Sequence record: MW349129.1
DNA: 64,000 nt
Strand: one strand, 5' to 3'
In this document: positions 1-64,000 of the stretch, piece by piece
Numbering within the stretch: the first letter of the stretch is position 1
Layout: the number at the start of each line of letters is the position of its first letter
Notes under the pieces: generated by a model
Told to the model about the DNA's origin: nothing
What the model saw: the letters and a program-made list of their open reading frames with translations, nothing else
Databases searched by the model: none
Position numbers and translations under genes: made by a program

Positions 1-81
1 GTTGTAAAAAAATAATTTTTTGCAATAACTTAAATTTTTATATGGTTTTGAATTTTTAATTATAAGGAGAGTCAGATATCG

Positions 82-1704
82 TTGGGTAATTATTTAAGAA
101 AAATTACGAAGAATATACAAGATGAGGTCAGTACGAAAGAGTCATTCAATGAGGATGTAATATACTTTAGGGAGAATGAAAACCTAGAAGATATTATATC
201 TGATATTTACAAATCGGTAGAATTTATTAAGGGCGTAAAATTTATTGATTGTAAGGTTGTTCCTCCAAATGAAGTATATGAGTACAATCAAATGACAGAC
301 AAACAATTTAAAGCAAGAGATTTTAGAAAAATCAACGTAGAAGAATCAAAACTATTAGAAGTTCAAATTACTGTAGAATTTGAATCAGCTGAAGGGGAAA
401 AAGAAATATATACGCATAAATTAGATTTCCCTGAGCTTATAGAAGGTCAATACTATTATATTAATGATAATAAGTTCTTCCCTATATTACAATTAGCCGA
501 TACTGAATTCTATAAGCCTAAAGCAAGTACAGTAGTAATGAAAAACTTATTACAACCATTATCAGTAAACGGTTCTAAAAAAGATGAACTTATTGATGAT
601 GATAAGAAAATGCCTAAGAAGTTAAGAGGTAGAACATTATATTTAGAAGTGTTTAATAAAAATAAACCTGTTCCAGCATTCTTATTCTTTATTGCTAAAA
701 TGGGTCTAGATGAAACATTTGAATTCTTAGAAATTAAAAAATATTGTGAATTAGTAGATACCAACGATGAAAAAGATGATAAACACTACTATTTTAGAAT
801 CAATAATAAAATAACCATTCAAGTTGATAAAGAATGGTTAGATCAAGACGATAGATATAGAACTTCTATGGTTTTATGTATTAAAGATTTATTTAAAGGT
901 ATGAGAGCAGGATTAGATAAAATATATGACAAAGAATTCTGGCTTAAGAATTTAGGATCTGTATTTAGTGGGTCTACTAATGTTGATACTAAAATTGAAA
1001 AAGCTAATTCTATGATCTTATCATTTGATCGTATATTAGATAATCGTACTAAAAATATTTCTAGATTAGAACCAGAAGATAAAGAATCAACTTATCATGT
1101 AGTTAAATACATGTTTAAAAACTTTGATAATCTTAATTTATTAGATAATACAGATTTAGCTAATAAACGTTTAAGAGTATTAGAATACTTAACTTATCCA
1201 CTGAATAGAAAGAACTCTGACACATCTTATCGTATGATTAATTTCACAGATAAGAAACGTACAATTAAAAATCTTAAAGGATTATTCTCAGGTGTACCTC
1301 GTGATTTCTTATTAAAAACTATAGGAACATCTGAAGGAATTAGATATTCCAATGCAGTTAATACAATTGACTTATTTACTAGAATTCTTAAAATGACTAA
1401 AGCAGGTCCACAAACTGCTGTTGATACTAGTAAACCATCTATTAGAACTATTAATATCAATAATACTTATTTCGGTAGAATTGATTTAATAGCAACATCT
1501 TCAAACAATCCAGGTATTACACGTACATTAACACCATTCTGTGAGGTTAAAGATCCTGGTGAGAATGGTTCATTCTATTTTGAAAATAAACCTAACATCA
1601 GAGAAAATATTGATACAGATAATTTAGATAAACTAGAAAAAGAATCTGAAGATAATGAAGTAATTTTAGATATTAAAGAAATTGTAGAAGAGGATGATGA
1701 ATAA
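82..1704 (+). CDS. Phage multisubunit RNA polymerase beta subunit, N-terminal half (probably non-virion RNAP)
   Basis: 540 aa, TTG start after AGGAG. Beta-like motifs FPILQLAD, RLRVLEYL, LKMTKAGP, YFGRIDLIATSSNNPGITRTLTPF. Overlaps the start of the beta' gene. Confidence 0.8.
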   Translation: MGNYLRKITKNIQDEVSTKESFNEDVIYFRENENLEDIISDIYKSVEFIKGVKFIDCKVVPPNEVYEYNQMTDKQFKARDFRKINVEESKLLEVQITVEFESAEGEKEIYTHKLDFPELIEGQYYYINDNKFFPILQLADTEFYKPKASTVVMKNLLQPLSVNGSKKDELIDDDKKMPKKLRGRTLYLEVFNKNKPVPAFLFFIAKMGLDETFEFLEIKKYCELVDTNDEKDDKHYYFRINNKITIQVDKEWLDQDDRYRTSMVLCIKDLFKGMRAGLDKIYDKEFWLKNLGSVFSGSTNVDTKIEKANSMILSFDRILDNRTKNISRLEPEDKESTYHVVKYMFKNFDNLNLLDNTDLANKRLRVLEYLTYPLNRKNSDTSYRMINFTDKKRTIKNLKGLFSGVPRDFLLKTIGTSEGIRYSNAVNTIDLFTRILKMTKAGPQTAVDTSKPSIRTININNTYFGRIDLIATSSNNPGITRTLTPFCEVKDPGENGSFYFENKPNIRENIDTDNLDKLEKESEDNEVILDIKEIVEEDDE

Positions 1705-3014
1705 TGGCTAGATTTTTACTTAAGAATAAAGACTTATCAAAATTACCAGTAGTAACTAATCATGAATCAATTGATAAGAAAGGTGATTTCACTGAAGACG
1801 GTATCTTCAGTGAGAAAATCTTTGGACCTGATTCAGATGTAGATAATATTACAAATGAAGCTATAGTTTATTTAGGCAATAACTATATTATTACACCTTT
1901 AGGATATGACAGAATTAAAAAATTAATAGGTAGAAAAAGATTTGCTGAGATTATTAGTTCTGAAAAACCTATTGATGAAAACGGTAATGTAATTGAACCA
2001 GAAGATGACCATAATTCATATATTGGATTAGTTGAATTTAAAAAGAACTTCTTAAAAATTCTTAAAGAAGAAGTTAAACGTGAGAAACGTAAAACTAAAG
2101 ATTACAATAGAGTTGTTCAATGGTATTTAAATGGAACATTATTCCAAAATTATGTAACTGTATTTAGTCCTAAATTGAGACCAGCTACAGTTAATAAAGC
2201 TACTAAGACATTTAGACATTCAGAGATTAATAAAGAATTTAACTTGTTAATTGCTCATAGTAATAGTCTTAAAGAATTAGATGAACACTATACAGATGAT
2301 TCAGTTGAATTGCAGAAATTAAATTTACTTAATAAAATTCAAGATGATAATATGAATATCTATGATCGTATTATTAATGAAAATATTAAAGGTAAAATGG
2401 GTACTATTCGTAAATTGATTATGGGTAGTCGTGTAGGATATTCAGCTCGTTCAGTAATTGTTCCAGCACCTGACTTAAAATTAAATGAAATTAGAATGAA
2501 TTATACAATCTTCTTAGAAATATACAAACCACTATTAGCTAATTTAATGTATGTAACGGAAAATATTCCATTACCTAAAGCAGAAGAAATATTAGGTAAA
2601 GCTTTAGATAACTTTAATCCTAAAGTATATAAATACATGAAAGAATTAGTTAACAAAACTGAAGGTGGTATGAGAGTAATTCTGAACAGGAATCCAAGTA
2701 TCTCAGAGTCATCAGTTCAAATATTAAAAATTAAAGATATTATTAGTGATATTGATTCAGCTGTAGTAGGTATTAGTAATAATATACTTGCAGGAATGGG
2801 AGCAGACTATGATGGCGACACATTGAATATTATAGCTCTCTTCTCAGAAGAGCAATATGATATGTTAAAAGTACAAGATCCAGTCAATCAATTAATATCA
2901 TATAATGATGGTTTATTTAATAGAACTTATTCACTTAATAAAGACTCACAGATTGCAGTTTATTTATTAAATAATCCTAAATCAAAAGATGTAAGTATAA
3001 AAGCTAGTAAATAG
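1704..3014 (+). CDS. Phage multisubunit RNA polymerase beta' subunit, N-terminal part containing the catalytic motif
   Basis: EDGIFSEKIFGP (beta' region A-like), GSRVGYSARSVIVP, NRNPSI, and GADYDGD (variant of NADFDGD). Confidence 0.9.
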   Translation: MARFLLKNKDLSKLPVVTNHESIDKKGDFTEDGIFSEKIFGPDSDVDNITNEAIVYLGNNYIITPLGYDRIKKLIGRKRFAEIISSEKPIDENGNVIEPEDDHNSYIGLVEFKKNFLKILKEEVKREKRKTKDYNRVVQWYLNGTLFQNYVTVFSPKLRPATVNKATKTFRHSEINKEFNLLIAHSNSLKELDEHYTDDSVELQKLNLLNKIQDDNMNIYDRIINENIKGKMGTIRKLIMGSRVGYSARSVIVPAPDLKLNEIRMNYTIFLEIYKPLLANLMYVTENIPLPKAEEILGKALDNFNPKVYKYMKELVNKTEGGMRVILNRNPSISESSVQILKIKDIISDIDSAVVGISNNILAGMGADYDGDTLNIIALFSEEQYDMLKVQDPVNQLISYNDGLFNRTYSLNKDSQIAVYLLNNPKSKDVSIKASK

Positions 3015-3022
3015 ATTTTTTA

Positions 3023-3055
3023 GAATAACGGTCTTATTAGATCGTTATTCTTATT
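3023..3055 (+). terminator. Stem-loop after the RNAP genes
   Basis: GAATAACGGTC / GATCGTTATTC inverted repeat followed by TTATT. Confidence 0.6.
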
Positions 3056-3067
3056 ATATAAATATGA

Positions 3068-3721
3068 TTGGAGACATTGACCATGAATAAAAGACAAGAA
3101 AAGAAATTAGAGAAGAAAAAATTAGAAGAACAAAGTAACGAAGAAATTATAGTTTTACCAAAATTAAAAGAAGAAAAGGATGAAGTTAAAATGAATAAAG
3201 AAGTCAAAGTTAAAAGAGAAGGGTCTTACAAGAAATTAACTAAGGAACAAGTACATTACATTGCAGAATTAATTGATAAAGGACACGGAAATAATTATAT
3301 TTTAAAAGAACTTAAATCTAAGTTTGGTATTGATCGTAAATCACATTCAATTACACATATCAGACGTGGTGAACATCCTACATTTAAAGCACTTACAGAT
3401 GATAATTATTACTTTGCTGAAGTAGGATATCCTACATTTAATGAATACAAAAAGATTTTACGTGGAGAAGTTAAACCTAAAAGTAAAACACGTGTAAAAG
3501 CTGAAGAAACGGTTAATAAAGTAAAAGAGTCACCAGTGGCAGAAAAAGTATCTAGTGTTACAGAAGAGAAAGTAGAACAAGTAAAAGAAAGAATGAGTAA
3601 TATTCAAAAAGATAAAGAAACTGGTAAAGAATATCGTGATGCAGATAGTATTCACAAAGCTGGTAAAACTCAAGAAACTATTTTTGATAAGATTTTCAAA
3701 CGTATTTTAAATATTTTATAA
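3068..3721 (+). CDS. Hypothetical protein, possible HTH DNA-binding segment
   Basis: 217 aa ORF. LTKEQVHYIAELI...SITHIRRG resembles a helix-turn-helix. Confidence 0.5.
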   Translation: METLTMNKRQEKKLEKKKLEEQSNEEIIVLPKLKEEKDEVKMNKEVKVKREGSYKKLTKEQVHYIAELIDKGHGNNYILKELKSKFGIDRKSHSITHIRRGEHPTFKALTDDNYYFAEVGYPTFNEYKKILRGEVKPKSKTRVKAEETVNKVKESPVAEKVSSVTEEKVEQVKERMSNIQKDKETGKEYRDADSIHKAGKTQETIFDKIFKRILNIL

Positions 3722-3739
3722 TAGAAAAGATGATAAGAA

Positions 3740-4792
3740 ATGTCCAAATACGATTTAACTTTATATCATCATTTAAAACAAGAAGTAAAACCATGTAGAT
3801 TAACAACTTCACAGGATGAGACAATGATACGTTGTCCTTTCTGTGGAGATTCTAAAAAGTCTAAAAGTTCAACACATTTATATATACAAAATAGAACTCC
3901 ATTTAAATATTTCTGCCAAAGATGTAATGCTTCTGGAGTTATGAGTAATAAAGTTTTAGCTATGTTAAATAGTGGTAATGTAGAAATAAATAGTTATATT
4001 AACAATCAATATAATGAATATATTTCTAATATGAATAAAAAATATGGTAAATCTTTTATCAATAGAAATACAAAAGAATTAAAATACTACCCAAATAAAT
4101 ATACTGATTTAGAAATAAGCAAGATTAATTATATTAATGAAAGATTGGGTATTAACATAGATGAGAAGGATATTGAATTATATAAGATTATTTTGAATAT
4201 AGAAGACTTTTATAAGAATAATGAATTTGATATAGATAATCAATATCAAATAAATAATCTTAATAATAATTATTTTAGTTATATGTTGAATGATAAGAAC
4301 ACTATTAACTGTAGGTTAATGAATAGCGATACATTTGGGACTAATGGGAAGAAACACTTTAAACAAAAAATATTTAAGAATTTAGCTGATGAAAGTACTA
4401 GATTTTATTCAATTAAAAATGAATTAAGATTGGATAGAAGAGTGTATAACATTCATATAGCTGAAGGATTCTTTGATATATTGGGGATATTTAATCATGT
4501 GTATAATAAAGAAATAAATGACAATGATATATTTATAGCTAATAACGGAAAAGGTTATAAATTTGTATTAAATTATCTAAACAGTTTAGGTATACTTAAT
4601 ATGAATATAAATATTTATTCTGATAGAGATGTTAAAATTACTGATTATCGCAGTAAGAGAATGCTCGGTAATTCGCTACCAGTAATTTTAAATGATGCTA
4701 ATATATATTATAATGAATTTGAAAATGAAAAAGATTTTGGAGTAACAAAAGATAAAATAAAATTATCAGAACCAATTAAGTTTAATCAATAA
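3740..4792 (+). CDS. DNA primase (zinc finger plus TOPRIM)
   Basis: CPFCGDS...CQRC zinc-binding domain; IAEGFFD and DRD TOPRIM acidic motifs. Confidence 0.85.
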   Translation: MSKYDLTLYHHLKQEVKPCRLTTSQDETMIRCPFCGDSKKSKSSTHLYIQNRTPFKYFCQRCNASGVMSNKVLAMLNSGNVEINSYINNQYNEYISNMNKKYGKSFINRNTKELKYYPNKYTDLEISKINYINERLGINIDEKDIELYKIILNIEDFYKNNEFDIDNQYQINNLNNNYFSYMLNDKNTINCRLMNSDTFGTNGKKHFKQKIFKNLADESTRFYSIKNELRLDRRVYNIHIAEGFFDILGIFNHVYNKEINDNDIFIANNGKGYKFVLNYLNSLGILNMNINIYSDRDVKITDYRSKRMLGNSLPVILNDANIYYNEFENEKDFGVTKDKIKLSEPIKFNQ

Positions 4793-4869
4793 ATAAATTT
4801 ATATTATAAAAGTGAGGTAATGGATATTATATTCATTACCTCTAATATTATTTACACTAGGAGAGTGAA

Positions 4870-5376
4870 TTGGATATGACAAAAGAAATTTTTAGCTTAG
4901 AAGATATTTTTAAAGATTTAACAGATTTTCACACGGAAAGTAGATTAGAGGAATTTAGTCACAAGAATATTTTAACATCTTTATTGGAAAACGCAGATAG
5001 TAAAAATAATTTAGAAAAAATATTAATGCTGTTATCTATAAATATTAATTCATCTTTAAGAAATTTAAAATCTATTGAAGATGAAATGATAGATGCTTTT
5101 AGCAAAAATGTAGATATTAAGAAAGATAAAGATAATATTGATTATCTATTAAAAAATCTTAAAGATGTTAAAGATAATTCAACTATGGAAGATTTTAAAG
5201 AATCTTTAATTTTAGAAATATCTTTAGATCAAATTATTGATCAAATTAATGAAGATGATTTTTATAATGAAGAAGTGAAAGATTTATATCTTAAATTCTA
5301 TAATAATCTTTCTATTTTAATTATATCTTTCAAACTATTAAAATTCTATAACGGATTTAATAATGTAGTATCTTAA
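4870..5376 (+). CDS. Hypothetical protein
   Basis: 168 aa ORF with GGAG RBS. Confidence 0.6.
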   Translation: MDMTKEIFSLEDIFKDLTDFHTESRLEEFSHKNILTSLLENADSKNNLEKILMLLSININSSLRNLKSIEDEMIDAFSKNVDIKKDKDNIDYLLKNLKDVKDNSTMEDFKESLILEISLDQIIDQINEDDFYNEEVKDLYLKFYNNLSILIISFKLLKFYNGFNNVVS

Positions 5377-5397
5377 TTAAATTTAATAATAAGGAGA

Positions 5398-6027
5398 ATG
5401 ATTAGAATGAGAGATAAATTTTTATTATTTGAAAATGATGATAATAGCATATATATGCTATTATCAAATTTTAAATTCAATAAAGAAATTAAAATAGATT
5501 ATACACATGATATAAAGAATATCGATGATGTTCCTAAGTATTTTAATAAAGGAGTAAAGAGATTTAAAATGAGATATGACTTCCACTCAGGTCATATTAT
5601 TAGACAAGATGAATTTTACAACTATATGGATAATTTAGATTCTGATTTTAAAAATTCAAATGCCAAAGCTTTAGAGAAAATAACTTTCTCTAATCTTATT
5701 AGTGATGATAAAATCAATATAATATATACAGGTAAAAAAGACGATAATAATAAAATTGTAAAAACTAATATTTACTTTATTGTCCCTGTTAGTATTGTTT
5801 CTGAGAAGTTAAATTCAAATCTAATATCTTTAGATATTACAGCTATGAATAAAAGATTAAATGATGTTTATAAATCTGAAACAACTAATCAGAAATTATT
5901 AGGAATAAAACCTAGTGTTACAAATATCAATATTATTGATAGACAAAATAAAATTATTAATGAATACTTCAGAGATATAGGAGTAGATTATAACTTTATT
6001 AATGATTTTAGTAAATCAGAAGAATAA
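5398..6027 (+). CDS. Hypothetical protein
   Basis: 209 aa ORF with AAGGAG nearby. Confidence 0.6.
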   Translation: MIRMRDKFLLFENDDNSIYMLLSNFKFNKEIKIDYTHDIKNIDDVPKYFNKGVKRFKMRYDFHSGHIIRQDEFYNYMDNLDSDFKNSNAKALEKITFSNLISDDKINIIYTGKKDDNNKIVKTNIYFIVPVSIVSEKLNSNLISLDITAMNKRLNDVYKSETTNQKLLGIKPSVTNINIIDRQNKIINEYFRDIGVDYNFINDFSKSEE

Positions 6028-6041
6028 AGGAGACTATATTT

Positions 6042-6773
6042 ATGATTGAAGAAGCTTTTAAATTAAATTTCATAAGTCTAATATTAAATATACCTTACTT
6101 TTTAATATCAGTCTACTTATTTTATTATTTTTATACTTATAAGAAAATTAAAAATAATAAAGAGGATATATACGATGTAGCACCAATAGCTTTTACAAGT
6201 TATTTGAGTATAATAATTATAATTATACTCAAATTATCTACTAATAGTTTATCTGAGTATGGTAATTTGATATACCATCCTTTTAAAATATTCACTCTAG
6301 TTATAGTAGGTTTAATAATGTATGTTGTACTAGATGCTTCATTATTTATATTTGATAAGATGAAAAGCTCATTAAAGATATTCATTGTATTGAATATATT
6401 CTTAATTGCATTATTAATATCTGATTCATTATTATTTAATATGATTATTATGATAGTCATATCAATTCTATTAATATTAACTTCATTATTCTTCACAGTT
6501 GATAATTTAGATAGTAAAGATAAATATGTAAAAATAACCTTTTCAACATTCTTTACTTTATTCCCTCTATTTTTATCACTGTTAATTATAAATATGGATG
6601 TAATCAAATTTAACTTAATAGATGTTAGTACTAATAATAAAATTGATAATATGCATTTAATTATAATTGTACAAATAATTTTACTAGTATGGAATTTAGT
6701 AGTAATGATATTCAAAATATTTAATATCAACATATACACTGTTATATCAGAAATATTTAAAAGAAATAAATGA
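6042..6773 (+). CDS. Polytopic membrane protein
   Basis: 243 aa with about 7 hydrophobic segments; AGGAG RBS. Confidence 0.65.
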   Translation: MIEEAFKLNFISLILNIPYFLISVYLFYYFYTYKKIKNNKEDIYDVAPIAFTSYLSIIIIIILKLSTNSLSEYGNLIYHPFKIFTLVIVGLIMYVVLDASLFIFDKMKSSLKIFIVLNIFLIALLISDSLLFNMIIMIVISILLILTSLFFTVDNLDSKDKYVKITFSTFFTLFPLFLSLLIINMDVIKFNLIDVSTNNKIDNMHLIIIVQIILLVWNLVVMIFKIFNINIYTVISEIFKRNK

Positions 6774-6828
6774 ATATTAGGATAATGATCAAATTAATGG
6801 TCATTATCCTAATATCATCTTCTTTTTT

Positions 6829-6861
6829 TTGTAACTACTATTATTTTAGATATATATTATA
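6829..6861 (+). promoter_or_regulatory. Early-type promoter (GTAAC-N15-TATATATTATA)
   Basis: TTGTAAC at 6829 and TATATATTATA at 6851; same spacing as the copies at 7135, 8168 and 9517. Confidence 0.6.
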
Positions 6862-6884
6862 ATTATGAAGGGAGGAATATAGTA

Positions 6885-7130
6885 ATGGTATTTAATATTT
6901 TAATAGCATTAGCATATGAGGCACTTATTTCTTTAGGATTAGGAGTTTCAGCTTTTTATATATCTTTATTTTTATTAAGATATGTAAAAAATAATATTAT
7001 CAAGAAAGAAATTAAGAATGAAAATAGGAAGTTATTGTATCTTTCATTATTAATAGTTATAATATTTATGTCAATAAAATCATACGTTGATATAAAATTA
7101 AGTATTATAGAACAAATATTAAAAATGTAG
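6885..7130 (+). CDS. Small membrane protein
   Basis: 81 aa, two hydrophobic helices, GGAGG RBS. Confidence 0.65.
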   Translation: MVFNILIALAYEALISLGLGVSAFYISLFLLRYVKNNIIKKEIKNENRKLLYLSLLIVIIFMSIKSYVDIKLSIIEQILKM

Positions 7131-7134
7131 AAAA

Positions 7135-7167
7135 GCGTAACATAAGACATTTTTAATATATATTATA
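7135..7167 (+). promoter_or_regulatory. Early-type promoter GCGTAAC-N15-TATATATTATA
   Basis: Exact bipartite motif, followed by ATGAAG and a hairpin. Confidence 0.7.
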
Positions 7168-7224
7168 ATAATGAAGATATAATAATATCAATTATATCTT
7201 TAATAAAATAAAGGAGAAATTAAA

Positions 7225-7503
7225 ATGACTGAATTTGAAAATGAAACTAAAGTATCAAAAGAGGAGAAGAAGATTAAAAGATTTATTGATCAAGGTATTG
7301 ATAATTTGTCTGATACCGTAGGAGAAAGTATTGAAGGTATTCCGTTATCTTTAACTGATTATTTTCCTAAAATAAAGAAATTAATTATTAAATTAATTGA
7401 TCGAGAAGAAAGTGATGAAATTAAAATGACAAACGAATCAGGTGAAATATTTAAATTTAATAGAACTTCACATGATATTTATTTAACAGCAATTAAATTT
7501 TAA
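7225..7503 (+). CDS. Hypothetical early protein
   Basis: 92 aa with AAGGAG RBS. Confidence 0.65.
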   Translation: MTEFENETKVSKEEKKIKRFIDQGIDNLSDTVGESIEGIPLSLTDYFPKIKKLIIKLIDREESDEIKMTNESGEIFKFNRTSHDIYLTAIKF

Positions 7504-7540
7504 TGAAAATTTTCTATGAACCAACAATAAAATTAAAGGT

Positions 7541-8173
7541 GTGGTATGTATGATTAAAGTCAATGAACTATTAACACAAATTAAAGAAATAAAAACGAAT
7601 GACAGTTATACGAAATTAATAAACGAGTACAAAGATATGGTTAATAATGGTAGTATATCTTATAAACCATTAAAAGATTATTATAATTTCATTATATATT
7701 ATTTAGAAAAATCCAGATATCAAGCATTGAAATCTAACAACTTTAATGAATCTAATTTAAATATCAAATTATTGATAGAAGATCTAATGACTTTAAACAA
7801 TATTGTTAAATCTGATATTTTTGATACTAAAGAAGTAATCAGATCTACTGGTTTTAAATTAACAAATGGAAGTACATTTGATAGAGTTATCAAATACATT
7901 AAAGATAAACTGGATGAATTAATTATAGAGTTACATTCAGATAATTATAAATATCAAAATATCTATTTTTATCTACCTGAACTAAATAATCTATTGCATA
8001 ATACAATTCATATAGAACGTGTTTTAGATAAAAATAAGGATAATGTAGATATTATTAATATAAATAAATATAATTTATTTGAAATGATGCCTTGTAATAA
8101 CATTATAGATAAAGATGAATTTTATATTATGGTTAATCATTTATATGATTTAGGATCTTTAGAAAAAGCGTAA
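7541..8173 (+). CDS. Hypothetical protein
   Basis: 210 aa ORF. Confidence 0.6.
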   Translation: MVCMIKVNELLTQIKEIKTNDSYTKLINEYKDMVNNGSISYKPLKDYYNFIIYYLEKSRYQALKSNNFNESNLNIKLLIEDLMTLNNIVKSDIFDTKEVIRSTGFKLTNGSTFDRVIKYIKDKLDELIIELHSDNYKYQNIYFYLPELNNLLHNTIHIERVLDKNKDNVDIININKYNLFEMMPCNNIIDKDEFYIMVNHLYDLGSLEKA

Positions 8174-8200
8174 CGTGTAATAAAATAAGTATATATTATA
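8168..8200 (+). promoter_or_regulatory. Early-type promoter GCGTAAC-N15-TATATATTATA
   Basis: Exact bipartite motif. Confidence 0.7.
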
Positions 8201-8259
8201 ATAATGAAGATAGATAGAATATTATCTATCTTTAATAAAAATCAAATGGAGGAATTGAA

Positions 8260-8430
8260 ATGAAAAAGAATTTATTATTGAAAAGTGTAGTAGGATTTGG
8301 ATTAGGTATTGTGTTAGGAGTTGTAAGTAACAAGATTGACGACATGATTATGCAAAAGGAAATGGAAAGACAAATTTTTAAAAAAGCTTCAGAAATGACT
8401 TTTGAACATCCGTTCGCTAACTTAAAGTAA
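8260..8430 (+). CDS. Small membrane protein (56 aa), paralog of 9611-9778
   Basis: Hand-translated MKKNLLLKSVVGFGLGIVLGVVSNKIDD...HPFANLK; GGAGG RBS; missing from the ORF track. Confidence 0.8.
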   Translation: MKKNLLLKSVVGFGLGIVLGVVSNKIDDMIMQKEMERQIFKKASEMTFEHPFANLK

Positions 8431-8457
8431 AGGAGGAAAGAGGATAATTGTTTTAAA

Positions 8458-8510
8458 AGACCTAATGAATATAGATCAATTTCATTAGGTCTATAATTTT
8501 CTATGATCCA
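8458..8510 (+). ncRNA. Repeated structured element (putative H-type pseudoknot), copy 1
   Basis: Stem AGACCTAATGAA/TTCATTAGGTCT; loop TAGATCA can pair with downstream TGATCCA (one mismatch). Confidence 0.55.
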
Positions 8511-8533
8511 ACAATAAAAAGGAGCTAAAATCA

Positions 8534-8845
8534 ATGAATAACAAAACTAAATTAGCAGAATTAAGAAAAGAATTAAGAATCGTATATTCTGATATACGAT
8601 TAAGTAAAACAAGTACTATAGTGGAAAGACTCCACAAGAAAAAAGAAAGACTAATTAAAGAAATTAATGAACTAGTAGAAAAAGATCAAAATGTTTTTGA
8701 TAGAGAAAAACATATAGCAAAAGTCAAAGATCAGAATAATGATAATATTCACAAAGGATCAGATGAATTTTCTAAGGCAGGCAGACTTCATAGAAAATAT
8801 CAAAAACATGATAAACACAGAATATTTAATAATTTAACACAATAA
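8534..8845 (+). CDS. Basic coiled-coil protein, paralog of 10828-11148
   Basis: Shares KGS(D/N)xxxKAGRLH motif with the paralog. Confidence 0.7.
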   Translation: MNNKTKLAELRKELRIVYSDIRLSKTSTIVERLHKKKERLIKEINELVEKDQNVFDREKHIAKVKDQNNDNIHKGSDEFSKAGRLHRKYQKHDKHRIFNNLTQ

Positions 8846-8860
8846 TAAAGGAGAATCATT

Positions 8861-9529
8861 ATGCTAAAAGTAAATAAAAATAATCTGAAGGAATCAAAAT
8901 TAGATTTTACAGGAATTAAAGACTCTTATCAAAAAGGAATTGATTATATTGATTTTGTATATGTAGGAGAACAGAAGCACATCATTAAGGGTAATGAATT
9001 TGTTAAAATATTTATGAACTCAGAAAGAGAAAAAGCCACTGAAAAGTATAATGGTAAATTAAGCAGATTGGATATTATTTCGGTTAATAACTCTTTAAAA
9101 TTCTTAATGAAAATTATGGAAAGTGAAATACTTAATCCTAGGAATATTGTAGAAGAGAATACTATTTCATTACTAAATAAAGAAGAATGGAAATTAACTT
9201 ATAAACACATTATAAGATTATGTAATGATATTATTCAACTTAATATTGAAGATCCAGATCAACAAAATAGCTTGTATTATTTTTCTATGATCCGAGAAAA
9301 ATTAAAGAACAGATATGATAAAACAGAGAAAATCAATAATATTAAGGATCTCAGAGAATTGATTGTCGAGTTATTTTATATGGATATTGATATTGAATAT
9401 TTTGAAGATAAAAATTATGTAACATGGGATAACTCATTAATAGAAGAATATTTTGGAAAAGATATCGACATTATTGTAGACCAATTGATTGTTAGTAAAT
9501 CAGTTGAATTTGAAAAGCGTAACGTATAG
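8861..9529 (+). CDS. Hypothetical protein
   Basis: 222 aa with AAGGAG RBS. Confidence 0.65.
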   Translation: MLKVNKNNLKESKLDFTGIKDSYQKGIDYIDFVYVGEQKHIIKGNEFVKIFMNSEREKATEKYNGKLSRLDIISVNNSLKFLMKIMESEILNPRNIVEENTISLLNKEEWKLTYKHIIRLCNDIIQLNIEDPDQQNSLYYFSMIREKLKNRYDKTEKINNIKDLRELIVELFYMDIDIEYFEDKNYVTWDNSLIEEYFGKDIDIIVDQLIVSKSVEFEKRNV

Positions 9530-9549
9530 TAAAATAAGTATATATTATA
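9517..9549 (+). promoter_or_regulatory. Early-type promoter GCGTAAC-N15-TATATATTATA
   Basis: Exact bipartite motif. Confidence 0.7.
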
Positions 9550-9610
9550 ATTATGAAGAAAGAGATTATCATTAACTCTTTCTAATAAAAATCATAGAGG
9601 AGAAATTAAA

Positions 9611-9778
9611 ATGAAAAAATTATTATTAAAAAGTGCAGTAGGATTTGGATTCGGAATTGTGTTAGGCGTAGTAAGTAATAAGATTGATGACTTAATCATG
9701 GAGAAAGAAATGGAAAGACAAATCTTCAAAAGAGCTTCAGAAATAACTATTCAACATCCATTTAGTAATTTAAAATAA
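9611..9778 (+). CDS. Small membrane protein (55 aa), paralog of 8260-8430
   Basis: Hand-translated MKKLLLKSAVGFGFGIVLGVVSNKIDD...HPFSNLK; GAGGAG RBS. Confidence 0.8.
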   Translation: MKKLLLKSAVGFGFGIVLGVVSNKIDDLIMEKEMERQIFKRASEITIQHPFSNLK

Positions 9779-9804
9779 AGGAGGAAAGAGGATAATCGAT
9801 TTAA

Positions 9805-9860
9805 AGACTTAATGAATATAATGGATCAAGTTCATTAAGTCTATAATTTTCTATGATCCA
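9805..9860 (+). ncRNA. Repeated structured element (putative H-type pseudoknot), copy 2
   Basis: S1 AGACTTAATGAA/TTCATTAAGTCT; S2 TGGATCA/TGATCCA (7 bp). Confidence 0.6.
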
Positions 9861-9896
9861 AACTAAAAAAAAACAAAAAGAAAAGGATGATTTATT

Positions 9897-10406
9897 ATGA
9901 TGAAAAAATTTAACCAAGAAATGATCAACAAAATTCAAGAGGCTATGTTACCTTTATTAAAAGAAGAATTAGGAAATGAAATTGAAACAGTAGAATTTAA
10001 AGTAGAAGATAGATTAGCAATTAATTCACTTTTCGTAACAGCACAACAAGAAATGGCAGCGAAATTAACTAAAGGTGGATTTAACTTAGATAAGACAGTA
10101 TTCATCTTCTCGGACAAAGCTCCAGAATACAAACCTGTAGTTTCTATATACCAATCAATAAATAAAGTAACTTCTTTAGGATCAAAAAGAAGATTTGTTA
10201 AAAGTATTTTAGAAACAATCGCACATGAATATCGTCATGCATACCAATTCATCAATGGACAAATTGATGTTGAGAAATTCATCAGAGGAGAATATAGCTA
10301 CCAAAGTGCTTCTCAATATAAAGCTCTTGAGACTGAGAAAGATGCATTTGCATTCCAAGCAGAATTCTCTAAGAAGTATTTCAAGCAAGTTTTAAAAGCA
10401 TTATAA
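9897..10406 (+). CDS. Zincin-like metallopeptidase
   Basis: HEYRHAYQ (HExxH) with a downstream ExDA motif (ETEKDAFAF). Confidence 0.7.
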   Translation: MMKKFNQEMINKIQEAMLPLLKEELGNEIETVEFKVEDRLAINSLFVTAQQEMAAKLTKGGFNLDKTVFIFSDKAPEYKPVVSIYQSINKVTSLGSKRRFVKSILETIAHEYRHAYQFINGQIDVEKFIRGEYSYQSASQYKALETEKDAFAFQAEFSKKYFKQVLKAL

Positions 10407-10443
10407 TATTTATAACAAATAAAATTTAAATGGAGGGAATATT

Positions 10444-10539
10444 ATGAAAATCACTATCATTAAAGAAAATAAAAAAACTTCTTATAGAATTAGTCTTAAA
10501 ACTATTCTATTTGAAAGAAAATTAATTAAAAAATTATAA
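10444..10539 (+). CDS. Small basic peptide (31 aa)
   Basis: Hand-translated MKITIIKENKKTSYRISLKTILFERKLIKKL; GGAGG RBS. Confidence 0.5.
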   Translation: MKITIIKENKKTSYRISLKTILFERKLIKKL

Positions 10540-10566
10540 GGAGATGAAAAGGATACTGTTTTAAAG

Positions 10567-10619
10567 AGACTTAATGGACATGGATCAAGTTCATTAAGTC
10601 TATAATTTTCTATGATCCA
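10567..10619 (+). ncRNA. Repeated structured element (putative H-type pseudoknot), copy 3
   Basis: S1 AGACTTAATGGA/TTCATTAAGTCT with one G-U pair; S2 TGGATCA/TGATCCA. Confidence 0.6.
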
Positions 10620-10657
10620 AACAAAAAATAAAATTGAAATTAAAAGGAGAAATTAAA

Positions 10658-10840
10658 ATGTTAGAATTATTAAATGGAATTGAATTTGTAAACGAAAAGG
10701 AAATTAACGAAGAGAAAGAATTATTAATCAATTATTCAGATGAAGCAAGATATCCATCTGAGCAGACTTACAGAGAAATAGATTCAATTATCGAAAGTTT
10801 CGACAATACAGCTTTCGGATTAAGAAAATGGGGAGTGTAA
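10658..10840 (+). CDS. Small acidic hypothetical protein
   Basis: ATG at 10658 follows AAGGAG; 60 aa. Confidence 0.65.
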   Translation: MLELLNGIEFVNEKEINEEKELLINYSDEARYPSEQTYREIDSIIESFDNTAFGLRKWGV

Positions 10841-11148
10841 TTAAAATGGTCAGAGAAGAAAAAATTAAACAATTAAAAAAAGAGTTACAAGTAATATTAG
10901 ATAAAGAAATTAGATCTAGAAATAAATCAATTTCAAATAGAGATTTTGAAAAGAAATTAGATTTAATGAAACAGATAGACAAGTTAAAATTTGACATTAG
11001 ATCTGAAAGATATTTAAGAAATGTCAAAAAGAATAAAATTAAGGAATATAAAGGCAGTAATGATTATGCAAAAGCTGGAAGATTACATCAATCTTTCCAA
11101 AGTAAAGAAGAACACAAAATATGGAAAGAAGAATTAGTAATTCAATAA
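10828..11148 (+). CDS. Basic coiled-coil protein, paralog of 8534-8845
   Basis: KGSNDYAKAGRLHQSFQ motif. Confidence 0.7.
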   Translation: MGSVIKMVREEKIKQLKKELQVILDKEIRSRNKSISNRDFEKKLDLMKQIDKLKFDIRSERYLRNVKKNKIKEYKGSNDYAKAGRLHQSFQSKEEHKIWKEELVIQ

Positions 11149-11153
11149 TATAA

Positions 11154-11405
11154 ATGGAGGAATTTATTATGAAAATATTAAGATTAAAAACAGAATGGGC
11201 ATTAATATTAGGTATGATATTAGGAACAGTTGCTGGGATTGCTTCACAAGATTTCTTTGTGGGAGCATCTCTTACATCTCTAATAACATTAATAACAGTA
11301 GCTATTAATTATTCAATTGGAGATAAGAGAAAAAGTGATATTCAAAAATCTAATAAATCATATTACGTTAGAGTGAATAGTGAGTCAGGAGATGTTTTCA
11401 AATAA
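11154..11405 (+). CDS. Small two-TM membrane protein
   Basis: Hydrophobic; INYSIGDKRK resembles INYMIGEIRR in the next gene. Confidence 0.7.
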   Translation: MEEFIMKILRLKTEWALILGMILGTVAGIASQDFFVGASLTSLITLITVAINYSIGDKRKSDIQKSNKSYYVRVNSESGDVFK

Positions 11406-11605
11406 TGGAAAAAGAAAAGAAATTATTAAAAATAAAACCTTGGATATTGTTTTGGTTTACATTTATATTAGGTTTTATTATAGGTGAATTATTTGGTTAT
11501 GTGGAAGGAAAATCAATATTTGTAGGTGTAATTTTATCTGGAACATGTTTATCCATTAACTACATGATTGGTGAAATTAGAAGAAATGGATTAAAAAGTG
11601 ATTAG
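11405..11605 (+). CDS. Small two-TM membrane protein, paralog of the preceding gene
   Basis: Hydrophobic; INYMIGEIRR. Confidence 0.7.
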   Translation: MEKEKKLLKIKPWILFWFTFILGFIIGELFGYVEGKSIFVGVILSGTCLSINYMIGEIRRNGLKSD

Positions 11606-11650
11606 AATTAAATTTAGATTATTAATTAAATAATAAGGAGGTGCTTGGAT

Positions 11651-11758
11651 ATGTTATTAGAAAACTTCATTACAATTATCGTGTTACTTGGTTTAATGAA
11701 ATTTACAGGTTGTTTCAAATTTATGAAAGAAATCTGGTCTAACAAAGGTAACAAATAA
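11651..11758 (+). CDS. Small membrane peptide (35 aa)
   Basis: Hand-translated MLLENFITIIVLLGLMKFTGCFKFMKEIWSNKGNK; AAGGAGGT RBS. Confidence 0.6.
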   Translation: MLLENFITIIVLLGLMKFTGCFKFMKEIWSNKGNK

Positions 11759-11765
11759 CAATAAA

Positions 11766-11794
11766 AGAGTGGATTATTTTCTATGATCCACTCT
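11766..11794 (+). ncRNA. Truncated copy of the repeated element (S2 hairpin with TTTTCTA loop)
   Basis: AGAGTGGATTA-TTTTCTA-TGATCCACTCT. Confidence 0.55.
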
Positions 11795-11834
11795 ACATAT
11801 TTAAATTAAAAAAAAACGAAAAGAGGAAATTAAA

Positions 11835-12377
11835 ATGAAAAAATTATTAATGGTATTAGCATCAATCGCTTTAATCGCAGTTATCGGAGCAGCAGGAATA
11901 TTTGGTTATAGTAGTTTTAAAAGCTTAACAGTCAATAAAGAAGATAGTAAGACTGAAGAAGTATCTAAAAAGAAAGAAGACAAAAAAGAAAAGAAAGAAC
12001 AAGAAGAATCAGATAATGTAGAAGTAAATCAACAACAAGATCAAACTCAAGAAGTAAATAATAATGAACAACAAAATCAAACTCAAGAAGTAAATAATAA
12101 TGAACAACAAAATCAAACTACAGAAGATAGTAATACAAATGTACAACAAAATCAACAACAAGAACCAGTAGTTGAAGAGAAAACTCAAGTAACAGATAAT
12201 GAAGGTAATAATATAGATGATATGGATTCAGAAGAATTTATTTCTAAATATACAGAAGGAATGGATGAAGAAGAAGCTCAAACAGTAAAAGACATGGCTG
12301 AAGAAGATTCAGGATATGAAGATTTCTTACGTGGACAAGTAGAAGATAGACAAAACGGACAAGGCGGAAATTACTAA
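11835..12377 (+). CDS. N-terminally anchored Q/N/E-rich surface protein, paralog 1
   Basis: Signal anchor MKKLL...IGAAGIFGYSSFK followed by low-complexity sequence. Confidence 0.75.
   Translation: MKKLLMVLASIALIAVIGAAGIFGYSSFKSLTVNKEDSKTEEVSKKKEDKKEKKEQEESDNVEVNQQQDQTQEVNNNEQQNQTQEVNNNEQQNQTTEDSNTNVQQNQQQEPVVEEKTQVTDNEGNNIDDMDSEEFISKYTEGMDEEEAQTVKDMAEEDSGYEDFLRGQVEDRQNGQGGNY
12042..12119 (+). repeat. 36-bp in-frame tandem repeat (QTQEVNNNEQQN), two full copies plus a partial
   Basis: CAAACTCAAGAAGTAAATAATAATGAACAACAAAAT repeated exactly. Confidence 0.9.
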
Positions 12378-12400
12378 TAAGAAGAAAAGAGTGAAATGAA

Positions 12401-12868
12401 ATGAAAAAAATCTTAAGTATTTTAACAGCGATAGCTTTAATCACAGTTATCGGAGCAGCAGGAGTATTCGGCTATAGTAGTTTTAAAGAATTAAATAATA
12501 GTAAAGATAGTCATAAAGTTGAAACAAGTAAAAAACAAAAAGAATCAGATGATAAAAATAACACTCAACAACAAGAACAAAATACATCAAAAGAAAACAA
12601 CAATATCCAACAACAATCAAATGAAGATAGCCTAACAGAAAATATGGATGAAGAATATAAAAAACAACAGGAAATGTATGAAAGGCAATCAAAAGGTGAA
12701 GCTCCAGAACCGGGTTCTATAATTGACAACCCACCAAAAAATTATGAAACTCCAGAAAAAGATAAAATAACTATAAGTGAGTTAAGAGAAGTTTTAGGCG
12801 ATGATATTGATGAAAGTAAAATTGATGAAGCAAAAGCGTCTGGCGAATATATTAATGATGAAGAATAA
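12401..12868 (+). CDS. N-terminally anchored Q/N/E-rich surface protein, paralog 2
   Basis: IGAAGVFGYSSFK anchor, similar at DNA level to paralog 1. Confidence 0.75.
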   Translation: MKKILSILTAIALITVIGAAGVFGYSSFKELNNSKDSHKVETSKKQKESDDKNNTQQQEQNTSKENNNIQQQSNEDSLTENMDEEYKKQQEMYERQSKGEAPEPGSIIDNPPKNYETPEKDKITISELREVLGDDIDESKIDEAKASGEYINDEE

Positions 12869-12899
12869 AAAATAAATAAAAAGAATAGAGGAAAATAAA

Positions 12900-13376
12900 A
12901 TGAAAAAATTATTAGTAGCATTATCAATCTTAGCAGTAATTGTAGTATTAGCAGCGGCAGGTGTTTTTGGATATTCAAAATATAAAGAAGCAGAAATGAA
13001 ACAACATAATTTAGAAACACAATTAGAAGAAAAAAATTCCAATGAGCAAACTAATGAAAACGATCAACAACAAGAACAAGCAAATACAAATGAATCTCAA
13101 AATCAAGAAAATAGTTCAACAAAAAACAATAACGACAATAAACAAAAAGTATCTAGAGACAATGTATTTGACTATGCTTTAGCTGCAGTAAATGAAGTAG
13201 GTGACGCTGATTTAATGAAATTCCAAGAACCTTCTTACAGTGATGGTGTATGGACAATTGACGCTAATAATAAATCTGGTTCAGGATCTAATACTATAAA
13301 AGTATACGATGATGGCTGGGTACAGATATATGATGGATCTGGTGAAATAGCTCATGAAACAAAAATAGAACTATAA
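12900..13376 (+). CDS. N-terminally anchored surface protein, paralog 3, with a small C-terminal globular domain
   Basis: LAAAGVFGYSKYK anchor; C-terminal WTIDA...IKVYDDG beta-rich domain. Confidence 0.75.
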   Translation: MKKLLVALSILAVIVVLAAAGVFGYSKYKEAEMKQHNLETQLEEKNSNEQTNENDQQQEQANTNESQNQENSSTKNNNDNKQKVSRDNVFDYALAAVNEVGDADLMKFQEPSYSDGVWTIDANNKSGSGSNTIKVYDDGWVQIYDGSGEIAHETKIEL

Positions 13377-13396
13377 TTATTAAGGAGTGTTGATGA

Positions 13397-13642
13397 ATGA
13401 TTAAAACAGAAACAAAAAATGAACATTTATTTTTCAAATTTATTTCAGAATTAGGACTAACTAACGTGTATGATAACTTTATTGTAAGTGTTCCTTCAGG
13501 TCCTAAATTCATTAGATTAAATGAATTTGATGAAATAGAAGTATATGAAAAATGTAATGAAAATTTACTGAAAGTAGTCAATATAGATCCTAAATTTGAT
13601 GACGTACTTTCATTATTTTTCAAAATAACGAAAGGAATTTAA
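13397..13642 (+). CDS. Hypothetical protein
   Basis: 81 aa with AAGGAG RBS. Confidence 0.6.
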   Translation: MIKTETKNEHLFFKFISELGLTNVYDNFIVSVPSGPKFIRLNEFDEIEVYEKCNENLLKVVNIDPKFDDVLSLFFKITKGI

Positions 13643-13648
13643 AATATT

Positions 13649-13684
13649 ATAGTCATGAATCTATTTATGTAGATTCATGACTAT
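13649..13684 (+). terminator. Intrinsic terminator hairpin
   Basis: ATAGTCATGAATCTA / TAGATTCATGACTAT, 15-bp stem. Confidence 0.75.
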
Positions 13685-13720
13685 TAATTATATATTTTTT
13701 TATAAATATAAGAAAGAGAG

Positions 13721-14422
13721 ATGATATTAATTGTGTATGAAATTTCAATAGCTCTAATGTTTTTAATTGTAATATATTTTTTATTCAATACAATATATAA
13801 AACATTAGTAAGTGCGTATAATGAAAAATTAAAAGGAAAGTTCTTTTCCACATCGTTTTTTACATTTAGTTTATTATTTCCAATAATGATTATTGTATTT
13901 TATGATATAGATGGAATAAATATTAAAATAGAGTATGTTTTATTTTATTTTATACTATTAATAATCAACTTTGTATTAAATAAATTTCTTAAAGTTCATG
14001 ATATTATAGTATATACATCATTATTCTATTCTTTATTTATAATGAATTACCATTATGAAATAGCTAATGATTTATACTTTGCTATATTTATTGTAATAAT
14101 TAATTCAATAATTCCATTAGTTAAAATTGAATTACAATTAGCAGAAATAATAATTCAAACTGGTGGAGAATATAAAGACATAGATGTGAAGAAGGATATA
14201 GTAAGACAGAATTTAAAAATAGTTAATTTAAATGATAATGATACACAATTTTCATTAGATAATTTTCTTGAAAGTAAATTTAATAATAATGAAGAATCAA
14301 TAAATACTTTCTTAGATGAAATGATTGAAAGAATATATTCTGAAAGAATAAATATAAAATTGTATTGTTATCATATATTAATGGGATTATTAACTATATA
14401 CTTTTTATTATCTCAAATTTAA
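13721..14422 (+). CDS. Polytopic membrane protein
   Basis: 233 aa with several hydrophobic helices. Confidence 0.6.
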   Translation: MILIVYEISIALMFLIVIYFLFNTIYKTLVSAYNEKLKGKFFSTSFFTFSLLFPIMIIVFYDIDGINIKIEYVLFYFILLIINFVLNKFLKVHDIIVYTSLFYSLFIMNYHYEIANDLYFAIFIVIINSIIPLVKIELQLAEIIIQTGGEYKDIDVKKDIVRQNLKIVNLNDNDTQFSLDNFLESKFNNNEESINTFLDEMIERIYSERINIKLYCYHILMGLLTIYFLLSQI

Positions 14423-14423
14423 A

Positions 14424-14434
14424 TATATATTATA
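14424..14434 (+). promoter_or_regulatory. Early-type promoter core TATATATTATA
   Basis: Motif followed by a hairpin, upstream of 14491. Confidence 0.5.
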
Positions 14435-14490
14435 AATTTGAGATTAATGATTTATTATTAATCTTTAGACTTAAAAAATAAAAATTAAAG

Positions 14491-15021
14491 GTGGAAATTA
14501 TCATGACACAAGAATTTTATGCAATCGTACAGTTTCAAAGTAATAGACAGTTTCAAGGAAAAGAATATATTTATAAAGTACCTAAGAGACTTATTAAAAA
14601 TGAAGATGATTTAGTACTAGAAAAATTTGCAATTGTATCTAATTTCAATCATAAAGATAGTAATTCCGTTCTAAGTCTTTCAGAAGATATTGCTAACGCT
14701 ATTAGACCAGTAAAAATTAATAAAATCATGGATGAAGACGAATTTATTGAATCAGATTATGTTGAAGATGCAGATGATTTAAATTATAGAAAAATTAATC
14801 AAGATGAAAGAATCGAGTATAAATACTTATTATCTTTTATCGAAGATGAAATTCATGATTATATTGAAGATATTGAGAAAGAAAAAGAAAAAGAAAAAAT
14901 TGAAAAACTGATGAGACTAAGATTACAGAAGTTAGAAAAGAAAAAATCATTTGATAATATTGTCAAAAGTTATGATGATGAAGAATTAAATGAATTATTT
15001 AATCGATTTAAAGAGCTTTAA
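14491..15021 (+). CDS. Hypothetical protein
   Basis: 176 aa ORF. Confidence 0.65.
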   Translation: MEIIMTQEFYAIVQFQSNRQFQGKEYIYKVPKRLIKNEDDLVLEKFAIVSNFNHKDSNSVLSLSEDIANAIRPVKINKIMDEDEFIESDYVEDADDLNYRKINQDERIEYKYLLSFIEDEIHDYIEDIEKEKEKEKIEKLMRLRLQKLEKKKSFDNIVKSYDDEELNELFNRFKEL

Positions 15022-15028
15022 GAAAAAT

Positions 15029-15060
15029 ATCCCAATGAGATGTATTATTCTCATTGGGAT
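15029..15060 (+). terminator. Intrinsic terminator hairpin
   Basis: ATCCCAATGAGA / TCTCATTGGGAT followed by TATTT. Confidence 0.75.
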
Positions 15061-15093
15061 TATTTAATTACTTAATCAGGAGATGAAAAGGAT

Positions 15094-15921
15094 ATGTATA
15101 ACAATAAAAATTTTAAGTCAAGTTTAAATTTAAATAAAACAAAATTGAGTGAATTTATAGATAAAGAAGATATAAATTCTGATGTGTCTAAGAAAGTGTA
15201 TTATGAAAAAGTTATTGATTTGTATATGGATCAAATATTTAATGTAGATAATGAATTCTTAAAAAGTTTAATTGACTTTGATGATTTAAAATATACTAAA
15301 GATGAATTAGATTATATAATATATGAAGAAATGGGAGTAAATAGAAATAATAAAAAAGATATATCTTTAATCATTAATAGAGTATATAAATCTTATAAAG
15401 AATCTAAATCAGATAAAGATAATTTAATGAAATATTTATTACCTTTTACGCTATATAATGATGGAATTTTTAATAGTAATTTTTATTTACATTTTAGTTC
15501 TAGTAAATTTATTAAAAATGATTTTATAGATGCACTTACTGATACTTTTATATATATTAGAAATAATAATATAGAATGTGAAGTTATAGAATTATTATTT
15601 AACGAAATATGTACTAAATTATATATACACAGTAATGAAGTAGTATCTAGAATTTTAGTTAGAATAGCTAAAAAGGATTCTAGTTTATTATTTACCGATG
15701 ATACTATATTTAATATACTATATTCTTTATATTCACATCAAACTATTAAGAAAATAAAAAGAAATATAAGTATAGAAAGTATTGAAAAAATTATAAAAAT
15801 GAATAGATATACTTATATTGAAAGAATTGAAAAAGCTATAGGAAAACAATTATCTTTTTATGATAATCCAAACGGTAAAGAAATAAAGAATATGATAAAA
15901 GAATTTAAAAATAATAAATAG
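15094..15921 (+). CDS. Hypothetical protein
   Basis: 275 aa ORF. Confidence 0.6.
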   Translation: MYNNKNFKSSLNLNKTKLSEFIDKEDINSDVSKKVYYEKVIDLYMDQIFNVDNEFLKSLIDFDDLKYTKDELDYIIYEEMGVNRNNKKDISLIINRVYKSYKESKSDKDNLMKYLLPFTLYNDGIFNSNFYLHFSSSKFIKNDFIDALTDTFIYIRNNNIECEVIELLFNEICTKLYIHSNEVVSRILVRIAKKDSSLLFTDDTIFNILYSLYSHQTIKKIKRNISIESIEKIIKMNRYTYIERIEKAIGKQLSFYDNPNGKEIKNMIKEFKNNK

Positions 15922-15936
15922 GGAGTTGAAACGGAT

Positions 15937-16437
15937 ATGTTAAAAAATAAAAATATTGAAATTAACCAAGATATTATTGATCAAGAATTAATGAAAACAA
16001 AATATATGGAAGAGGCGATGTTAAAAGTGTTAAATCAAGATTTAGTAATCAATTTAAGATTTTTAAAAGATAATCTACTATCTGACTGGGAGTTTGAAAA
16101 TAATACAGCTGAATTTAAAGAAATAGAAAAATTCTATGATCCGTCATTAAAAATAAGATTAATTTTTAAAGTTAATAATGAAAAAGAAATCAAGTATACA
16201 CTTAATGAAGACGTTCAAGATATGTTAGAGAATTTCATGATTAAGAAAGCTGACGATGAAAGAGCTTGTCAAATTATTAAATCTGTTATTGAGTATGAAT
16301 TCTTTAAGAAAGAAAATAAAAAGGGTCATGATCTTGATATGGATACAATAGATTTACTAATGGGTAAAGTTAACGAATTAAAAATTAAATACAATATCAG
16401 TAATAAACAAGCTAAGAAATTATATATAGCATTTTAA
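15937..16437 (+). CDS. Hypothetical protein
   Basis: 166 aa ORF. Confidence 0.6.
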   Translation: MLKNKNIEINQDIIDQELMKTKYMEEAMLKVLNQDLVINLRFLKDNLLSDWEFENNTAEFKEIEKFYDPSLKIRLIFKVNNEKEIKYTLNEDVQDMLENFMIKKADDERACQIIKSVIEYEFFKKENKKGHDLDMDTIDLLMGKVNELKIKYNISNKQAKKLYIAF

Positions 16438-16470
16438 AATATAATATAAACACTTAAGGAGGATTATATA

Positions 16471-17100
16471 ATGAAAAATAAAATAAATCTATTTGATTGG
16501 TATATCTATAAAAATGGAATGTCAACAATACTTCCTCTTTTATTTAATGTAATTTTATCTTCAACACTGGTAACATTATTTATTCTTATATTGTCAATTA
16601 ATACTAAATTAGCATTATTATCTTTATTAATATTTATACCAATGATAATTACCTCTATATTTATAAATATAATATTCTTTAATAATAATATTATGACAGA
16701 ATATGGATTAATAAATAACTCATTTAAAGTAAAAGATAAATATTATTCATTTTGGCATATTGAATTAAATGAAGATGACGAGGTTTTTAAAGAAGCTTTT
16801 AACAATTTTAAAGATAGACATGAATGGATTATAGAAGAGAAAAATGTGAAAAATCTATCAGAAATATTGTTAAGAGGATCTTTTATAAGAGATACTAAAA
16901 TATTGGAACCTGTAATGAGAGAAAATAATAGAAAACATTGGAAGAACAATATTGACACAAATAGACTGTTAACTTATAGAGAGTTTCTTAAATATAAAAA
17001 GAATAAAAAGAAATTTGAAGAGTCTAAGAAGTTAGAAAAGGAAATAAAAGAGTTTCAAGATTACTATAATTTAAACACAAAAGGAGAAATTAAAAAATGA
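16471..17100 (+). CDS. Membrane protein with two N-terminal TM helices
   Basis: 209 aa; AAGGAGG RBS. Confidence 0.65.
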   Translation: MKNKINLFDWYIYKNGMSTILPLLFNVILSSTLVTLFILILSINTKLALLSLLIFIPMIITSIFINIIFFNNNIMTEYGLINNSFKVKDKYYSFWHIELNEDDEVFKEAFNNFKDRHEWIIEEKNVKNLSEILLRGSFIRDTKILEPVMRENNRKHWKNNIDTNRLLTYREFLKYKKNKKKFEESKKLEKEIKEFQDYYNLNTKGEIKK

Positions 17101-17561
17101 ATACTAAAATAATCGCTGCATTTCCAGGTACAGGTAAATCTTATATTAAAAATAATGTCACATTCTTAAAAACATCAGATTCGGATTCAACTAGCTTCTC
17201 ATGGTTAATTAAAAATGGAGAAAAAGTTAGAGATCCTAGATTTCCAAAGAATTATATTCGTTATATTAAGGATCTATATTATAAAAATGTAATGGACTAT
17301 ATCTTTGTATCAACTCATAAAGAAGTTATTCAAGAGTTGATTGATAATAATTTAGAATTTGTAGTAGCTTATCCTAAACGTTCAGATAAAGAACTATATT
17401 TAAAAAGATATAAAGAAAGAGGTTCAGATAGTAAATTTATTGAACTTCTTGATAATATGTTTGATAGCTTCATAGATGACATAGAAGATAAAGTTCCTGA
17501 AGAAAACAGAATTGAACTTAATCATAATGAATATCTATCTAATGTATTAGAAAAAATTTAA
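17097..17561 (+). CDS. P-loop NTPase / nucleotide kinase-like protein
   Basis: N-terminal Walker A IIAAFPGTGKSY. Confidence 0.7.
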   Translation: MNTKIIAAFPGTGKSYIKNNVTFLKTSDSDSTSFSWLIKNGEKVRDPRFPKNYIRYIKDLYYKNVMDYIFVSTHKEVIQELIDNNLEFVVAYPKRSDKELYLKRYKERGSDSKFIELLDNMFDSFIDDIEDKVPEENRIELNHNEYLSNVLEKI

Positions 17562-17578
17562 ATAAGGAGAAATTAAAA

Positions 17579-18037
17579 ATGAGATACTTTAAAGGTGTAG
17601 TGGCAGGGAAAGACTTTTTCTTAAAAGCAAATAATGAAGAAAACGCAATTAAGGAATTAGCATTAAAAGAAATTGAGTCTATAGGATCTTTTACAATGTT
17701 AAGTAATGAAAAACAGAAATATCTAATGATTTTCTTTAATGAAGATGAAGATAAATTTGTTATTGGAAATGGATTAGAATCATATATATCATTAGACAGT
17801 CTTAAATCTGAATTAGAATCTAAAGAGTTAGAATGTTATTATTTAGAATTAGGTAATACAGATAATATTGAGATAGATGGTATTATAAAAAATGAAGAAT
17901 ACACATTAACAGAAATAATAATGGAAAGCGTCAAATCAACTATGAATGATTTTTATGAGCAAGTTATAAATTCTGTATTAACTGAGCTGACTGAAAAAGA
18001 ATATAAAAATTCAATAGTTGTTAATAATTTTAAATAA
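17579..18037 (+). CDS. Hypothetical protein with the shared C-terminal tag
   Basis: Ends LTELTEKEYKNSIVVNNFK. Confidence 0.65.
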   Translation: MRYFKGVVAGKDFFLKANNEENAIKELALKEIESIGSFTMLSNEKQKYLMIFFNEDEDKFVIGNGLESYISLDSLKSELESKELECYYLELGNTDNIEIDGIIKNEEYTLTEIIMESVKSTMNDFYEQVINSVLTELTEKEYKNSIVVNNFK

Positions 18038-18056
18038 CTAGGAAGGAATAGAAATA

Positions 18057-18527
18057 ATGAGAAATAAAAAAAGAAGTATAGATAGTTTGATAAATAATAA
18101 TCTAGAATTACCAATTGAGGTTACTGAAAATTATATAAATAATTTTATATATAAGTCATTAACTACTATAAATGAGAAAAAAGAAATAAAACCAAATCAC
18201 ACTTATATAATTAATCATGAAAATGAATTATTTAATAAAGCAGATAATTTCATAAATTGTATTTTAGAATTATTAAAAGGTGATGTAGGTACTTTAATAG
18301 ATAAAAAAGATTTAAAGTTAAAAAGAAATATAAAGAAAGATAATATAAATAATTGTCTTACAATATATACTATTGTAGAAACTTTAACTTACAATAATTC
18401 TATAACAATGATGATGGTAAAAAATGTAAATAATATTAATAAAGAAGTAACTGGTGAACTAATATTTGATATTAACATAAGTGACAAACTAGGTAAAGAT
18501 AATTATAATGAAAATATTTATATTTAA
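18057..18527 (+). CDS. Hypothetical protein
   Basis: 156 aa ORF. Confidence 0.6.
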   Translation: MRNKKRSIDSLINNNLELPIEVTENYINNFIYKSLTTINEKKEIKPNHTYIINHENELFNKADNFINCILELLKGDVGTLIDKKDLKLKRNIKKDNINNCLTIYTIVETLTYNNSITMMMVKNVNNINKEVTGELIFDINISDKLGKDNYNENIYI

Positions 18528-18539
18528 TTACTATTTAAA

Positions 18540-18550
18540 TATATATTATA
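18540..18550 (+). promoter_or_regulatory. Early-type promoter core TATATATTATA
   Basis: Motif followed by GATGAAG. Confidence 0.55.
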
Positions 18551-18582
18551 TAGATGAAGTTAATTAAAATACAGGAGATGAA

Positions 18583-18930
18583 TTGGATATGTTAAACGAT
18601 ACTAAAAAAGTTTTAGATAGAATTTATGACAAAATAAATGGTGATTTAATTGTTATTTCAGAGTGTATAGATTTATTTGATAAGGAATTAAATTACACTG
18701 TAACTGAAGGTAATGAGAGAACATCAAATCTTGATTATTTGGCAGATTCTTTAATTGTAGTTGCTTCAGATATATTTACATTAAATGAAGTACTTAATAT
18801 TGACGAAGAAACTATTAATAATGAATTATTATCAGAATTTAAATTAAGTTATAGAATGATACAGAATTTTCATATGAAATTGGAATTAAATAGCTATCAA
18901 TTAAAAGAGATTAAAACCTCGATTGAATAA
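18583..18930 (+). CDS. Acidic hypothetical early protein
   Basis: 115 aa with AGGAG RBS. Confidence 0.6.
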   Translation: MDMLNDTKKVLDRIYDKINGDLIVISECIDLFDKELNYTVTEGNERTSNLDYLADSLIVVASDIFTLNEVLNIDEETINNELLSEFKLSYRMIQNFHMKLELNSYQLKEIKTSIE

Positions 18931-18949
18931 ATACAGGAGATGATTAGGA

Positions 18950-19435
18950 ATGAATTATTTAAAGAATGGAAAAGAGGAGGTCTTTCCAGTCAATGAAGAA
19001 GGAATGGAAAATATCATATTCTTTCTTCTAGACTACTCACAGAAAAATGATTATAATACAATGAACATAATTAAGGAAATAAATGATCACGTGATGAAAG
19101 GCGAAAATATAAGTAATGAATTTATTAATGAAAAGACAAAAGAAACGATATTAACACTAGGTAAAGTAAAAGGCAATTTAACTAATGAATTAGCTAGAAG
19201 CGGATATATAGTTAATTTCTCTAGAAATAAAATATCATTGTCAATATACGTAAAAAATAACAGTTTCAAATTAGTAAGAATATCAGATCATAATATCAAT
19301 AAGAAAGTAAATAAAAAAGGAGTAATAAGTAATAGGTTTGACTATCAAATTAAAGCTGACAGTAAATTGGTAAGTAATAAATCCTTAAAGAAATACGGTA
19401 TTGATGTATCGGAAGGAATTTATTATTTAGATTAA
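18950..19435 (+). CDS. Hypothetical protein with an RISDH motif (possible nuclease-like domain)
   Basis: KLVRISDHN motif. Confidence 0.45.
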   Translation: MNYLKNGKEEVFPVNEEGMENIIFFLLDYSQKNDYNTMNIIKEINDHVMKGENISNEFINEKTKETILTLGKVKGNLTNELARSGYIVNFSRNKISLSIYVKNNSFKLVRISDHNINKKVNKKGVISNRFDYQIKADSKLVSNKSLKKYGIDVSEGIYYLD

Positions 19436-19460
19436 TAAATGTATTGAATTAAAAATCAAT

Positions 19461-19471
19461 TATATATTATA
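19461..19471 (+). promoter_or_regulatory. Early-type promoter core TATATATTATA
   Basis: Followed by ATAATGAAG and hairpin GAAGATAAAT...ATTATCTTC. Confidence 0.65.
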
Positions 19472-19530
19472 ATAATGAAGATAAATATTATTAATATTAT
19501 CTTCAATAAAAAAAAAGGGAGTTTTATATT

Positions 19531-19824
19531 ATGGCAAAATTAAATGAAGAAATATTAAGAGATTTTCAAGTAAGAACTGAGATTGATGGAGAATTTGAAG
19601 TAATGGAATCTGATGAGCTCGGTGTTGATGAAGCTTATGAGAATGAATTAATTAAAGAGTTGGGGGTAGATGTAGATTCAAGCGTATTTTCTTATGCAAT
19701 AGCAGAAGTAAATGATGAAGAAAATATGTATACCTTAGAGTATAGTCATGAAGGTGTTCTACTAACTATTCATGATTATGATGAAGATTATGTACCACAA
19801 ACTATTTATAAAAACATAATCTAA
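19531..19824 (+). CDS. Acidic DNA-mimic protein, candidate uracil-DNA glycosylase inhibitor (Ugi/SAUGI-like)
   Basis: 97 aa, 27 D/E versus 5 K/R; ES(D)E motif; NMY..LLTIHDYDED segment aligns by eye to SAUGI as recalled; monocistronic. Confidence 0.55.
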   Translation: MAKLNEEILRDFQVRTEIDGEFEVMESDELGVDEAYENELIKELGVDVDSSVFSYAIAEVNDEENMYTLEYSHEGVLLTIHDYDEDYVPQTIYKNII

Positions 19825-19835
19825 TAATTTAAATT

Positions 19836-19866
19836 ATAGCTGATATCTTTAATGGATATCAGCTAT
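19836..19866 (+). terminator. Intrinsic terminator hairpin
   Basis: ATAGCTGATATC / GATATCAGCTAT followed by a T-rich tract. Confidence 0.8.
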
Positions 19867-19908
19867 ATTATTTTAATTTTTTTACTTAAAGGAGATGAAA
19901 GGGATAAT

Positions 19909-20520
19909 ATGAATTATTTTGAATTGGAATATACAGGTTTAATTGATAATAATGAATTAGATAATGCAGTTTTACACAAACAAGAAAATGAAGAAATTGA
20001 ATCGGGTCTTTTAAATATGATTTTATTTAAATTGTTTCTAAAAGAATTTTATAATGTCAATATGGATGATAATGATTTATGTAAAAAACTAAAAATAGAA
20101 ATAAGAAGTATTCATAGTTATAATAATTCAGAAATTTATATTAATGAAGACTTTGCTGAAATATATAATGGTATTAATCCGAATAATAATATTAAATCAG
20201 GAAAAATAAATAAAGATTATGAATATTTATTTAAATTTATTAAAGATAATATAAATGAAAAAGATTTAAATAATATACATGTGATTAAATTTACAACATT
20301 TGAAATAGAGAAATATAAACCTGTTGTGATTTTTATAAACTCAGATAAACTTAGAATTAAGACCAATAAATCAATTAGTAGATATACATCAGCAAATGAA
20401 TTTGTATTCTATAATATTTCAAGCGAAAGTTTATATAGATTAATGAAAAATACAAATAGAATAAGTAATATAATGGAAAAAGAATATAAAAATAAATTAG
20501 TTAAAAGGAGTTTCTTATAA
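19909..20520 (+). CDS. Hypothetical protein with the shared C-terminal tag
   Basis: Start moved to ATG 19909 (after AAGGAG); ends ISNIMEKEYKNKLVKRSFL. Confidence 0.65.
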   Translation: MNYFELEYTGLIDNNELDNAVLHKQENEEIESGLLNMILFKLFLKEFYNVNMDDNDLCKKLKIEIRSIHSYNNSEIYINEDFAEIYNGINPNNNIKSGKINKDYEYLFKFIKDNINEKDLNNIHVIKFTTFEIEKYKPVVIFINSDKLRIKTNKSISRYTSANEFVFYNISSESLYRLMKNTNRISNIMEKEYKNKLVKRSFL

Positions 20521-21059
20521 TGTATGAAGTTAGTAAAAAATTTAAATATGATAAAAGAGATAAAGAATTCACATTATTCCACCATAAATCAAAAGAAGAA
20601 ATAACTGACTCATTTATAATTAATAATTATATTTCATATGTAATATATCAATGCTATGAGAGAACACCAGGAAATGCAGAAGTATGGATAGAAATTATTG
20701 ATATAAAACGTAATTTATTATCTAAATTTATATTTGATAACAGACCATCTTTCGGGTCTAATTATTTTCCTAAGTGTAATGTAGGTATACAAGATAATAG
20801 CGATAATAATATTGTAACTATTGAATTTAGTGATAAATATAAAAGACATAATTTCATTTTAGAGAAAATATCTAAATTTAATAATGTACTTATTAATTTT
20901 TATAAAGAAGAATTATTTCCTTATGAAGATAAAGAACTTACTTTATTAAAAACTGTATTTAAAACTAATGACATTAAATTTTATCAAGATAAAGGTTTAA
21001 TTAGTTATATTTCAGATAAAGAAGCTAGAAAAATTTTAGTAAAAGAAAACTTTAAATAG
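20520..21059 (+). CDS. Hypothetical protein with the shared C-terminal tag
   Basis: Ends ISYISDKEARKILVKENFK. Confidence 0.65.
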   Translation: MYEVSKKFKYDKRDKEFTLFHHKSKEEITDSFIINNYISYVIYQCYERTPGNAEVWIEIIDIKRNLLSKFIFDNRPSFGSNYFPKCNVGIQDNSDNNIVTIEFSDKYKRHNFILEKISKFNNVLINFYKEELFPYEDKELTLLKTVFKTNDIKFYQDKGLISYISDKEARKILVKENFK

Positions 21060-21075
21060 AATAGGGGTAAACAGA

Positions 21076-21615
21076 TTGAATAGATACTTTAAATTTAAAT
21101 TAAATAATAAAAGTGATTACGATGTATTTAAATTTTCAGGAAATGAGGAAGAAATAAGTGATTCTAAAATTATAGAATCTTATTTTGCTTATATGTTTAA
21201 TTATTATATAAATGAAGCAATACCTGACTCTAGTATGATTAATATTGCTGTATTTACTAGAGGTGAAGGAAAGAGATTATTGAGATTTTCTATAGATAAA
21301 CCACCAATTTATATAAAAGAGCCAGTTAGTAGTTTATTATTTATGAATGAAAATGATGAAGAAAAACAAATTGATTTTAAAGAATTTGATGAAATTAAAA
21401 AGTTTATACATGAAAAGATTATGGAATTGAATAAAGATGAATTTTGTATTTACATTGATTATAATTTTGATTTTTCTTATAATATAGTTTATGATAAAGT
21501 ATTTGATGGGGTATTATTTGTTAGAGACAATCTAAATTTTTATATTCAGTCTCATATTAAAGAAACAGGTGAAAATGAATATAAAAATTATCTAGTGAGG
21601 GAGAATTTTAAATAA
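21076..21615 (+). CDS. Hypothetical protein with the shared C-terminal tag
   Basis: Ends IKETGENEYKNYLVRENFK. Confidence 0.65.
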   Translation: MNRYFKFKLNNKSDYDVFKFSGNEEEISDSKIIESYFAYMFNYYINEAIPDSSMINIAVFTRGEGKRLLRFSIDKPPIYIKEPVSSLLFMNENDEEKQIDFKEFDEIKKFIHEKIMELNKDEFCIYIDYNFDFSYNIVYDKVFDGVLFVRDNLNFYIQSHIKETGENEYKNYLVRENFK

Positions 21616-21636
21616 AAGAGAAAGTGAGATAAATAA

Positions 21637-22413
21637 ATGGAATACGTTATGATAAATAAATTACTAACAAAAAATGATTCATCTGAATTAAAACTAAATA
21701 TGGTCAAACCGTATAAAAAGGAAGAAGACTTTTTCAATTTCTTTTTAAACTTTATTATAGAATATAATTCATATCATATAGGAAATTATAAATACTTTTA
21801 TAGTATAAACTCATTATCAGATTATAATTCAGATTATCAAATAAATGGAAATCCTTATGTACCATTTGAGGAAGGAATAAAGGTAAATGAAGTTATTCAT
21901 ATTTATAAAAATAAATTATTTAGAAATATAAGTAAAGACATTGAAAATAGAATAATTGTACTTTATGTAGAAGATAAAGAAGATGATATTTCCTTTTATA
22001 TATTAACATCTAATTACTTTAATAGAAAATTTAAAAAAGAATATAAAGAAGAACTTTTCGATAAAGAAGAAATATTATCTAGACTTATAGTAAAATCTTT
22101 TCTAAATGAAAAGATTTTATTAGATTCACATTCAGAATTTTTAGTTATTAAAGATAAAGAAAAATTAAGCAATTTAATTACTAATTTAATGAAAAATCAA
22201 AAATACAAAATTTTAAACTTTGATTTCTTAAGTAATAGTGAATTAAAATATAGTAGAATACTATTTAATAAAAATGTATATGATAATAAATTAGTCCTAA
22301 AACATTTAAAAGGAATAAGTTACAAAGATATTATTGATAAAGATAAAGAGAAAATTACATTTATAGATAAAGAAGATTACAAACATTTAGTAATTAAGGA
22401 ATCATTTAAATAA
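21637..22413 (+). CDS. Hypothetical protein with the shared C-terminal tag
   Basis: Ends ITFIDKEDYKHLVIKESFK. Confidence 0.65.
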   Translation: MEYVMINKLLTKNDSSELKLNMVKPYKKEEDFFNFFLNFIIEYNSYHIGNYKYFYSINSLSDYNSDYQINGNPYVPFEEGIKVNEVIHIYKNKLFRNISKDIENRIIVLYVEDKEDDISFYILTSNYFNRKFKKEYKEELFDKEEILSRLIVKSFLNEKILLDSHSEFLVIKDKEKLSNLITNLMKNQKYKILNFDFLSNSELKYSRILFNKNVYDNKLVLKHLKGISYKDIIDKDKEKITFIDKEDYKHLVIKESFK

Positions 22414-22491
22414 ATAATAAATATTCTCATCCATTCACTATGTAATAACTTTTAATTATATAATAATTTTTAGAATGGATGAGATGCTTTT

Positions 22492-23151
22492 ATGAGTAAT
22501 TATTTATATCGTTTTAACAAAAAGAATGTAAATATCTTCTATCATAAAAGGACTAATAATGGTCATAAAATGTTATTTAATAATAGCAATGATAAAGATA
22601 GATCTATATATTTAATAAATACTGATGAAGAAATCAATAATATGGAACTAGTATCTAAATATATTGCTGGAAAAGTATTTGAAACACTAAACCAAGAAAA
22701 TATGAAAATAGTGCATATGGATTTCTTTAATAGTAAATTAGAATTCTTTATAAGTAGATCATCCAAGAATAAATATATAATGAATATGTATTTTAGTTTA
22801 AAAAGTTATAATGATTTAATAGAAAATGAAAAAGAATTTATAGATAGTGTTAATGAACTTAATTTAGACTTTTTAAAATCAGTTTCTTTAGATCAAGACA
22901 ATAATCATATATTGGATATGACATTAATATTTTTAATAGATAAAAATAAAATAGATGAATTTATTAAAAATCTATTTTATATTAATTATATAAAGATAAT
23001 AGAATTTATAATAGATAATATATCTGTATATGCAGATGATTATAAGAAATTTAATGAAGAAATAAATATTCTTTTGGATCATAGAAATTTTATAGAAGAA
23101 ATAACATATAAAGAATATAAAAAGATAATGACGAAAGAGATGTTTATTTAA
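22492..23151 (+). CDS. Hypothetical protein with the shared C-terminal tag
   Basis: Ends IEEITYKEYKKIMTKEMFI. Confidence 0.65.
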   Translation: MSNYLYRFNKKNVNIFYHKRTNNGHKMLFNNSNDKDRSIYLINTDEEINNMELVSKYIAGKVFETLNQENMKIVHMDFFNSKLEFFISRSSKNKYIMNMYFSLKSYNDLIENEKEFIDSVNELNLDFLKSVSLDQDNNHILDMTLIFLIDKNKIDEFIKNLFYINYIKIIEFIIDNISVYADDYKKFNEEINILLDHRNFIEEITYKEYKKIMTKEMFI

Positions 23152-23164
23152 GGAGTAATTAATT

Positions 23165-23875
23165 ATGAAGATTTCAGCCAATAAAGAATTATTAGGAAAG
23201 AAAGTTATACCTTTAGGTTTTAAACAACTTAATAACTTATATAGAGATCATGATTATGTATATTTAAGAATTCCTGAAATATTTAATGTATTTGATAAGT
23301 ATCAATTTAAGGATAATAAATTTGTATATCTTAAAACAGAAATAAAACCCAGTACTATTGTAGATTTAATAGATTCTTTATCAGGTGGATACAATGGTTT
23401 ATTGAATAAATATATTTCTAATGATATACTAAATATACATTATACAAAGAAAAATTTATTAGATATTTCTAATAGTGAATATAAAACTCTAGAAGAAACA
23501 AGGCTTCAGCTAGATTTAGAATTAGAATTCATAAGTAGTAATGAAAAACAAAGAAAGCAATCTAATATTTTAATAAAGGATATTCATAAAGAAATAAATT
23601 ATATAAGGAACGAATATACAAAAGTATTCACTCTTAAGAAAAGTAAAACTAGAAATAATAAACCAATAAAAATAAAAATTAGAAATTTATATGATGAAGA
23701 TCCAATATCTATATTAAAAATAATATTGGACTTGGGAGAAGATTATTGTATAAATAGTACTATATTTAACGCATTTACTTATTCATTAATGTTAACAAAT
23801 AATTTAGATTTCATAGATGAAAAAGAATTTCAGGATATAGTTAAGAAAGAGAAAGTGAAAAATACTTTCATTTAA
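23165..23875 (+). CDS. Hypothetical protein with a variant of the C-terminal tag
   Basis: Ends LDFIDEKEFQDIVKKEKVKNTFI. Confidence 0.6.
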   Translation: MKISANKELLGKKVIPLGFKQLNNLYRDHDYVYLRIPEIFNVFDKYQFKDNKFVYLKTEIKPSTIVDLIDSLSGGYNGLLNKYISNDILNIHYTKKNLLDISNSEYKTLEETRLQLDLELEFISSNEKQRKQSNILIKDIHKEINYIRNEYTKVFTLKKSKTRNNKPIKIKIRNLYDEDPISILKIILDLGEDYCINSTIFNAFTYSLMLTNNLDFIDEKEFQDIVKKEKVKNTFI

Positions 23876-23881
23876 AACATT

Positions 23882-23922
23882 ATTCATATAGTTTGAGGAA
23901 ATTTTCCTTAAGCTATATGAAT
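23882..23922 (+). terminator. Terminator ending the early region
   Basis: ATTCATATAG...CTATATGAAT stem followed by a long T tract. Confidence 0.75.
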
Positions 23923-24072
23923 TATTTTATTTTTTTTTCTAAAAATATAAACTAATTTATATTAATAATTTTTACAATGTATCATGCACTTAGTCGCAAA
24001 TATTTATTTATTTTAAGAACATAAATTTTATATCAAATAATATAGAATTTTTAAAAAGGAGAATTTAATTTT

Positions 24073-24591
24073 ATGGAAAAACATGATAAATTAACTGAAG
24101 AGTTAGAAGCTTTATACGAACAATCTCAAGAAGAATCTTTAGAAGAGCAATTCGAAAGCATTATTGAATCTGCTGATGAAGAAGAAACTGAAGATAAAGA
24201 TTCTAAAGAAGATTCAGAAGAAGAAGAAGAAACATCTGTTGAAGAACAATTTAACAGTATCTTAGAATCAGAAGATGAAGAATCTGACGAAGATGAGGAA
24301 GAAGATTCAGATGAAGACTCAGTTGAAGAATCTGATGATGAAGATGATGAAGAAGATGACGAAGATTCTTTAGAAGAAGAATTAAATCGTTTATTTGAAG
24401 AAAATGAAGATCCAGAAATGGATGTTGAAAAGCAAACTACAAAAGCTAACAACATGAACTCAAAAAAATCATCTGATTCTACTGAACATCCTGAAGAAGA
24501 TGTAAGTAAAATCACTTCAGAAGATGAAGACGAAGACGAAGATGACGAAGATGAATCATTAGAAGAATCATTAGATCGTATCTTTGGTTAA
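24073..24591 (+). CDS. Highly acidic protein, probable prohead core/scaffold
   Basis: Repeated SLEEQFxSILES-like units containing (I/L)xE sites typical of T4-type prohead protease substrates. Confidence 0.55.
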   Translation: MEKHDKLTEELEALYEQSQEESLEEQFESIIESADEEETEDKDSKEDSEEEEETSVEEQFNSILESEDEESDEDEEEDSDEDSVEESDDEDDEEDDEDSLEEELNRLFEENEDPEMDVEKQTTKANNMNSKKSSDSTEHPEEDVSKITSEDEDEDEDDEDESLEESLDRIFG

Positions 24592-24612
24592 TTATTAATT
24601 AATCTTTAAAAT

Positions 24613-24646
24613 ATCCCCTAACCTTAAATTAATAAGGTTAGGGGAT
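24613..24646. terminator. Bidirectional terminator between convergent genes
   Basis: ATCCCCTAACCTT / AAGGTTAGGGGAT. Confidence 0.75.
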
Positions 24647-24683
24647 TAATATTGCATTTTTTTATCTGGAATAGTTTGTATTA

Positions 24684-25133
24684 TCAGTTATTTTGTCTTC
24701 TACCAAAAGCATCGAGACCATCTAATGGATTTGTCTTATCTCCAGTAGATTTAAAATCATCTGCACCGTAAGTTCCACTAAAATTAGTGTCCACACCTTT
24801 AGATAATTCTTTACTCATCATATTCATATTCTTTACTCGTTCTTTTTTCCTTTGTAAGTAAGATTCTGCATCCTCTTGAGACATTAATCTATTCTCGTCA
24901 ATAGTTTCATTTTCTTTTAATTTAACTACTGGCTTGAAACCTTCCATATATACATAAAATTTATCAATCTGATCTTGATATTTAAAAGGAATTTTAGTTT
25001 TTAAATGTAATGTAGTAGGTTCATCTTCATATTGTAGAGTTTCATAATCAAGAATATTGCCTTCTTCATCTACTGTTACTGCTAAATCCATCATAATTTC
25101 TTCTTTATTTTTTTCTTCTGACAAAATATTCAA
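24684..25133 (-). CDS. Hypothetical protein
   Basis: 149 aa ORF in the tail-gene block. Confidence 0.6.
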   Translation of the reverse strand: MNILSEEKNKEEIMMDLAVTVDEEGNILDYETLQYEDEPTTLHLKTKIPFKYQDQIDKFYVYMEGFKPVVKLKENETIDENRLMSQEDAESYLQRKKERVKNMNMMSKELSKGVDTNFSGTYGADDFKSTGDKTNPLDGLDAFGRRQNN

Positions 25134-25151
25134 ATCCTTTCTAATTAAATA

Positions 25152-28148
25152 TTAGTTTCTACCATAAATATAAGAGTTGAGTATCCAAGCATTACCTTTT
25201 TGACCTGGTTTAACTCTTGCACGAATTGCTATAGAAGCTATAGATTGTGCCGGAACACCCATATCTACAATAATTTCTTTATGTTTTGTCTTAGTTACAC
25301 TAGTTGATGTATCTTTAGGTATAGATATAGTTTTATCAAAGAATACTCCATTTTGATCATTAAAAGAGTCCACTTTAATATCAATACCACATTGAGGTGT
25401 AGCATACCAAATACCTATATGCAACCATCTAGTTTCATGTTGACCGTAAAGAGTCATAGCACGTCTAAAATAGCTACCTGTAGTTTTATCACTAAACATA
25501 AATGCGTTACCAACGTTTTTAAATCTAGGAGTACCATTAGACATAAGATCTTGCACACCTGGTTCTGAACGTACATACGCTGTAGTAAATCGAGGCATAC
25601 CGTTATAAACTAGATATCCACCATCTGGACGTTTAATTGTAATTCCACCCTTAACTTCTCCCATAGCATCTAACATTGTTTGAACAACAATATTTTTAGA
25701 CATTAAATTAGTAATAGCGGCTTCTTTAATAGTAGCTCTGCCATTAGAAATTACTACATCACCATCATTAATATCTACCATTTTAGATTTTAATTTAATA
25801 CTATTAGGATCAATATCAAAAGAAGATAATTTGTCATTAGATGAAGATGACATAGTTATACCATCTGCTAAGATAGATAAAGCAGAACCCATTTTTTCCA
25901 TTCTAGTTTTATCAGCATTGTAAGTTTCTTTAGTAACGCTTAAAGCGATATTATTTTCTGTTTGACTAATTCTACTTTCCATATTAGTAATTCTAGCATT
26001 ACTGTCTTTAATAGACGGTTGCCAAGCAGTAGATTTATTACCTTCTTCAACTTTTAATCCTTCAATATCAACAGACATTGGGAAAGTTCCATTTTTATTA
26101 ATAATCATATTAATTAATATATCAACTGTAAATGAATCATTAGGAATAAATACTACTTCTATTAATGTTAAAGCTGAAGTATCATCAAACGTAATATTAC
26201 GTGAATCTTGACCTTTAGCAACACCGTTAACAAAAGTATTAGTTATAGTTGAATTAGGTATACTAACATCAACGTTAGTTAATGTACCAGTTTTCTTTTC
26301 TAAGTTAAAACTTAATATGTGTTCACGTCTACTTCTAACTTTATCTAATTTAAATTTAATACCTTGACTGTTAGCAGTTAAAGCTGCATTAAGTTCTCCA
26401 TATTCTAAATAATTAGTTTTAGTTAAAGTTGCAGAACCAATTGGTGTAATATTAGCGATACTAATTAAGTTCATACCACCAACTGTAATTTTACCAGCTT
26501 CTGTAACCGCATAACCGTTAGAAATACTGTCAATAGCTTTTTGAATAGCATCTTTAATATTTGATTGAGCTTCATTATATCTCAAGTAGTTAGTATTAAA
26601 TTGAGCTATTTCTTCTTGAGTAGCTACACCATCGCTAATTGTATTAGTTATATCTTGTATCAATATATTATATTTTTCATTAAATAAATCATATTTATTT
26701 TTTAAATCTGTTTTTACTGAATTAGCCATCATTTTATTAGGATAAAGTGTATTAAAGATTTTATCTATCTCAGCTTTATCCTTATCAATAACATTTTTTT
26801 GTTTATCAATAGCAATTCTTTCAGCATTAGAGATAATACCATCTTTAAAAGCTTCAGTAACTGTATCACCTAAACCTACAGCATTCTTTTCGATATTAGT
26901 TATTTTACCATTAATAGTTTTATTATAGTTTTCTAACATATTGTCATAATCTTCAGGAGCTGCTGTCCAGTCAGAAGATACATTACCTCTTTCAACTTTA
27001 ACCCTAGCGATATCAAATGTACCACTTAAACCATTAAGATCAGTATCTACGCCAAGAAGTAATTTAGTATTATTTCTTCCAGTAAGTGTTTGTTCGTATA
27101 CAAATGAATATCTATGCCATTCTTCATCAATATCTAAATACTTTTCAGCAATTGGTGTAGAATAATTACCAGAAGGATCAATGAAGTAACAATAATCAAG
27201 TCTATTAAATGTATCTGATCTAAAATCAAATGAAATAGTATAAGTCTCATTGTATTCTAGTTTAAATCCATTATAACTTTGAGCTCCTACTTGTCCTTCA
27301 ATACCTTCAGTATTAATTGTAAAATAACTTTTACCGTTACTGTCTTGTCCAAAAGTTAAAGCATTTGGGTTTGATGAATTTAAAGCATCCGGTTTTAACA
27401 ACCAATTACCTGAAACTGCTAAAGAATTTTCTAATAAGTTTTTACCACCAATAACAATACCGTCAATTTCAGATTTAGAAACTGTTTGTTCTATTAAGTC
27501 TGCAAATTGAGATATCTGACTTTCAAATTCAGTTACTTTATTATTAACTGTATCTATATCAGCTCTAGTAACTGTATCTTGTAAAACTCTAGCTGTTTGT
27601 TCTCTAAATGACTCTAATTTAGTAATACTATCATTAATTTCATTAAGAGTATAATCAGTAGCTATACTCTTAATTGATTCTGCAGTTTGTTCTACTTTAG
27701 TACTTAAATATTGTATAGATGATTCATACTTATTAACTTTAGACATTGTTACTGATAGAGATTCCTCATTAGATGAAACTCTTCCGTTTAAAGAATCTAG
27801 ATTACCTTTAATATCAGAATCCCATCCACCTTCAACAACGCTATCAATATAGTCGATACTTAGTTTTTGGTATTTTCTTAATTCAGTTTTTAATGTATCA
27901 AGTGTAGCATAGTTAGATAAATCTAAATCAATATCGTGACTACCATCTAAATTTCTTAATTTTTCTACTAAATTATCATTTTCTTTATCTAAAGAATCAA
28001 TATTTGTATTTAATACATTAATTCTATTTTTATTATCTTCTGATAGATTTTTAATGCTATCTTGTTCTTGTAATAAAGAATTGAATTTCGATTTAATAGA
28101 ATTTATTTCTTCATTTATTTGAAGAAGATTCTTTTCTTTATCTTCCAT
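25152..28148 (-). CDS. Tail fibre / receptor-binding protein with coiled coils and carbohydrate-binding-like modules
   Basis: 998 aa; two GGxNLL...(E/K)xGNxxxxW modules; C-terminal region similar to that of 32127-40247. Confidence 0.7.
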   Translation of the reverse strand: MEDKEKNLLQINEEINSIKSKFNSLLQEQDSIKNLSEDNKNRINVLNTNIDSLDKENDNLVEKLRNLDGSHDIDLDLSNYATLDTLKTELRKYQKLSIDYIDSVVEGGWDSDIKGNLDSLNGRVSSNEESLSVTMSKVNKYESSIQYLSTKVEQTAESIKSIATDYTLNEINDSITKLESFREQTARVLQDTVTRADIDTVNNKVTEFESQISQFADLIEQTVSKSEIDGIVIGGKNLLENSLAVSGNWLLKPDALNSSNPNALTFGQDSNGKSYFTINTEGIEGQVGAQSYNGFKLEYNETYTISFDFRSDTFNRLDYCYFIDPSGNYSTPIAEKYLDIDEEWHRYSFVYEQTLTGRNNTKLLLGVDTDLNGLSGTFDIARVKVERGNVSSDWTAAPEDYDNMLENYNKTINGKITNIEKNAVGLGDTVTEAFKDGIISNAERIAIDKQKNVIDKDKAEIDKIFNTLYPNKMMANSVKTDLKNKYDLFNEKYNILIQDITNTISDGVATQEEIAQFNTNYLRYNEAQSNIKDAIQKAIDSISNGYAVTEAGKITVGGMNLISIANITPIGSATLTKTNYLEYGELNAALTANSQGIKFKLDKVRSRREHILSFNLEKKTGTLTNVDVSIPNSTITNTFVNGVAKGQDSRNITFDDTSALTLIEVVFIPNDSFTVDILINMIINKNGTFPMSVDIEGLKVEEGNKSTAWQPSIKDSNARITNMESRISQTENNIALSVTKETYNADKTRMEKMGSALSILADGITMSSSSNDKLSSFDIDPNSIKLKSKMVDINDGDVVISNGRATIKEAAITNLMSKNIVVQTMLDAMGEVKGGITIKRPDGGYLVYNGMPRFTTAYVRSEPGVQDLMSNGTPRFKNVGNAFMFSDKTTGSYFRRAMTLYGQHETRWLHIGIWYATPQCGIDIKVDSFNDQNGVFFDKTISIPKDTSTSVTKTKHKEIIVDMGVPAQSIASIAIRARVKPGQKGNAWILNSYIYGRN

Positions 28149-28186
28149 TATTAAATTTCACCAAACTTTCATTTTTATTTAAATAA

Positions 28187-28198
28187 TAAGTTGATGTT
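28187..28198 (-). promoter_or_regulatory. Late-type promoter AACA-N6-TA
   Basis: Minus strand AACATCAACTTA, 39 nt upstream of the tail fibre gene. Confidence 0.5.
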
Positions 28199-28210
28199 TT
28201 ATGATTTTAA

Positions 28211-28717
28211 TTAAACGAATAATGAAAGATTGATTGCATTTGTATACGGATCCGATAATTTATATACATAAATATTAGTAATCATTAAGTCTTTCATCTC
28301 AATTTTATTATTTTTCATTAATTCATCTAACTCTGTATCTTCTTTAATAGAATCAAAAATAGCTGGACCAATATATTTTAATACTTCTTTGTCTAACTTA
28401 TCAGCCACATCTTCTTCATATTCTCTTAAATAGATTTCATAATCATCATTACTTCCCTGAAAACTTTGTTTATTTTTAGCATGCAAATCTTTATCATCTA
28501 ATTTAATAACGAATGTCGGTTTTTTAACATCAATATGTTTTTCTGCTGCTTCAGATCTAAATTTAAAGTTTTCTGATTTATTAATAGTATCACGAATAAT
28601 ATCAACTGTATTCTCTAAATCAATATAGTTCATAATATTATTTCTAATTCTCATTATTAACTGCAAATCTCTAATATCTTTTTCTTCATTAACTAATACA
28701 TCTTTATTATTTCTCAT
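28211..28717 (-). CDS. Hypothetical protein
   Basis: 168 aa ORF. Confidence 0.6.
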   Translation of the reverse strand: MRNNKDVLVNEEKDIRDLQLIMRIRNNIMNYIDLENTVDIIRDTINKSENFKFRSEAAEKHIDVKKPTFVIKLDDKDLHAKNKQSFQGSNDDYEIYLREYEEDVADKLDKEVLKYIGPAIFDSIKEDTELDELMKNNKIEMKDLMITNIYVYKLSDPYTNAINLSLFV

Positions 28718-28719
28718 TG

Positions 28720-29367
28720 TTATCTATTCCCCATTCTTTTCTCTTTTATTTTTTCTATTAATATTTTATATTTATCTAATAATACTTTATCCATTCTACC
28801 TTTAGATTCTTCTAGATCATCTTTTACATATTTAATATGTATGAATGTTTTATCTTTAAAATCACTAGAATACTTCTTAAGAGAAGTTACTTTAAATATC
28901 TGAGCGTCATCTTTCCAAAACATTTCATTCATAACATCAAATGTAGTTTTTTGGAAATTATCAACATCAGGAGTATTTATTCTCTTAATTAAACCTAAAA
29001 GTTTAAATAGTATAAGCTTTATAGAATCAGTATTATTACAAGGATTTCTTTCTGTAATTAATTCAAATTCAATAGGACTTTCAAAATTATTTTTGATAAT
29101 ATCCTTTATATAATTATCTTTTAATTCTTCTTCCATTCTTTTCTTTAGTTCTTTTTTATATGTGTGTAAAGGATCATAAGTTCTCATTCCACTTTTTCTA
29201 TGTCTAAGATATTGATAAACTTCATGATCTTCTATAGAAATAATAATTTCATTATCATTTACACTTTTATATTCAATATTACAATTTCTAACTTCTTCAA
29301 TTTTATCTAATATCTTTTTAGGTACTTCTTTTTTCTTTTTAGGCATTTTATTCAATTCCTTTAGCAA
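28720..29367 (-). CDS. rusA: RusA-family Holliday junction resolvase
   Basis: PDVDNFQK...D...WKDDAQI signature. Confidence 0.8.
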   Translation of the reverse strand: MLKELNKMPKKKKEVPKKILDKIEEVRNCNIEYKSVNDNEIIISIEDHEVYQYLRHRKSGMRTYDPLHTYKKELKKRMEEELKDNYIKDIIKNNFESPIEFELITERNPCNNTDSIKLILFKLLGLIKRINTPDVDNFQKTTFDVMNEMFWKDDAQIFKVTSLKKYSSDFKDKTFIHIKYVKDDLEESKGRMDKVLLDKYKILIEKIKEKRMGNR

Positions 29368-29462
29368 AGTGTATATTTATAATAATAACGTTATATGTAT
29401 ATTAAAATTTTTTATAAAATAAACGGTAACATTCAATTTAATGAATGTTACCGTAAAGTATA

Positions 29463-30002
29463 TTAATTTGATTGATCTTCAGCAGATCCTCCACCTAAGA
29501 TTTCAGGATTATAATTAGCATCAGCTCTAACATCTGATTCTATTAATTCTTCATCATCCTCAAAAGAAACTTGTTGTTCTAAATCTTCATCTTCAAATAT
29601 TTCTGGATCCTTTGACAAGTTTGTAGTTTCTTGGTTGCTCTCTTGCTCCAAAAAAGGCTTCACTGGAGGAAGTACCGTCCCATCATAATCTACTGCTTGA
29701 AGAGATTTTTCATTATTTGCAGTAGGTCTACTTTTAACTAAGTTACGTTCAGAGTCAGCTATTCCTTCAGTAGTACTATCTATAAAACGACCAACTAAAC
29801 TAGATATAACACCTGCAACAACTTGAACAATACTTAAAACATTAGTTTCAGTATCACCAGAAACTTCTCCACCGAAAGCACGAATTAAGAAAATAACTAC
29901 GTTGACTAATTGAATTAATAAAGCCGCTGTCCATGCTTTATTTTTAAATCTAACTAATACATTAATGTATTTGTCTGTACCAATTTTTAAATTTTTTTCC
30001 AA
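29463..30002 (-). CDS. Holin (phi LC3-like) with an acidic C-terminal extension
   Basis: INVLVRFKNK...IDSTTEGIADSE resembles the LC3 family INWKVRFKNK...DPTTxGxSDS; two TM helices. Confidence 0.75.
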   Translation of the reverse strand: MEKNLKIGTDKYINVLVRFKNKAWTAALLIQLVNVVIFLIRAFGGEVSGDTETNVLSIVQVVAGVISSLVGRFIDSTTEGIADSERNLVKSRPTANNEKSLQAVDYDGTVLPPVKPFLEQESNQETTNLSKDPEIFEDEDLEQQVSFEDDEELIESDVRADANYNPEILGGGSAEDQSN

Positions 30003-30041
30003 TTTAATATTTCTCCTTTTTATTAAAATAAATATTTAAAA

Positions 30042-30602
30042 CTATCCTCCAAATATTCTTCTAAGTATATCTAAGATTACTGAAGGAGCTAATATCAAAG
30101 ACACTATATTGATAAATAAATTTCTTTTAAAAGTTTTATTTTCCTTTTCATCACTATTAGAACCGTCTTCAATCTTCTTAAACTCAATTTCAAAGTCTTC
30201 TATATTAAGTTTACTATCTAAACCCAATCTTAAATCTTGTATATCACTAGTTATTTTTCTTTCAACTTGTTCAACATTTTGATTTAATTCTTGTTTAACA
30301 GATTGTATTTGTGATTCTAATTCATAATGTCTTCTTTTTCTTTCTTCTTCTTCAATTTTTCTATTTTCTCTATCTTCTTTCATTTCTTTTCTGATTTCTT
30401 CAGTATTTTTACCCATGTTTTCAAGTAATACTTCTACACGTACTAAGGTGTTACTTGTTTTTTGACTCTCAGATTTAACTTCGTCTATTTTCTTATCAAA
30501 CTTCTCTTCAATTTCTTCTTTAAGTGAATTATTTGACTTTAGTAATTCTAATTCAGTTATAGATTTACTATTTTCATACAATCTTCTTTTATCTTCTTCC
30601 AT
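30042..30602 (-). CDS. Coiled-coil protein with a C-terminal membrane anchor (lysis-module type)
   Basis: Heptad-rich with a C-terminal hydrophobic helix; lies next to the holin. Confidence 0.55.
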   Translation of the reverse strand: MEEDKRRLYENSKSITELELLKSNNSLKEEIEEKFDKKIDEVKSESQKTSNTLVRVEVLLENMGKNTEEIRKEMKEDRENRKIEEEERKRRHYELESQIQSVKQELNQNVEQVERKITSDIQDLRLGLDSKLNIEDFEIEFKKIEDGSNSDEKENKTFKRNLFINIVSLILAPSVILDILRRIFGG

Positions 30603-31083
30603 TTATAATAGATTCCATTCTCATTTCAAGAATTGTAAATACCGCAAAGAAGAGATTTAGGAAAGAGATGAAAATTTTTAATATTATGGTAGATTGCATA
30701 CCGGCACTATCTAAAGATAAAATAGCGTATATTAAAAATAGAGCGAAGTTAATAAATGCACCTATAGTCATTAAAGGTTTCGTCATGAAATTATCTAAGA
30801 ATAGGGAAGCAGCTAAAGCCAATCCTCCAATAATTAAAAATACACCATATGTTTTTAAATCCATAAAATTAGAAATAGCCACATAAATATCTGATGTTCT
30901 ATAAGCTTCTCTTGTTCGAAAAACAAATTGAAAGCCGTAAACTAAAGAATAAACAGATAAGAAAATAGGAGTTATATAATATTTAAATTGCTTAAGAAAA
31001 TAATATAATTTGATGACTAAACTATTTGCTTCTTCAACACTTAGATTATCTTCTCTATCATTATTTTTATTATCGCCTGTCAT
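30589..31083 (-). CDS. Four-TM membrane protein
   Basis: 164 aa, hydrophobic. Confidence 0.65.
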   Translation of the reverse strand: MTGDNKNNDREDNLSVEEANSLVIKLYYFLKQFKYYITPIFLSVYSLVYGFQFVFRTREAYRTSDIYVAISNFMDLKTYGVFLIIGGLALAASLFLDNFMTKPLMTIGAFINFALFLIYAILSLDSAGMQSTIILKIFISFLNLFFAVFTILEMRMESIINGRR

Positions 31084-31125
31084 AGTTATTTTTCACATCC
31101 TATTTTTTATTATAAATCTTTATTA

Positions 31126-31137
31126 TAAATCTTTGTT
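31126..31137 (-). promoter_or_regulatory. Late-type promoter AACA-N6-TA for the lysis block
   Basis: Minus strand AACAAAGATTTA. Confidence 0.5.
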
Positions 31138-31174
31138 CCTTTAATAGACTTGATGTGTTCTATAAACTTTGAAG

Positions 31175-31310
31175 CAAAATAAAGTCCCTAACACTCAATT
31201 AAGAATGTTAGGGACTGTTTGAAGACTTTGCCAAAATTAAAAGAAAAAAGAATAAAGATAGACAAGAACAAAGAAATTGTATGAAAGATATTTATGTAAA
31301 TAACTTTCAT
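31175..31310 (-). ncRNA. Candidate small RNA (or leaderless 40-aa peptide gene, 31188-31310)
   Basis: AACA-N6-TA promoter at 31310-31321, 5' hairpin, U-rich middle, terminator hairpin at 31183-31216. Confidence 0.4.
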
Positions 31311-31354
31311 ATAAATATGTTCTATTTTCTTTATTCAATTGATGTTGATAAGAA

Positions 31355-31693
31355 TTACTGATTAGGTAAAGTTCCGCCTTGAGCTGTTGAAGGATTTTCA
31401 GGATCTTCTTCTTGAGGTTCTACTTCTGTAGCTCGACCAATACCTTGAACTTCAGAATCTTCTACTGAATCATCAACAATATGTTCTTCATCAATAGGAT
31501 CTATTTCTTCAACTAATTCTTCGTCTTCAACATCATCACTAGATAATGTTTCTACATCATTTAATTCATTCAAAACTTCTCCAACAAATAATCTCAAATT
31601 ATTACCTTCAGAGACTTCATTTAATTCTAAAACACCTTTAGCTACTAATGTAGCATGAAAAGTTACGATAAAAGATTTTTTATTTAAACTCAT
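31355..31693 (-). CDS. Hypothetical protein with an acidic tail
   Basis: 112 aa; GGAG RBS. Confidence 0.6.
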   Translation of the reverse strand: MSLNKKSFIVTFHATLVAKGVLELNEVSEGNNLRLFVGEVLNELNDVETLSSDDVEDEELVEEIDPIDEEHIVDDSVEDSEVQGIGRATEVEPQEEDPENPSTAQGGTLPNQ

Positions 31694-31707
31694 AGTTTAA
31701 TTTCCTC

Positions 31708-32070
31708 CTATTTTCTTCCAGCCAATAAAGCAGCTAATTTCTCTTGAAGTTCACGAATTTCTTTTTCTTCAGGAGTTTCTTCTGGTTCTTCTTTCTTATT
31801 AAAAGTTTGACCTGGTTTTTCAACCAATCTAGGTTTTGAATCGATTGTTTCAACTTTTAATTTTTCCATTTGTTCACGAATATTATGATCTACAATAAAA
31901 ATTATAGTTTCTTGAGTAGAGTCATTCATATTATTTATCGAATAACCTGAAAAATAACCTTCTTCATCAATATCTTGCATATTAATAATGAGCCAGAATA
32001 AATTCTCAATTCTTCTACCTTTTTCATCATACATACTTTCATAAGTTTCAACAATTGCCAAAATAAACAC
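31708..32070 (-). CDS. Small tail-associated protein (possible fibre chaperone)
   Basis: 120 aa immediately downstream of the large tail protein; C-terminal coiled coil. Confidence 0.45.
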   Translation of the reverse strand: MFILAIVETYESMYDEKGRRIENLFWLIINMQDIDEEGYFSGYSINNMNDSTQETIIFIVDHNIREQMEKLKVETIDSKPRLVEKPGQTFNKKEEPEETPEEKEIRELQEKLAALLAGRK

Positions 32071-32126
32071 TTCCTTTTATAATAAATATTTATAAATATA
32101 AGTTTATAAATATTATAAATAACTGA

Positions 32127-35100
32127 TTACGTTATCATCTTAATAGCTCTACCTTCATCTGCAAAGTCACTTAATGACATACGAACTATAGAGATTTGAG
32201 CCATTTGTGAAGCACCTGTTGATCCAGTTATAGATAATTGTATTAGTAATGTTTTATTATAATTGTCTGGAGGACCTAAATCAATTGTCGCAACTTTTAT
32301 ACTTGTATCCGGTTTAGATGAACCGGATATTCCTATTTCTCTATGCATTTTTATGTTACTATTAGTTTTCCATCCTAAACCGTCACTGAATGTAACGTAA
32401 AGGTTATTTCCTTCTTTTGAAACTGCTTTATAAACAAATTTCAGATATCTTCTATTATGATGATAACTAAAAACATTCAATGTTGCTTTGTCTTTTCCAG
32501 AAGCTTCATCTAATTGTGCATTATCATAACCATATTTATAGACATCTCTAAAAATATTATATGTTCCAGCTCTAGTATCTTCTAAAATTATCGGCCTAAA
32601 GTTTCTTTCATCATTAGCATGAGCAGATCCGCTAACCCAGTTCCAAGTTTTAACTCCAGGCATAGTTGCAACAAAGTTGGTTTCAGATAAGAATAATCCA
32701 TCTACCATCTGGTCAACACCATCTTTTCTAATGGTTAGTCCAGATGAATTTATCTCAACATAATTATCTGTATCCATTGCTGTTTTTGAGATTTTTAATT
32801 TGTCACCAGAAAATACTACATTCCCTTTGCTATTATATATAGTCATTCTATCAGTGTTGAAATCTATATTATTAGATATCATTTTTATAGATTCTGGGTT
32901 CATTGAAATTTTACTAGACATGGCACCAGTACTGTATTTATCTAAAGATGAAGGTGTCCATGTTTTTAATGTATTTCCCTTTTCTAATTTAGGTAAACCA
33001 TAGTAGAATCTAGTTTCATCAAAGAAGGTTTTATTATGATCATAATTATTATATCTTAATAGAAATCTTACATAGTTAGTTTCTCCGTTATCAGTTGTTC
33101 TTGGTATTTTTGTAGTAAAACTATATCTCTTCCATGTATCAAATACAAATTCACTAGCTGGAATTTCAACTCTACTAATACTAGCATTTGTACTCTGACT
33201 TGTATTTTCATAACCCGCCATCTCAAAATATATTTTATAAGATAAATATTTTTTTGCAGATGATGGTATATAAATATATACAGATCCTGTAATATAGTCT
33301 CCAATTTCAAAGTTTCCTTCCCTGCCTACAGGTAGATATCCTGATAGAATTGAAGGCCACGTAGAACCAAAATCATTTTGAGTATATTTAAAAACAGACT
33401 TAACGGAACTATCATCAAATTCCATATCTTCATTTCCATCTACATATTCAACCAATTTAATATTTTCAAATGAAGCATCTATACTTGAATTTTCATCAGT
33501 ACCTGATCTAGTTGCATATAATAATAACTGATTAACACCTTCTTCATTTGGCGAAGTGAATTCAATATAATTTCTTTCTCCATCAGTTACTGGAAACTCT
33601 TGTGTGTGTGTTGAAGGCATAACAGGTAAGAATGATCCATCATCAAAAGATGAACCTGTATATGGATATCTATATGGAAATAACGTAACTACTTTTAGTG
33701 TATTTTGTCCTGATAATATATTATAGTCAAATGCTAATTTATATTTTGTATTTTTCTTTAATGGTGAGGACAGACTTATTGTCATTCTTCTGTAATTTCC
33801 ACTTGTAGATATATTATTCTTTCTATATCTAGGAGCTAAAGCAATATTATCATCTGTACTTATTGTCATATCACTTTCGTCAGCTATAGAAAATCTAGGG
33901 TATAAAGGTCTATCCGATTTATCTAGACGAATATTTTTGAAAGAAAATTCACCATTTGAGTAGGGTGACACAGATGCTATAATGAGTCTCAATCTATCCA
34001 TTTTAGAAAGATCTGCACTTGTTACTGTGAATGTCGTTTTAAAGAAATTCCATTCTTCAGTTAGATCGCTATCTGCACTGAGATTATAACTTAATGGATT
34101 AAGTGTTTCACCTGGTTTGTTTACTCTTAAACTTACAGTTATTGATCCAGTTGGTGTAGTTCTGGATTTTCTGGCTTGGAAACTGAAAGTGTAAGTTCCT
34201 GGATTAATCTTTGAAAGTTTAGGACTTCCTGCTCCATCAGAATAATCTTTGCTAGATGTTTGCCATTGTTTCCATCCTTCATTCGCATTTGATCTTATTG
34301 TCAAATAATCTTTATTTGCGGTAGTTGTATCCGTAGGATATTCTTCACTTGATCCACTAAATGTATATATCCAGTACGGTGAGTCAATTTTTTCTGCATA
34401 ATTTATTTTTAATGATTCATTGTCATCAGCATTGACCCATCCTTCCCATCCATTACGAAGATCAGTATTTATTAATGAATTATCTGCGTTTAAATAAGTA
34501 CTTATTTTATTAACAGATAATTCAATAGAATCTGCTTTTTGATCTATTTTAGAAGAGACAGTAGATATTGAAGTCTCAATATCTTCGGGAGCTGGAGACC
34601 AATCAGTTGCTTTATTACCTTTTTCTATTTTAATATTAGAAATATAAATATTTGCTTTTGAAGTGGATTCTCTAGTAATATAAAATCTCATATAATTACT
34701 TTCTTGAGATTTGAATGGAACGCTATATCTAACAATATTATTGGTTAAACTTTTATTAAATTCATTATACCCAAAAATGGATACAAATGGATCAAAATCA
34801 GTAGCATCATCCTTAAGCTTTCTTATTTGTGGATAAATATCTCCTTTTTCACTACCATCTTTATATGCATCAAATGATATAATATAATCCGTATAAGGAT
34901 CAGTTTTAAAAGTTTGAGTCAACCAGTTTTGATTTCCACTATTTTGAAGTGGTGCAAAAGTTCTCCCATCTTTATTAAATTTATCTGTAAAATTACCAAT
35001 CCAGAAAGATTTATCAAAATCTTTAGTACCTCTTAGTATATTTTTTCCACCGACTTGAATATTGTTAATTTGAGAATTAACATCTTCAGGAGCAGGTGTC

Positions 35101-38100
35101 CAATCAGTAGATTTATTACCTTTTTCAATTTTAATATTTTTAATAGAGAATTTATCTCCATTATTATTGTTATATGCGTATATAGCCCATCTAGAGTTAG
35201 TTCCAGAAGTCTTAGTTATTTTAGAAGTGTATTTATATCTGAATTCTTTATTACCAATATTAGTTATTGTATCACTACCAATAGACATTCCTGGATCTAC
35301 TACACTATCATATATTCTAAATACATCCCCACGTTCCATTTGTAAATCAAATGATATAGATATTTCATCTCCAACTTCTACTTTGTTTAATAATTCATCA
35401 ATATAAATTCTCCATAAATATTGATAACTACCATTTGAATTATCTTCAAAACCTTTATTCCAAGATAAACTGTTTTCTAATAAGTTTCTAGCACCAATTT
35501 GAATATTATTAATATTTTCATTAACTCTATTTTCAACAGCAGAAACTTGACTAGTAATTTGATTTGGTAATTGTTCGATACTTGAAGTATTTGCTGATAT
35601 TTTACCATCTAGTATTTTTTGTTCACTTACAATACCACTAATTTTATCTGTTTCAACTTTAAGTTCAGAATAATTATTTTCAATTAATTTACCAGTTTCA
35701 GTTAATTTAGTAGCATTAAGAGTAATATCTTTTTCAGTCTGAGTTATTCTAGTTTCAGCTTTAGAAAATCTATCTTCAAGATCCCCTTTAGATAATCCCC
35801 AATCTGTATCAATATTACCTAATTCTAGTTGAGGCTTAGAAATATAAGCTAAACTATTTACATCTTTAGCTGTAAAGTAAATTCTTATCTTTTTACTTTT
35901 ACCAGTATTAAATCTAACATTGTAACGTTTATCTTCTTCTGTAGTTTCTCGATAAGTACCACTAGTTATAATATAATCTAAGGGATCGAAAATTTTACCA
36001 TCATCAGTTAATCTCATAATAGGTGTATATGCAATTCCTTGAGTAATTCCTTCTTTATTATGTGCATTATAGCTTAATACATAATCAGTATTAGGTATTA
36101 CATCTACTTCTTGGAATATACTCCATGCTAATCTGTTAGATTCAGAAATATAATCTAGTGAGTAACCAATACCATCTTTAATTATCCCACCATATTTACT
36201 GAAGTTTGTCTTATTAAATGGTAAATCAAATTTCTCAGTACCCACTAATAAGTTATTTCCACCTATTTTAATTTTATCAGAAAGAGCTTCTACACTAGTT
36301 TCAGAAGTAACTCTTTGATCAATTCTACCAATTTCAGCAGTAATACTAGTCTCTAAATTAGATACAGTGTCATCCGTAGCTTCTTGTTTAGATACTAAAT
36401 TAGTAATTCTATCAGCTTCGACTTTAACTAAAGCTTTAGAAGATTCCATAACGTCATTAACTGCAGACTGTCTATCTGTAACTTCTTGAGTTATAGCATC
36501 ATTAGCAACTGTTAATTTACCTGAAAGATCTGTAATATCAGTACCTTGTTTTTCAACTTTTTCGGCAGTGATTGTATAGCTACTATCAAGTTGTTCCACT
36601 TTAGTAGATAAATCACTATAATTATCTTCAGTTGCTGTTATTCTTTGTACCAACGATGTAATTTTATCAGTTTCAATCTTTATTTGACCAATTTGACTTT
36701 CTAATTCTTCTCTATCTGTTTTCTGTGACTGAGAAACTAGATCAATCTGTCCTGCGATAGTTTCTATTCTAGAAGTAATGTCTGTCATTACTTTATCATC
36801 TAAATCAGTTATCTTCTTAGAAACTTCTTGACGGATCATATCGACAGTCTGACTTACTTCGGAGAAACCTTCAGTGACTTGTTTTCTATAGTCATCCATC
36901 TCTTTTTTAGTCATCATAGTAGCAACTAATTCATTAGTATCTATAACTGTCTTTTTAACTGATTCAAGACCAGTAACATCATACATCTCTAAATTAGTAA
37001 CCCAGAATTTAGGTTCATCAGATCCATCTTCAAATTCAATAACATCTGAATCTTCAGATTGGTTTACTTTAAAGTATAATGTCATATAGAAAGCACCGTA
37101 TAGGAAACCATTAGTACCTCTAACATTTTCTTTAGTAATTAAACATTGACGATGATACCAACCATTAAATTCTTCTGGATCGTCATCTTCTTCTGTATTA
37201 GGAATATCCTCATCTTTAATTAAAGACCATTCTACATTACTATCAGTAAATGTTCCTGAGACTTTAGTTCCGGCAGGGAAACCACCATCTTCTGAATCAT
37301 AGTTAATTAAATCAAAAGGTCTATTTAAATAGATACAATTATTTTCTCTATCAATAGCTCCAAAATCCCAACCGTTCATGAATACATTTCTAGAGTATGC
37401 TGATTCTCCATAATTATAACCATCATTACTCTTGAAATTCCAAATAACTAATGAATGATTGTCATTATAATCTGTTAAATTAGGATTAATATTTCTATTA
37501 ACAATTCCAGCATTAGACACATTATAATTATTAGTCATAGTTTTAATAGCTTCTTCTTCATCTACTGGAGTTGAATTAGTATCAACAGCAACATCTGAAT
37601 CCGGCATAGGAACATCAATTTCATCTGATGTTGTTGCATCTTCTTCAGGAGTATCATCTGCATAGATTACAGTATCTTCTTCTTCATCAGGCAATGCATT
37701 AGGATCATCTATAGAAAGAATATCATCTGCATCATTAGGTAATATAATTGATCCGTCTCTATCGTAATCATAAACAGGAGTGTCATCTCCTTCATCTAAT
37801 GGAGCAGATTGGAATCTATAAGTATCATCAAGACCATCAAGACTATTGAAATAAATAACTTTATCTCCTTGTCTTAATTCTTGAGCTAATTCAATTACAG
37901 GTTTTTCACTACCCATTACATGTTGAGATTCTATTAATTGTCCATCTTTATCATAACTTAAATGTCCTATAGAAGAAGGAAGCGAATTATTATTTTTCAT
38001 AAACATAGAAAGTTTGTATGTTTTCTCTGGATTAATCGGTATTAATCTTTCAGAAGAAACAGTAGAGTTAAATCCGTCCATTCTAAATGAAGCTGCCGAC

Positions 38101-40247
38101 TGAAACGCATCTGAATTATCGTAATACATTCCAGAGAAGTTTGATTCATCTCCTTGATCTGCATTACCGTTAAAAATTAAATTATCTCCACGAGAATCCA
38201 TATAGTAATTAAATTCTTGTTGAGATACTTCTAATTCTTGACCTAAATCTTCTCTAACGTTATTAGCTTCAGCCATAGCTTTATCTATATCTTTAGATTT
38301 CTGATCTAGCTCTTCTTGTTGTTTTTCTAGTTCTTTTTTAGTTAAAGCTAGATTTTCTTTAGATTTAGAGATTTCTTGTTTTGTATCTTCGATTTGTTTT
38401 TTAATTTGTTCTATTACATCTTCGTTACTTATATTACCATCTATGTAACCGTCAGGGTTAATAGGTAATCCAAGAACATTAGATAAATTTTCTACAAGAT
38501 CATGCAGTTGACCTTTTAGATTCATACTTGATTCTGTATTATTAGATTCAATTCTTTCAACCTTATTTTTCATTAAATCTAATGAAGATTTAAGGTTATT
38601 TATATCTGACATAACATTTATGTCACCTTTTAATATTTGAGAATCGCTATCGTAAGTTAAACCTAATATTCTAGCAATTTCTTTAAATACAGTATCTTTA
38701 ATACCGTGAGAATATTCATTTTGAAGTTTATTCATTTCTAAGTTAATAGCTTCATTAGATAATTCAATAATACTTTTAGTGCTATTAATTACAGAATAGA
38801 AACCTACAAACGATTTATTAATATCTTTCATTAATGATTCATTCTGATCAGCTCTATTAAGCTTATTAACTTCAGATTTTATTTTATCAAAGTCATTATT
38901 AATTTCTTTAATTTTATCTCTAACCTGAATTTTAATTGCATCTTCTTTAAGATAAGCTGAATCAAATATAGATTTTAATTGGTTAACAACTTGATCTTTT
39001 TGAGATTTAATCAAATTAAAATCAGAAATAATGGCATCAAAATTAAGTTCTTTATTTGATTGTAATACACTTGATCCATCTGTACTACTATTGTTACTAT
39101 TACTAATATCATTAATATAATTTTTAAATGATTCTAATTGTTTATTAACTAGAGATTCAACTAATTTAACATCATTACTTTTAGAAGCTGTATTATCTTT
39201 AATAAAGATGTTATCATTAGCATATTTAGTATAATTATCTAACATTTCAGGTTTATAAAGTTCATTAGAATCTTTATGCTTAGCAAAGAAGTTAAATTTC
39301 TCTATATTATAATCGAATAAACTTCTCTCTAATTTATATATTTGAAAACCTGCTGTTAACTCAGGTTTAATATTTTTATAATTGATGAATATTTGACTTG
39401 ATATAAATTTATTATAATGACAGTTAGTCCAATTTCTTAATACTAAACCAGTCATTTTTAAATCTATAGCATTCAAAGAACTGTCATTAAGGTATTTAGA
39501 AGCGATTTCTTCCATTTCATCTCTAGTTTTTCCTTTAACTTCCATAGTGTCAAATATATAATTTTCATCTTTAATAAATCTAGCTTGATTTAATGAATCT
39601 TTAACAGTAATAGATTCATTATTATCATTATACATGATTAAGCCAGTTTTAATATTTGATTTATCTACATTAAATTCAAAACCAGGAATTCTACCAGAAA
39701 CTTCTTTAGGATTAGATTTTCTTAAATCTTTACCTTTATTAATTATTAAAGTTCTTTCATTTGTATTAATATCATACTTATGTCTAATAGATAAATCTTT
39801 TTCAAATAAAATATCCAATAATTTTTCAAATACAGATTTATTATTTTTAGATAAAGTTATTTCTTCATCAACAACTAAATCATTATACTCAATATTATAT
39901 CCTGTATTCAATAATAAAGTACTTAATATTGATTTTAATTGTCCTTTTAATTCTTCATTAGAATTCATAAAAACATTATTTAAATCTTTTACATAAGCAG
40001 GAATCAATGAAGATTTTAAACCATCTTCTTCAATACAAACAAATTCAGAATCATTCTTACTTTCATCTTTAATAATTATATGTGTATTTTCTGAAATGTA
40101 GTTTTTACTTTTGAATTCAATATTAATGATTTCAGTTTTCTTACTAAAATCATATACTAATTTCTCACCAGAGATTACATTTTCAAAAGTTTCTGCAACT
40201 AATTTACCTTCAATTCTTTTACGTTCTTTATCTAGAATACTAATCAA
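32127..40247 (-). CDS. Giant tail protein: N-terminal siphovirus Tal/endopeptidase-tail-like domain, coiled coils, multiple carbohydrate-binding-like modules
   Basis: 2706 aa; repeated IxIGGxNLL...K(I/L)EKGNKxTDWxPAPED modules. Confidence 0.7.
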   Translation of the reverse strand: MISILDKERKRIEGKLVAETFENVISGEKLVYDFSKKTEIINIEFKSKNYISENTHIIIKDESKNDSEFVCIEEDGLKSSLIPAYVKDLNNVFMNSNEELKGQLKSILSTLLLNTGYNIEYNDLVVDEEITLSKNNKSVFEKLLDILFEKDLSIRHKYDINTNERTLIINKGKDLRKSNPKEVSGRIPGFEFNVDKSNIKTGLIMYNDNNESITVKDSLNQARFIKDENYIFDTMEVKGKTRDEMEEIASKYLNDSSLNAIDLKMTGLVLRNWTNCHYNKFISSQIFINYKNIKPELTAGFQIYKLERSLFDYNIEKFNFFAKHKDSNELYKPEMLDNYTKYANDNIFIKDNTASKSNDVKLVESLVNKQLESFKNYINDISNSNNSSTDGSSVLQSNKELNFDAIISDFNLIKSQKDQVVNQLKSIFDSAYLKEDAIKIQVRDKIKEINNDFDKIKSEVNKLNRADQNESLMKDINKSFVGFYSVINSTKSIIELSNEAINLEMNKLQNEYSHGIKDTVFKEIARILGLTYDSDSQILKGDINVMSDINNLKSSLDLMKNKVERIESNNTESSMNLKGQLHDLVENLSNVLGLPINPDGYIDGNISNEDVIEQIKKQIEDTKQEISKSKENLALTKKELEKQQEELDQKSKDIDKAMAEANNVREDLGQELEVSQQEFNYYMDSRGDNLIFNGNADQGDESNFSGMYYDNSDAFQSAASFRMDGFNSTVSSERLIPINPEKTYKLSMFMKNNNSLPSSIGHLSYDKDGQLIESQHVMGSEKPVIELAQELRQGDKVIYFNSLDGLDDTYRFQSAPLDEGDDTPVYDYDRDGSIILPNDADDILSIDDPNALPDEEEDTVIYADDTPEEDATTSDEIDVPMPDSDVAVDTNSTPVDEEEAIKTMTNNYNVSNAGIVNRNINPNLTDYNDNHSLVIWNFKSNDGYNYGESAYSRNVFMNGWDFGAIDRENNCIYLNRPFDLINYDSEDGGFPAGTKVSGTFTDSNVEWSLIKDEDIPNTEEDDDPEEFNGWYHRQCLITKENVRGTNGFLYGAFYMTLYFKVNQSEDSDVIEFEDGSDEPKFWVTNLEMYDVTGLESVKKTVIDTNELVATMMTKKEMDDYRKQVTEGFSEVSQTVDMIRQEVSKKITDLDDKVMTDITSRIETIAGQIDLVSQSQKTDREELESQIGQIKIETDKITSLVQRITATEDNYSDLSTKVEQLDSSYTITAEKVEKQGTDITDLSGKLTVANDAITQEVTDRQSAVNDVMESSKALVKVEADRITNLVSKQEATDDTVSNLETSITAEIGRIDQRVTSETSVEALSDKIKIGGNNLLVGTEKFDLPFNKTNFSKYGGIIKDGIGYSLDYISESNRLAWSIFQEVDVIPNTDYVLSYNAHNKEGITQGIAYTPIMRLTDDGKIFDPLDYIITSGTYRETTEEDKRYNVRFNTGKSKKIRIYFTAKDVNSLAYISKPQLELGNIDTDWGLSKGDLEDRFSKAETRITQTEKDITLNATKLTETGKLIENNYSELKVETDKISGIVSEQKILDGKISANTSSIEQLPNQITSQVSAVENRVNENINNIQIGARNLLENSLSWNKGFEDNSNGSYQYLWRIYIDELLNKVEVGDEISISFDLQMERGDVFRIYDSVVDPGMSIGSDTITNIGNKEFRYKYTSKITKTSGTNSRWAIYAYNNNNGDKFSIKNIKIEKGNKSTDWTPAPEDVNSQINNIQVGGKNILRGTKDFDKSFWIGNFTDKFNKDGRTFAPLQNSGNQNWLTQTFKTDPYTDYIISFDAYKDGSEKGDIYPQIRKLKDDATDFDPFVSIFGYNEFNKSLTNNIVRYSVPFKSQESNYMRFYITRESTSKANIYISNIKIEKGNKATDWSPAPEDIETSISTVSSKIDQKADSIELSVNKISTYLNADNSLINTDLRNGWEGWVNADDNESLKINYAEKIDSPYWIYTFSGSSEEYPTDTTTANKDYLTIRSNANEGWKQWQTSSKDYSDGAGSPKLSKINPGTYTFSFQARKSRTTPTGSITVSLRVNKPGETLNPLSYNLSADSDLTEEWNFFKTTFTVTSADLSKMDRLRLIIASVSPYSNGEFSFKNIRLDKSDRPLYPRFSIADESDMTISTDDNIALAPRYRKNNISTSGNYRRMTISLSSPLKKNTKYKLAFDYNILSGQNTLKVVTLFPYRYPYTGSSFDDGSFLPVMPSTHTQEFPVTDGERNYIEFTSPNEEGVNQLLLYATRSGTDENSSIDASFENIKLVEYVDGNEDMEFDDSSVKSVFKYTQNDFGSTWPSILSGYLPVGREGNFEIGDYITGSVYIYIPSSAKKYLSYKIYFEMAGYENTSQSTNASISRVEIPASEFVFDTWKRYSFTTKIPRTTDNGETNYVRFLLRYNNYDHNKTFFDETRFYYGLPKLEKGNTLKTWTPSSLDKYSTGAMSSKISMNPESIKMISNNIDFNTDRMTIYNSKGNVVFSGDKLKISKTAMDTDNYVEINSSGLTIRKDGVDQMVDGLFLSETNFVATMPGVKTWNWVSGSAHANDERNFRPIILEDTRAGTYNIFRDVYKYGYDNAQLDEASGKDKATLNVFSYHHNRRYLKFVYKAVSKEGNNLYVTFSDGLGWKTNSNIKMHREIGISGSSKPDTSIKVATIDLGPPDNYNKTLLIQLSITGSTGASQMAQISIVRMSLSDFADEGRAIKMIT

Positions 40248-40277
40248 ATTTAATTCACCATCCTTTCATTTAATTGA

Positions 40278-40289
40278 TATTAATGTGTT
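40278..40289 (-). promoter_or_regulatory. Late-type promoter AACA-N6-TA
   Basis: Minus strand AACACATTAATA upstream of 40247. Confidence 0.5.
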
Positions 40290-40301
40290 CCATGTCAATA
40301 A

Positions 40302-40724
40302 TTAATAGTCTTCCAATTGTTCAGCTAGCGTATCGATAATAGTAGCTTTTTTTCCTGATAGTTGAGTTTCCATATTATCAATAATGTTTAATAAAATAGA
40401 TTTATCTCTAACAGTAATAACCGCTTTTTCTTCATCAATAGCTAATATATCTTCTTTAGCATTTGGAAATTCACTTACATTAAGAACAATACTTTCTGGA
40501 TCTTTAGGATCTTTAACAATATTGCCATTTTCATCTTTTTTAGAAAATTCGTTAATCATATCTTGTCTATCTTTAGCATATTCTTCATAAAATTCTTTAA
40601 GTTGATTAATGAATTTAGTTCTATGTCTGGATTTATTACCATTTAAAGGAATGTTATATAATACATCATATACAGTTTGTAAATCCTCATTTTTAATTGT
40701 AACTTGTTCAATTGTTTCTACCAT
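40302..40724 (-). CDS. DUF1617-like tail-region protein
   Basis: L.NIPL.G.KSRHRTKFI.....E..K...KDENG pattern, recalled from Firmicutes siphovirus proteins. Confidence 0.5.
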   Translation of the reverse strand: MVETIEQVTIKNEDLQTVYDVLYNIPLNGNKSRHRTKFINQLKEFYEEYAKDRQDMINEFSKKDENGNIVKDPKDPESIVLNVSEFPNAKEDILAIDEEKAVITVRDKSILLNIIDNMETQLSGKKATIIDTLAEQLEDY

Positions 40725-40841
40725 TTTAGAAAAACTCCTTTTAAATTAATATTTATAATATAAATTAAGTTATTATGGCATTTTAAAAAATTACTCAACA
40801 TTTTATTTATTATGAAACTAATAGAAAGTGGGTAGAAATAT

Positions 40842-42104
40842 ATGCCTCATTTAGGAAAAGAAAATGGTTATTCCATGTGTACTGCATCGCCTTCATTATC
40901 CAGTGTTATATCAGGAGTACAATCATTCATGTGGAACTATTTTAAATCAATGTTCCCTAGTAATTTTTTTGCTTCAACTTATGTAAATACTTCTCTTAAT
41001 TCAAATTCATTAAAAGATATGAAGGAACGTAAAAAAGGATTTCCTCATTTATCAATGAATACGCAATTTGAATTGGGTGATGGTTTTATGTCAGGTTTAC
41101 CTATGTGGCATAAGACTGATAGATTTGTAATGAAAAATCTTAAAAGGAATTATAGATTAATATTTGAAGATGATACAAGAGGAATTAGAATATATACAGT
41201 TCCTCAACGATATAAGGTAGTATTTAATTACGGTATATTATTGCAAACAGAAATGAGTGCTTGGAACGTTCTTAATCACATTAATCAAACATTTGAAAAT
41301 GGTGGTTATAATTATGCTAATGAAATAAGAATACCAACAAAATTACCAGAAATATTTATTGTTAATATATGTAGAAAACTAGGTTTAGATATTAATAACA
41401 ATAAAGATAGAATGCAATTAAATGATTATATGATGACAAATGGTTTAGGTCCAATTACTAATAAAAAAGATTTGTCTACTGGTAAAGAAAAGTATACTTA
41501 TGATTATACTACTAATATATTATTAAATTATCCTGATTTAACTAATTACGAAAAAGAAGTAACTAATTTAATAAATAAATCAGCTTCAGTTAGATATGCA
41601 ATATCTGCCGAATTATGGGTACCTGGTAGTTATATATTAGAAATCGAAGACGACTTTAATATTCAAAGAGAAATTGATTCACTTTCAGATGATGTTTTAC
41701 AATTCGATATTGCTATTTTACAAGATATGATTCCTAAAGAAAATGATAGAGGAATGAAATTATTATTAGAAAGAAACTTTAATACTGAAATGAATGTTAA
41801 ATTTGATTCAACTCAGATTGAAGACATATTAGATAAAGATGTTATAAACTCAATCAAAGAACTTAATAAGATTAATGGAGATATTCAAAAAATCGTAGAA
41901 TTCAAATTATTTAAAAATAATAGACCTATGAGTAAAGATGAATATTTCATTGATTATGATAATTTTGAATTAATTGTAAAAGAACCTGAAGATAATAAAG
42001 TTCACACACTTGTAATGTATGCCGATACACGTAAAATTAATATGATAAATGAATTAATAAATCAAGGAAGAAAAAAAGATTTATACAAAATGGACATATT
42101 TTAG
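40842..42104 (+). CDS. Virion structural protein, possibly tail terminator / sheath stabiliser-like
   Basis: 420 aa; VPQRYKVVFNYGILL...NVLNHI weakly resembles the T4 gp15 pattern. Confidence 0.35.
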   Translation: MPHLGKENGYSMCTASPSLSSVISGVQSFMWNYFKSMFPSNFFASTYVNTSLNSNSLKDMKERKKGFPHLSMNTQFELGDGFMSGLPMWHKTDRFVMKNLKRNYRLIFEDDTRGIRIYTVPQRYKVVFNYGILLQTEMSAWNVLNHINQTFENGGYNYANEIRIPTKLPEIFIVNICRKLGLDINNNKDRMQLNDYMMTNGLGPITNKKDLSTGKEKYTYDYTTNILLNYPDLTNYEKEVTNLINKSASVRYAISAELWVPGSYILEIEDDFNIQREIDSLSDDVLQFDIAILQDMIPKENDRGMKLLLERNFNTEMNVKFDSTQIEDILDKDVINSIKELNKINGDIQKIVEFKLFKNNRPMSKDEYFIDYDNFELIVKEPEDNKVHTLVMYADTRKINMINELINQGRKKDLYKMDIF

Positions 42105-42123
42105 AAAAAAAATCAAAATATTA

Positions 42124-42155
42124 GAGGTAACTATCAAATTAATGATAGTTACCTC
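42124..42155. terminator. Bidirectional terminator
   Basis: GAGGTAACTATCA / TGATAGTTACCTC. Confidence 0.75.
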
Positions 42156-42162
42156 AATTTTA

Positions 42163-42969
42163 TTATTTTACATTAGTTCTGTATTCAAGAATAGTTTTTA
42201 CTAAAAGCATATTAGCATTTAATTCTTTAGAAGTTCCTTCAGCTTCTTCAGCTTTAAGTTTACCCACTTGTTCTAAAGACATCATTTCCATTGGATTAAT
42301 ATTCTTAGGAATTTTACCTGAATTAAGTTTAATAGCTTCACTAGCTTGCATAGCTTTAATAGATTCATTTAAAAATTCATTAATGATTGAATCTGAAAAA
42401 CTTTTAATAATTTTATTATCTTCTTTTTTAGTGATATCATTACCTTTAATTAAATCTGCTCTATTATAATATACGAATAAATCAATATAAGTTACTAAGA
42501 TTATATTATATATTTCTTGGAAGTTTAAATTAGTACCCATATTTTCATCAGTGTAATTTAACATTAATGCAAATACTCTCTCACTAATATTACTTTGTCC
42601 TTCGGGAAGAAATTCATCAAAGCCTACACTTCTAGACATTGATAAGAAGTCCATAATATTTCTTGCAAAGTTTTCTTCACTGTTTAATTCATTTTCATCA
42701 GTAAAGAATTTAACAAAATCAGAATATGATAAACCAGTAATATCATCTGATTTTCTTCTAATCATTTTCATACTATAAAAATCTCTAAATGTTTTACTAT
42801 CTCCAGTTGAACCTAATTTATCTTCTAAGATTTCTAATTCTTTTCTGTTGGATTCTTCTTTCATTTCTTTCATTAATACATTTGAAACATCCTCGTTAAT
42901 TCTTTCTAAATCATTGTTAAATAATTCAATTGCTTGGTTTAATTCTTCCATTATCCATTTCATCTCCAT
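42163..42969 (-). CDS. Hypothetical protein
   Basis: 268 aa; preceded by a minus-strand early-type motif. Confidence 0.6.
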   Translation of the reverse strand: MEMKWIMEELNQAIELFNNDLERINEDVSNVLMKEMKEESNRKELEILEDKLGSTGDSKTFRDFYSMKMIRRKSDDITGLSYSDFVKFFTDENELNSEENFARNIMDFLSMSRSVGFDEFLPEGQSNISERVFALMLNYTDENMGTNLNFQEIYNIILVTYIDLFVYYNRADLIKGNDITKKEDNKIIKSFSDSIINEFLNESIKAMQASEAIKLNSGKIPKNINPMEMMSLEQVGKLKAEEAEGTSKELNANMLLVKTILEYRTNVK

Positions 42970-43015
42970 TTATAAAAATTATTTAAGATTATTTAATTAT
43001 AACTAATCTCACTTA

Positions 43016-43026
43016 TATAATATATA
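43016..43026 (-). promoter_or_regulatory. Early-type promoter core TATATATTATA (minus strand)
   Basis: Reverse complement of the motif, upstream of 42969. Confidence 0.5.
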
Positions 43027-43050
43027 TTTAAATAATGTTTATAATTTTAT

Positions 43051-43695
43051 TTATATATCTGAAGCTTCTAATAATTCATTATACTGTTCTATTTGATGGT
43101 CTAACATATAATCTTTATAATACGAAACAAATTCATTTACTTTACCAAATATTGAAGATAGTGGAATGATAATTTTACCTGCATGAGCTAATTGATGATT
43201 TGTTTTGGATAGTAATACTAAACCTACTTTATTATCAAAATGTAATTTCATAACTCTTTCTGCTATATCTATTGATGTAAATTGTTCATCTTCCATTATA
43301 GCTCTATTAACTACTATTTCTACAATTTCATATAATGTAAAAGGAAAGTGATGATATTCCATTGTAACCATATCTTCTGTTAAATTTGACATTGTTATAT
43401 CATTTTTTAAATTGTATTCTTCTTTTAATATTGATAAATATTTTTTATATTCATTTGATCTTCTTACTAATCCTTCTACATTCTTAATAAATTTCTTTAA
43501 ACTATTTTCTGATTCTATTTCAAAATATAAACTTGATATTTGAAATTTACTACTTTTATTTACTAATGTTGTATTATTATTTGAATCTTTCTTGATTAGT
43601 ATATTATTAATCTTATTATTTTTATTTAATTTAACTTTATTACTTGAAAATTTCTTATTATTAAATTTTATATCTACATTTTTATTACTACTCAT
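43051..43695 (-). CDS. HNH-like protein
   Basis: MEYHH...VGLVLLSKTNHQLAH resembles an HNH motif. Confidence 0.45.
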   Translation of the reverse strand: MSSNKNVDIKFNNKKFSSNKVKLNKNNKINNILIKKDSNNNTTLVNKSSKFQISSLYFEIESENSLKKFIKNVEGLVRRSNEYKKYLSILKEEYNLKNDITMSNLTEDMVTMEYHHFPFTLYEIVEIVVNRAIMEDEQFTSIDIAERVMKLHFDNKVGLVLLSKTNHQLAHAGKIIIPLSSIFGKVNEFVSYYKDYMLDHQIEQYNELLEASDI

Positions 43696-44175
43696 TTTTA
43701 TTCAATTCCTTTTTATTAATTAAAAATTAATTAATTTATTATATTTATATTCTTTATTTATTAAAAATTCTTTAATTAAAAATATATTTATTAAAAATTT
43801 ATTAATAATATTTATATTAATTAAAATTTAATAATTAAAAATAAATAAACTACCCCCTAATCCCCCTTCTTGTAAAACAAATTCCAAAATATATATTAAA
43901 TTATTAACTCAGAAAATTAAAAAATTTTACTAAATAATATATCTGTTACAAAATGTATTAATCTAATATAGATATATTAATTCAAATTTTTAGTTTTTTA
44001 ATATTAATATATTTATATAATTATTTCAATCATTGGTATACTTATTTTTAATTAAATAAAAATCTATATTGAGTTGATACAAATTATTAAATTAAAAATA
44101 TTATAGAAAATATATAGAGTTATATAACAACCTTTTATTAAATATACAAAGAGAGCGAGGATTAAATGAGATATA
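43696..44175. other. 480-bp extremely AT-rich non-coding region, candidate replication origin
   Basis: No ORF; repeated ATTAAAAAT; isolated C-rich CCCCCTAATCCCCC; sits at a divergent strand switch. Confidence 0.35.
44126..44137 (+). promoter_or_regulatory. Late-type promoter AACA-N6-TA
   Basis: AACAACCTTTTA upstream of the baseplate gene. Confidence 0.5.
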
Positions 44176-46719
44176 ATGGCTATAGAATTTAATGATTTTA
44201 ATAGATTCAGTAAAGATGATTTAAGAAAATACAATCCTCTCTATTTTTATAAAGCATTTACTGAAGAAGATATAGAAAATTTAGATGATGTTATTAAATA
44301 TTGTCAGGGTCTAATTATTAAAGATCAATCAATGGCAGATAAATTAGAATCAAATGATTCAATGATGGAGTCTGATTTATATATAAGAGCTAAGGATGAT
44401 ACGCTTGATGATTACTATTCAGTTTTCGATAGAGATAGTATATTAAGAACTTATAAAGAAAAAAATCCTTATTATGGTAAATTAAGAAATTTATATGATA
44501 TTGATCCATACGATTCAAGAACAACTAGTGATTTTCAAATAATAAAGGCACTTAATAAAACTCTAGATAGTAAAGAAGAATCTTTATTATTGGAAAGTTA
44601 TACAGAATCAGTTGAATATTTTAAAAAAGTAACTCATACTAGAGCGTTTAATAATCAAATATATTACAGAGAAATGTTTTATATGTATCTAATTAATGCT
44701 ACTCTACATAGATATATTAATAAAACTATGTATAGAATATTTGATGTTGATAGATATACAAGGAGAGATCTTAAAAATGCATTTATATCTAATGGTTTGG
44801 ATTACTTTGATGAGTTTCCACTTGAGTACCAAAGAAGAACTTACAAAAGATTAAATGATTTAATTAGAAATAAAGGTACTAATGAAATATTTCCTATAAT
44901 TGAAGAAATATTTTCTATTAATTCTATTGATATTAATAAATATTATCTAGCTAAGCATCCGAATGATTTGAAATTTTATAAAACTAATGTAAATGATAAT
45001 TTCAATCCTTATAAAGATAATCAATATAGTTACAATGAGATTGTTGATCTTGATCCATACTGGAGAAATACTAAAGAAGAAGTTATGGATAAAGCATTTA
45101 ATGTGATACAAACTAAATATTTGTCTACAGATGCTGTTATAGATATAATTAATAATAGTAAATCTTTATCATTCTTATACAGTTTAATCAACTTAATGAA
45201 AGAAGATAAAAATATTATTGAAGATGATAGCTTTAATATGACTAATACGAGAATTAGTTCTAGAAAGTTTAATGTTTTTGATGGAATTGTTACACTTAAT
45301 ACACTTGTTATAAATTATATTAAATGGAATGATAGAATTAAAAATGATAAAAATATGAATATATATGCGTATAATTTTAATTCAGATATAAAAGATACTG
45401 TAGATGATATTCGTAGCTATATCTATTCCAGACAATTTGATAAATCAGATTATACTGATTTTGCTAAGGAACTAAATTTCCTTAATATTAAGAAATTTAA
45501 AAATAGAAATACATTAAGCTATGAAGACATTATAGATGAATATGAATCATCTGATTTAGCACAACGACAATTTAAATTCATTTCTGAAATGTTAACTGGT
45601 GAGAATGGATCAACACAATTAGAATATTATATTGAAAATGATTTAATTATTGATGGTATGCGTTATTTATGGACTCAAATATCAAACCCAGAAAGAAACT
45701 TCTTATTCAAAAATATTTCTTATTATGAAAACTTTATGAAGATATATAAGAAATTCTTAAATATAATGGTAAGAGATGGAAGAATTGATAGAGAAGATGT
45801 ATATAAAATAATGATTGAAGATGATTCAATTGATAAAGAATTAAAAGATTTTGTTAAAGTTATGAATGTTAGATTCTTAAATGAATCATATGATAGATAT
45901 AAAAATAATAAGAATGCTGAAAATATTGAAAATATAGTTACTGCAGTAAGAAAATCTATAGACTATTCAATTAAGAATAATCAATATACTTCTAAAAAAC
46001 AAATATCTAGATATCCTGCATTAAAATCATATATTTCAGATATATTAGTTTATGATGATTCTGATAAAGATTTAATAAATATTTATGACATTATTAATAT
46101 GTATAGACATAATGAGAAATTCCGTAAAGAACTAGAAGAATTAATATATAATGCGAATGATCCTCATTTAAGAGAAAAATTTATTACATTGCATAAACAA
46201 CTATTTATCAATAATTCTAGTAATGATGTATTTGATGGGTTTAAGACTTATTCAGATTATCTTAAATTTAAAGAACCTGATTTGTATTATTATACTATTG
46301 TGGAATCAGAAATATATGATGAAGATACATTTGATAGAGAAACTATCTTTAGAGAACGAATTTTTGAATTAGTTAGTAGTATTGATAATCATTTAAATTT
46401 AAAAGAACAGTATTTTACTAATAGTAATTTTGTAGGTATAGTTAATTTTATCAGAGATTATATTACCATTTTAATTACATTATTTAAATCTTATTCAACT
46501 GATTTAATTTATACTAGTCTATTATTTAAATTAGATGATAAATTTGAAAATAGTATACATTTAATAGATGAAGCTAATATTAAGTATAGTGGAACTTCTA
46601 AAAAAGTAGATAAAATCAATACGCTTGATAATAAAAATATCATTGATAAAATTAATAGAAAAGAAAATATTGAGACTAAAGACGATTTAAAAATCTCAAT
46701 AATTAAGAAGGGAGATTAA
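44176..46719 (+). CDS. Baseplate wedge-like protein
   Basis: 847 aa; LIRNKGTNEIF...IEEIF matches the KGT motif of T4 gp7 / P2 gpI-like wedge proteins. Confidence 0.55.
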   Translation: MAIEFNDFNRFSKDDLRKYNPLYFYKAFTEEDIENLDDVIKYCQGLIIKDQSMADKLESNDSMMESDLYIRAKDDTLDDYYSVFDRDSILRTYKEKNPYYGKLRNLYDIDPYDSRTTSDFQIIKALNKTLDSKEESLLLESYTESVEYFKKVTHTRAFNNQIYYREMFYMYLINATLHRYINKTMYRIFDVDRYTRRDLKNAFISNGLDYFDEFPLEYQRRTYKRLNDLIRNKGTNEIFPIIEEIFSINSIDINKYYLAKHPNDLKFYKTNVNDNFNPYKDNQYSYNEIVDLDPYWRNTKEEVMDKAFNVIQTKYLSTDAVIDIINNSKSLSFLYSLINLMKEDKNIIEDDSFNMTNTRISSRKFNVFDGIVTLNTLVINYIKWNDRIKNDKNMNIYAYNFNSDIKDTVDDIRSYIYSRQFDKSDYTDFAKELNFLNIKKFKNRNTLSYEDIIDEYESSDLAQRQFKFISEMLTGENGSTQLEYYIENDLIIDGMRYLWTQISNPERNFLFKNISYYENFMKIYKKFLNIMVRDGRIDREDVYKIMIEDDSIDKELKDFVKVMNVRFLNESYDRYKNNKNAENIENIVTAVRKSIDYSIKNNQYTSKKQISRYPALKSYISDILVYDDSDKDLINIYDIINMYRHNEKFRKELEELIYNANDPHLREKFITLHKQLFINNSSNDVFDGFKTYSDYLKFKEPDLYYYTIVESEIYDEDTFDRETIFRERIFELVSSIDNHLNLKEQYFTNSNFVGIVNFIRDYITILITLFKSYSTDLIYTSLLFKLDDKFENSIHLIDEANIKYSGTSKKVDKINTLDNKNIIDKINRKENIETKDDLKISIIKKGD

Positions 46720-46724
46720 AAAGC

Positions 46725-47561
46725 TTGTTTAATTTTGATAGATTTTCAAGAAGACTCGTTGAGAGTGAAGCTATGGAACAAGAAAAAATAGATGAGATAA
46801 GCTCAAGAGTGGAAACAAGAGACTCTAATGCTATTAACATCCAATCAGACTTTAAAGAAGATATAGGAAATTACATTAAAGGTATTGTTAAATTTTCTAA
46901 TCCTAGAACAGGTGAATTAATACATCAAGAAGAAAATTTAGTTTTAATGAGAACTCGTGTTTGGTTATTAGAAAAATTATTTGGTAAAGGTATACCTTCA
47001 AACTATAATGCAGATAGTACCCCTGATCGTACAATTTGTTTATTCTCAATTGGATCGGGTGGAGCAGATGTTAACAATGCAGCTTTTTCTCCTTATACAG
47101 TTAAGTATTCGGATCAAAAATTAAATAGACCAATTCCGTTTGTAGTAGAAAATCCAGATAAAGAAAATTCTGATTTAACTGCAAATAATCCTAGTATGAT
47201 TGAAGAATTATCTGATGAACAGAGAAGAAAATATTATCTTCCTGAAGATAAACAAGATGGAACTACTAGTTTCTATGGTAAACGTTTTACTAATGCAACT
47301 AAAGAAAATCCTCTTGGAGATTCAAAAGGATGGATTATTGATAATGAAGATGGATCAGTAGCGTTTTCATTAAAAATGTCAGTAGAACCAGATGAAGCTA
47401 GAGGTTCTATTGTTAATGAATTAGGTTTATGGTTAGCCAAATATAATGAAACTGAAAATAAATTTGATGGTACTGAATTAGCTACAAGACTTACATTTGA
47501 TAGTCGTTCTTTAAAGAACTTATCAGATGGATTAGATATAGAATATATCATTTATATTTAA
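46725..47561 (+). CDS. Baseplate / tail-associated structural protein
   Basis: 278 aa; ICLFSIGSGG and VNELGLW pattern; adjacent to the wedge gene. Confidence 0.45.
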   Translation: MFNFDRFSRRLVESEAMEQEKIDEISSRVETRDSNAINIQSDFKEDIGNYIKGIVKFSNPRTGELIHQEENLVLMRTRVWLLEKLFGKGIPSNYNADSTPDRTICLFSIGSGGADVNNAAFSPYTVKYSDQKLNRPIPFVVENPDKENSDLTANNPSMIEELSDEQRRKYYLPEDKQDGTTSFYGKRFTNATKENPLGDSKGWIIDNEDGSVAFSLKMSVEPDEARGSIVNELGLWLAKYNETENKFDGTELATRLTFDSRSLKNLSDGLDIEYIIYI

Positions 47562-47568
47562 TAAAATA

Positions 47569-47598
47569 ACCACAACGATAAATTAATATCGTTGTGGT
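47569..47598. terminator. Bidirectional terminator
   Basis: ACCACAACGATA / TATCGTTGTGGT. Confidence 0.75.
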
Positions 47599-47602
47599 AT
47601 AT

Positions 47603-47821
47603 TTATTTTTTATCTTGTTCTTTTATCTCTTCTAATAGGATTTCATTAAAAGTAGATAACTTATCTATTACTTTTCTTTGATTTCTATTTTCTTTTTCTA
47701 TCATATTGATTCTTATAGATATTTCTTCCAAATTCTTAAGAATTAATTTAGTTCTTACAATTAATGGTAGACCTATCAATAAGAAATATATTAAGAGGCA
47801 AAGGATAACAATCTGTATCAC
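47603..47821 (-). CDS. Small membrane-anchored coiled-coil protein
   Basis: 72 aa with an N-terminal TM helix. Confidence 0.55.
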   Translation of the reverse strand: MIQIVILCLLIYFLLIGLPLIVRTKLILKNLEEISIRINMIEKENRNQRKVIDKLSTFNEILLEEIKEQDKK

Positions 47822-47891
47822 TATTGGTTTCCTCCAGTACTTACATTATAGAAAAAATTTTTATAGAAAAGGGAGCGTTGATGAAAATACT

Positions 47892-48560
47892 ATGAATTAT
47901 AAAGAATCGTTTAAAGAATTCGACTTCGGAAGAGACTTTGAAGCTGTGGTTATAGATAACTCAGATTTTGATACAAAATATGAAGTTAAACTATTTGTGT
48001 TTGAACTAATAATGACCACCTTGCAAGATTCCCCAAGAAATATCAAAAGAAACCTATACGCATCAAATATTATTAATATAGAGGATTTAGATATATCTGA
48101 AAATATTGATATTGGAAATTATTTAGTCTGTCAACCGTTGATGAATAATGATCTTGATAAACCTTTAAGAAAACCTGAGTTATATGACAGAGTTTTACTT
48201 AAATTCCATAATGCAAATCCTAAATTTCCATATTATTACGATATGCATCTTCCAAGAAAATATAAACCTGAAGAACCTCATATTCCTAATAGAAGACAAA
48301 TTAAAGGGAATTATTATAGATTGCTTATGTATAGAGAAGAAAATATGACAGGAAATGACGTTAATGTAGTAGGAATAACATTGTATGGTCTTGGATATTC
48401 TGTCAATAAATATGATAGTAAAAACTATATATTCGATAGAACTATGTTAGAATCATTGTTGCAATTCCAAAAAGATAATAACCTTAAACAAGATGGAGAC
48501 GTTGGACCAATTACATTTAACAAATTAATAGAAAAATACAATGCAATTAGTTATTGTTAG
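47892..48560 (+). CDS. Baseplate hub/spike-like protein with a C-terminal peptidoglycan-binding domain
   Basis: N-terminal FEAVVIDN..D...EVKL (gp5 OB-fold-like); C-terminal QFQKDNNLKQDGDVGPITF (PG_binding_1). Start placed at the ATG clear of the overlapping gene; uncertain. Confidence 0.6.
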   Translation: MNYKESFKEFDFGRDFEAVVIDNSDFDTKYEVKLFVFELIMTTLQDSPRNIKRNLYASNIINIEDLDISENIDIGNYLVCQPLMNNDLDKPLRKPELYDRVLLKFHNANPKFPYYYDMHLPRKYKPEEPHIPNRRQIKGNYYRLLMYREENMTGNDVNVVGITLYGLGYSVNKYDSKNYIFDRTMLESLLQFQKDNNLKQDGDVGPITFNKLIEKYNAISYC

Positions 48561-48578
48561 AAATGAGGAATTAAAAAA

Positions 48579-49163
48579 ATGTATTATGAAATTAAACAAG
48601 ATAGACGAAGAAGAAGTAATACTTTTCAAACACATGTAATAATTACTCATATGAATAATTTAATACTTAAAGAGAATAAATTTAGTGATAGAAATTTACT
48701 TAAAGGATCTTATAAATATTCTTGGGGTAAAGTTCAGAATTATCTAATTAGACATGCTAATATTAGAGCTTTACCTATGCATTATTATGTAGAATTGATA
48801 GATAAAGATTACGCTGTTATGGAAGGATTATCTGATTATAAACCTAGTTATTACCTTCAAGAATTAGCAGATAAAGGAATTATACCTCAGAAATATAAAA
48901 ATAGTATTTTAATAGCTGTGGCTGATGATTTTAATTTATATAATCCTGATGTACGTATGTTTAAACATTTAGCAGATAAATTATTAGTACCTTTATGTAA
49001 AAGACACCGATTAAGTTTTCATGAAATAAAATTATTAGACGAAATTTATAGAGATGATTATCTTGATCACCTTGATGAAAATCGTTTTGAAACTAAGTCT
49101 ATGAATAGATTTGATAAACAAAGATTAAAAAATCAATTTAATATTTACAATGTAATGAAATAA
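48579..49163 (+). CDS. Amidase_2/PGRP-fold-like protein, probably catalytically degenerate
   Basis: HVIITH, MHYYV, SILIAV..DF...P pattern; the final Zn-ligand His is absent (IKLLDE). Confidence 0.4.
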   Translation: MYYEIKQDRRRRSNTFQTHVIITHMNNLILKENKFSDRNLLKGSYKYSWGKVQNYLIRHANIRALPMHYYVELIDKDYAVMEGLSDYKPSYYLQELADKGIIPQKYKNSILIAVADDFNLYNPDVRMFKHLADKLLVPLCKRHRLSFHEIKLLDEIYRDDYLDHLDENRFETKSMNRFDKQRLKNQFNIYNVMK

Positions 49164-49496
49164 AATTTATTTATATTTTGTTACTAACAATATAAATATA
49201 GAAATCTAAATTTCTATATTGTTTTACCTTTTGTTTTGTCTTATGTTTGTGCTCTGATTTCAAAGTCATTTTGCTCTTAACTTCGTATAGTATAAAACTT
49301 TGCTATTTATAATTTTTTTAGCTAAGATGATAAAGCTTATAAGCTTTATTGGACAAACTGCCATGTCAAATTTATAAATAACTTACAATATATTAGCGTA
49401 TTAAGTTTTTATAATAAAAAAATTGCTCGCTTAATGATTAAATTTCTATTTTAATCTTTATTTATGATTTACTCCTTATATAAATAAAAAATAAAT

Positions 49497-49526
49497 CCCC
49501 AATACCATAGAAAAATGGTATTGGGG
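49497..49526. terminator. Terminator hairpin
   Basis: CCCCAATACCAT / ATGGTATTGGGG. Confidence 0.8.
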
Positions 49527-49533
49527 TATTTTA

Positions 49534-50247
49534 TTAACCGAAATATAATTTCTTTCTGTTACTATTAAATATAGAATAATTTTCCATCTTTTCTACTAAT
49601 TCTTTACGTTTATCTCTTGCTTCACGTAAATCATCCATATTAAGATTTAATTCTCCAAAAGTAGTTTGTAAGTTCTGAAATCTACTTCTCATAGCATATA
49701 ATGATATTTGAACATCATAAGAAGCTAATTCTAAGAAATAGTCATGCATATTATTTGGTACAGAACCGAAATGTTTATCATGATAAGTATTTAGAACGAC
49801 TAGTAAATTAACTGTTCCAATTACAGCAGAACTTAATATTTCTATTTTATTAGGATGATGATATCTGAAAGTAGATGGTGATAAATTAATTGCCATTAAA
49901 TCAGACATCATTTGACTATCTATAGGATTTCCCATAGCAAATCCTGCATAAGGACTCATATTACCTGCATATCCTGTTAAATTAGTAATAGGATTATTAG
50001 CTCCAATTACTCTATTAATATTAACTATAGGATTCTCAGAATCAATATAGAACATATTAGTTGTACCTTCTACTTTATCTTCCGGTTTTATAATTACTCT
50101 TTCTTGTTTAGGATGAAATTTACTAAATGTAGGAATAGTGAATCTTTCTACTGTTTTAATAATTTCATCAGGTTTTAATTCTAGATCAGTGAACATGAAA
50201 CCTACATCACGTTCAATATAGTTAAGTATTTCTGTATTGGTTAACAT
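49534..50247 (-). CDS. Neck / head-completion protein (T4 gp13-like)
   Basis: N-terminal ILNYIERDVG...LELKPDEII...F resembles the gp13 pattern; downstream of the prohead protease. Confidence 0.5.
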   Translation of the reverse strand: MLTNTEILNYIERDVGFMFTDLELKPDEIIKTVERFTIPTFSKFHPKQERVIIKPEDKVEGTTNMFYIDSENPIVNINRVIGANNPITNLTGYAGNMSPYAGFAMGNPIDSQMMSDLMAINLSPSTFRYHHPNKIEILSSAVIGTVNLLVVLNTYHDKHFGSVPNNMHDYFLELASYDVQISLYAMRSRFQNLQTTFGELNLNMDDLREARDKRKELVEKMENYSIFNSNRKKLYFG

Positions 50248-50271
50248 AACCTTTAATCACATCCATACATA

Positions 50272-51453
50272 TTATTTAAAGTTTCTATAGAAATCATCAA
50301 GTCCATTAAGAACAGATTCTTCTAAGAAAACTTTAATAGTTTTATTACTTTCTTTAATTGAAGCTAATTGAGATCCTTTATCATAACTGATATTAGATTC
50401 ATCAACTCCAGCAAATCCCATATCTTCTGCAATGTATTTTACATTATCTGAATTTTCTTTAATATAAGTTAAAACTTCTCTAGGTGAAAATTCAGTAATT
50501 TTACCATTAGCAAACATATCAATTGATTCATTTACCATTTGTAAATCATTAGGATTATAGTTATTATGTCCTTCTGAAATAATATTTTGAATATAAGAAT
50601 CTTGATGAGATGGAATTACTACCCACATTAATGTTATCTGTATTAATGTAATACAGATCAGACTATGTCATTATCCTATATAAGGATAAACTATATTTAG
50701 TCGTTGAACAACTTGTATTAAGTTGATGCTAATTACTTTAATAAAAGATTTTAGCAATTAATAGTTTTATCATTCTTAAATTACTTTAAGAAGCGACAAG
50801 GTTTATTTTATCGTAACAAATTAATCTTAAAGGTTTAGTAACTTCAACTTCACCAGAAGGTGTTCTATTAATTTTACTGAAACCACGCATTGAGAAAGAT
50901 ACATCAGACTTTTGTCCAATTAATCCTTTCATATCTTTACCAGCTGATGTTTGAGCTGTTTCTACTTCTCCCATTAATTTATTACCATTCCACCAAGTTC
51001 TAGTAACAATATGAGAAATATTACGTTGATCAATATACATTTGACGTTTAGGTTCATCACTTAAAGGATGACCTGCAAATTATTATTCTTCATTACTTTA
51101 ATAAAGATTAGACTATATCATCTAGGTTATATATTTAGTCGTTGAACAACTTGTATTAAGTTGATGCTGATTGAGATAATAATCTTTCCCAGCAATTAAT
51201 ATAATTTAACGTGAGCCATTTTAACCTAAAACTCACCATAAAAAGTTCTTCTTGCTAATTTTTCTTGTATTACTGGACTATCTAAACCACTTTGAATAAC
51301 ATCTTTACGATAAACACGACCATTACGGTTTTGTCTATCCGCTTCTTGTAACTCAGCAATGAATCTAACTGATTTATTATTATCTTGAACTACTTCTGGT
51401 TGAGAAGTTGTGTTAGATTCATTAATAAGATAAGCTTTTATATCTTTAGACAT
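50272..51453 (-). CDS. Prohead core protease (T4 gp21-like), three exons: 51453-51231, 51075-50810, 50625-50272; spliced 280 aa
   Basis: N.NGRVY motif. Splicing restores FYGE-SGHP and ICYD-WVVIPSH. Exon sum is 843 nt, in frame. Confidence 0.9.
50626..50809 (-). mobile_element. ORF-less group I intron, 184 nt
   Basis: P1 CGAU|AA with UUGUCG (U-G pair); P2 with GUAA loop; P4 UGCUAA/UUAGCA; R GUUCAACGACUA; S UGACAUAGUC; terminal G. Confidence 0.9.
51076..51230 (-). mobile_element. ORF-less group I intron, 155 nt
   Basis: P1 GUGAGU/GCUCAC (U-G pair); P AAUUGCUGGGAAA; Q AAUCAGCA; R GUUCAACGACUA; S UGAUAUAGUC; terminal G. Confidence 0.9.
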
Positions 51454-51487
51454 TTATTTAACTTCCTTTCACATATTAAATTTAGAA

Positions 51488-51525
51488 TATTTAAATGTTT
51501 GATAAGCAATTTTAACAATAGAATA
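51488..51525. promoter_or_regulatory. Divergent pair of late-type AACA-N6-TA promoters
   Basis: Minus AACATTTAAATA (51499-51488) toward the protease; plus AACAATAGAATA (51514-51525) toward 51554. Confidence 0.6.
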
Positions 51526-51553
51526 TTAACCTTAATGAAAATATGAATAGGAT

Positions 51554-52573
51554 GTGAAATACTTGAAGAATTTCAATGAAGTAGAAAGTGATTTAAAATA
51601 TTTCATAGAACAAACAGATAATGATTCTTTTCCCGTTGATTTATATGATAAATTAATTGATATTGAAAAGTATGCAGATGTAGATTCTTTTACAAGTGAT
51701 CAAGTTAGAAAATCGGTTAAATATCTTGTTGCTTTAAAAGATTCATTAGAAAGATTTGAAATTGAAAATGAACAGTCTGAAATGGCAGTCAATATGGTTC
51801 TTCATAAAATAGAATTCTTAAAGGATAAGTATAATACTCTTTATATTAATAAACGTGTTCCAAATAATGGTTACATAGATAACTTATATAAAGAAGATTT
51901 TAGTTCTAATATTAATACAGAATTTAATTTTAAACAATTAACTGTAGCATTGGCTGAAAGCCCTGCTGATTCTAAATTAGAAAGAAAAGCTGTTATTAAT
52001 TTCTTAATGGAAGGTACTATGAATTATCTTAATGAAGCTTATGACGATGAAGATGATGAAGATTATCTTGATGGTATTGATAGTAGTTTTGAAACTTCTA
52101 AAGAACCTAAAGTTGCTGAAAAGAATTTAAATAGATTGATTGGTTCTGTTAAGAAAGCAACCGCATCTTCTAAGAATATGGATGATAAGCAATTAGCTAA
52201 AGCTAATCGTATTAGATTTGTAAGAGCTTTATTAACTGCGATTTTATTCTGTATTGGATTGAAAATTAGTTCATCGGCTATAGGTAAAGCTAAAACAGCT
52301 TTAATAGGTTTATTGACTGTAATTGTCTATAATGCAACTAAAGGTAATGAACTTAATAGACTTATCATTGTATTAGAAGAAAGAATTCAATCTTTAGAAA
52401 ATAGAATTGATTCAACTGATGATGAAGGAAAAAGAAAAGAATTAAGAATATTAAAATCAGACTTAGAAGGTCAACTTAAGAAAGCTAATTTCCAAAAGAA
52501 ATCTATTGAAAAAACTAAGAATGCGATTTCTCGTGGAGATGTAAACGATAGTGGGTCATCATATGACTATTAA
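51554..52573 (+). CDS. Probable inner-head / core protein
   Basis: 339 aa; YLNE|AY-type cleavage motif followed by an acidic tract; hydrophobic helices and a coiled coil; in the head cluster. Confidence 0.5.
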   Translation: MKYLKNFNEVESDLKYFIEQTDNDSFPVDLYDKLIDIEKYADVDSFTSDQVRKSVKYLVALKDSLERFEIENEQSEMAVNMVLHKIEFLKDKYNTLYINKRVPNNGYIDNLYKEDFSSNINTEFNFKQLTVALAESPADSKLERKAVINFLMEGTMNYLNEAYDDEDDEDYLDGIDSSFETSKEPKVAEKNLNRLIGSVKKATASSKNMDDKQLAKANRIRFVRALLTAILFCIGLKISSSAIGKAKTALIGLLTVIVYNATKGNELNRLIIVLEERIQSLENRIDSTDDEGKRKELRILKSDLEGQLKKANFQKKSIEKTKNAISRGDVNDSGSSYDY

Positions 52574-53237
52574 TAATAGAGATCTTTTATCTGAATCAAT
52601 TAAAAAATTATTAAATGGTAATAATATTCTTAATGAAGCTGAAGATGATGAAACTAATAATGATTCTTCAGATACTAATACAGATGATACAAGTTCTGAA
52701 GATACTAATAGTGATAATGAAGAATCTTCAGAAGAAAATACAGAAACAGAAGAAGAAAATCAAGATGATAGTAATGAAGATGATTCTATTACAGATGATT
52801 CTGAAAGTGATTCAGAATTAGATGATGGTTCAGAAGAAAATTCAGATGAAGATAATCCTTTAGATGATCAACCTGAAGAAGAAAATAATGAAACTAAAGA
52901 AACTAATTCTGATAAATATCTAAAATTACAAATATTTAATAAATTAAACGATTTAATAGATGTGTCATTAAAATTTAAAGATATTGTAAATGAAAAGAAT
53001 ATGGAATCATTTGATAAAAATGAAAAAGAAAAAATGAGTGAAGTTACAGTACAAACTTCAAATAATATAGACAGTTTAATTGATAGTATTAATTTATTTA
53101 ACAATAAATTTATAAATAATATTGATGCTGATAAATGTGAGAAACTTTATAAGAAGTTTGAAAATACTTATAACGAAATCTTCAATATTTATTTAAAAGA
53201 ATACAATAAATTGAATAAAGACAAAAAAAGCAAATAG
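52551..53237 (+). CDS. Acidic prohead core/scaffold-like protein
   Basis: LLSES and ILNEAE sites with a long D/E/S tract; directly upstream of the capsid gene. Confidence 0.55.
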   Translation: MGHHMTINNRDLLSESIKKLLNGNNILNEAEDDETNNDSSDTNTDDTSSEDTNSDNEESSEENTETEEENQDDSNEDDSITDDSESDSELDDGSEENSDEDNPLDDQPEEENNETKETNSDKYLKLQIFNKLNDLIDVSLKFKDIVNEKNMESFDKNEKEKMSEVTVQTSNNIDSLIDSINLFNNKFINNIDADKCEKLYKKFENTYNEIFNIYLKEYNKLNKDKKSK

Positions 53238-53340
53238 TTTTATATTTCAAATTTTATTCCGTTTTATTAATATTTATAAAATTAATAACATTAACATATG
53301 AAAAGAAATATTTCATTACAAATAATGATTATTTTTTATA

Positions 53341-53352
53341 AACAAATTTATA
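53341..53352 (+). promoter_or_regulatory. Late-type promoter AACA-N6-TA for the major capsid gene
   Basis: AACAAATTTATA; a second match lies at 53287-53298. Confidence 0.6.
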
Positions 53353-53415
53353 TAATAAAATTAATAAATATAAACTACACGCTAATATATTTAAGAAAAG
53401 GAGCAGAAAAAATTT

Positions 53416-55020
53416 ATGTTAAACCCAAACAGAATTAAAGATGAATTTTCGGTTCGTTTAGAAGATATCGAAAACTCTATTAATGAATCATATAATCTTA
53501 GTACTATCGGTGGAGATTTCGCTGCTATTGCTACTGATGATGCAGTATTTGAAAGCTATAAAGATCAATTATTAGAAGGTTTTGACGCTGCTGAAGGAGA
53601 AGCTTTAGCTGGAATGTTAGATAATACTCGTGAAGAAATCTTAATGGAATCTTCAATGGGACCTATCCAACCTTACGCTTCACTTTCTATGCCTATTTTA
53701 GTTAAACTTTGGGCTCGTTTAGCTTTAACTGAAGCTTTACCAACTCAAGTTGCTAACAAACCAAACTTTACAGTTCCAATCTTAACTCCATATGTTGTGG
53801 ATGCAGATGGTAACAAACATGCTTTACCAGAATCAATCAATAACACTCCTGAAACTTTAGTTGGATTAGTTCAAATTAAAGAAGATATCCCAGTTGAAGG
53901 TGGAAAAATTACTGATTACGATTTATTTACTGGATTAAAAGAAGGTAAAGAAGTTCGTAAAGGTATTGACCGTTTAGATCGTAAATTCAAAATCGTTGAA
54001 GCTAAATGGAGTGATTCATTCGATGAACGTACTTCAGCTGCAGGATTCGTTGAATTAGGTTCTAACGTAGTTAAATTACAAGACAATGATACATTAGTAG
54101 GTCAAATTAAATACCCTACAAATGGCGATGGTGAAGTTGAAACTGATACTGTCTTAGGTAAAGTAGATGTTTCTTCAGGTGAAATTACTTTGACTTCTGC
54201 TTCAGGTAAATTAACTGATGTTAAAGTTAAAGGTTATGTAGCTTCTGAACAACATACTTCAGCTACAAACGTTGAACTTGGTTTAACTCGTAAAGATGTT
54301 GTTATCGATACAGCTCAACACATCGAAGCTACAGTACCTCTTGAAGTAATTCAAGATATGAAAGCTACTTATGATATCGATGGAGTTGCTCGTTTATCAG
54401 AAACTATGTCTCAATTATCTAGTCAAAAAGTTGACTTAGACATTATTGAATTCTTAGATCACGAATATAAAGAAACTGATGCTAAATATCACTTCAGCTT
54501 CGATGTATTCCCACATAGTGATTACAGTGCTCACCCTAAAGATTGGTTAGAAGGTCTACGTGAAGTAATTGACCATACTACTCAATCAATGAAAAACGAT
54601 TACAAACTATATGACGTTCAATTCGTTATCGTTGGTAACCCATTAGATGTTCGTTTAATCCCTAACGTTTCTTGGACTTTCAATGGTGGAGACCGTAACG
54701 CTGATGCTTATTCTAACGGAATCAAAATTAACTATTCATTAGGTGCTGCTTCAGGTACTGCTAACTACCGTATTATCGGTTCTGACTTAGTTCGTCAAGG
54801 TGAATTGACTATTATTGCAATTCCTCAACAAGACAACTATAAAACATTCATGTTCTACCCTTACACGTTCAACGTTGTAAATGGTGGAGGTTACCTAAAT
54901 ACTCGTAACCCTAATGTTCCTAACATGATGATGACTCGTAGATATACAGTTGAATCATTCGTTCCGATCATTGGACGCATTACAATCAAAAACAACAACG
55001 GTTCAGTATACGCTCGTTAA
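53416..55020 (+). CDS. Major capsid protein
   Basis: 534 aa; strong high-expression codon bias; acidic propeptide with ILME|S; position between core proteins and terminase; strong terminator. Confidence 0.8.
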   Translation: MLNPNRIKDEFSVRLEDIENSINESYNLSTIGGDFAAIATDDAVFESYKDQLLEGFDAAEGEALAGMLDNTREEILMESSMGPIQPYASLSMPILVKLWARLALTEALPTQVANKPNFTVPILTPYVVDADGNKHALPESINNTPETLVGLVQIKEDIPVEGGKITDYDLFTGLKEGKEVRKGIDRLDRKFKIVEAKWSDSFDERTSAAGFVELGSNVVKLQDNDTLVGQIKYPTNGDGEVETDTVLGKVDVSSGEITLTSASGKLTDVKVKGYVASEQHTSATNVELGLTRKDVVIDTAQHIEATVPLEVIQDMKATYDIDGVARLSETMSQLSSQKVDLDIIEFLDHEYKETDAKYHFSFDVFPHSDYSAHPKDWLEGLREVIDHTTQSMKNDYKLYDVQFVIVGNPLDVRLIPNVSWTFNGGDRNADAYSNGIKINYSLGAASGTANYRIIGSDLVRQGELTIIAIPQQDNYKTFMFYPYTFNVVNGGGYLNTRNPNVPNMMMTRRYTVESFVPIIGRITIKNNNGSVYAR

Positions 55021-55050
55021 GAGTAGTACTTTATTCTTGTTATTTATATT

Positions 55051-55079
55051 ACCCATACATCTCTCTGAGGTGTATGGGT
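55051..55079 (+). terminator. Terminator after the capsid gene
   Basis: ACCCATACA...TGTATGGGT followed by TTATTTT. Confidence 0.8.
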
Positions 55080-55116
55080 TTATTTTATATCAGAAAAGGA
55101 GAATAAATATTTCATT

Positions 55117-56271
55117 ATGAATTTACAAGAAGAACAGCAATTAAATAAAATTAATAAAATAATGAATATCAATGAAGATGCTTTTAATTTTAGTAAAAAT
55201 ACTTCATTATTAAGAGAAATAGATGAAGAATTTAAAACTTTATTAGATAGTTATAATTACGATAAATCTGATTTTGATTTAATTGATAAATCTGAAATAA
55301 ATAAAATAGCTACTAATATTTCTAAAATCACTAAAAAGCTATTTAATACTAATATGAAATTAAAATTCATTGAAGCCGATCCTAAAGGAAAAGATAAATT
55401 TAGAGTAGACTCAGTTGCTTCTACAATGATATATCCAGAACAAATTAGGAATACAGTAGATGGAATTTCTAAGATAGTTATAGAGGAAAAGAATGGTATA
55501 TATTATTCTAAACCTAGAGAAATTGAAGTATTTATGGAGTTATCATCTATCAGATACTTTTTAGAAATGAAAAAGAATTCTAAGAAAGTAGCTTTTTCTA
55601 ATTTTAATGAAAGAGTTTGTACTTCAGTACTACTACATGAAATAGGTCATAATCTATTTTTACCTATTGAAATTAAAGTAATAACTCAAGGTAAAGAACC
55701 TGCTTTTGAGCTTAAGTATAAAGACAATAAACCGGTACAATTTCAATACACTAAGGATATAGAAGCAGACACTGATAGAAATTTAAAATTAGCTGGACCT
55801 ATGATAATTTCTATGACAATAATGGTTGCTATTTTAACTTCATTAACAGGTGTAGCCTCTATAACTGGAATTACTTCTATCTTTTCTTTCTTTAAATTAG
55901 GATCAATGGATAATAAAAGAGTAAAAAAAATGAATTATAATTTATCTGAAAGATCTGCCAATCAATTACCTGCATTATATGGATATGCAAAAGAGAATAT
56001 AGTGCTTTATGATATAGTTTATGCCGCAACTAATAGTAAAATGGAAAAAACTAAAAATAATATTTTCAGTAAAATATTTAGAGGATTAATGTATCCTGGT
56101 AGATTATTTATTAGAAATTATAAAGACTATACAGCGGATTCTATTGACAGTACTATTAAGACTCTTAAATTTGAAATAAATAATCCTAATAATAGTAAAG
56201 AAGTTAAAGAAGGTTTAAAACAACAACTTTCTGATATTCAAACTTTGATGAAGAAATCAGATAATATGTAG
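55117..56271 (+). CDS. Zincin-like (HExxH) protein with a hydrophobic segment, probably virion-associated
   Basis: VLLHEIGHNLF and a downstream ERSAN...LYGY. Confidence 0.55.
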   Translation: MNLQEEQQLNKINKIMNINEDAFNFSKNTSLLREIDEEFKTLLDSYNYDKSDFDLIDKSEINKIATNISKITKKLFNTNMKLKFIEADPKGKDKFRVDSVASTMIYPEQIRNTVDGISKIVIEEKNGIYYSKPREIEVFMELSSIRYFLEMKKNSKKVAFSNFNERVCTSVLLHEIGHNLFLPIEIKVITQGKEPAFELKYKDNKPVQFQYTKDIEADTDRNLKLAGPMIISMTIMVAILTSLTGVASITGITSIFSFFKLGSMDNKRVKKMNYNLSERSANQLPALYGYAKENIVLYDIVYAATNSKMEKTKNNIFSKIFRGLMYPGRLFIRNYKDYTADSIDSTIKTLKFEINNPNNSKEVKEGLKQQLSDIQTLMKKSDNM

Positions 56272-56295
56272 ATAAGAAAAGTGAGTTGAATAAAT

Positions 56296-59200
56296 ATGAT
56301 TACTAAACCAAAGTTAAAGAAAAAAGTGTATTACGATTATAAAACTAATAATATTAGTTTTTTAAGAGTAGCTAGAGACCTTAAAAAGAACAACGTTAGA
56401 AATTATGGGATTCCATTAACTCTATACGATAAAAATCTTATAGGTGTGGATCCTTGGGATCCTGAAATTTCTGATGAAATGAAAACTCGTGTATTAAGAG
56501 AAGCTAAAATTAATATATGGTTTTATCTAAGGGAAGTTATAAGAGTTCCAGTTCCTGGTGGTAAAGTTATGTATGAACTTCATAGAGGTAATATGGCTAT
56601 GACGTTTTGTATGTTACACAATTTAGATACAGCGATAATGCTTCCACGTCAGCACTATAAAACATATTCAGCTGTATGTTATTATTCATGGATAATGTTA
56701 TTAGTAGGTAGTAACTATACAATGTTATTTACTCATAAATCTTATTCAGATACAACAGAAAACTTAAAACGTCTTAAAAACTTATTTAAAGAGAAATGTT
56801 TACCTGAATATGTATTAGCTAATTTTGGAGATAAAAATGATAGAGATAAGATTAATGAATTTCAATTAGCTAGTAATAACAATACTATTAAAACAGTTTC
56901 ACCTCCGACTAACAGTGAGAGTGCGAACAAAGCCGGTAATAAAATAAAAATTCGCAAATAACTGTTTCTAACATTTATTTATAAATACTGAAATGGATGT
57001 GGAGAAATGGCTGATAACAGTTTTGCGACATTAGAAAATAGAAAAAATATATTCCTGAAGAAATTAGAAGAAATAAATGGAGAAGTATTTGAAATGGTTG
57101 GAGAATTTAAAAATACAAATGAAGAAACACTTTTTAAATGTAAGAAATGTGATAATTTGTTTCTCTCTAGCCCGTATAATATAGTAAGAAGAAAAAGAAA
57201 TGGTTGTAATATTTGTTTAAAAAAGAAAAAGAAATCTAAAACAAAACCTGAGCTAACTATTAAAAATATTAAACTAAGAAAAGAAAAATTTATTGAAAAA
57301 CTAAATGCAAAGTATAAAAATAAAGAGTTTGAATATTTAAGTGGATTTATTGATTTAAAGACACAATGTAAATTCAAATGTAATAATTGTGGTAATTCAA
57401 ATTATTGGATAACTCCTGATTATATAATTAAAAAAAGTAATATAAATTGTAATAAGTGTTCTTCACCTCATAACAAACAAGACTTAAATAGTTATATTGA
57501 GGATATTAAATCTAAATATGGTGAAAGATTTAATATTGAAATAGATAAGAATAAAAACTTTGAAAACTCTAAATCTAAAGTCCACATAAATTGTAATAAT
57601 TGTGATCATGATTTTAAAGCAACTGCAGATAGATTTAAATTAGGTGGAATTTGTCCTTATTGTAATATGACTACTTTGGAAAAAGAAGCTTATGAAATTT
57701 TATTAAAATACTTTAGCAAAGAAGAAATAGAGATTCAAAAAGGGTTTGACAATTTAGTTTTCAAAAATGCTCAAAAGTTTGATTTTTATATTGAAAAGGA
57801 AAATTTATTAATAGAAGTTGATGGTAAACAGCATATTAATGATAAATCTTTCGGTGATGAAAAAGAATCTGAAATTTCCTTTCTTAGAGATCAAAATAAA
57901 AATAAATTTGTTTTAGACAATAATTTAAAATTAATAAGAATATTATACAACCAAGGAATAGAAACTGTCTTAATGTGCTATTTTGATCACGGAATTTTGA
58001 CAAGAAATATTTTTTCTATAAATATATAAAATGCCTTTGCCGGCTATAAAATTTATTTAATTGCTGGAAATACTTTATCAAGTTAATCAGCATCACTAAT
58101 TATAGTGTTCAACGACTAAATAATAAATAGTATTATAAAATACTAAGATATAGTCTCATCTTTATAATTTTTATAAAGTTAAGATAATTGAGAGGTAGTA
58201 CTGTAAATAGTTGCAGTAGTAAAAGAATATTAATTGCTGGAAAAGATTATTATCTCAATCAGCATCAACTTAATACAAGTTGTTCAACGACTAAATATAT
58301 TCGCTTATTTATATGAGTATGATATAGTCTGATCTATATTTAATAAATATAGTTAACTTAATGACCTATGGTTTGGTTAGATGAGTGGGCTTTCATTCCA
58401 CATAATCAAACAATGTTTGAAGCAATGAGACCAGCAGTCTCTACAGCATCTGCAATAGCTAAAAAGAATGGTACACCTTACGGACTTCTAATTACAACAA
58501 CACCGAGTACCTTAGATGTTCCTCAAGGACAATACTTCTTTGAACAAATGAACGATGCAGCTCAATGGACAGAAAAAATATATGATTATTATATTAATTC
58601 TGAAGAAGAAGGTAATGAAAAATTAGAAGAATATATGGAAAGTAATTCAGGTAATTCATTCATCTATATAGAATATTCATATAAAGAATTAGGTAAAGAT
58701 GACACTTGGTTAGAAAAGCAAAAACGTCAAATTGGTTCTTTAGAAGCAGTTAAACGTGAAATTCTTCTTGAATGGGCATTTAGTAATGATGATTCATTAT
58801 TTGATGAAGAACAAATGACGGAGTTATCATTATATGCAAATAAAGAGATATATAATACTATTGATTTTAAAATAAACAACAAAACGTATTACGTGCATAT
58901 GGTTAAAAAGATGGATAATATGCATGAAAAAAATTGGTTAGTTGGTATTGATATATCTGGTGGTCTTGGTCGAGATAATACTGCATTTACTGTAGTTGAT
59001 CCGGGTACATTAGAACCAGTAATGGTTTTCCAAAATAATATAATTAACGGACCTACTTTTAGAAAATTAATTAAAGAGCTTATTACACTTTATATACCTA
59101 ACGCAGTATTAATACCTGAACGTAACTATGCTGGTACAGTGATGATAGAAGATATGATTCAAACTGATGGTATTGGAGATAATATTTTTTATTCATTAAA

Positions 59201-59741
59201 GAATAGAACAGCAGAAAAACAAGTTGAAGTGAATAAGCAAGTATTTAATGAAATTCCTAGACATAGTACTAATAAAGTTACTAAACAAGTAAGAAGATAT
59301 GGCATTGATACAACTAAAAAATCTCGTGATCTAATGCTTAATGAAATTTTATCAATGATCGTTGAAGAAAAGCCTTATCTAGTTAATAATAAACTATTAT
59401 TCCAACAAATAAAATCTCTTCAAATGAAAAAAGGTAGAATTGATCACCCTGATGGAGGACATGATGACTTACTCATGAGTTATTTATTCTGTTTATATGC
59501 ATACTATTACGAAAAAGATATTAAAAAATTTGTTAAAGTTAAATACGGTTCAATGGTATCTCCAACTGGAGAAAATGCGGAAGAAATTGAAAAAGAAAGA
59601 CAAGCTAGAAGTAAAGATATTGCATCTATAAAACGTATTGGAGGAATTATTGATGGTAATTCACCTACCAATCCTCTGTTACAGAATAATAATTCATCCC
59701 CAGATCAAAAATCAAAAAGAATAATGAACTTATTAGATTGA
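56296..59741 (+). CDS. terL: Terminase large subunit, three exons: 56296-56937, 58191-58204, 58364-59741; spliced 677 aa
   Basis: Walker A-like LPRQHYKT; splicing gives NKAG-RGSTV-PMVWLDE (Walker B); nuclease GIDISGGLGRD and HDDLLMS. Exon sum is 2034 nt, in frame. Confidence 0.92.
56970..56981 (+). promoter_or_regulatory. Late-type promoter inside the intron, driving the endonuclease
   Basis: AACATTTATTTA, 26 nt upstream of the ATG, with a GGAG RBS. Confidence 0.5.
57007..58029 (+). CDS. Intron-encoded homing endonuclease: repeated CxxC zinc ribbons plus a PD-(D/E)XK/Vsr-like nuclease domain
   Basis: Six CxxC pairs in three repeats; FDFYI...LIEVDGKQH. Confidence 0.8.
   Translation: MADNSFATLENRKNIFLKKLEEINGEVFEMVGEFKNTNEETLFKCKKCDNLFLSSPYNIVRRKRNGCNICLKKKKKSKTKPELTIKNIKLRKEKFIEKLNAKYKNKEFEYLSGFIDLKTQCKFKCNNCGNSNYWITPDYIIKKSNINCNKCSSPHNKQDLNSYIEDIKSKYGERFNIEIDKNKNFENSKSKVHINCNNCDHDFKATADRFKLGGICPYCNMTTLEKEAYEILLKYFSKEEIEIQKGFDNLVFKNAQKFDFYIEKENLLIEVDGKQHINDKSFGDEKESEISFLRDQNKNKFVLDNNLKLIRILYNQGIETVLMCYFDHGILTRNIFSINI
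58191..58204 (+). other. 14-nt micro-exon of terminase (AGAGGTAGTACTGT)
   Basis: Bounded by a terminal G and by a P1 U-G pair (UACUGU|AA with UUGCAGUA); restores the frame. Confidence 0.85.
58205..58363 (+). mobile_element. ORF-less group I intron, 159 nt
   Basis: P AAUUGCUGGAAA; Q AAUCAGCA; R GUUCAACGACUA; S UGAUAUAGUC; P3 GAAUAU/AUAUUC; terminal G at 58363. Confidence 0.9.
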
Positions 59742-59748
59742 TTGTACT

Positions 59749-59782
59749 AAAGGTAATGACATAATAATTTGTCATTACCTTT
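59749..59782 (+). terminator. Terminator after terminase
   Basis: AAAGGTAATGACA / TGTCATTACCTTT followed by TT. Confidence 0.8.
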
Positions 59783-59919
59783 TTATTATCACAAATTTTT
59801 ATTATTCCATCTTAACTAATTTGTATAATAGAATTTCAATAATAATTTTAAATTAGAATTTTTTCTAAATTTAATAGAATAATATAATATATAATAATAA
59901 AACGGATGGTGAAAATAAA

Positions 59920-60711
59920 TTGGCAAAAACATATTTAATTGACGATAAAGATGATTTAGAAATGGTAAAAGAAGAATATGATGAAGTAATTATGAATATA
60001 TCTGAAGATATTATGATTGATAATATTAAAGAACAAATTGAAGAATCAAATAGCAGACAGTTTTATATTAATCAATATCATAAAGATTTCTTTGAATATT
60101 TTGAAATTAGATTTAAATTTATTTTAGAAAGATATAAAGAAGATAATGATATTTTAATTAAAACTAAACAAGTTTATCACGATATTCTTAATGAAATTCA
60201 AGAATCTATTGAAACTACGTATCAGTTTTCTTTAGAATTCCCAGAAGATATTTTAATTGAAGATAAAGCTCAATACATTAAATCTTTGTATAATTTCTTC
60301 GTATTAAATAAAAAAGAAACTTTAAATAATTTATTTATTAACTATATTGAAAAGAATATAATGCAGTTAGCTAAAACTTATAAAGATAGTATGGATGATG
60401 ATGTTATTAATTCTCTTTCATATAATAACTTAAAGAAAACTATTGATAACGATTATACACCTTTAGTGTATTCTATTCCTGAAATTATTGATAGTATTCA
60501 TATTTCTGATAATGAAGATGTGATAGAGACTATTATTTATGATGAAGAATCTGAATTAAATAACTATCAAATTGATAAAATGTTAGTAGAGCAATCTATA
60601 ACGGATGTTAGATTTGATAATCATTTAATTAATGTATTTAGAGATTCTTTTGTAGAAAATAATGTACTACACCGAGAAGTTCAATACTATTTTATAGATA
60701 AGTATAAATAA
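59920..60711 (+). CDS. Hypothetical protein
   Basis: 263 aa ORF. Confidence 0.65.
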   Translation: MAKTYLIDDKDDLEMVKEEYDEVIMNISEDIMIDNIKEQIEESNSRQFYINQYHKDFFEYFEIRFKFILERYKEDNDILIKTKQVYHDILNEIQESIETTYQFSLEFPEDILIEDKAQYIKSLYNFFVLNKKETLNNLFINYIEKNIMQLAKTYKDSMDDDVINSLSYNNLKKTIDNDYTPLVYSIPEIIDSIHISDNEDVIETIIYDEESELNNYQIDKMLVEQSITDVRFDNHLINVFRDSFVENNVLHREVQYYFIDKYK

Positions 60712-60735
60712 TAACATATAAGGAGAAAAGCTAAA

Positions 60736-61482
60736 ATGACTGAAGATAAGAGCAAAGAATTAGATTTAGAAAAATTAGAACAAGATATAGAACAAGCTAA
60801 TGATGAATTCAAAAAAGAAAATGAAAAGATCGAGAAAGAATTAGAAGAAACTAGAGAAGGAATTAATAAAGAAATAGCTTCTTATTACGGTAAAGATAGT
60901 ATTAATCTTAATAACACTATTTCAGTGGATGCTAAGGTCGATAGATATCAAGAAAAATTAGACTTTATTAATGGAGATTTAAGTTTTGATAATGAAGATG
61001 ATATTCCTGAGAGACTTAGACCTCTTAAAAATATGGAAATAAAAGATACTAAACAGATCGAAAATATTATTCAACAAATTAAAGACAGTAAAGAAGCTAA
61101 ACATCTTGTAGAAAATATTACTATTAGTAAATTACCTGTTAATGAAAATAAACTTAAAAAAGTAAATGAAAAATTAAATATGAAAATTTATAGATACAAT
61201 AAATTACGTGGTAATGAAAATAATGAATATAACTACATTGATCTAGAGGAAATTTATTATAATTTAAAAAATGCATTAGATAACGATAGTTTTAAAGAAT
61301 CAAATATATTATACAAATTTATGTGTTCATTAGGTTCATACATGTCGCAAAATTATGAAAAATATCCTTACTATATAAAATCTCTTTCTGAAAATGTTGA
61401 CTACATTGGAAAATTCGGTAATAAACTAGATCAGAACGAAGACTTTATCAAAGTAATAAATAGTATTCTTAAGAAATACTAA
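60736..61482 (+). CDS. Hypothetical protein with an N-terminal coiled coil
   Basis: 248 aa; AAGGAG RBS. Confidence 0.65.
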   Translation: MTEDKSKELDLEKLEQDIEQANDEFKKENEKIEKELEETREGINKEIASYYGKDSINLNNTISVDAKVDRYQEKLDFINGDLSFDNEDDIPERLRPLKNMEIKDTKQIENIIQQIKDSKEAKHLVENITISKLPVNENKLKKVNEKLNMKIYRYNKLRGNENNEYNYIDLEEIYYNLKNALDNDSFKESNILYKFMCSLGSYMSQNYEKYPYYIKSLSENVDYIGKFGNKLDQNEDFIKVINSILKKY

Positions 61483-61523
61483 AATATATTATTAAAAATT
61501 ATAAGAAAGAGGTTTGATTAAAG

Positions 61524-61763
61524 ATGGAACAAATTAAATTTTATACTAAGAATAACTGTGCTAAATGTGGTTTCAGTAAAATGTTTTTAAATAATAAAGG
61601 TGTTGCTTACACTGAAATTAATATTGATGAAGATGAAAGTGCTAAAGAAGAACTTTTATCTAAAGGATACCAATCATTACCTGTAATTGATTTTGGAACA
61701 GATGTAATTGTTGGTAATGATCCTGCTAAATTAACTCAAATTTTATCTACAGTTACTGCTTAA
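61524..61763 (+). CDS. nrdH: NrdH-like glutaredoxin
   Basis: CAKC redox motif and YQSLPVI; next to nrdI/nrdE. Confidence 0.9.
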   Translation: MEQIKFYTKNNCAKCGFSKMFLNNKGVAYTEINIDEDESAKEELLSKGYQSLPVIDFGTDVIVGNDPAKLTQILSTVTA

Positions 61764-61788
61764 TTAAATAATAAAGGAGATTATAATT

Positions 61789-61989
61789 ATGCAAACTATT
61801 TTTAATAGTCCTGAAGAAGTAGATTTTAAAAAATTAGCTGAGATGGCTAGAAACAATGATAATGTATTAAATACAAAAGCTGTTCATGAAGGAGAATACA
61901 ATTACAATTTCAGTATTGAAGGTTGGAATTACTCATTCAGTTCAGATGGAACTTATTGGAAATGGAATTATCAACAAGTTAATCAATAA
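61789..61989 (+). CDS. Hypothetical protein
   Basis: 66 aa; AAGGAG RBS. Confidence 0.6.
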   Translation: MQTIFNSPEEVDFKKLAEMARNNDNVLNTKAVHEGEYNYNFSIEGWNYSFSSDGTYWKWNYQQVNQ

Positions 61990-62076
61990 TAATGATTAAT
62001 AAAAAACGATCTATCACAGAGATAATCTGTGATGGATCTATTTTTAACGAAAAATTTTATATTTGGAGAGATTTAA

Positions 62077-62481
62077 ATGAAATTACTTTATTTCTCATTA
62101 ACAGGAAATAGTAAAAAATTTGCTGAGAAATTAGATAGCTCTATAGTAGGAGAACCTATTGAACTTAATAGAGATAATTGCGATGATATTAAAATGAATG
62201 AAGAGTATGTATTAGTATGTGGTTCTTACAATACTCCTCACGCTATTTACAATCATGTAGAAAAATTTTTTAATAATGGTAATAATTTAGAATTATGTAA
62301 AGGTATAATTGGCTCAGGAAATAGAAACCTAAATTATCAATTCTTAACTACACCTAAAAGATTATGTAGTGATTTTAATTTAGAATTGATTGCAGGAGTA
62401 GAGTTGTTTGGAATTAAAGATGAACATTTAGAAGTGAATAAAAAATTAAAAGAGTTATCTAACTCTAGTATTATAAATTAA
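62077..62481 (+). CDS. nrdI: NrdI flavodoxin
   Basis: YFSLTGNSKKFA and GIIGSGNRN motifs. Confidence 0.92.
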   Translation: MKLLYFSLTGNSKKFAEKLDSSIVGEPIELNRDNCDDIKMNEEYVLVCGSYNTPHAIYNHVEKFFNNGNNLELCKGIIGSGNRNLNYQFLTTPKRLCSDFNLELIAGVELFGIKDEHLEVNKKLKELSNSSIIN

Positions 62482-62507
62482 TATATCATAAGGAGACTTT
62501 TAATAAA

Positions 62508-64000
62508 ATGCCAAAAGAAATAGACTTAAATTCAGAAAAATTTAAAGATTATTCATATAATGAATTAAACTCAAGAGGTTCACAATTAAAAGATGGTAAT
62601 TTAGATTTAGAATTTGAATTAGCTTCAACTAACAAATACTTTTTAGATAAGGTAAACAAAAATGTAAGATACTTCAAAACATATAAAGAAAAAATTAATT
62701 ATTTAGTTGATAATGATTATATTGATGGAGATATGATCAATAATTATGATTTTGAATTTATTAAAGGATTAATGAAAGAATTGATGGCTTATAAACATAG
62801 ATTTACTCGTTTATTAGGAGCTAAAAAATTCTATGAACAGTATGCAATGAAAGACGATGCAGGAGAAATCTTATTAGAACTATATGAAGATAGAATTTTA
62901 TTTGTAGCTTTATATTTAGCCGATGGTGATGAAGAATTAGCTAGAAATATTGCTAATGAAATTATTACAGGTACTTTCCAACCTGCTACACCAACATTCC
63001 TTAATGCAGGTAGAGTACGTTCTGGAGAATTAGTAAGTTGTTTCTTATTAACTATGGAAGATTCTTTATCATCTATTTATAGAAATATTTCTAATGTAGC
63101 TCAATTGAGTAAACGTGGTGGAGGAATTGGAGTATCTTTAAGTAATTTACGTGCTGATAATGATCCAATTAAAGGTGTTGAAGGTGCAGCTTCAGGAGTA
63201 GTTCCAGTTATGAAAGTATTTGAAGACACTTTATCATATGTAAATCAATTGGGTCAACGTAATGGTGCAGGTGCACTTTACTTAAACATCTTCCATAAAG
63301 ATGTAGTGAAATTCTTAGATACTAAGAAAGAAAATGCTGATGAAAAAGTAAGATTAAAAACTATTTCATTAGGTTTAACAGTTCCAGATAAATATTATCA
63401 ATTAGTTAAAGAAAATAAATCATTATATACATTTAGTCCATATGATATTAAAAAATATTATGATTTAGATTTCGATAGTATTGACTTTAATACTTACTAT
63501 GATATCTTTGTAGATGATAAACGTATTGGTAAAGAAAAAATGTATGCTCGTGATTTAGAAACTACTATTAGTAAATTACAACAAGAATCTGGTTATCCTT
63601 ATATCATTAATATTGATACTGCTAATAGAGCTAATCCAATTAGTCACGGTAAGATTAAAATGAGTAACTTATGTTCAGAAATTTTACAAGTACAATATCC
63701 TTCATTAGTTGACGATAATCAACAATATGTTAAAACAGGAACAGATGTTTCATGTAACTTAGCTTCAACTATCGTACCTGGTTTAATGAAATCAGAAGAC
63801 TTTGGTAAATCAGTTGGAACTATGTTAAGAAGTTTAAATTCAGTAGCAGAAAAATCTAATATTGAAGCTGTACCTACAGTTAAGAAAGCTAATGATCTAT
63901 TCCATACAGTTGGATTAGGTGCAATGGGATTACACACTTTCTTAGCTGAAAATCATATTCAATATGGATCAGAAGAATCTAAAGATTTCACTAATATTTA
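62508..64000 (+). CDS. nrdE: Class Ib ribonucleotide reductase alpha subunit (runs off the window end)
   Basis: Hand-translated and uninterrupted: QPATPTFLNAGR, VSCFLL, KRGGGIG, NQLGQRNGAG, SNLCSEI, SCNLAS. Confidence 0.95.
   Translation, partial: MPKEIDLNSEKFKDYSYNELNSRGSQLKDGNLDLEFELASTNKYFLDKVNKNVRYFKTYKEKINYLVDNDYIDGDMINNYDFEFIKGLMKELMAYKHRFTRLLGAKKFYEQYAMKDDAGEILLELYEDRILFVALYLADGDEELARNIANEIITGTFQPATPTFLNAGRVRSGELVSCFLLTMEDSLSSIYRNISNVAQLSKRGGGIGVSLSNLRADNDPIKGVEGAASGVVPVMKVFEDTLSYVNQLGQRNGAGALYLNIFHKDVVKFLDTKKENADEKVRLKTISLGLTVPDKYYQLVKENKSLYTFSPYDIKKYYDLDFDSIDFNTYYDIFVDDKRIGKEKMYARDLETTISKLQQESGYPYIINIDTANRANPISHGKIKMSNLCSEILQVQYPSLVDDNQQYVKTGTDVSCNLASTIVPGLMKSEDFGKSVGTMLRSLNSVAEKSNIEAVPTVKKANDLFHTVGLGAMGLHTFLAENHIQYGSEESKDFTNI

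What the first reader, a model, noticed from the sequence alone, without database searches (positions are those of the whole stretch)
56938..58363. Tandem introns 14 nt apart create a micro-exon in the terminase ATPase
Seen: the exon AGAGGTAGTACTGT (R-G-S-T-V) is flanked by an endonuclease-bearing intron and an ORF-less intron. The micro-exon supplies both the P10 partner of intron 1 (AGAGGU) and the P1 partner of intron 2 (UACUGU), leaving almost no spare nucleotides. Inference: the ORF-less intron could hitchhike by co-conversion with the upstream homing endonuclease and may help destroy its target site. Splicing order may be constrained, and exon skipping would frameshift and inactivate the terminase.
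Basis: partly seen in the sequence, partly recalled or inferred. Interest (0 to 1): 0.8.

Follow-up and report, generated by a model that had tools for sequence, protein, structure and literature searches.

The report
Two introns flanking a 14-base exon
The DNA-packaging (terminase) gene of Staphylococcus jumbo phage Madawaska is interrupted by two self-splicing group I introns only 14 bases apart; this is a real, extreme example of a known kind, and it resolves a gene structure the phage's describers could not reconstruct.

Summary
The window is Staphylococcus phage Madawaska (MW349129.1). terL consists of:
- exon 1, 56296-56937
- intron 1, 56938-58190 (1253 nt, with a 340-aa homing-endonuclease gene in its P1 loop)
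- a 14-nt micro-exon, 58191-58204
- intron 2, 58205-58363 (159 nt, no ORF)
- exon 3, 58364-59741

Joining the exons gives a 677-codon ORF colinear with intron-less terL of phages S6, DC4 and SA1. Both introns show group I hallmarks: U•G at the 5' splice site, a terminal G, and P3-P9 with covariation. Micro-exon bases 1-6 pair with intron 1's P10 guide and bases 9-14 with intron 2's P1 guide.

The hitchhiking idea is only partly supported. The two introns occur independently in relatives:
- Site 1 alone: AH12 and a metagenomic contig.
- Site 2 carrying its own homologous endonuclease gene: PB50, Machias.
- Both introns ORF-less: MarsHill, LY01.

No pairing overlap forces a splicing order, and the guide sequences do not favour exon skipping.

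Precedents exist: AR9 terL has five exons, one of 33 nt, and an intron at the same site 1; exon skipping is reported for Twort and SIOphi; trans homing is described for T4. I rate this a new variant of a known kind. The very small ribozymes (127-161 nt) are the most interesting by-product.

The parts
56296..56937 (+). terL exon 1 (aa 1-214, ends ...ANKAG; last base U pairs with G of the guide)
   Evidence: tblastn with intron-less S6 TerL, aa 1-214 at 97.7% identity; GenBank CDS CPT_Madawaska_069 runs on to a stop at 56959-56961 inside the intron
56938..58190 (+). Group I intron 1 (1253 nt), at site 1 between codons G214 and R215; ends in G58190
   Evidence: Absent from S6/DC4/SA1/PALS_2 at this position; Rfam Intron_gpI 30.7 bits, E 1.6e-5 on 57961-58178; helix table
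57007..58029 (+). Homing-endonuclease gene (340 aa) in the P1 loop of intron 1: treble-clef zinc fingers plus a C-terminal Vsr-like nuclease domain
   Evidence: PF14311 DUF4379 E 2.8e-9; phrog_559 E 1e-43, phrog_9084 'homing endonuclease'; AlphaFold model pLDDT 84.2; Foldseek Vsr 1cw0/1vsr prob 0.97-0.98, TM 0.50-0.54 on the target; invariant D259, E270, G273, H276, D295, K298 in 16 homologs
58033..58044 (+). Internal guide sequence of intron 1: GCCUUU (P10 partner of micro-exon bases 1-6) directly followed by GCCGGC (P1 partner of the exon 1 end)
   Evidence: 6/6 pairs each, U•G at the splice site; covaries with the exon in MarsHill/LY01 (AUCAUG + GCUUGC) and AH12 (ACCUU + GCUCGC)
58051..58178 (+). 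Ribozyme core of intron 1. P3 is 58051-58057 with 58122-58128. P4 is 58062-58067 with 58087-58092. P5 and P6 are hairpins. P7 is 58113-58118 with 58151-58155. P8 is a hairpin. P9 is 58160-58167 with 58171-58178.
   Evidence: Anchor segmentation and local folds; RNAalifold recovers P4, P7 and P9 unsupervised; family model R1 120.3 bits (the model was built from this sequence among others)
58191..58204 (+). Micro-exon AGAGGTAGTACTGT, coding R215-G216-S217-T218 and the first two bases of V219; this is the conserved Arg-Gly motif just upstream of the Walker B strand
   Evidence: Colinear with S6 AGAGGTAGTACCGT; aligns to T4 gp17 ...[13 protein letters not shown]...
58205..58363 (+). Group I intron 2 (159 nt, no ORF), at site 2 inside codon V219; ends in G58363
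   Evidence: Absent from S6/DC4/SA1/PALS_2/AH12; Rfam Intron_gpI 32.1 bits, E 6e-6; 92% identical to MarsHill intron 2
58207..58218 (+). Internal guide sequence of intron 2: AUAGUU (P10 partner of the exon 3 start, 5/6) followed by GCAGUA (P1 partner of micro-exon bases 9-14, 6/6)
58224..58352 (+). Ribozyme core of intron 2. P3 is 58225-58230 with 58297-58302. P4 is 58235-58240 with 58259-58264. P5 and P6 are hairpins. P7 is 58288-58293 with 58325-58329. P8 is a hairpin. P9 is 58334-58341 with 58345-58352. There is no P2.
58364..59741 (+). terL exon 3 (last base of the V219 codon, then PMVWLDEW... to the stop): Walker B, TTT coupling motif and nuclease domain
   Evidence: tblastn aa 220-677 at 97.4% identity to S6; GenBank CDS CPT_Madawaska_071 starts at an internal ATG, 58368

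Best explanation
SHOWN:
- terL of phage Madawaska carries two separate group I introns of one family of very small ribozymes (P1, P3-P9, no P2).
- They sit at two of at least three closely spaced insertion sites (nt 627, 642 and 656 of the intron-less gene). These sites bracket the codons of the conserved Arg-Gly motif just before the Walker B strand of the packaging ATPase.
- Intron 1 holds, in its P1 loop, an intact gene for a zinc-finger plus Vsr-like homing endonuclease. Intron 2 has no ORF.
- The 14-nt exon between them is held at its first six bases by intron 1's P10 guide and at its last six bases by intron 2's P1 guide.
- Only removal of both introns at these junctions restores the 677-aa terminase.

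INFERRED:
- Each intron splices on its own by the ordinary two-step guanosine-initiated pathway. Either order is possible, because the two guide pairings share no base.
- Skipping of the micro-exon is disfavoured, because the guides do not match the non-cognate exons.
- The arrangement arose by independent invasions of a homing hot spot.
- Intron 2 is a vertically inherited, ORF-less relative of a site-2 intron that elsewhere still carries a homologous endonuclease gene.
- The endonuclease-bearing site-1 intron replaced or joined a small site-1 intron in the Madawaska lineage, converting the adjacent exon bases.
- Intron copies also recombine with each other within the genome.
- If the endonuclease cuts an intron-less terL in a mixed infection, intron 2 would almost inevitably be co-converted. 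That is a consequence of proximity, not the reason intron 2 exists.
For: Exon junctions:
- The spliced ORF is 2034 nt and colinear with S6, DC4 and SA1.
- The same rule (U at -1, G at the intron end) gives intact 2034-nt ORFs for MarsHill, LY01 and PALS_2.

Group I identity:
- Rfam hits; R/S core pattern 3 versus 0 expected.
- P1 is 6/6 with U•G in all 12 introns tabulated.
- Three different Watson-Crick pairs occur at the same P1 position of site 1: C-G in Madawaska, A-U in MarsHill, G-C in AH12.
- The P10 guides co-vary with the micro-exon codons (GCCUUU:AGAGGU versus AUCAUG:CGUGGU).
- P3 keeps 6-7 pairs with five different sequences; P5 (in most), P6, P8 and P9 are maintained with different sequences.
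- RNAalifold finds P4, P7 and P9, with 4 compensatory pairs in P9.

Endonuclease.

Independence of the two introns:
- AH12 has site 1 only.
- PB50 and Machias have site 0 plus site 2, with a 336-aa homologous endonuclease gene in P8.
- L012 has an endonuclease-bearing site-1 intron only. L013 has site 0 plus site 1 with a 15-nt micro-exon.
- MarsHill and LY01 have both introns without any ORF.

Gene conversion:
- Madawaska versus S6 shows 16 mismatches in nt 601-660 against about 2 per 30 nt elsewhere.
- Madawaska versus MarsHill: 31 of 59 mismatches lie in nt 601-840.
- PALS_2 has the intron-type exon flanks but no intron at these sites.

Recombination between intron copies: the P3-P7 part of intron 2 matches the prohead-protease intron of the same genome, while its guide, P8 and P9 match MarsHill intron 2.

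Skipping: cross-pairings are 2/6 and 3/6.
Against: - No RNA data: splicing, its order and its products are inferred.
- Rfam scores are below the curated threshold, and nothing is reported when the whole window is searched.
- A P1 helix closed over a 1.1-kb loop and a core without P2 (and with short P5/P6) may need a protein helper. Some phage terL introns spliced only in vivo (PMC11878797).
- The direction of the evolutionary events (gain versus loss, which allele is ancestral) is not resolved by 12 alleles.
- The endonuclease's activity and target are untested.
- Steric interference between two ribozyme cores 14 nt apart could impose an order that base-pairing analysis cannot reveal.
Confidence: 0.82

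Rival explanations
1. One reading: intron 2 persists and spreads mainly as a passenger of intron 1's endonuclease (co-conversion, or trans homing), and its insertion helps destroy that enzyme's target.
For: - The two insertion sites are 14 nt apart, far inside the co-conversion range reported for T4 (up to 2 kb; PMC2790892). That paper proposes exactly this for genes with one endonuclease-bearing and one ORF-less intron.
- There is an exon-divergence hot spot around the sites.
- The endonuclease looks intact.
Against: - Intron 2's orthologues in MarsHill and LY01 (90-92% identical) sit next to a 127-nt site-1 intron without any endonuclease gene.
- PB50 and Machias have a site-2 intron with its own endonuclease gene and no site-1 intron.
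- L012 and L013 have the endonuclease-bearing site-1 intron without intron 2.
- So the linkage is neither necessary nor general. Intron 1 alone already splits the target.
Confidence: 0.3
2. Coupled or ordered splicing: because the micro-exon is almost fully occupied by P10 of intron 1 and P1 of intron 2, the two ribozymes interfere or cooperate. One must go first, and mis-splicing (skipping) acts as a brake on terminase production.
For: - Only 2 unpaired bases separate the two guide helices.
- Exon skipping by tandem group I introns is documented in Twort and in SIOphi (PMC3073962; PMC11878797).
- Skipping here would give a stop after six codons (sequence).
Against: - The two pairings share no base.
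- Non-cognate pairings are weak (2/6, 3/6), unlike Twort, where the three introns are described as similar.
- The same 14-nt spacing is kept in MarsHill and LY01 with a quite different intron 1. AR9 manages with a 33-nt exon, and L013 with a 15-nt exon at another pair of sites. Close spacing therefore seems tolerated rather than special.
Confidence: 0.2
3. The mini-introns are not autonomous ribozymes: they need a phage or host protein, or serve as a regulatory gate (GTP- or time-dependent) on TerL synthesis.
For: - The cores are very small (127-161 nt, no P2, weak P5/P6; one relative lacks P9).
- Four of eight validated Bastillevirinae introns spliced only in infected cells, and a 'molecular on-switch' idea was proposed there (PMC11878797).
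Against: - All catalytic-core elements (P3-P7 pseudoknot, J6/7, J8/7, terminal G) are conserved.
- Intron-less alleles in sister phages show that the introns are dispensable for TerL regulation.
Confidence: 0.25
4. The gene is broken (a pseudogene or assembly artefact) and the 14-nt match is coincidental.
For: GenBank annotates two separate 'terminase large subunit' CDSs, and the describers could not reconstruct the protein.
Against: - The phage is a viable isolate.
- The identical architecture, with different codons in the micro-exon, occurs in MarsHill and LY01.
- The junctions obey group I rules and restore a full-length ORF.
Confidence: 0.02

Closest known systems
Bacillus phage AR9 terL (KU878088, AR9_g121, annotated as a join of five exons)
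   Same: - Same phage lineage and same gene.
- A group I intron sits at exactly the same position (…KLG | RG…).
- A short internal exon coding the RG…WL segment follows, and then another group I intron.
   Different: - The AR9 exon 2 is 33 nt, not 14.
- Its second intron sits after W-L-N rather than inside the Val codon.
- All four AR9 introns are about 290-320 nt, and no endonuclease gene was seen in them: only a 39-aa hypothetical ORF is annotated.
Phage Twort orf142 (three group I introns, exon skipping; Landthaler & Shub 1999, cited in PMC3073962 and PMC11878797) and SIOphi/phiNIT1 genes of Bastillevirinae (PMC11878797)
   Same: - Several group I introns in one phage gene, with small internal exons.
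- Terminase is a preferred host gene.
- phrog_559 / Vsr-fold endonucleases occur in terL introns.
   Different: - Exon skipping was observed there experimentally and involves similar introns.
- Here the guide sequences differ and skipping is predicted to be poor.
- No 14-nt exon is reported in the passages read.
Trans homing of the T4 nrdB intron by MobE, and collaborative homing of ORF-less introns by a neighbouring endonuclease (PMC2790892)
   Same: An ORF-less intron lies within co-conversion distance of a functional endonuclease's site of action, which gives a route for its spread.
   Different: - Here the helper would itself be intron-encoded, 14 nt away.
- Comparative data show the passenger also exists without it.
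- There are no cross data.
Small bacterial and phage group I ribozymes (Azoarcus tRNA-Ile intron, 205 nt; Twort orf142-I2, about 250 nt): own knowledge, not checked here
   Same: Compact P1, P3-P9 architecture and a conserved P7 / G-binding core.
   Different: - The Madawaska-family introns are 127-161 nt and lack P2.
- The MarsHill/LY01 site-1 intron also lacks P9.
- Self-splicing is untested.

Membership tests
Group I intron (both inserts) | The 5' splice site follows a U that forms a U•G wobble in P1 with an internal guide sequence | tested here: met
   GCCGGU:GCCGGC and UACUGU:GCAGUA, 6/6 each with terminal U•G; compensatory changes at site 1 in MarsHill, LY01 and AH12
Group I intron (both inserts) | The intron ends in G (omega-G), and the 3' exon can pair with the guide (P10) | tested here: met
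   G58190 and G58363; P10 6/6 (intron 1) and 5/6 (intron 2), directly adjacent to the P1 guide
Group I intron (both inserts) | Conserved catalytic core: P4-P6 and P3-P8 domains, P3/P7 pseudoknot, R and S elements | tested here: met
   Segments and folds; invariant TTCAACGACTAAAT and GATATAGTCT; RNAalifold P4, P7, P9
Group I intron (both inserts) | Match to the curated Rfam model RF00028 at its gathering score | tested here: not met
   32.1 and 30.7 bits against a 50-bit cut-off. E 6e-6 and 1.6e-5 only in a 1.7-kb search; nothing in whole-window searches. The model's P2 and long P8 regions are simply absent in these mini-introns.
Group I intron (both inserts) | Guanosine-dependent self-splicing with exon ligation | not testable with these tools
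   Exon ligation is inferred from colinearity with intron-less alleles
Intron-encoded homing endonuclease, Vsr-like / PD-(D/E)xK type (phrog_559) | Free-standing ORF inside the intron, with a nuclease fold and conserved catalytic residues | tested here: met
   ORF in L1. Family and domain hits: phrog_559 1e-43; DUF559 (window protein) and DUF2726 (2 of 5 related endonucleases) weak hits. Structure: Foldseek Vsr prob 0.97-0.98 but E only 0.035-0.057. Catalytic residues: invariant D259, E270, G273, H276, D295, K298.
Intron-encoded homing endonuclease, Vsr-like / PD-(D/E)xK type (phrog_559) | Cleaves the intron-less allele near the insertion site | not testable with these tools
   No cleavage data. 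Candidate targets are the S6-type and PALS_2-type sequences.
Trans / collaborative homing pair | The ORF-less intron is inherited together with, and dependent on, the neighbouring endonuclease | tested here: inconclusive
   The 14-nt distance satisfies the proximity condition. Comparative occupancy shows no obligatory linkage. Crosses are needed.
Twintron (intron inside intron) | One intron interrupts the other, with no exon sequence between them in the mature RNA | tested here: not met
   The 14 nt between them code conserved RGST(V), present in all intron-less alleles

The most novel reading that the evidence does not exclude
The 127-161-nt introns of this phage group (intron 2 here at 159 nt; the ribozyme part of intron 1 at about 160 nt; the 127-nt P9-less site-1 intron of MarsHill/LY01) may be the smallest natural self-splicing group I ribozymes, well below the 205-nt Azoarcus intron (own knowledge). 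If so, two such ribozymes operate 14 nt apart on a shared micro-exon that is the P10 substrate of one and, at the same time, the P1 substrate of the other. That would imply either coaxially stacked guide helices or an enforced splicing order.
Probability: 0.3. Interest if true: 0.75.

Novelty: new variant of a known kind. Interest (0 to 1): 0.5.

Why it matters
**Annotation.** The finding gives the mature TerL of Madawaska, and by the same rules of MarsHill and LY01 (junctions were also mapped in Machias, PB50 and AH12). The describers of Madawaska, MarsHill and Machias stated that the mature TerL could not be reconstructed. It also shows that Rfam's threshold misses this whole family of mini-introns.

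**Intron and endonuclease biology.** Three insertion sites lie within 29 nt, around the Arg-Gly / Walker B motif. Across 12 alleles they are occupied in five different combinations, giving micro-exons of 14, 15 and 29 nt. Homologous endonuclease genes sit in different loops (L1 versus P8) of different introns. This makes the locus a compact natural system for studying homing-site competition, co-conversion and intron-intron recombination.

**RNA biochemistry.** Ribozymes of 127-161 nt acting 14 nt apart are attractive minimal models.

Nothing here changes the general picture of phage group I introns.

Tried and rejected
**Searches that gave nothing**
- Rfam at gathering threshold and a whole-window E-value search returned nothing. 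Only the 1.7-kb search showed the two sub-threshold Intron_gpI hits.
- Sequence searches of the endonuclease and of a 5-sequence profile against PDB gave only spurious zinc-ribbon or NXF1 hits.
- Scans of IMG/VR and JGI metagenome contigs for relatives of TerL exon 3 found nothing.
- A literature search for 'smallest group I intron' returned no paper, and a broader search gave nothing citable. The size comparison with Azoarcus therefore rests on my own knowledge.

It was redone with database homologs.
- My first automatic spliced aligner crashed on the micro-exon. It was replaced by anchor-based junction refinement.
- My first splice attempt was off by one base and gave a frameshift. It was corrected.
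- A find request on PMC22036 failed because one search term was too short. The paper itself, Landthaler & Shub 1999, is not held, so it is cited only through later papers.

**Limit of the alignment**
- The MAFFT alignment A1 is not structure-consistent in P3', P5, P6 and P8, so formal column-wise covariation was limited to P4, P7 and P9. The other helices were checked per sequence.

**Readings rejected**
- One large intron or a twintron: the 14 nt are coding and conserved.
- A pseudogene.
- A local guide sequence for intron 1 upstream of the ORF: read by eye, 56938-57006 (printed) holds no complement of GCCGGU.
Full report
**Source**

The window is identical to bases 1-64000 of Staphylococcus phage Madawaska (MW349129.1). 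Madawaska is a 265-kb AR9/PBS1-like jumbo phage. GenBank annotates the region as two 'terminase large subunit' CDSs (56296-56961 and 58368-59741) with a 'homing endonuclease' CDS between them (57007-58029). The describers noted that terL is intron-disrupted. [quoted passage not shown]

**Observation check**

Intact homologs now exist. Phages S6, DC4 and SA1 have an uninterrupted 2034-nt terL. Joining 56296-56937, 58191-58204 and 58364-59741 gives a 2034-nt ORF with one terminal stop. It is colinear without gaps with S6 (93.6% nt, 660/677 aa). The coordinates in the finding are exact:
- Intron 1 is 56938-58190 (1253 nt).
- The micro-exon AGAGGTAGTACTGT is 58191-58204.
- Intron 2 is 58205-58363 (159 nt).

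Both introns follow a U and end in G.

**Group I identity**

Rfam's Intron_gpI model matches 58195-58352 (32.1 bits, E 6e-6) and 57961-58178 (30.7 bits, E 1.6e-5) when 1.7 kb is searched. Both scores are below the 50-bit gathering score, and nothing is reported in whole-window searches. Rfam alone would therefore not establish the case.

The core sequence GTTCAACGACTAAA...GATATAGTC occurs three times in the window against 0.00 expected.

I segmented 12 related introns on conserved anchors and checked every helix:
- P1 is 6/6 with a terminal U•G in all of them.
- P3 keeps 6-7 pairs with five unrelated sequences.
- P4 and P7 are invariant.
- P5 (in most), P6, P8 and P9 are kept with different sequences.

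RNAalifold, run unsupervised on the MAFFT alignment, recovers P4, P7 and P9, with four compensatory pairs in P9. There is no P2. These are complete but minimal group I cores.

**The micro-exon and the guide sequences**

Intron 1's guide lies after its ORF: GCCUUU (58033-58038), immediately followed by GCCGGC (58039-58044).
- GCCGGC pairs 6/6 with the end of exon 1 (GCCGGU).
- GCCUUU pairs 6/6 with micro-exon bases 1-6 (AGAGGU).

Intron 2's guide GCAGUA (58213-58218) pairs 6/6 with micro-exon bases 9-14 (UACUGU). The preceding AUAGUU pairs 5/6 with the start of exon 3.

These pairings are supported by covariation.
- At site 1 the third base of the Ala codon is C in Madawaska, A in MarsHill/LY01 and G in AH12. 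The guide has G, U and C respectively.
- MarsHill and LY01 encode RGST with different codons (CGUGGUUCU...), and their P10 guide is AUCAUG instead of GCCUUU.

**What the micro-exon encodes**

A sequence search of intact S6 TerL against solved structures aligns ...ANKAGRGSTVPMVWLDEWAFIP... with T4 gp17 ...[23 protein letters not shown].... The 14 nt therefore code the conserved Arg-Gly motif six residues before the Walker B strand.

From memory, and not tested here: an arginine at this spacing from the catalytic glutamate is the trans-acting arginine finger in thermophilic phage P74-26 TerL.

Insertion into the most conserved codons is typical for homing introns.

**The endonuclease**

The 340-aa ORF has treble-clef zinc fingers (PF14311, E 2.8e-9). 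It belongs to phrog_559 (E 1e-43) and also matches phrog_9084 'homing endonuclease'; its Machias and PALS_2 homologs additionally match phrog_7140 'intron encoded nuclease'.

An AlphaFold model built on 16 homologs (mean pLDDT 84.2) matches Vsr endonuclease (1cw0, 1vsr) in its C-terminal domain. Foldseek probability is 0.97-0.98 and TM is 0.50-0.54 on the target, but the E-values are only 0.035-0.057.

D259, E270, G273, H276, D295 and K298 are invariant in the family, so the gene looks intact. The same phrog / Vsr-fold family is reported in terL introns of Bastillevirinae Bacillus phages (PMC11878797).

The ORF occupies the P1 loop. Its stop codon (58027-58029) lies 3 nt before the guide sequence.

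**Survey of alleles**

Twelve terL alleles were mapped. Insertion sites are numbered on the intron-less gene:
- site 0, after nt 627
- site 1, after nt 642
- site 2, after nt 656
- site 3, around nt 722-726
- site 4, after nt 798

| Allele | Occupancy at and near the hot spot |
|---|---|
| S6, DC4, SA1 | No introns. |
| PALS_2 | Site 4 only (endonuclease-bearing). |
| AH12 | Site 1 (206 nt, no ORF) plus a further downstream intron. |
| L012 (metagenome) | Site 1 only, with a 53%-identical endonuclease gene in the P1 loop. |
| L013 (metagenome) | Site 0 plus site 1 (49% identical endonuclease), leaving a 15-nt micro-exon. |
| PB50, Machias | Site 0 (153 nt) plus site 2 (1210 nt), leaving a 29-nt micro-exon. 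The site-2 intron carries in P8 a 336-aa endonuclease 31% identical to Madawaska's over its full length (E 2e-32). |
| MarsHill, LY01 | Site 1 (127 nt, no ORF, no P9) plus site 2 (156-157 nt), with micro-exon CGTGGTTCTACTGT. Neither intron has an endonuclease gene. |
| Madawaska | Site 1 (endonuclease-bearing) plus site 2 (no ORF). |

Bacillus phage AR9, whose terL is annotated as five exons, has a group I intron at exactly site 1 (…KLG|RG…). A 33-nt exon and a further intron follow.

Close tandem introns in this stretch are therefore a recurrent feature of the lineage. The 14-nt case is the tightest spacing seen here.

**Evolutionary signals**

- Exon divergence peaks at the hot spot. Madawaska versus S6 has 16 mismatches in nt 601-660, against about 2 per 30 nt elsewhere, and almost all are synonymous.
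- Madawaska and MarsHill are 97.1% identical over terL, yet 31 of their 59 differences lie in nt 601-840.
- PALS_2 lacks introns at sites 1 and 2 but carries the MarsHill-type exon bases (GGT CGTGGTTCTACTGT ACC).
- SA1 and S6 differ by 13.8% overall, but their longest identical run (125 nt, nt 592-716) lies exactly over sites 0-2.

These are the expected footprints of repeated gene conversion around a homing site. The direction of each event is not resolved.

Intron 2 of Madawaska is 92% identical to MarsHill's intron 2. Its P3-P7 segment, however, matches an intron in the prohead-protease gene of the same genome. Intron copies therefore also recombine with each other. A family model built from the terL introns finds those two protease introns at 108.5 and 104.7 bits.

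**Mechanism**

Shown: the parts, the junctions and the guide pairings.

Inferred: each intron splices by the ordinary group I pathway.
- The P10 pairing of intron 1 and the P1 pairing of intron 2 use different bases of the micro-exon, so either order is possible on paper.
- The pairings needed for skipping are poor. Intron 1's P10 guide pairs 2/6 with exon 3, and intron 2's P1 guide pairs 3/6 with exon 1.
- Skipped RNA would read GGT ACC TAT GGT TTG GTT AGA TGA and terminate (sequence).
- Steric effects between two cores 14 nt apart cannot be assessed here.

**The hitchhiking idea**

If the endonuclease cuts an intron-less terL, co-conversion of a marker 14 nt away is expected. Wilson and Edgell proposed exactly this for genes with one endonuclease-bearing and one ORF-less intron (PMC2790892).

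The survey shows, however, that intron 2 has its own history. It has an endonuclease-bearing counterpart at the same site. It has orthologues with no endonuclease gene nearby. And the endonuclease-bearing site-1 intron exists without it. Hitchhiking is therefore a likely consequence of the arrangement, not a demonstrated cause.

**Comparison and novelty**

Already known:
- Multi-intron phage genes, terL as a favoured host, small internal exons, exon skipping and trans homing.
- A five-exon terL with an intron at the same site, annotated in AR9.

New here:
- The resolved gene structure for Madawaska and its relatives.
- The 14-nt micro-exon almost fully engaged by two guide sequences.
- The three-site hot spot with homologous endonuclease genes in different introns and loops.
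- The very small size of the ribozymes. To my knowledge they are smaller than the 205-nt Azoarcus intron, but I could not confirm this from the literature held.

I rate it a new variant of a known kind, with interest 0.5.

Noticed in passing
window 50272-51453, minus strand (introns about 51233-51069 and 50795-50616): The prohead scaffold/protease gene (GenBank join of 3 exons) carries two more mini group I introns of the same family (R1 model, 108.5 and 104.7 bits). The P3-P7 stretch of terL intron 2 is nearly identical to the first of them, which suggests recombination between intron copies within the genome.
   Followed up: partly
L004:3116-3242 (MarsHill) and L005:2366-2492 (LY01): The site-1 intron of these phages is only 127 nt. 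It has P1, P3-P8 and a terminal G, but no P9 and no ORF. If it self-splices, it is a candidate for the smallest natural group I intron.
   Followed up: partly
L015:901-1189 and 1190-1222 (Bacillus phage AR9 terL): AR9 has a group I intron at exactly the same codon boundary (G|R) as Madawaska intron 1. A 33-nt exon and three more introns follow, at about aa 225, 241 and 269. The hot spot is therefore shared between Bacillus and Staphylococcus jumbo phages.
   Followed up: partly
L007 (SA1) vs L002 (S6), terL nt 592-716: The two intron-less genes differ by 13.8% overall, but their longest identical run (125 nt) lies exactly over the three insertion sites. PALS_2 instead carries the intron-type exon bases without introns. 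This suggests two 'haplotypes' of the homing site that move by gene conversion, or nucleotide-level selection (for example endonuclease resistance).
   Followed up: partly
L009:3238-3408 (PB50) and L011:2685-2855 (Machias): For the intron near aa 241, the only junction that keeps the reading frame and a terminal G puts G, not U, before the 5' splice site. MarsHill and LY01 have an intron 4 nt further downstream with a normal U. This is unexplained.
   Followed up: no
L005:3948-5892 (LY01 terL, near aa 540): A 1945-nt insertion carries a 382-aa transposase-like ORF (phrog_506, E 3.4e-94). Its junctions do not obey the U/G rule. It may be an IS element or an IStron-like insert in terL.
   Followed up: no
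window 56938-56961 and 58205-58316: Translation of unspliced RNA runs 8 codons into intron 1 (stop at 56959-56961). After removal of intron 1 alone, it would run 37 codons into the core of intron 2 (stop at 58314-58316). The endonuclease stop codon lies 3 nt before intron 1's guide sequence. Ribosomes could therefore interfere with folding of both ribozymes.
   Followed up: no
whole window: Rfam's gathering threshold detects none of the four mini-introns in the window. A published Rfam scan of relative DC4 likewise reported no introns (PMC10638138). Annotation pipelines will systematically miss this intron family.
   Followed up: yes
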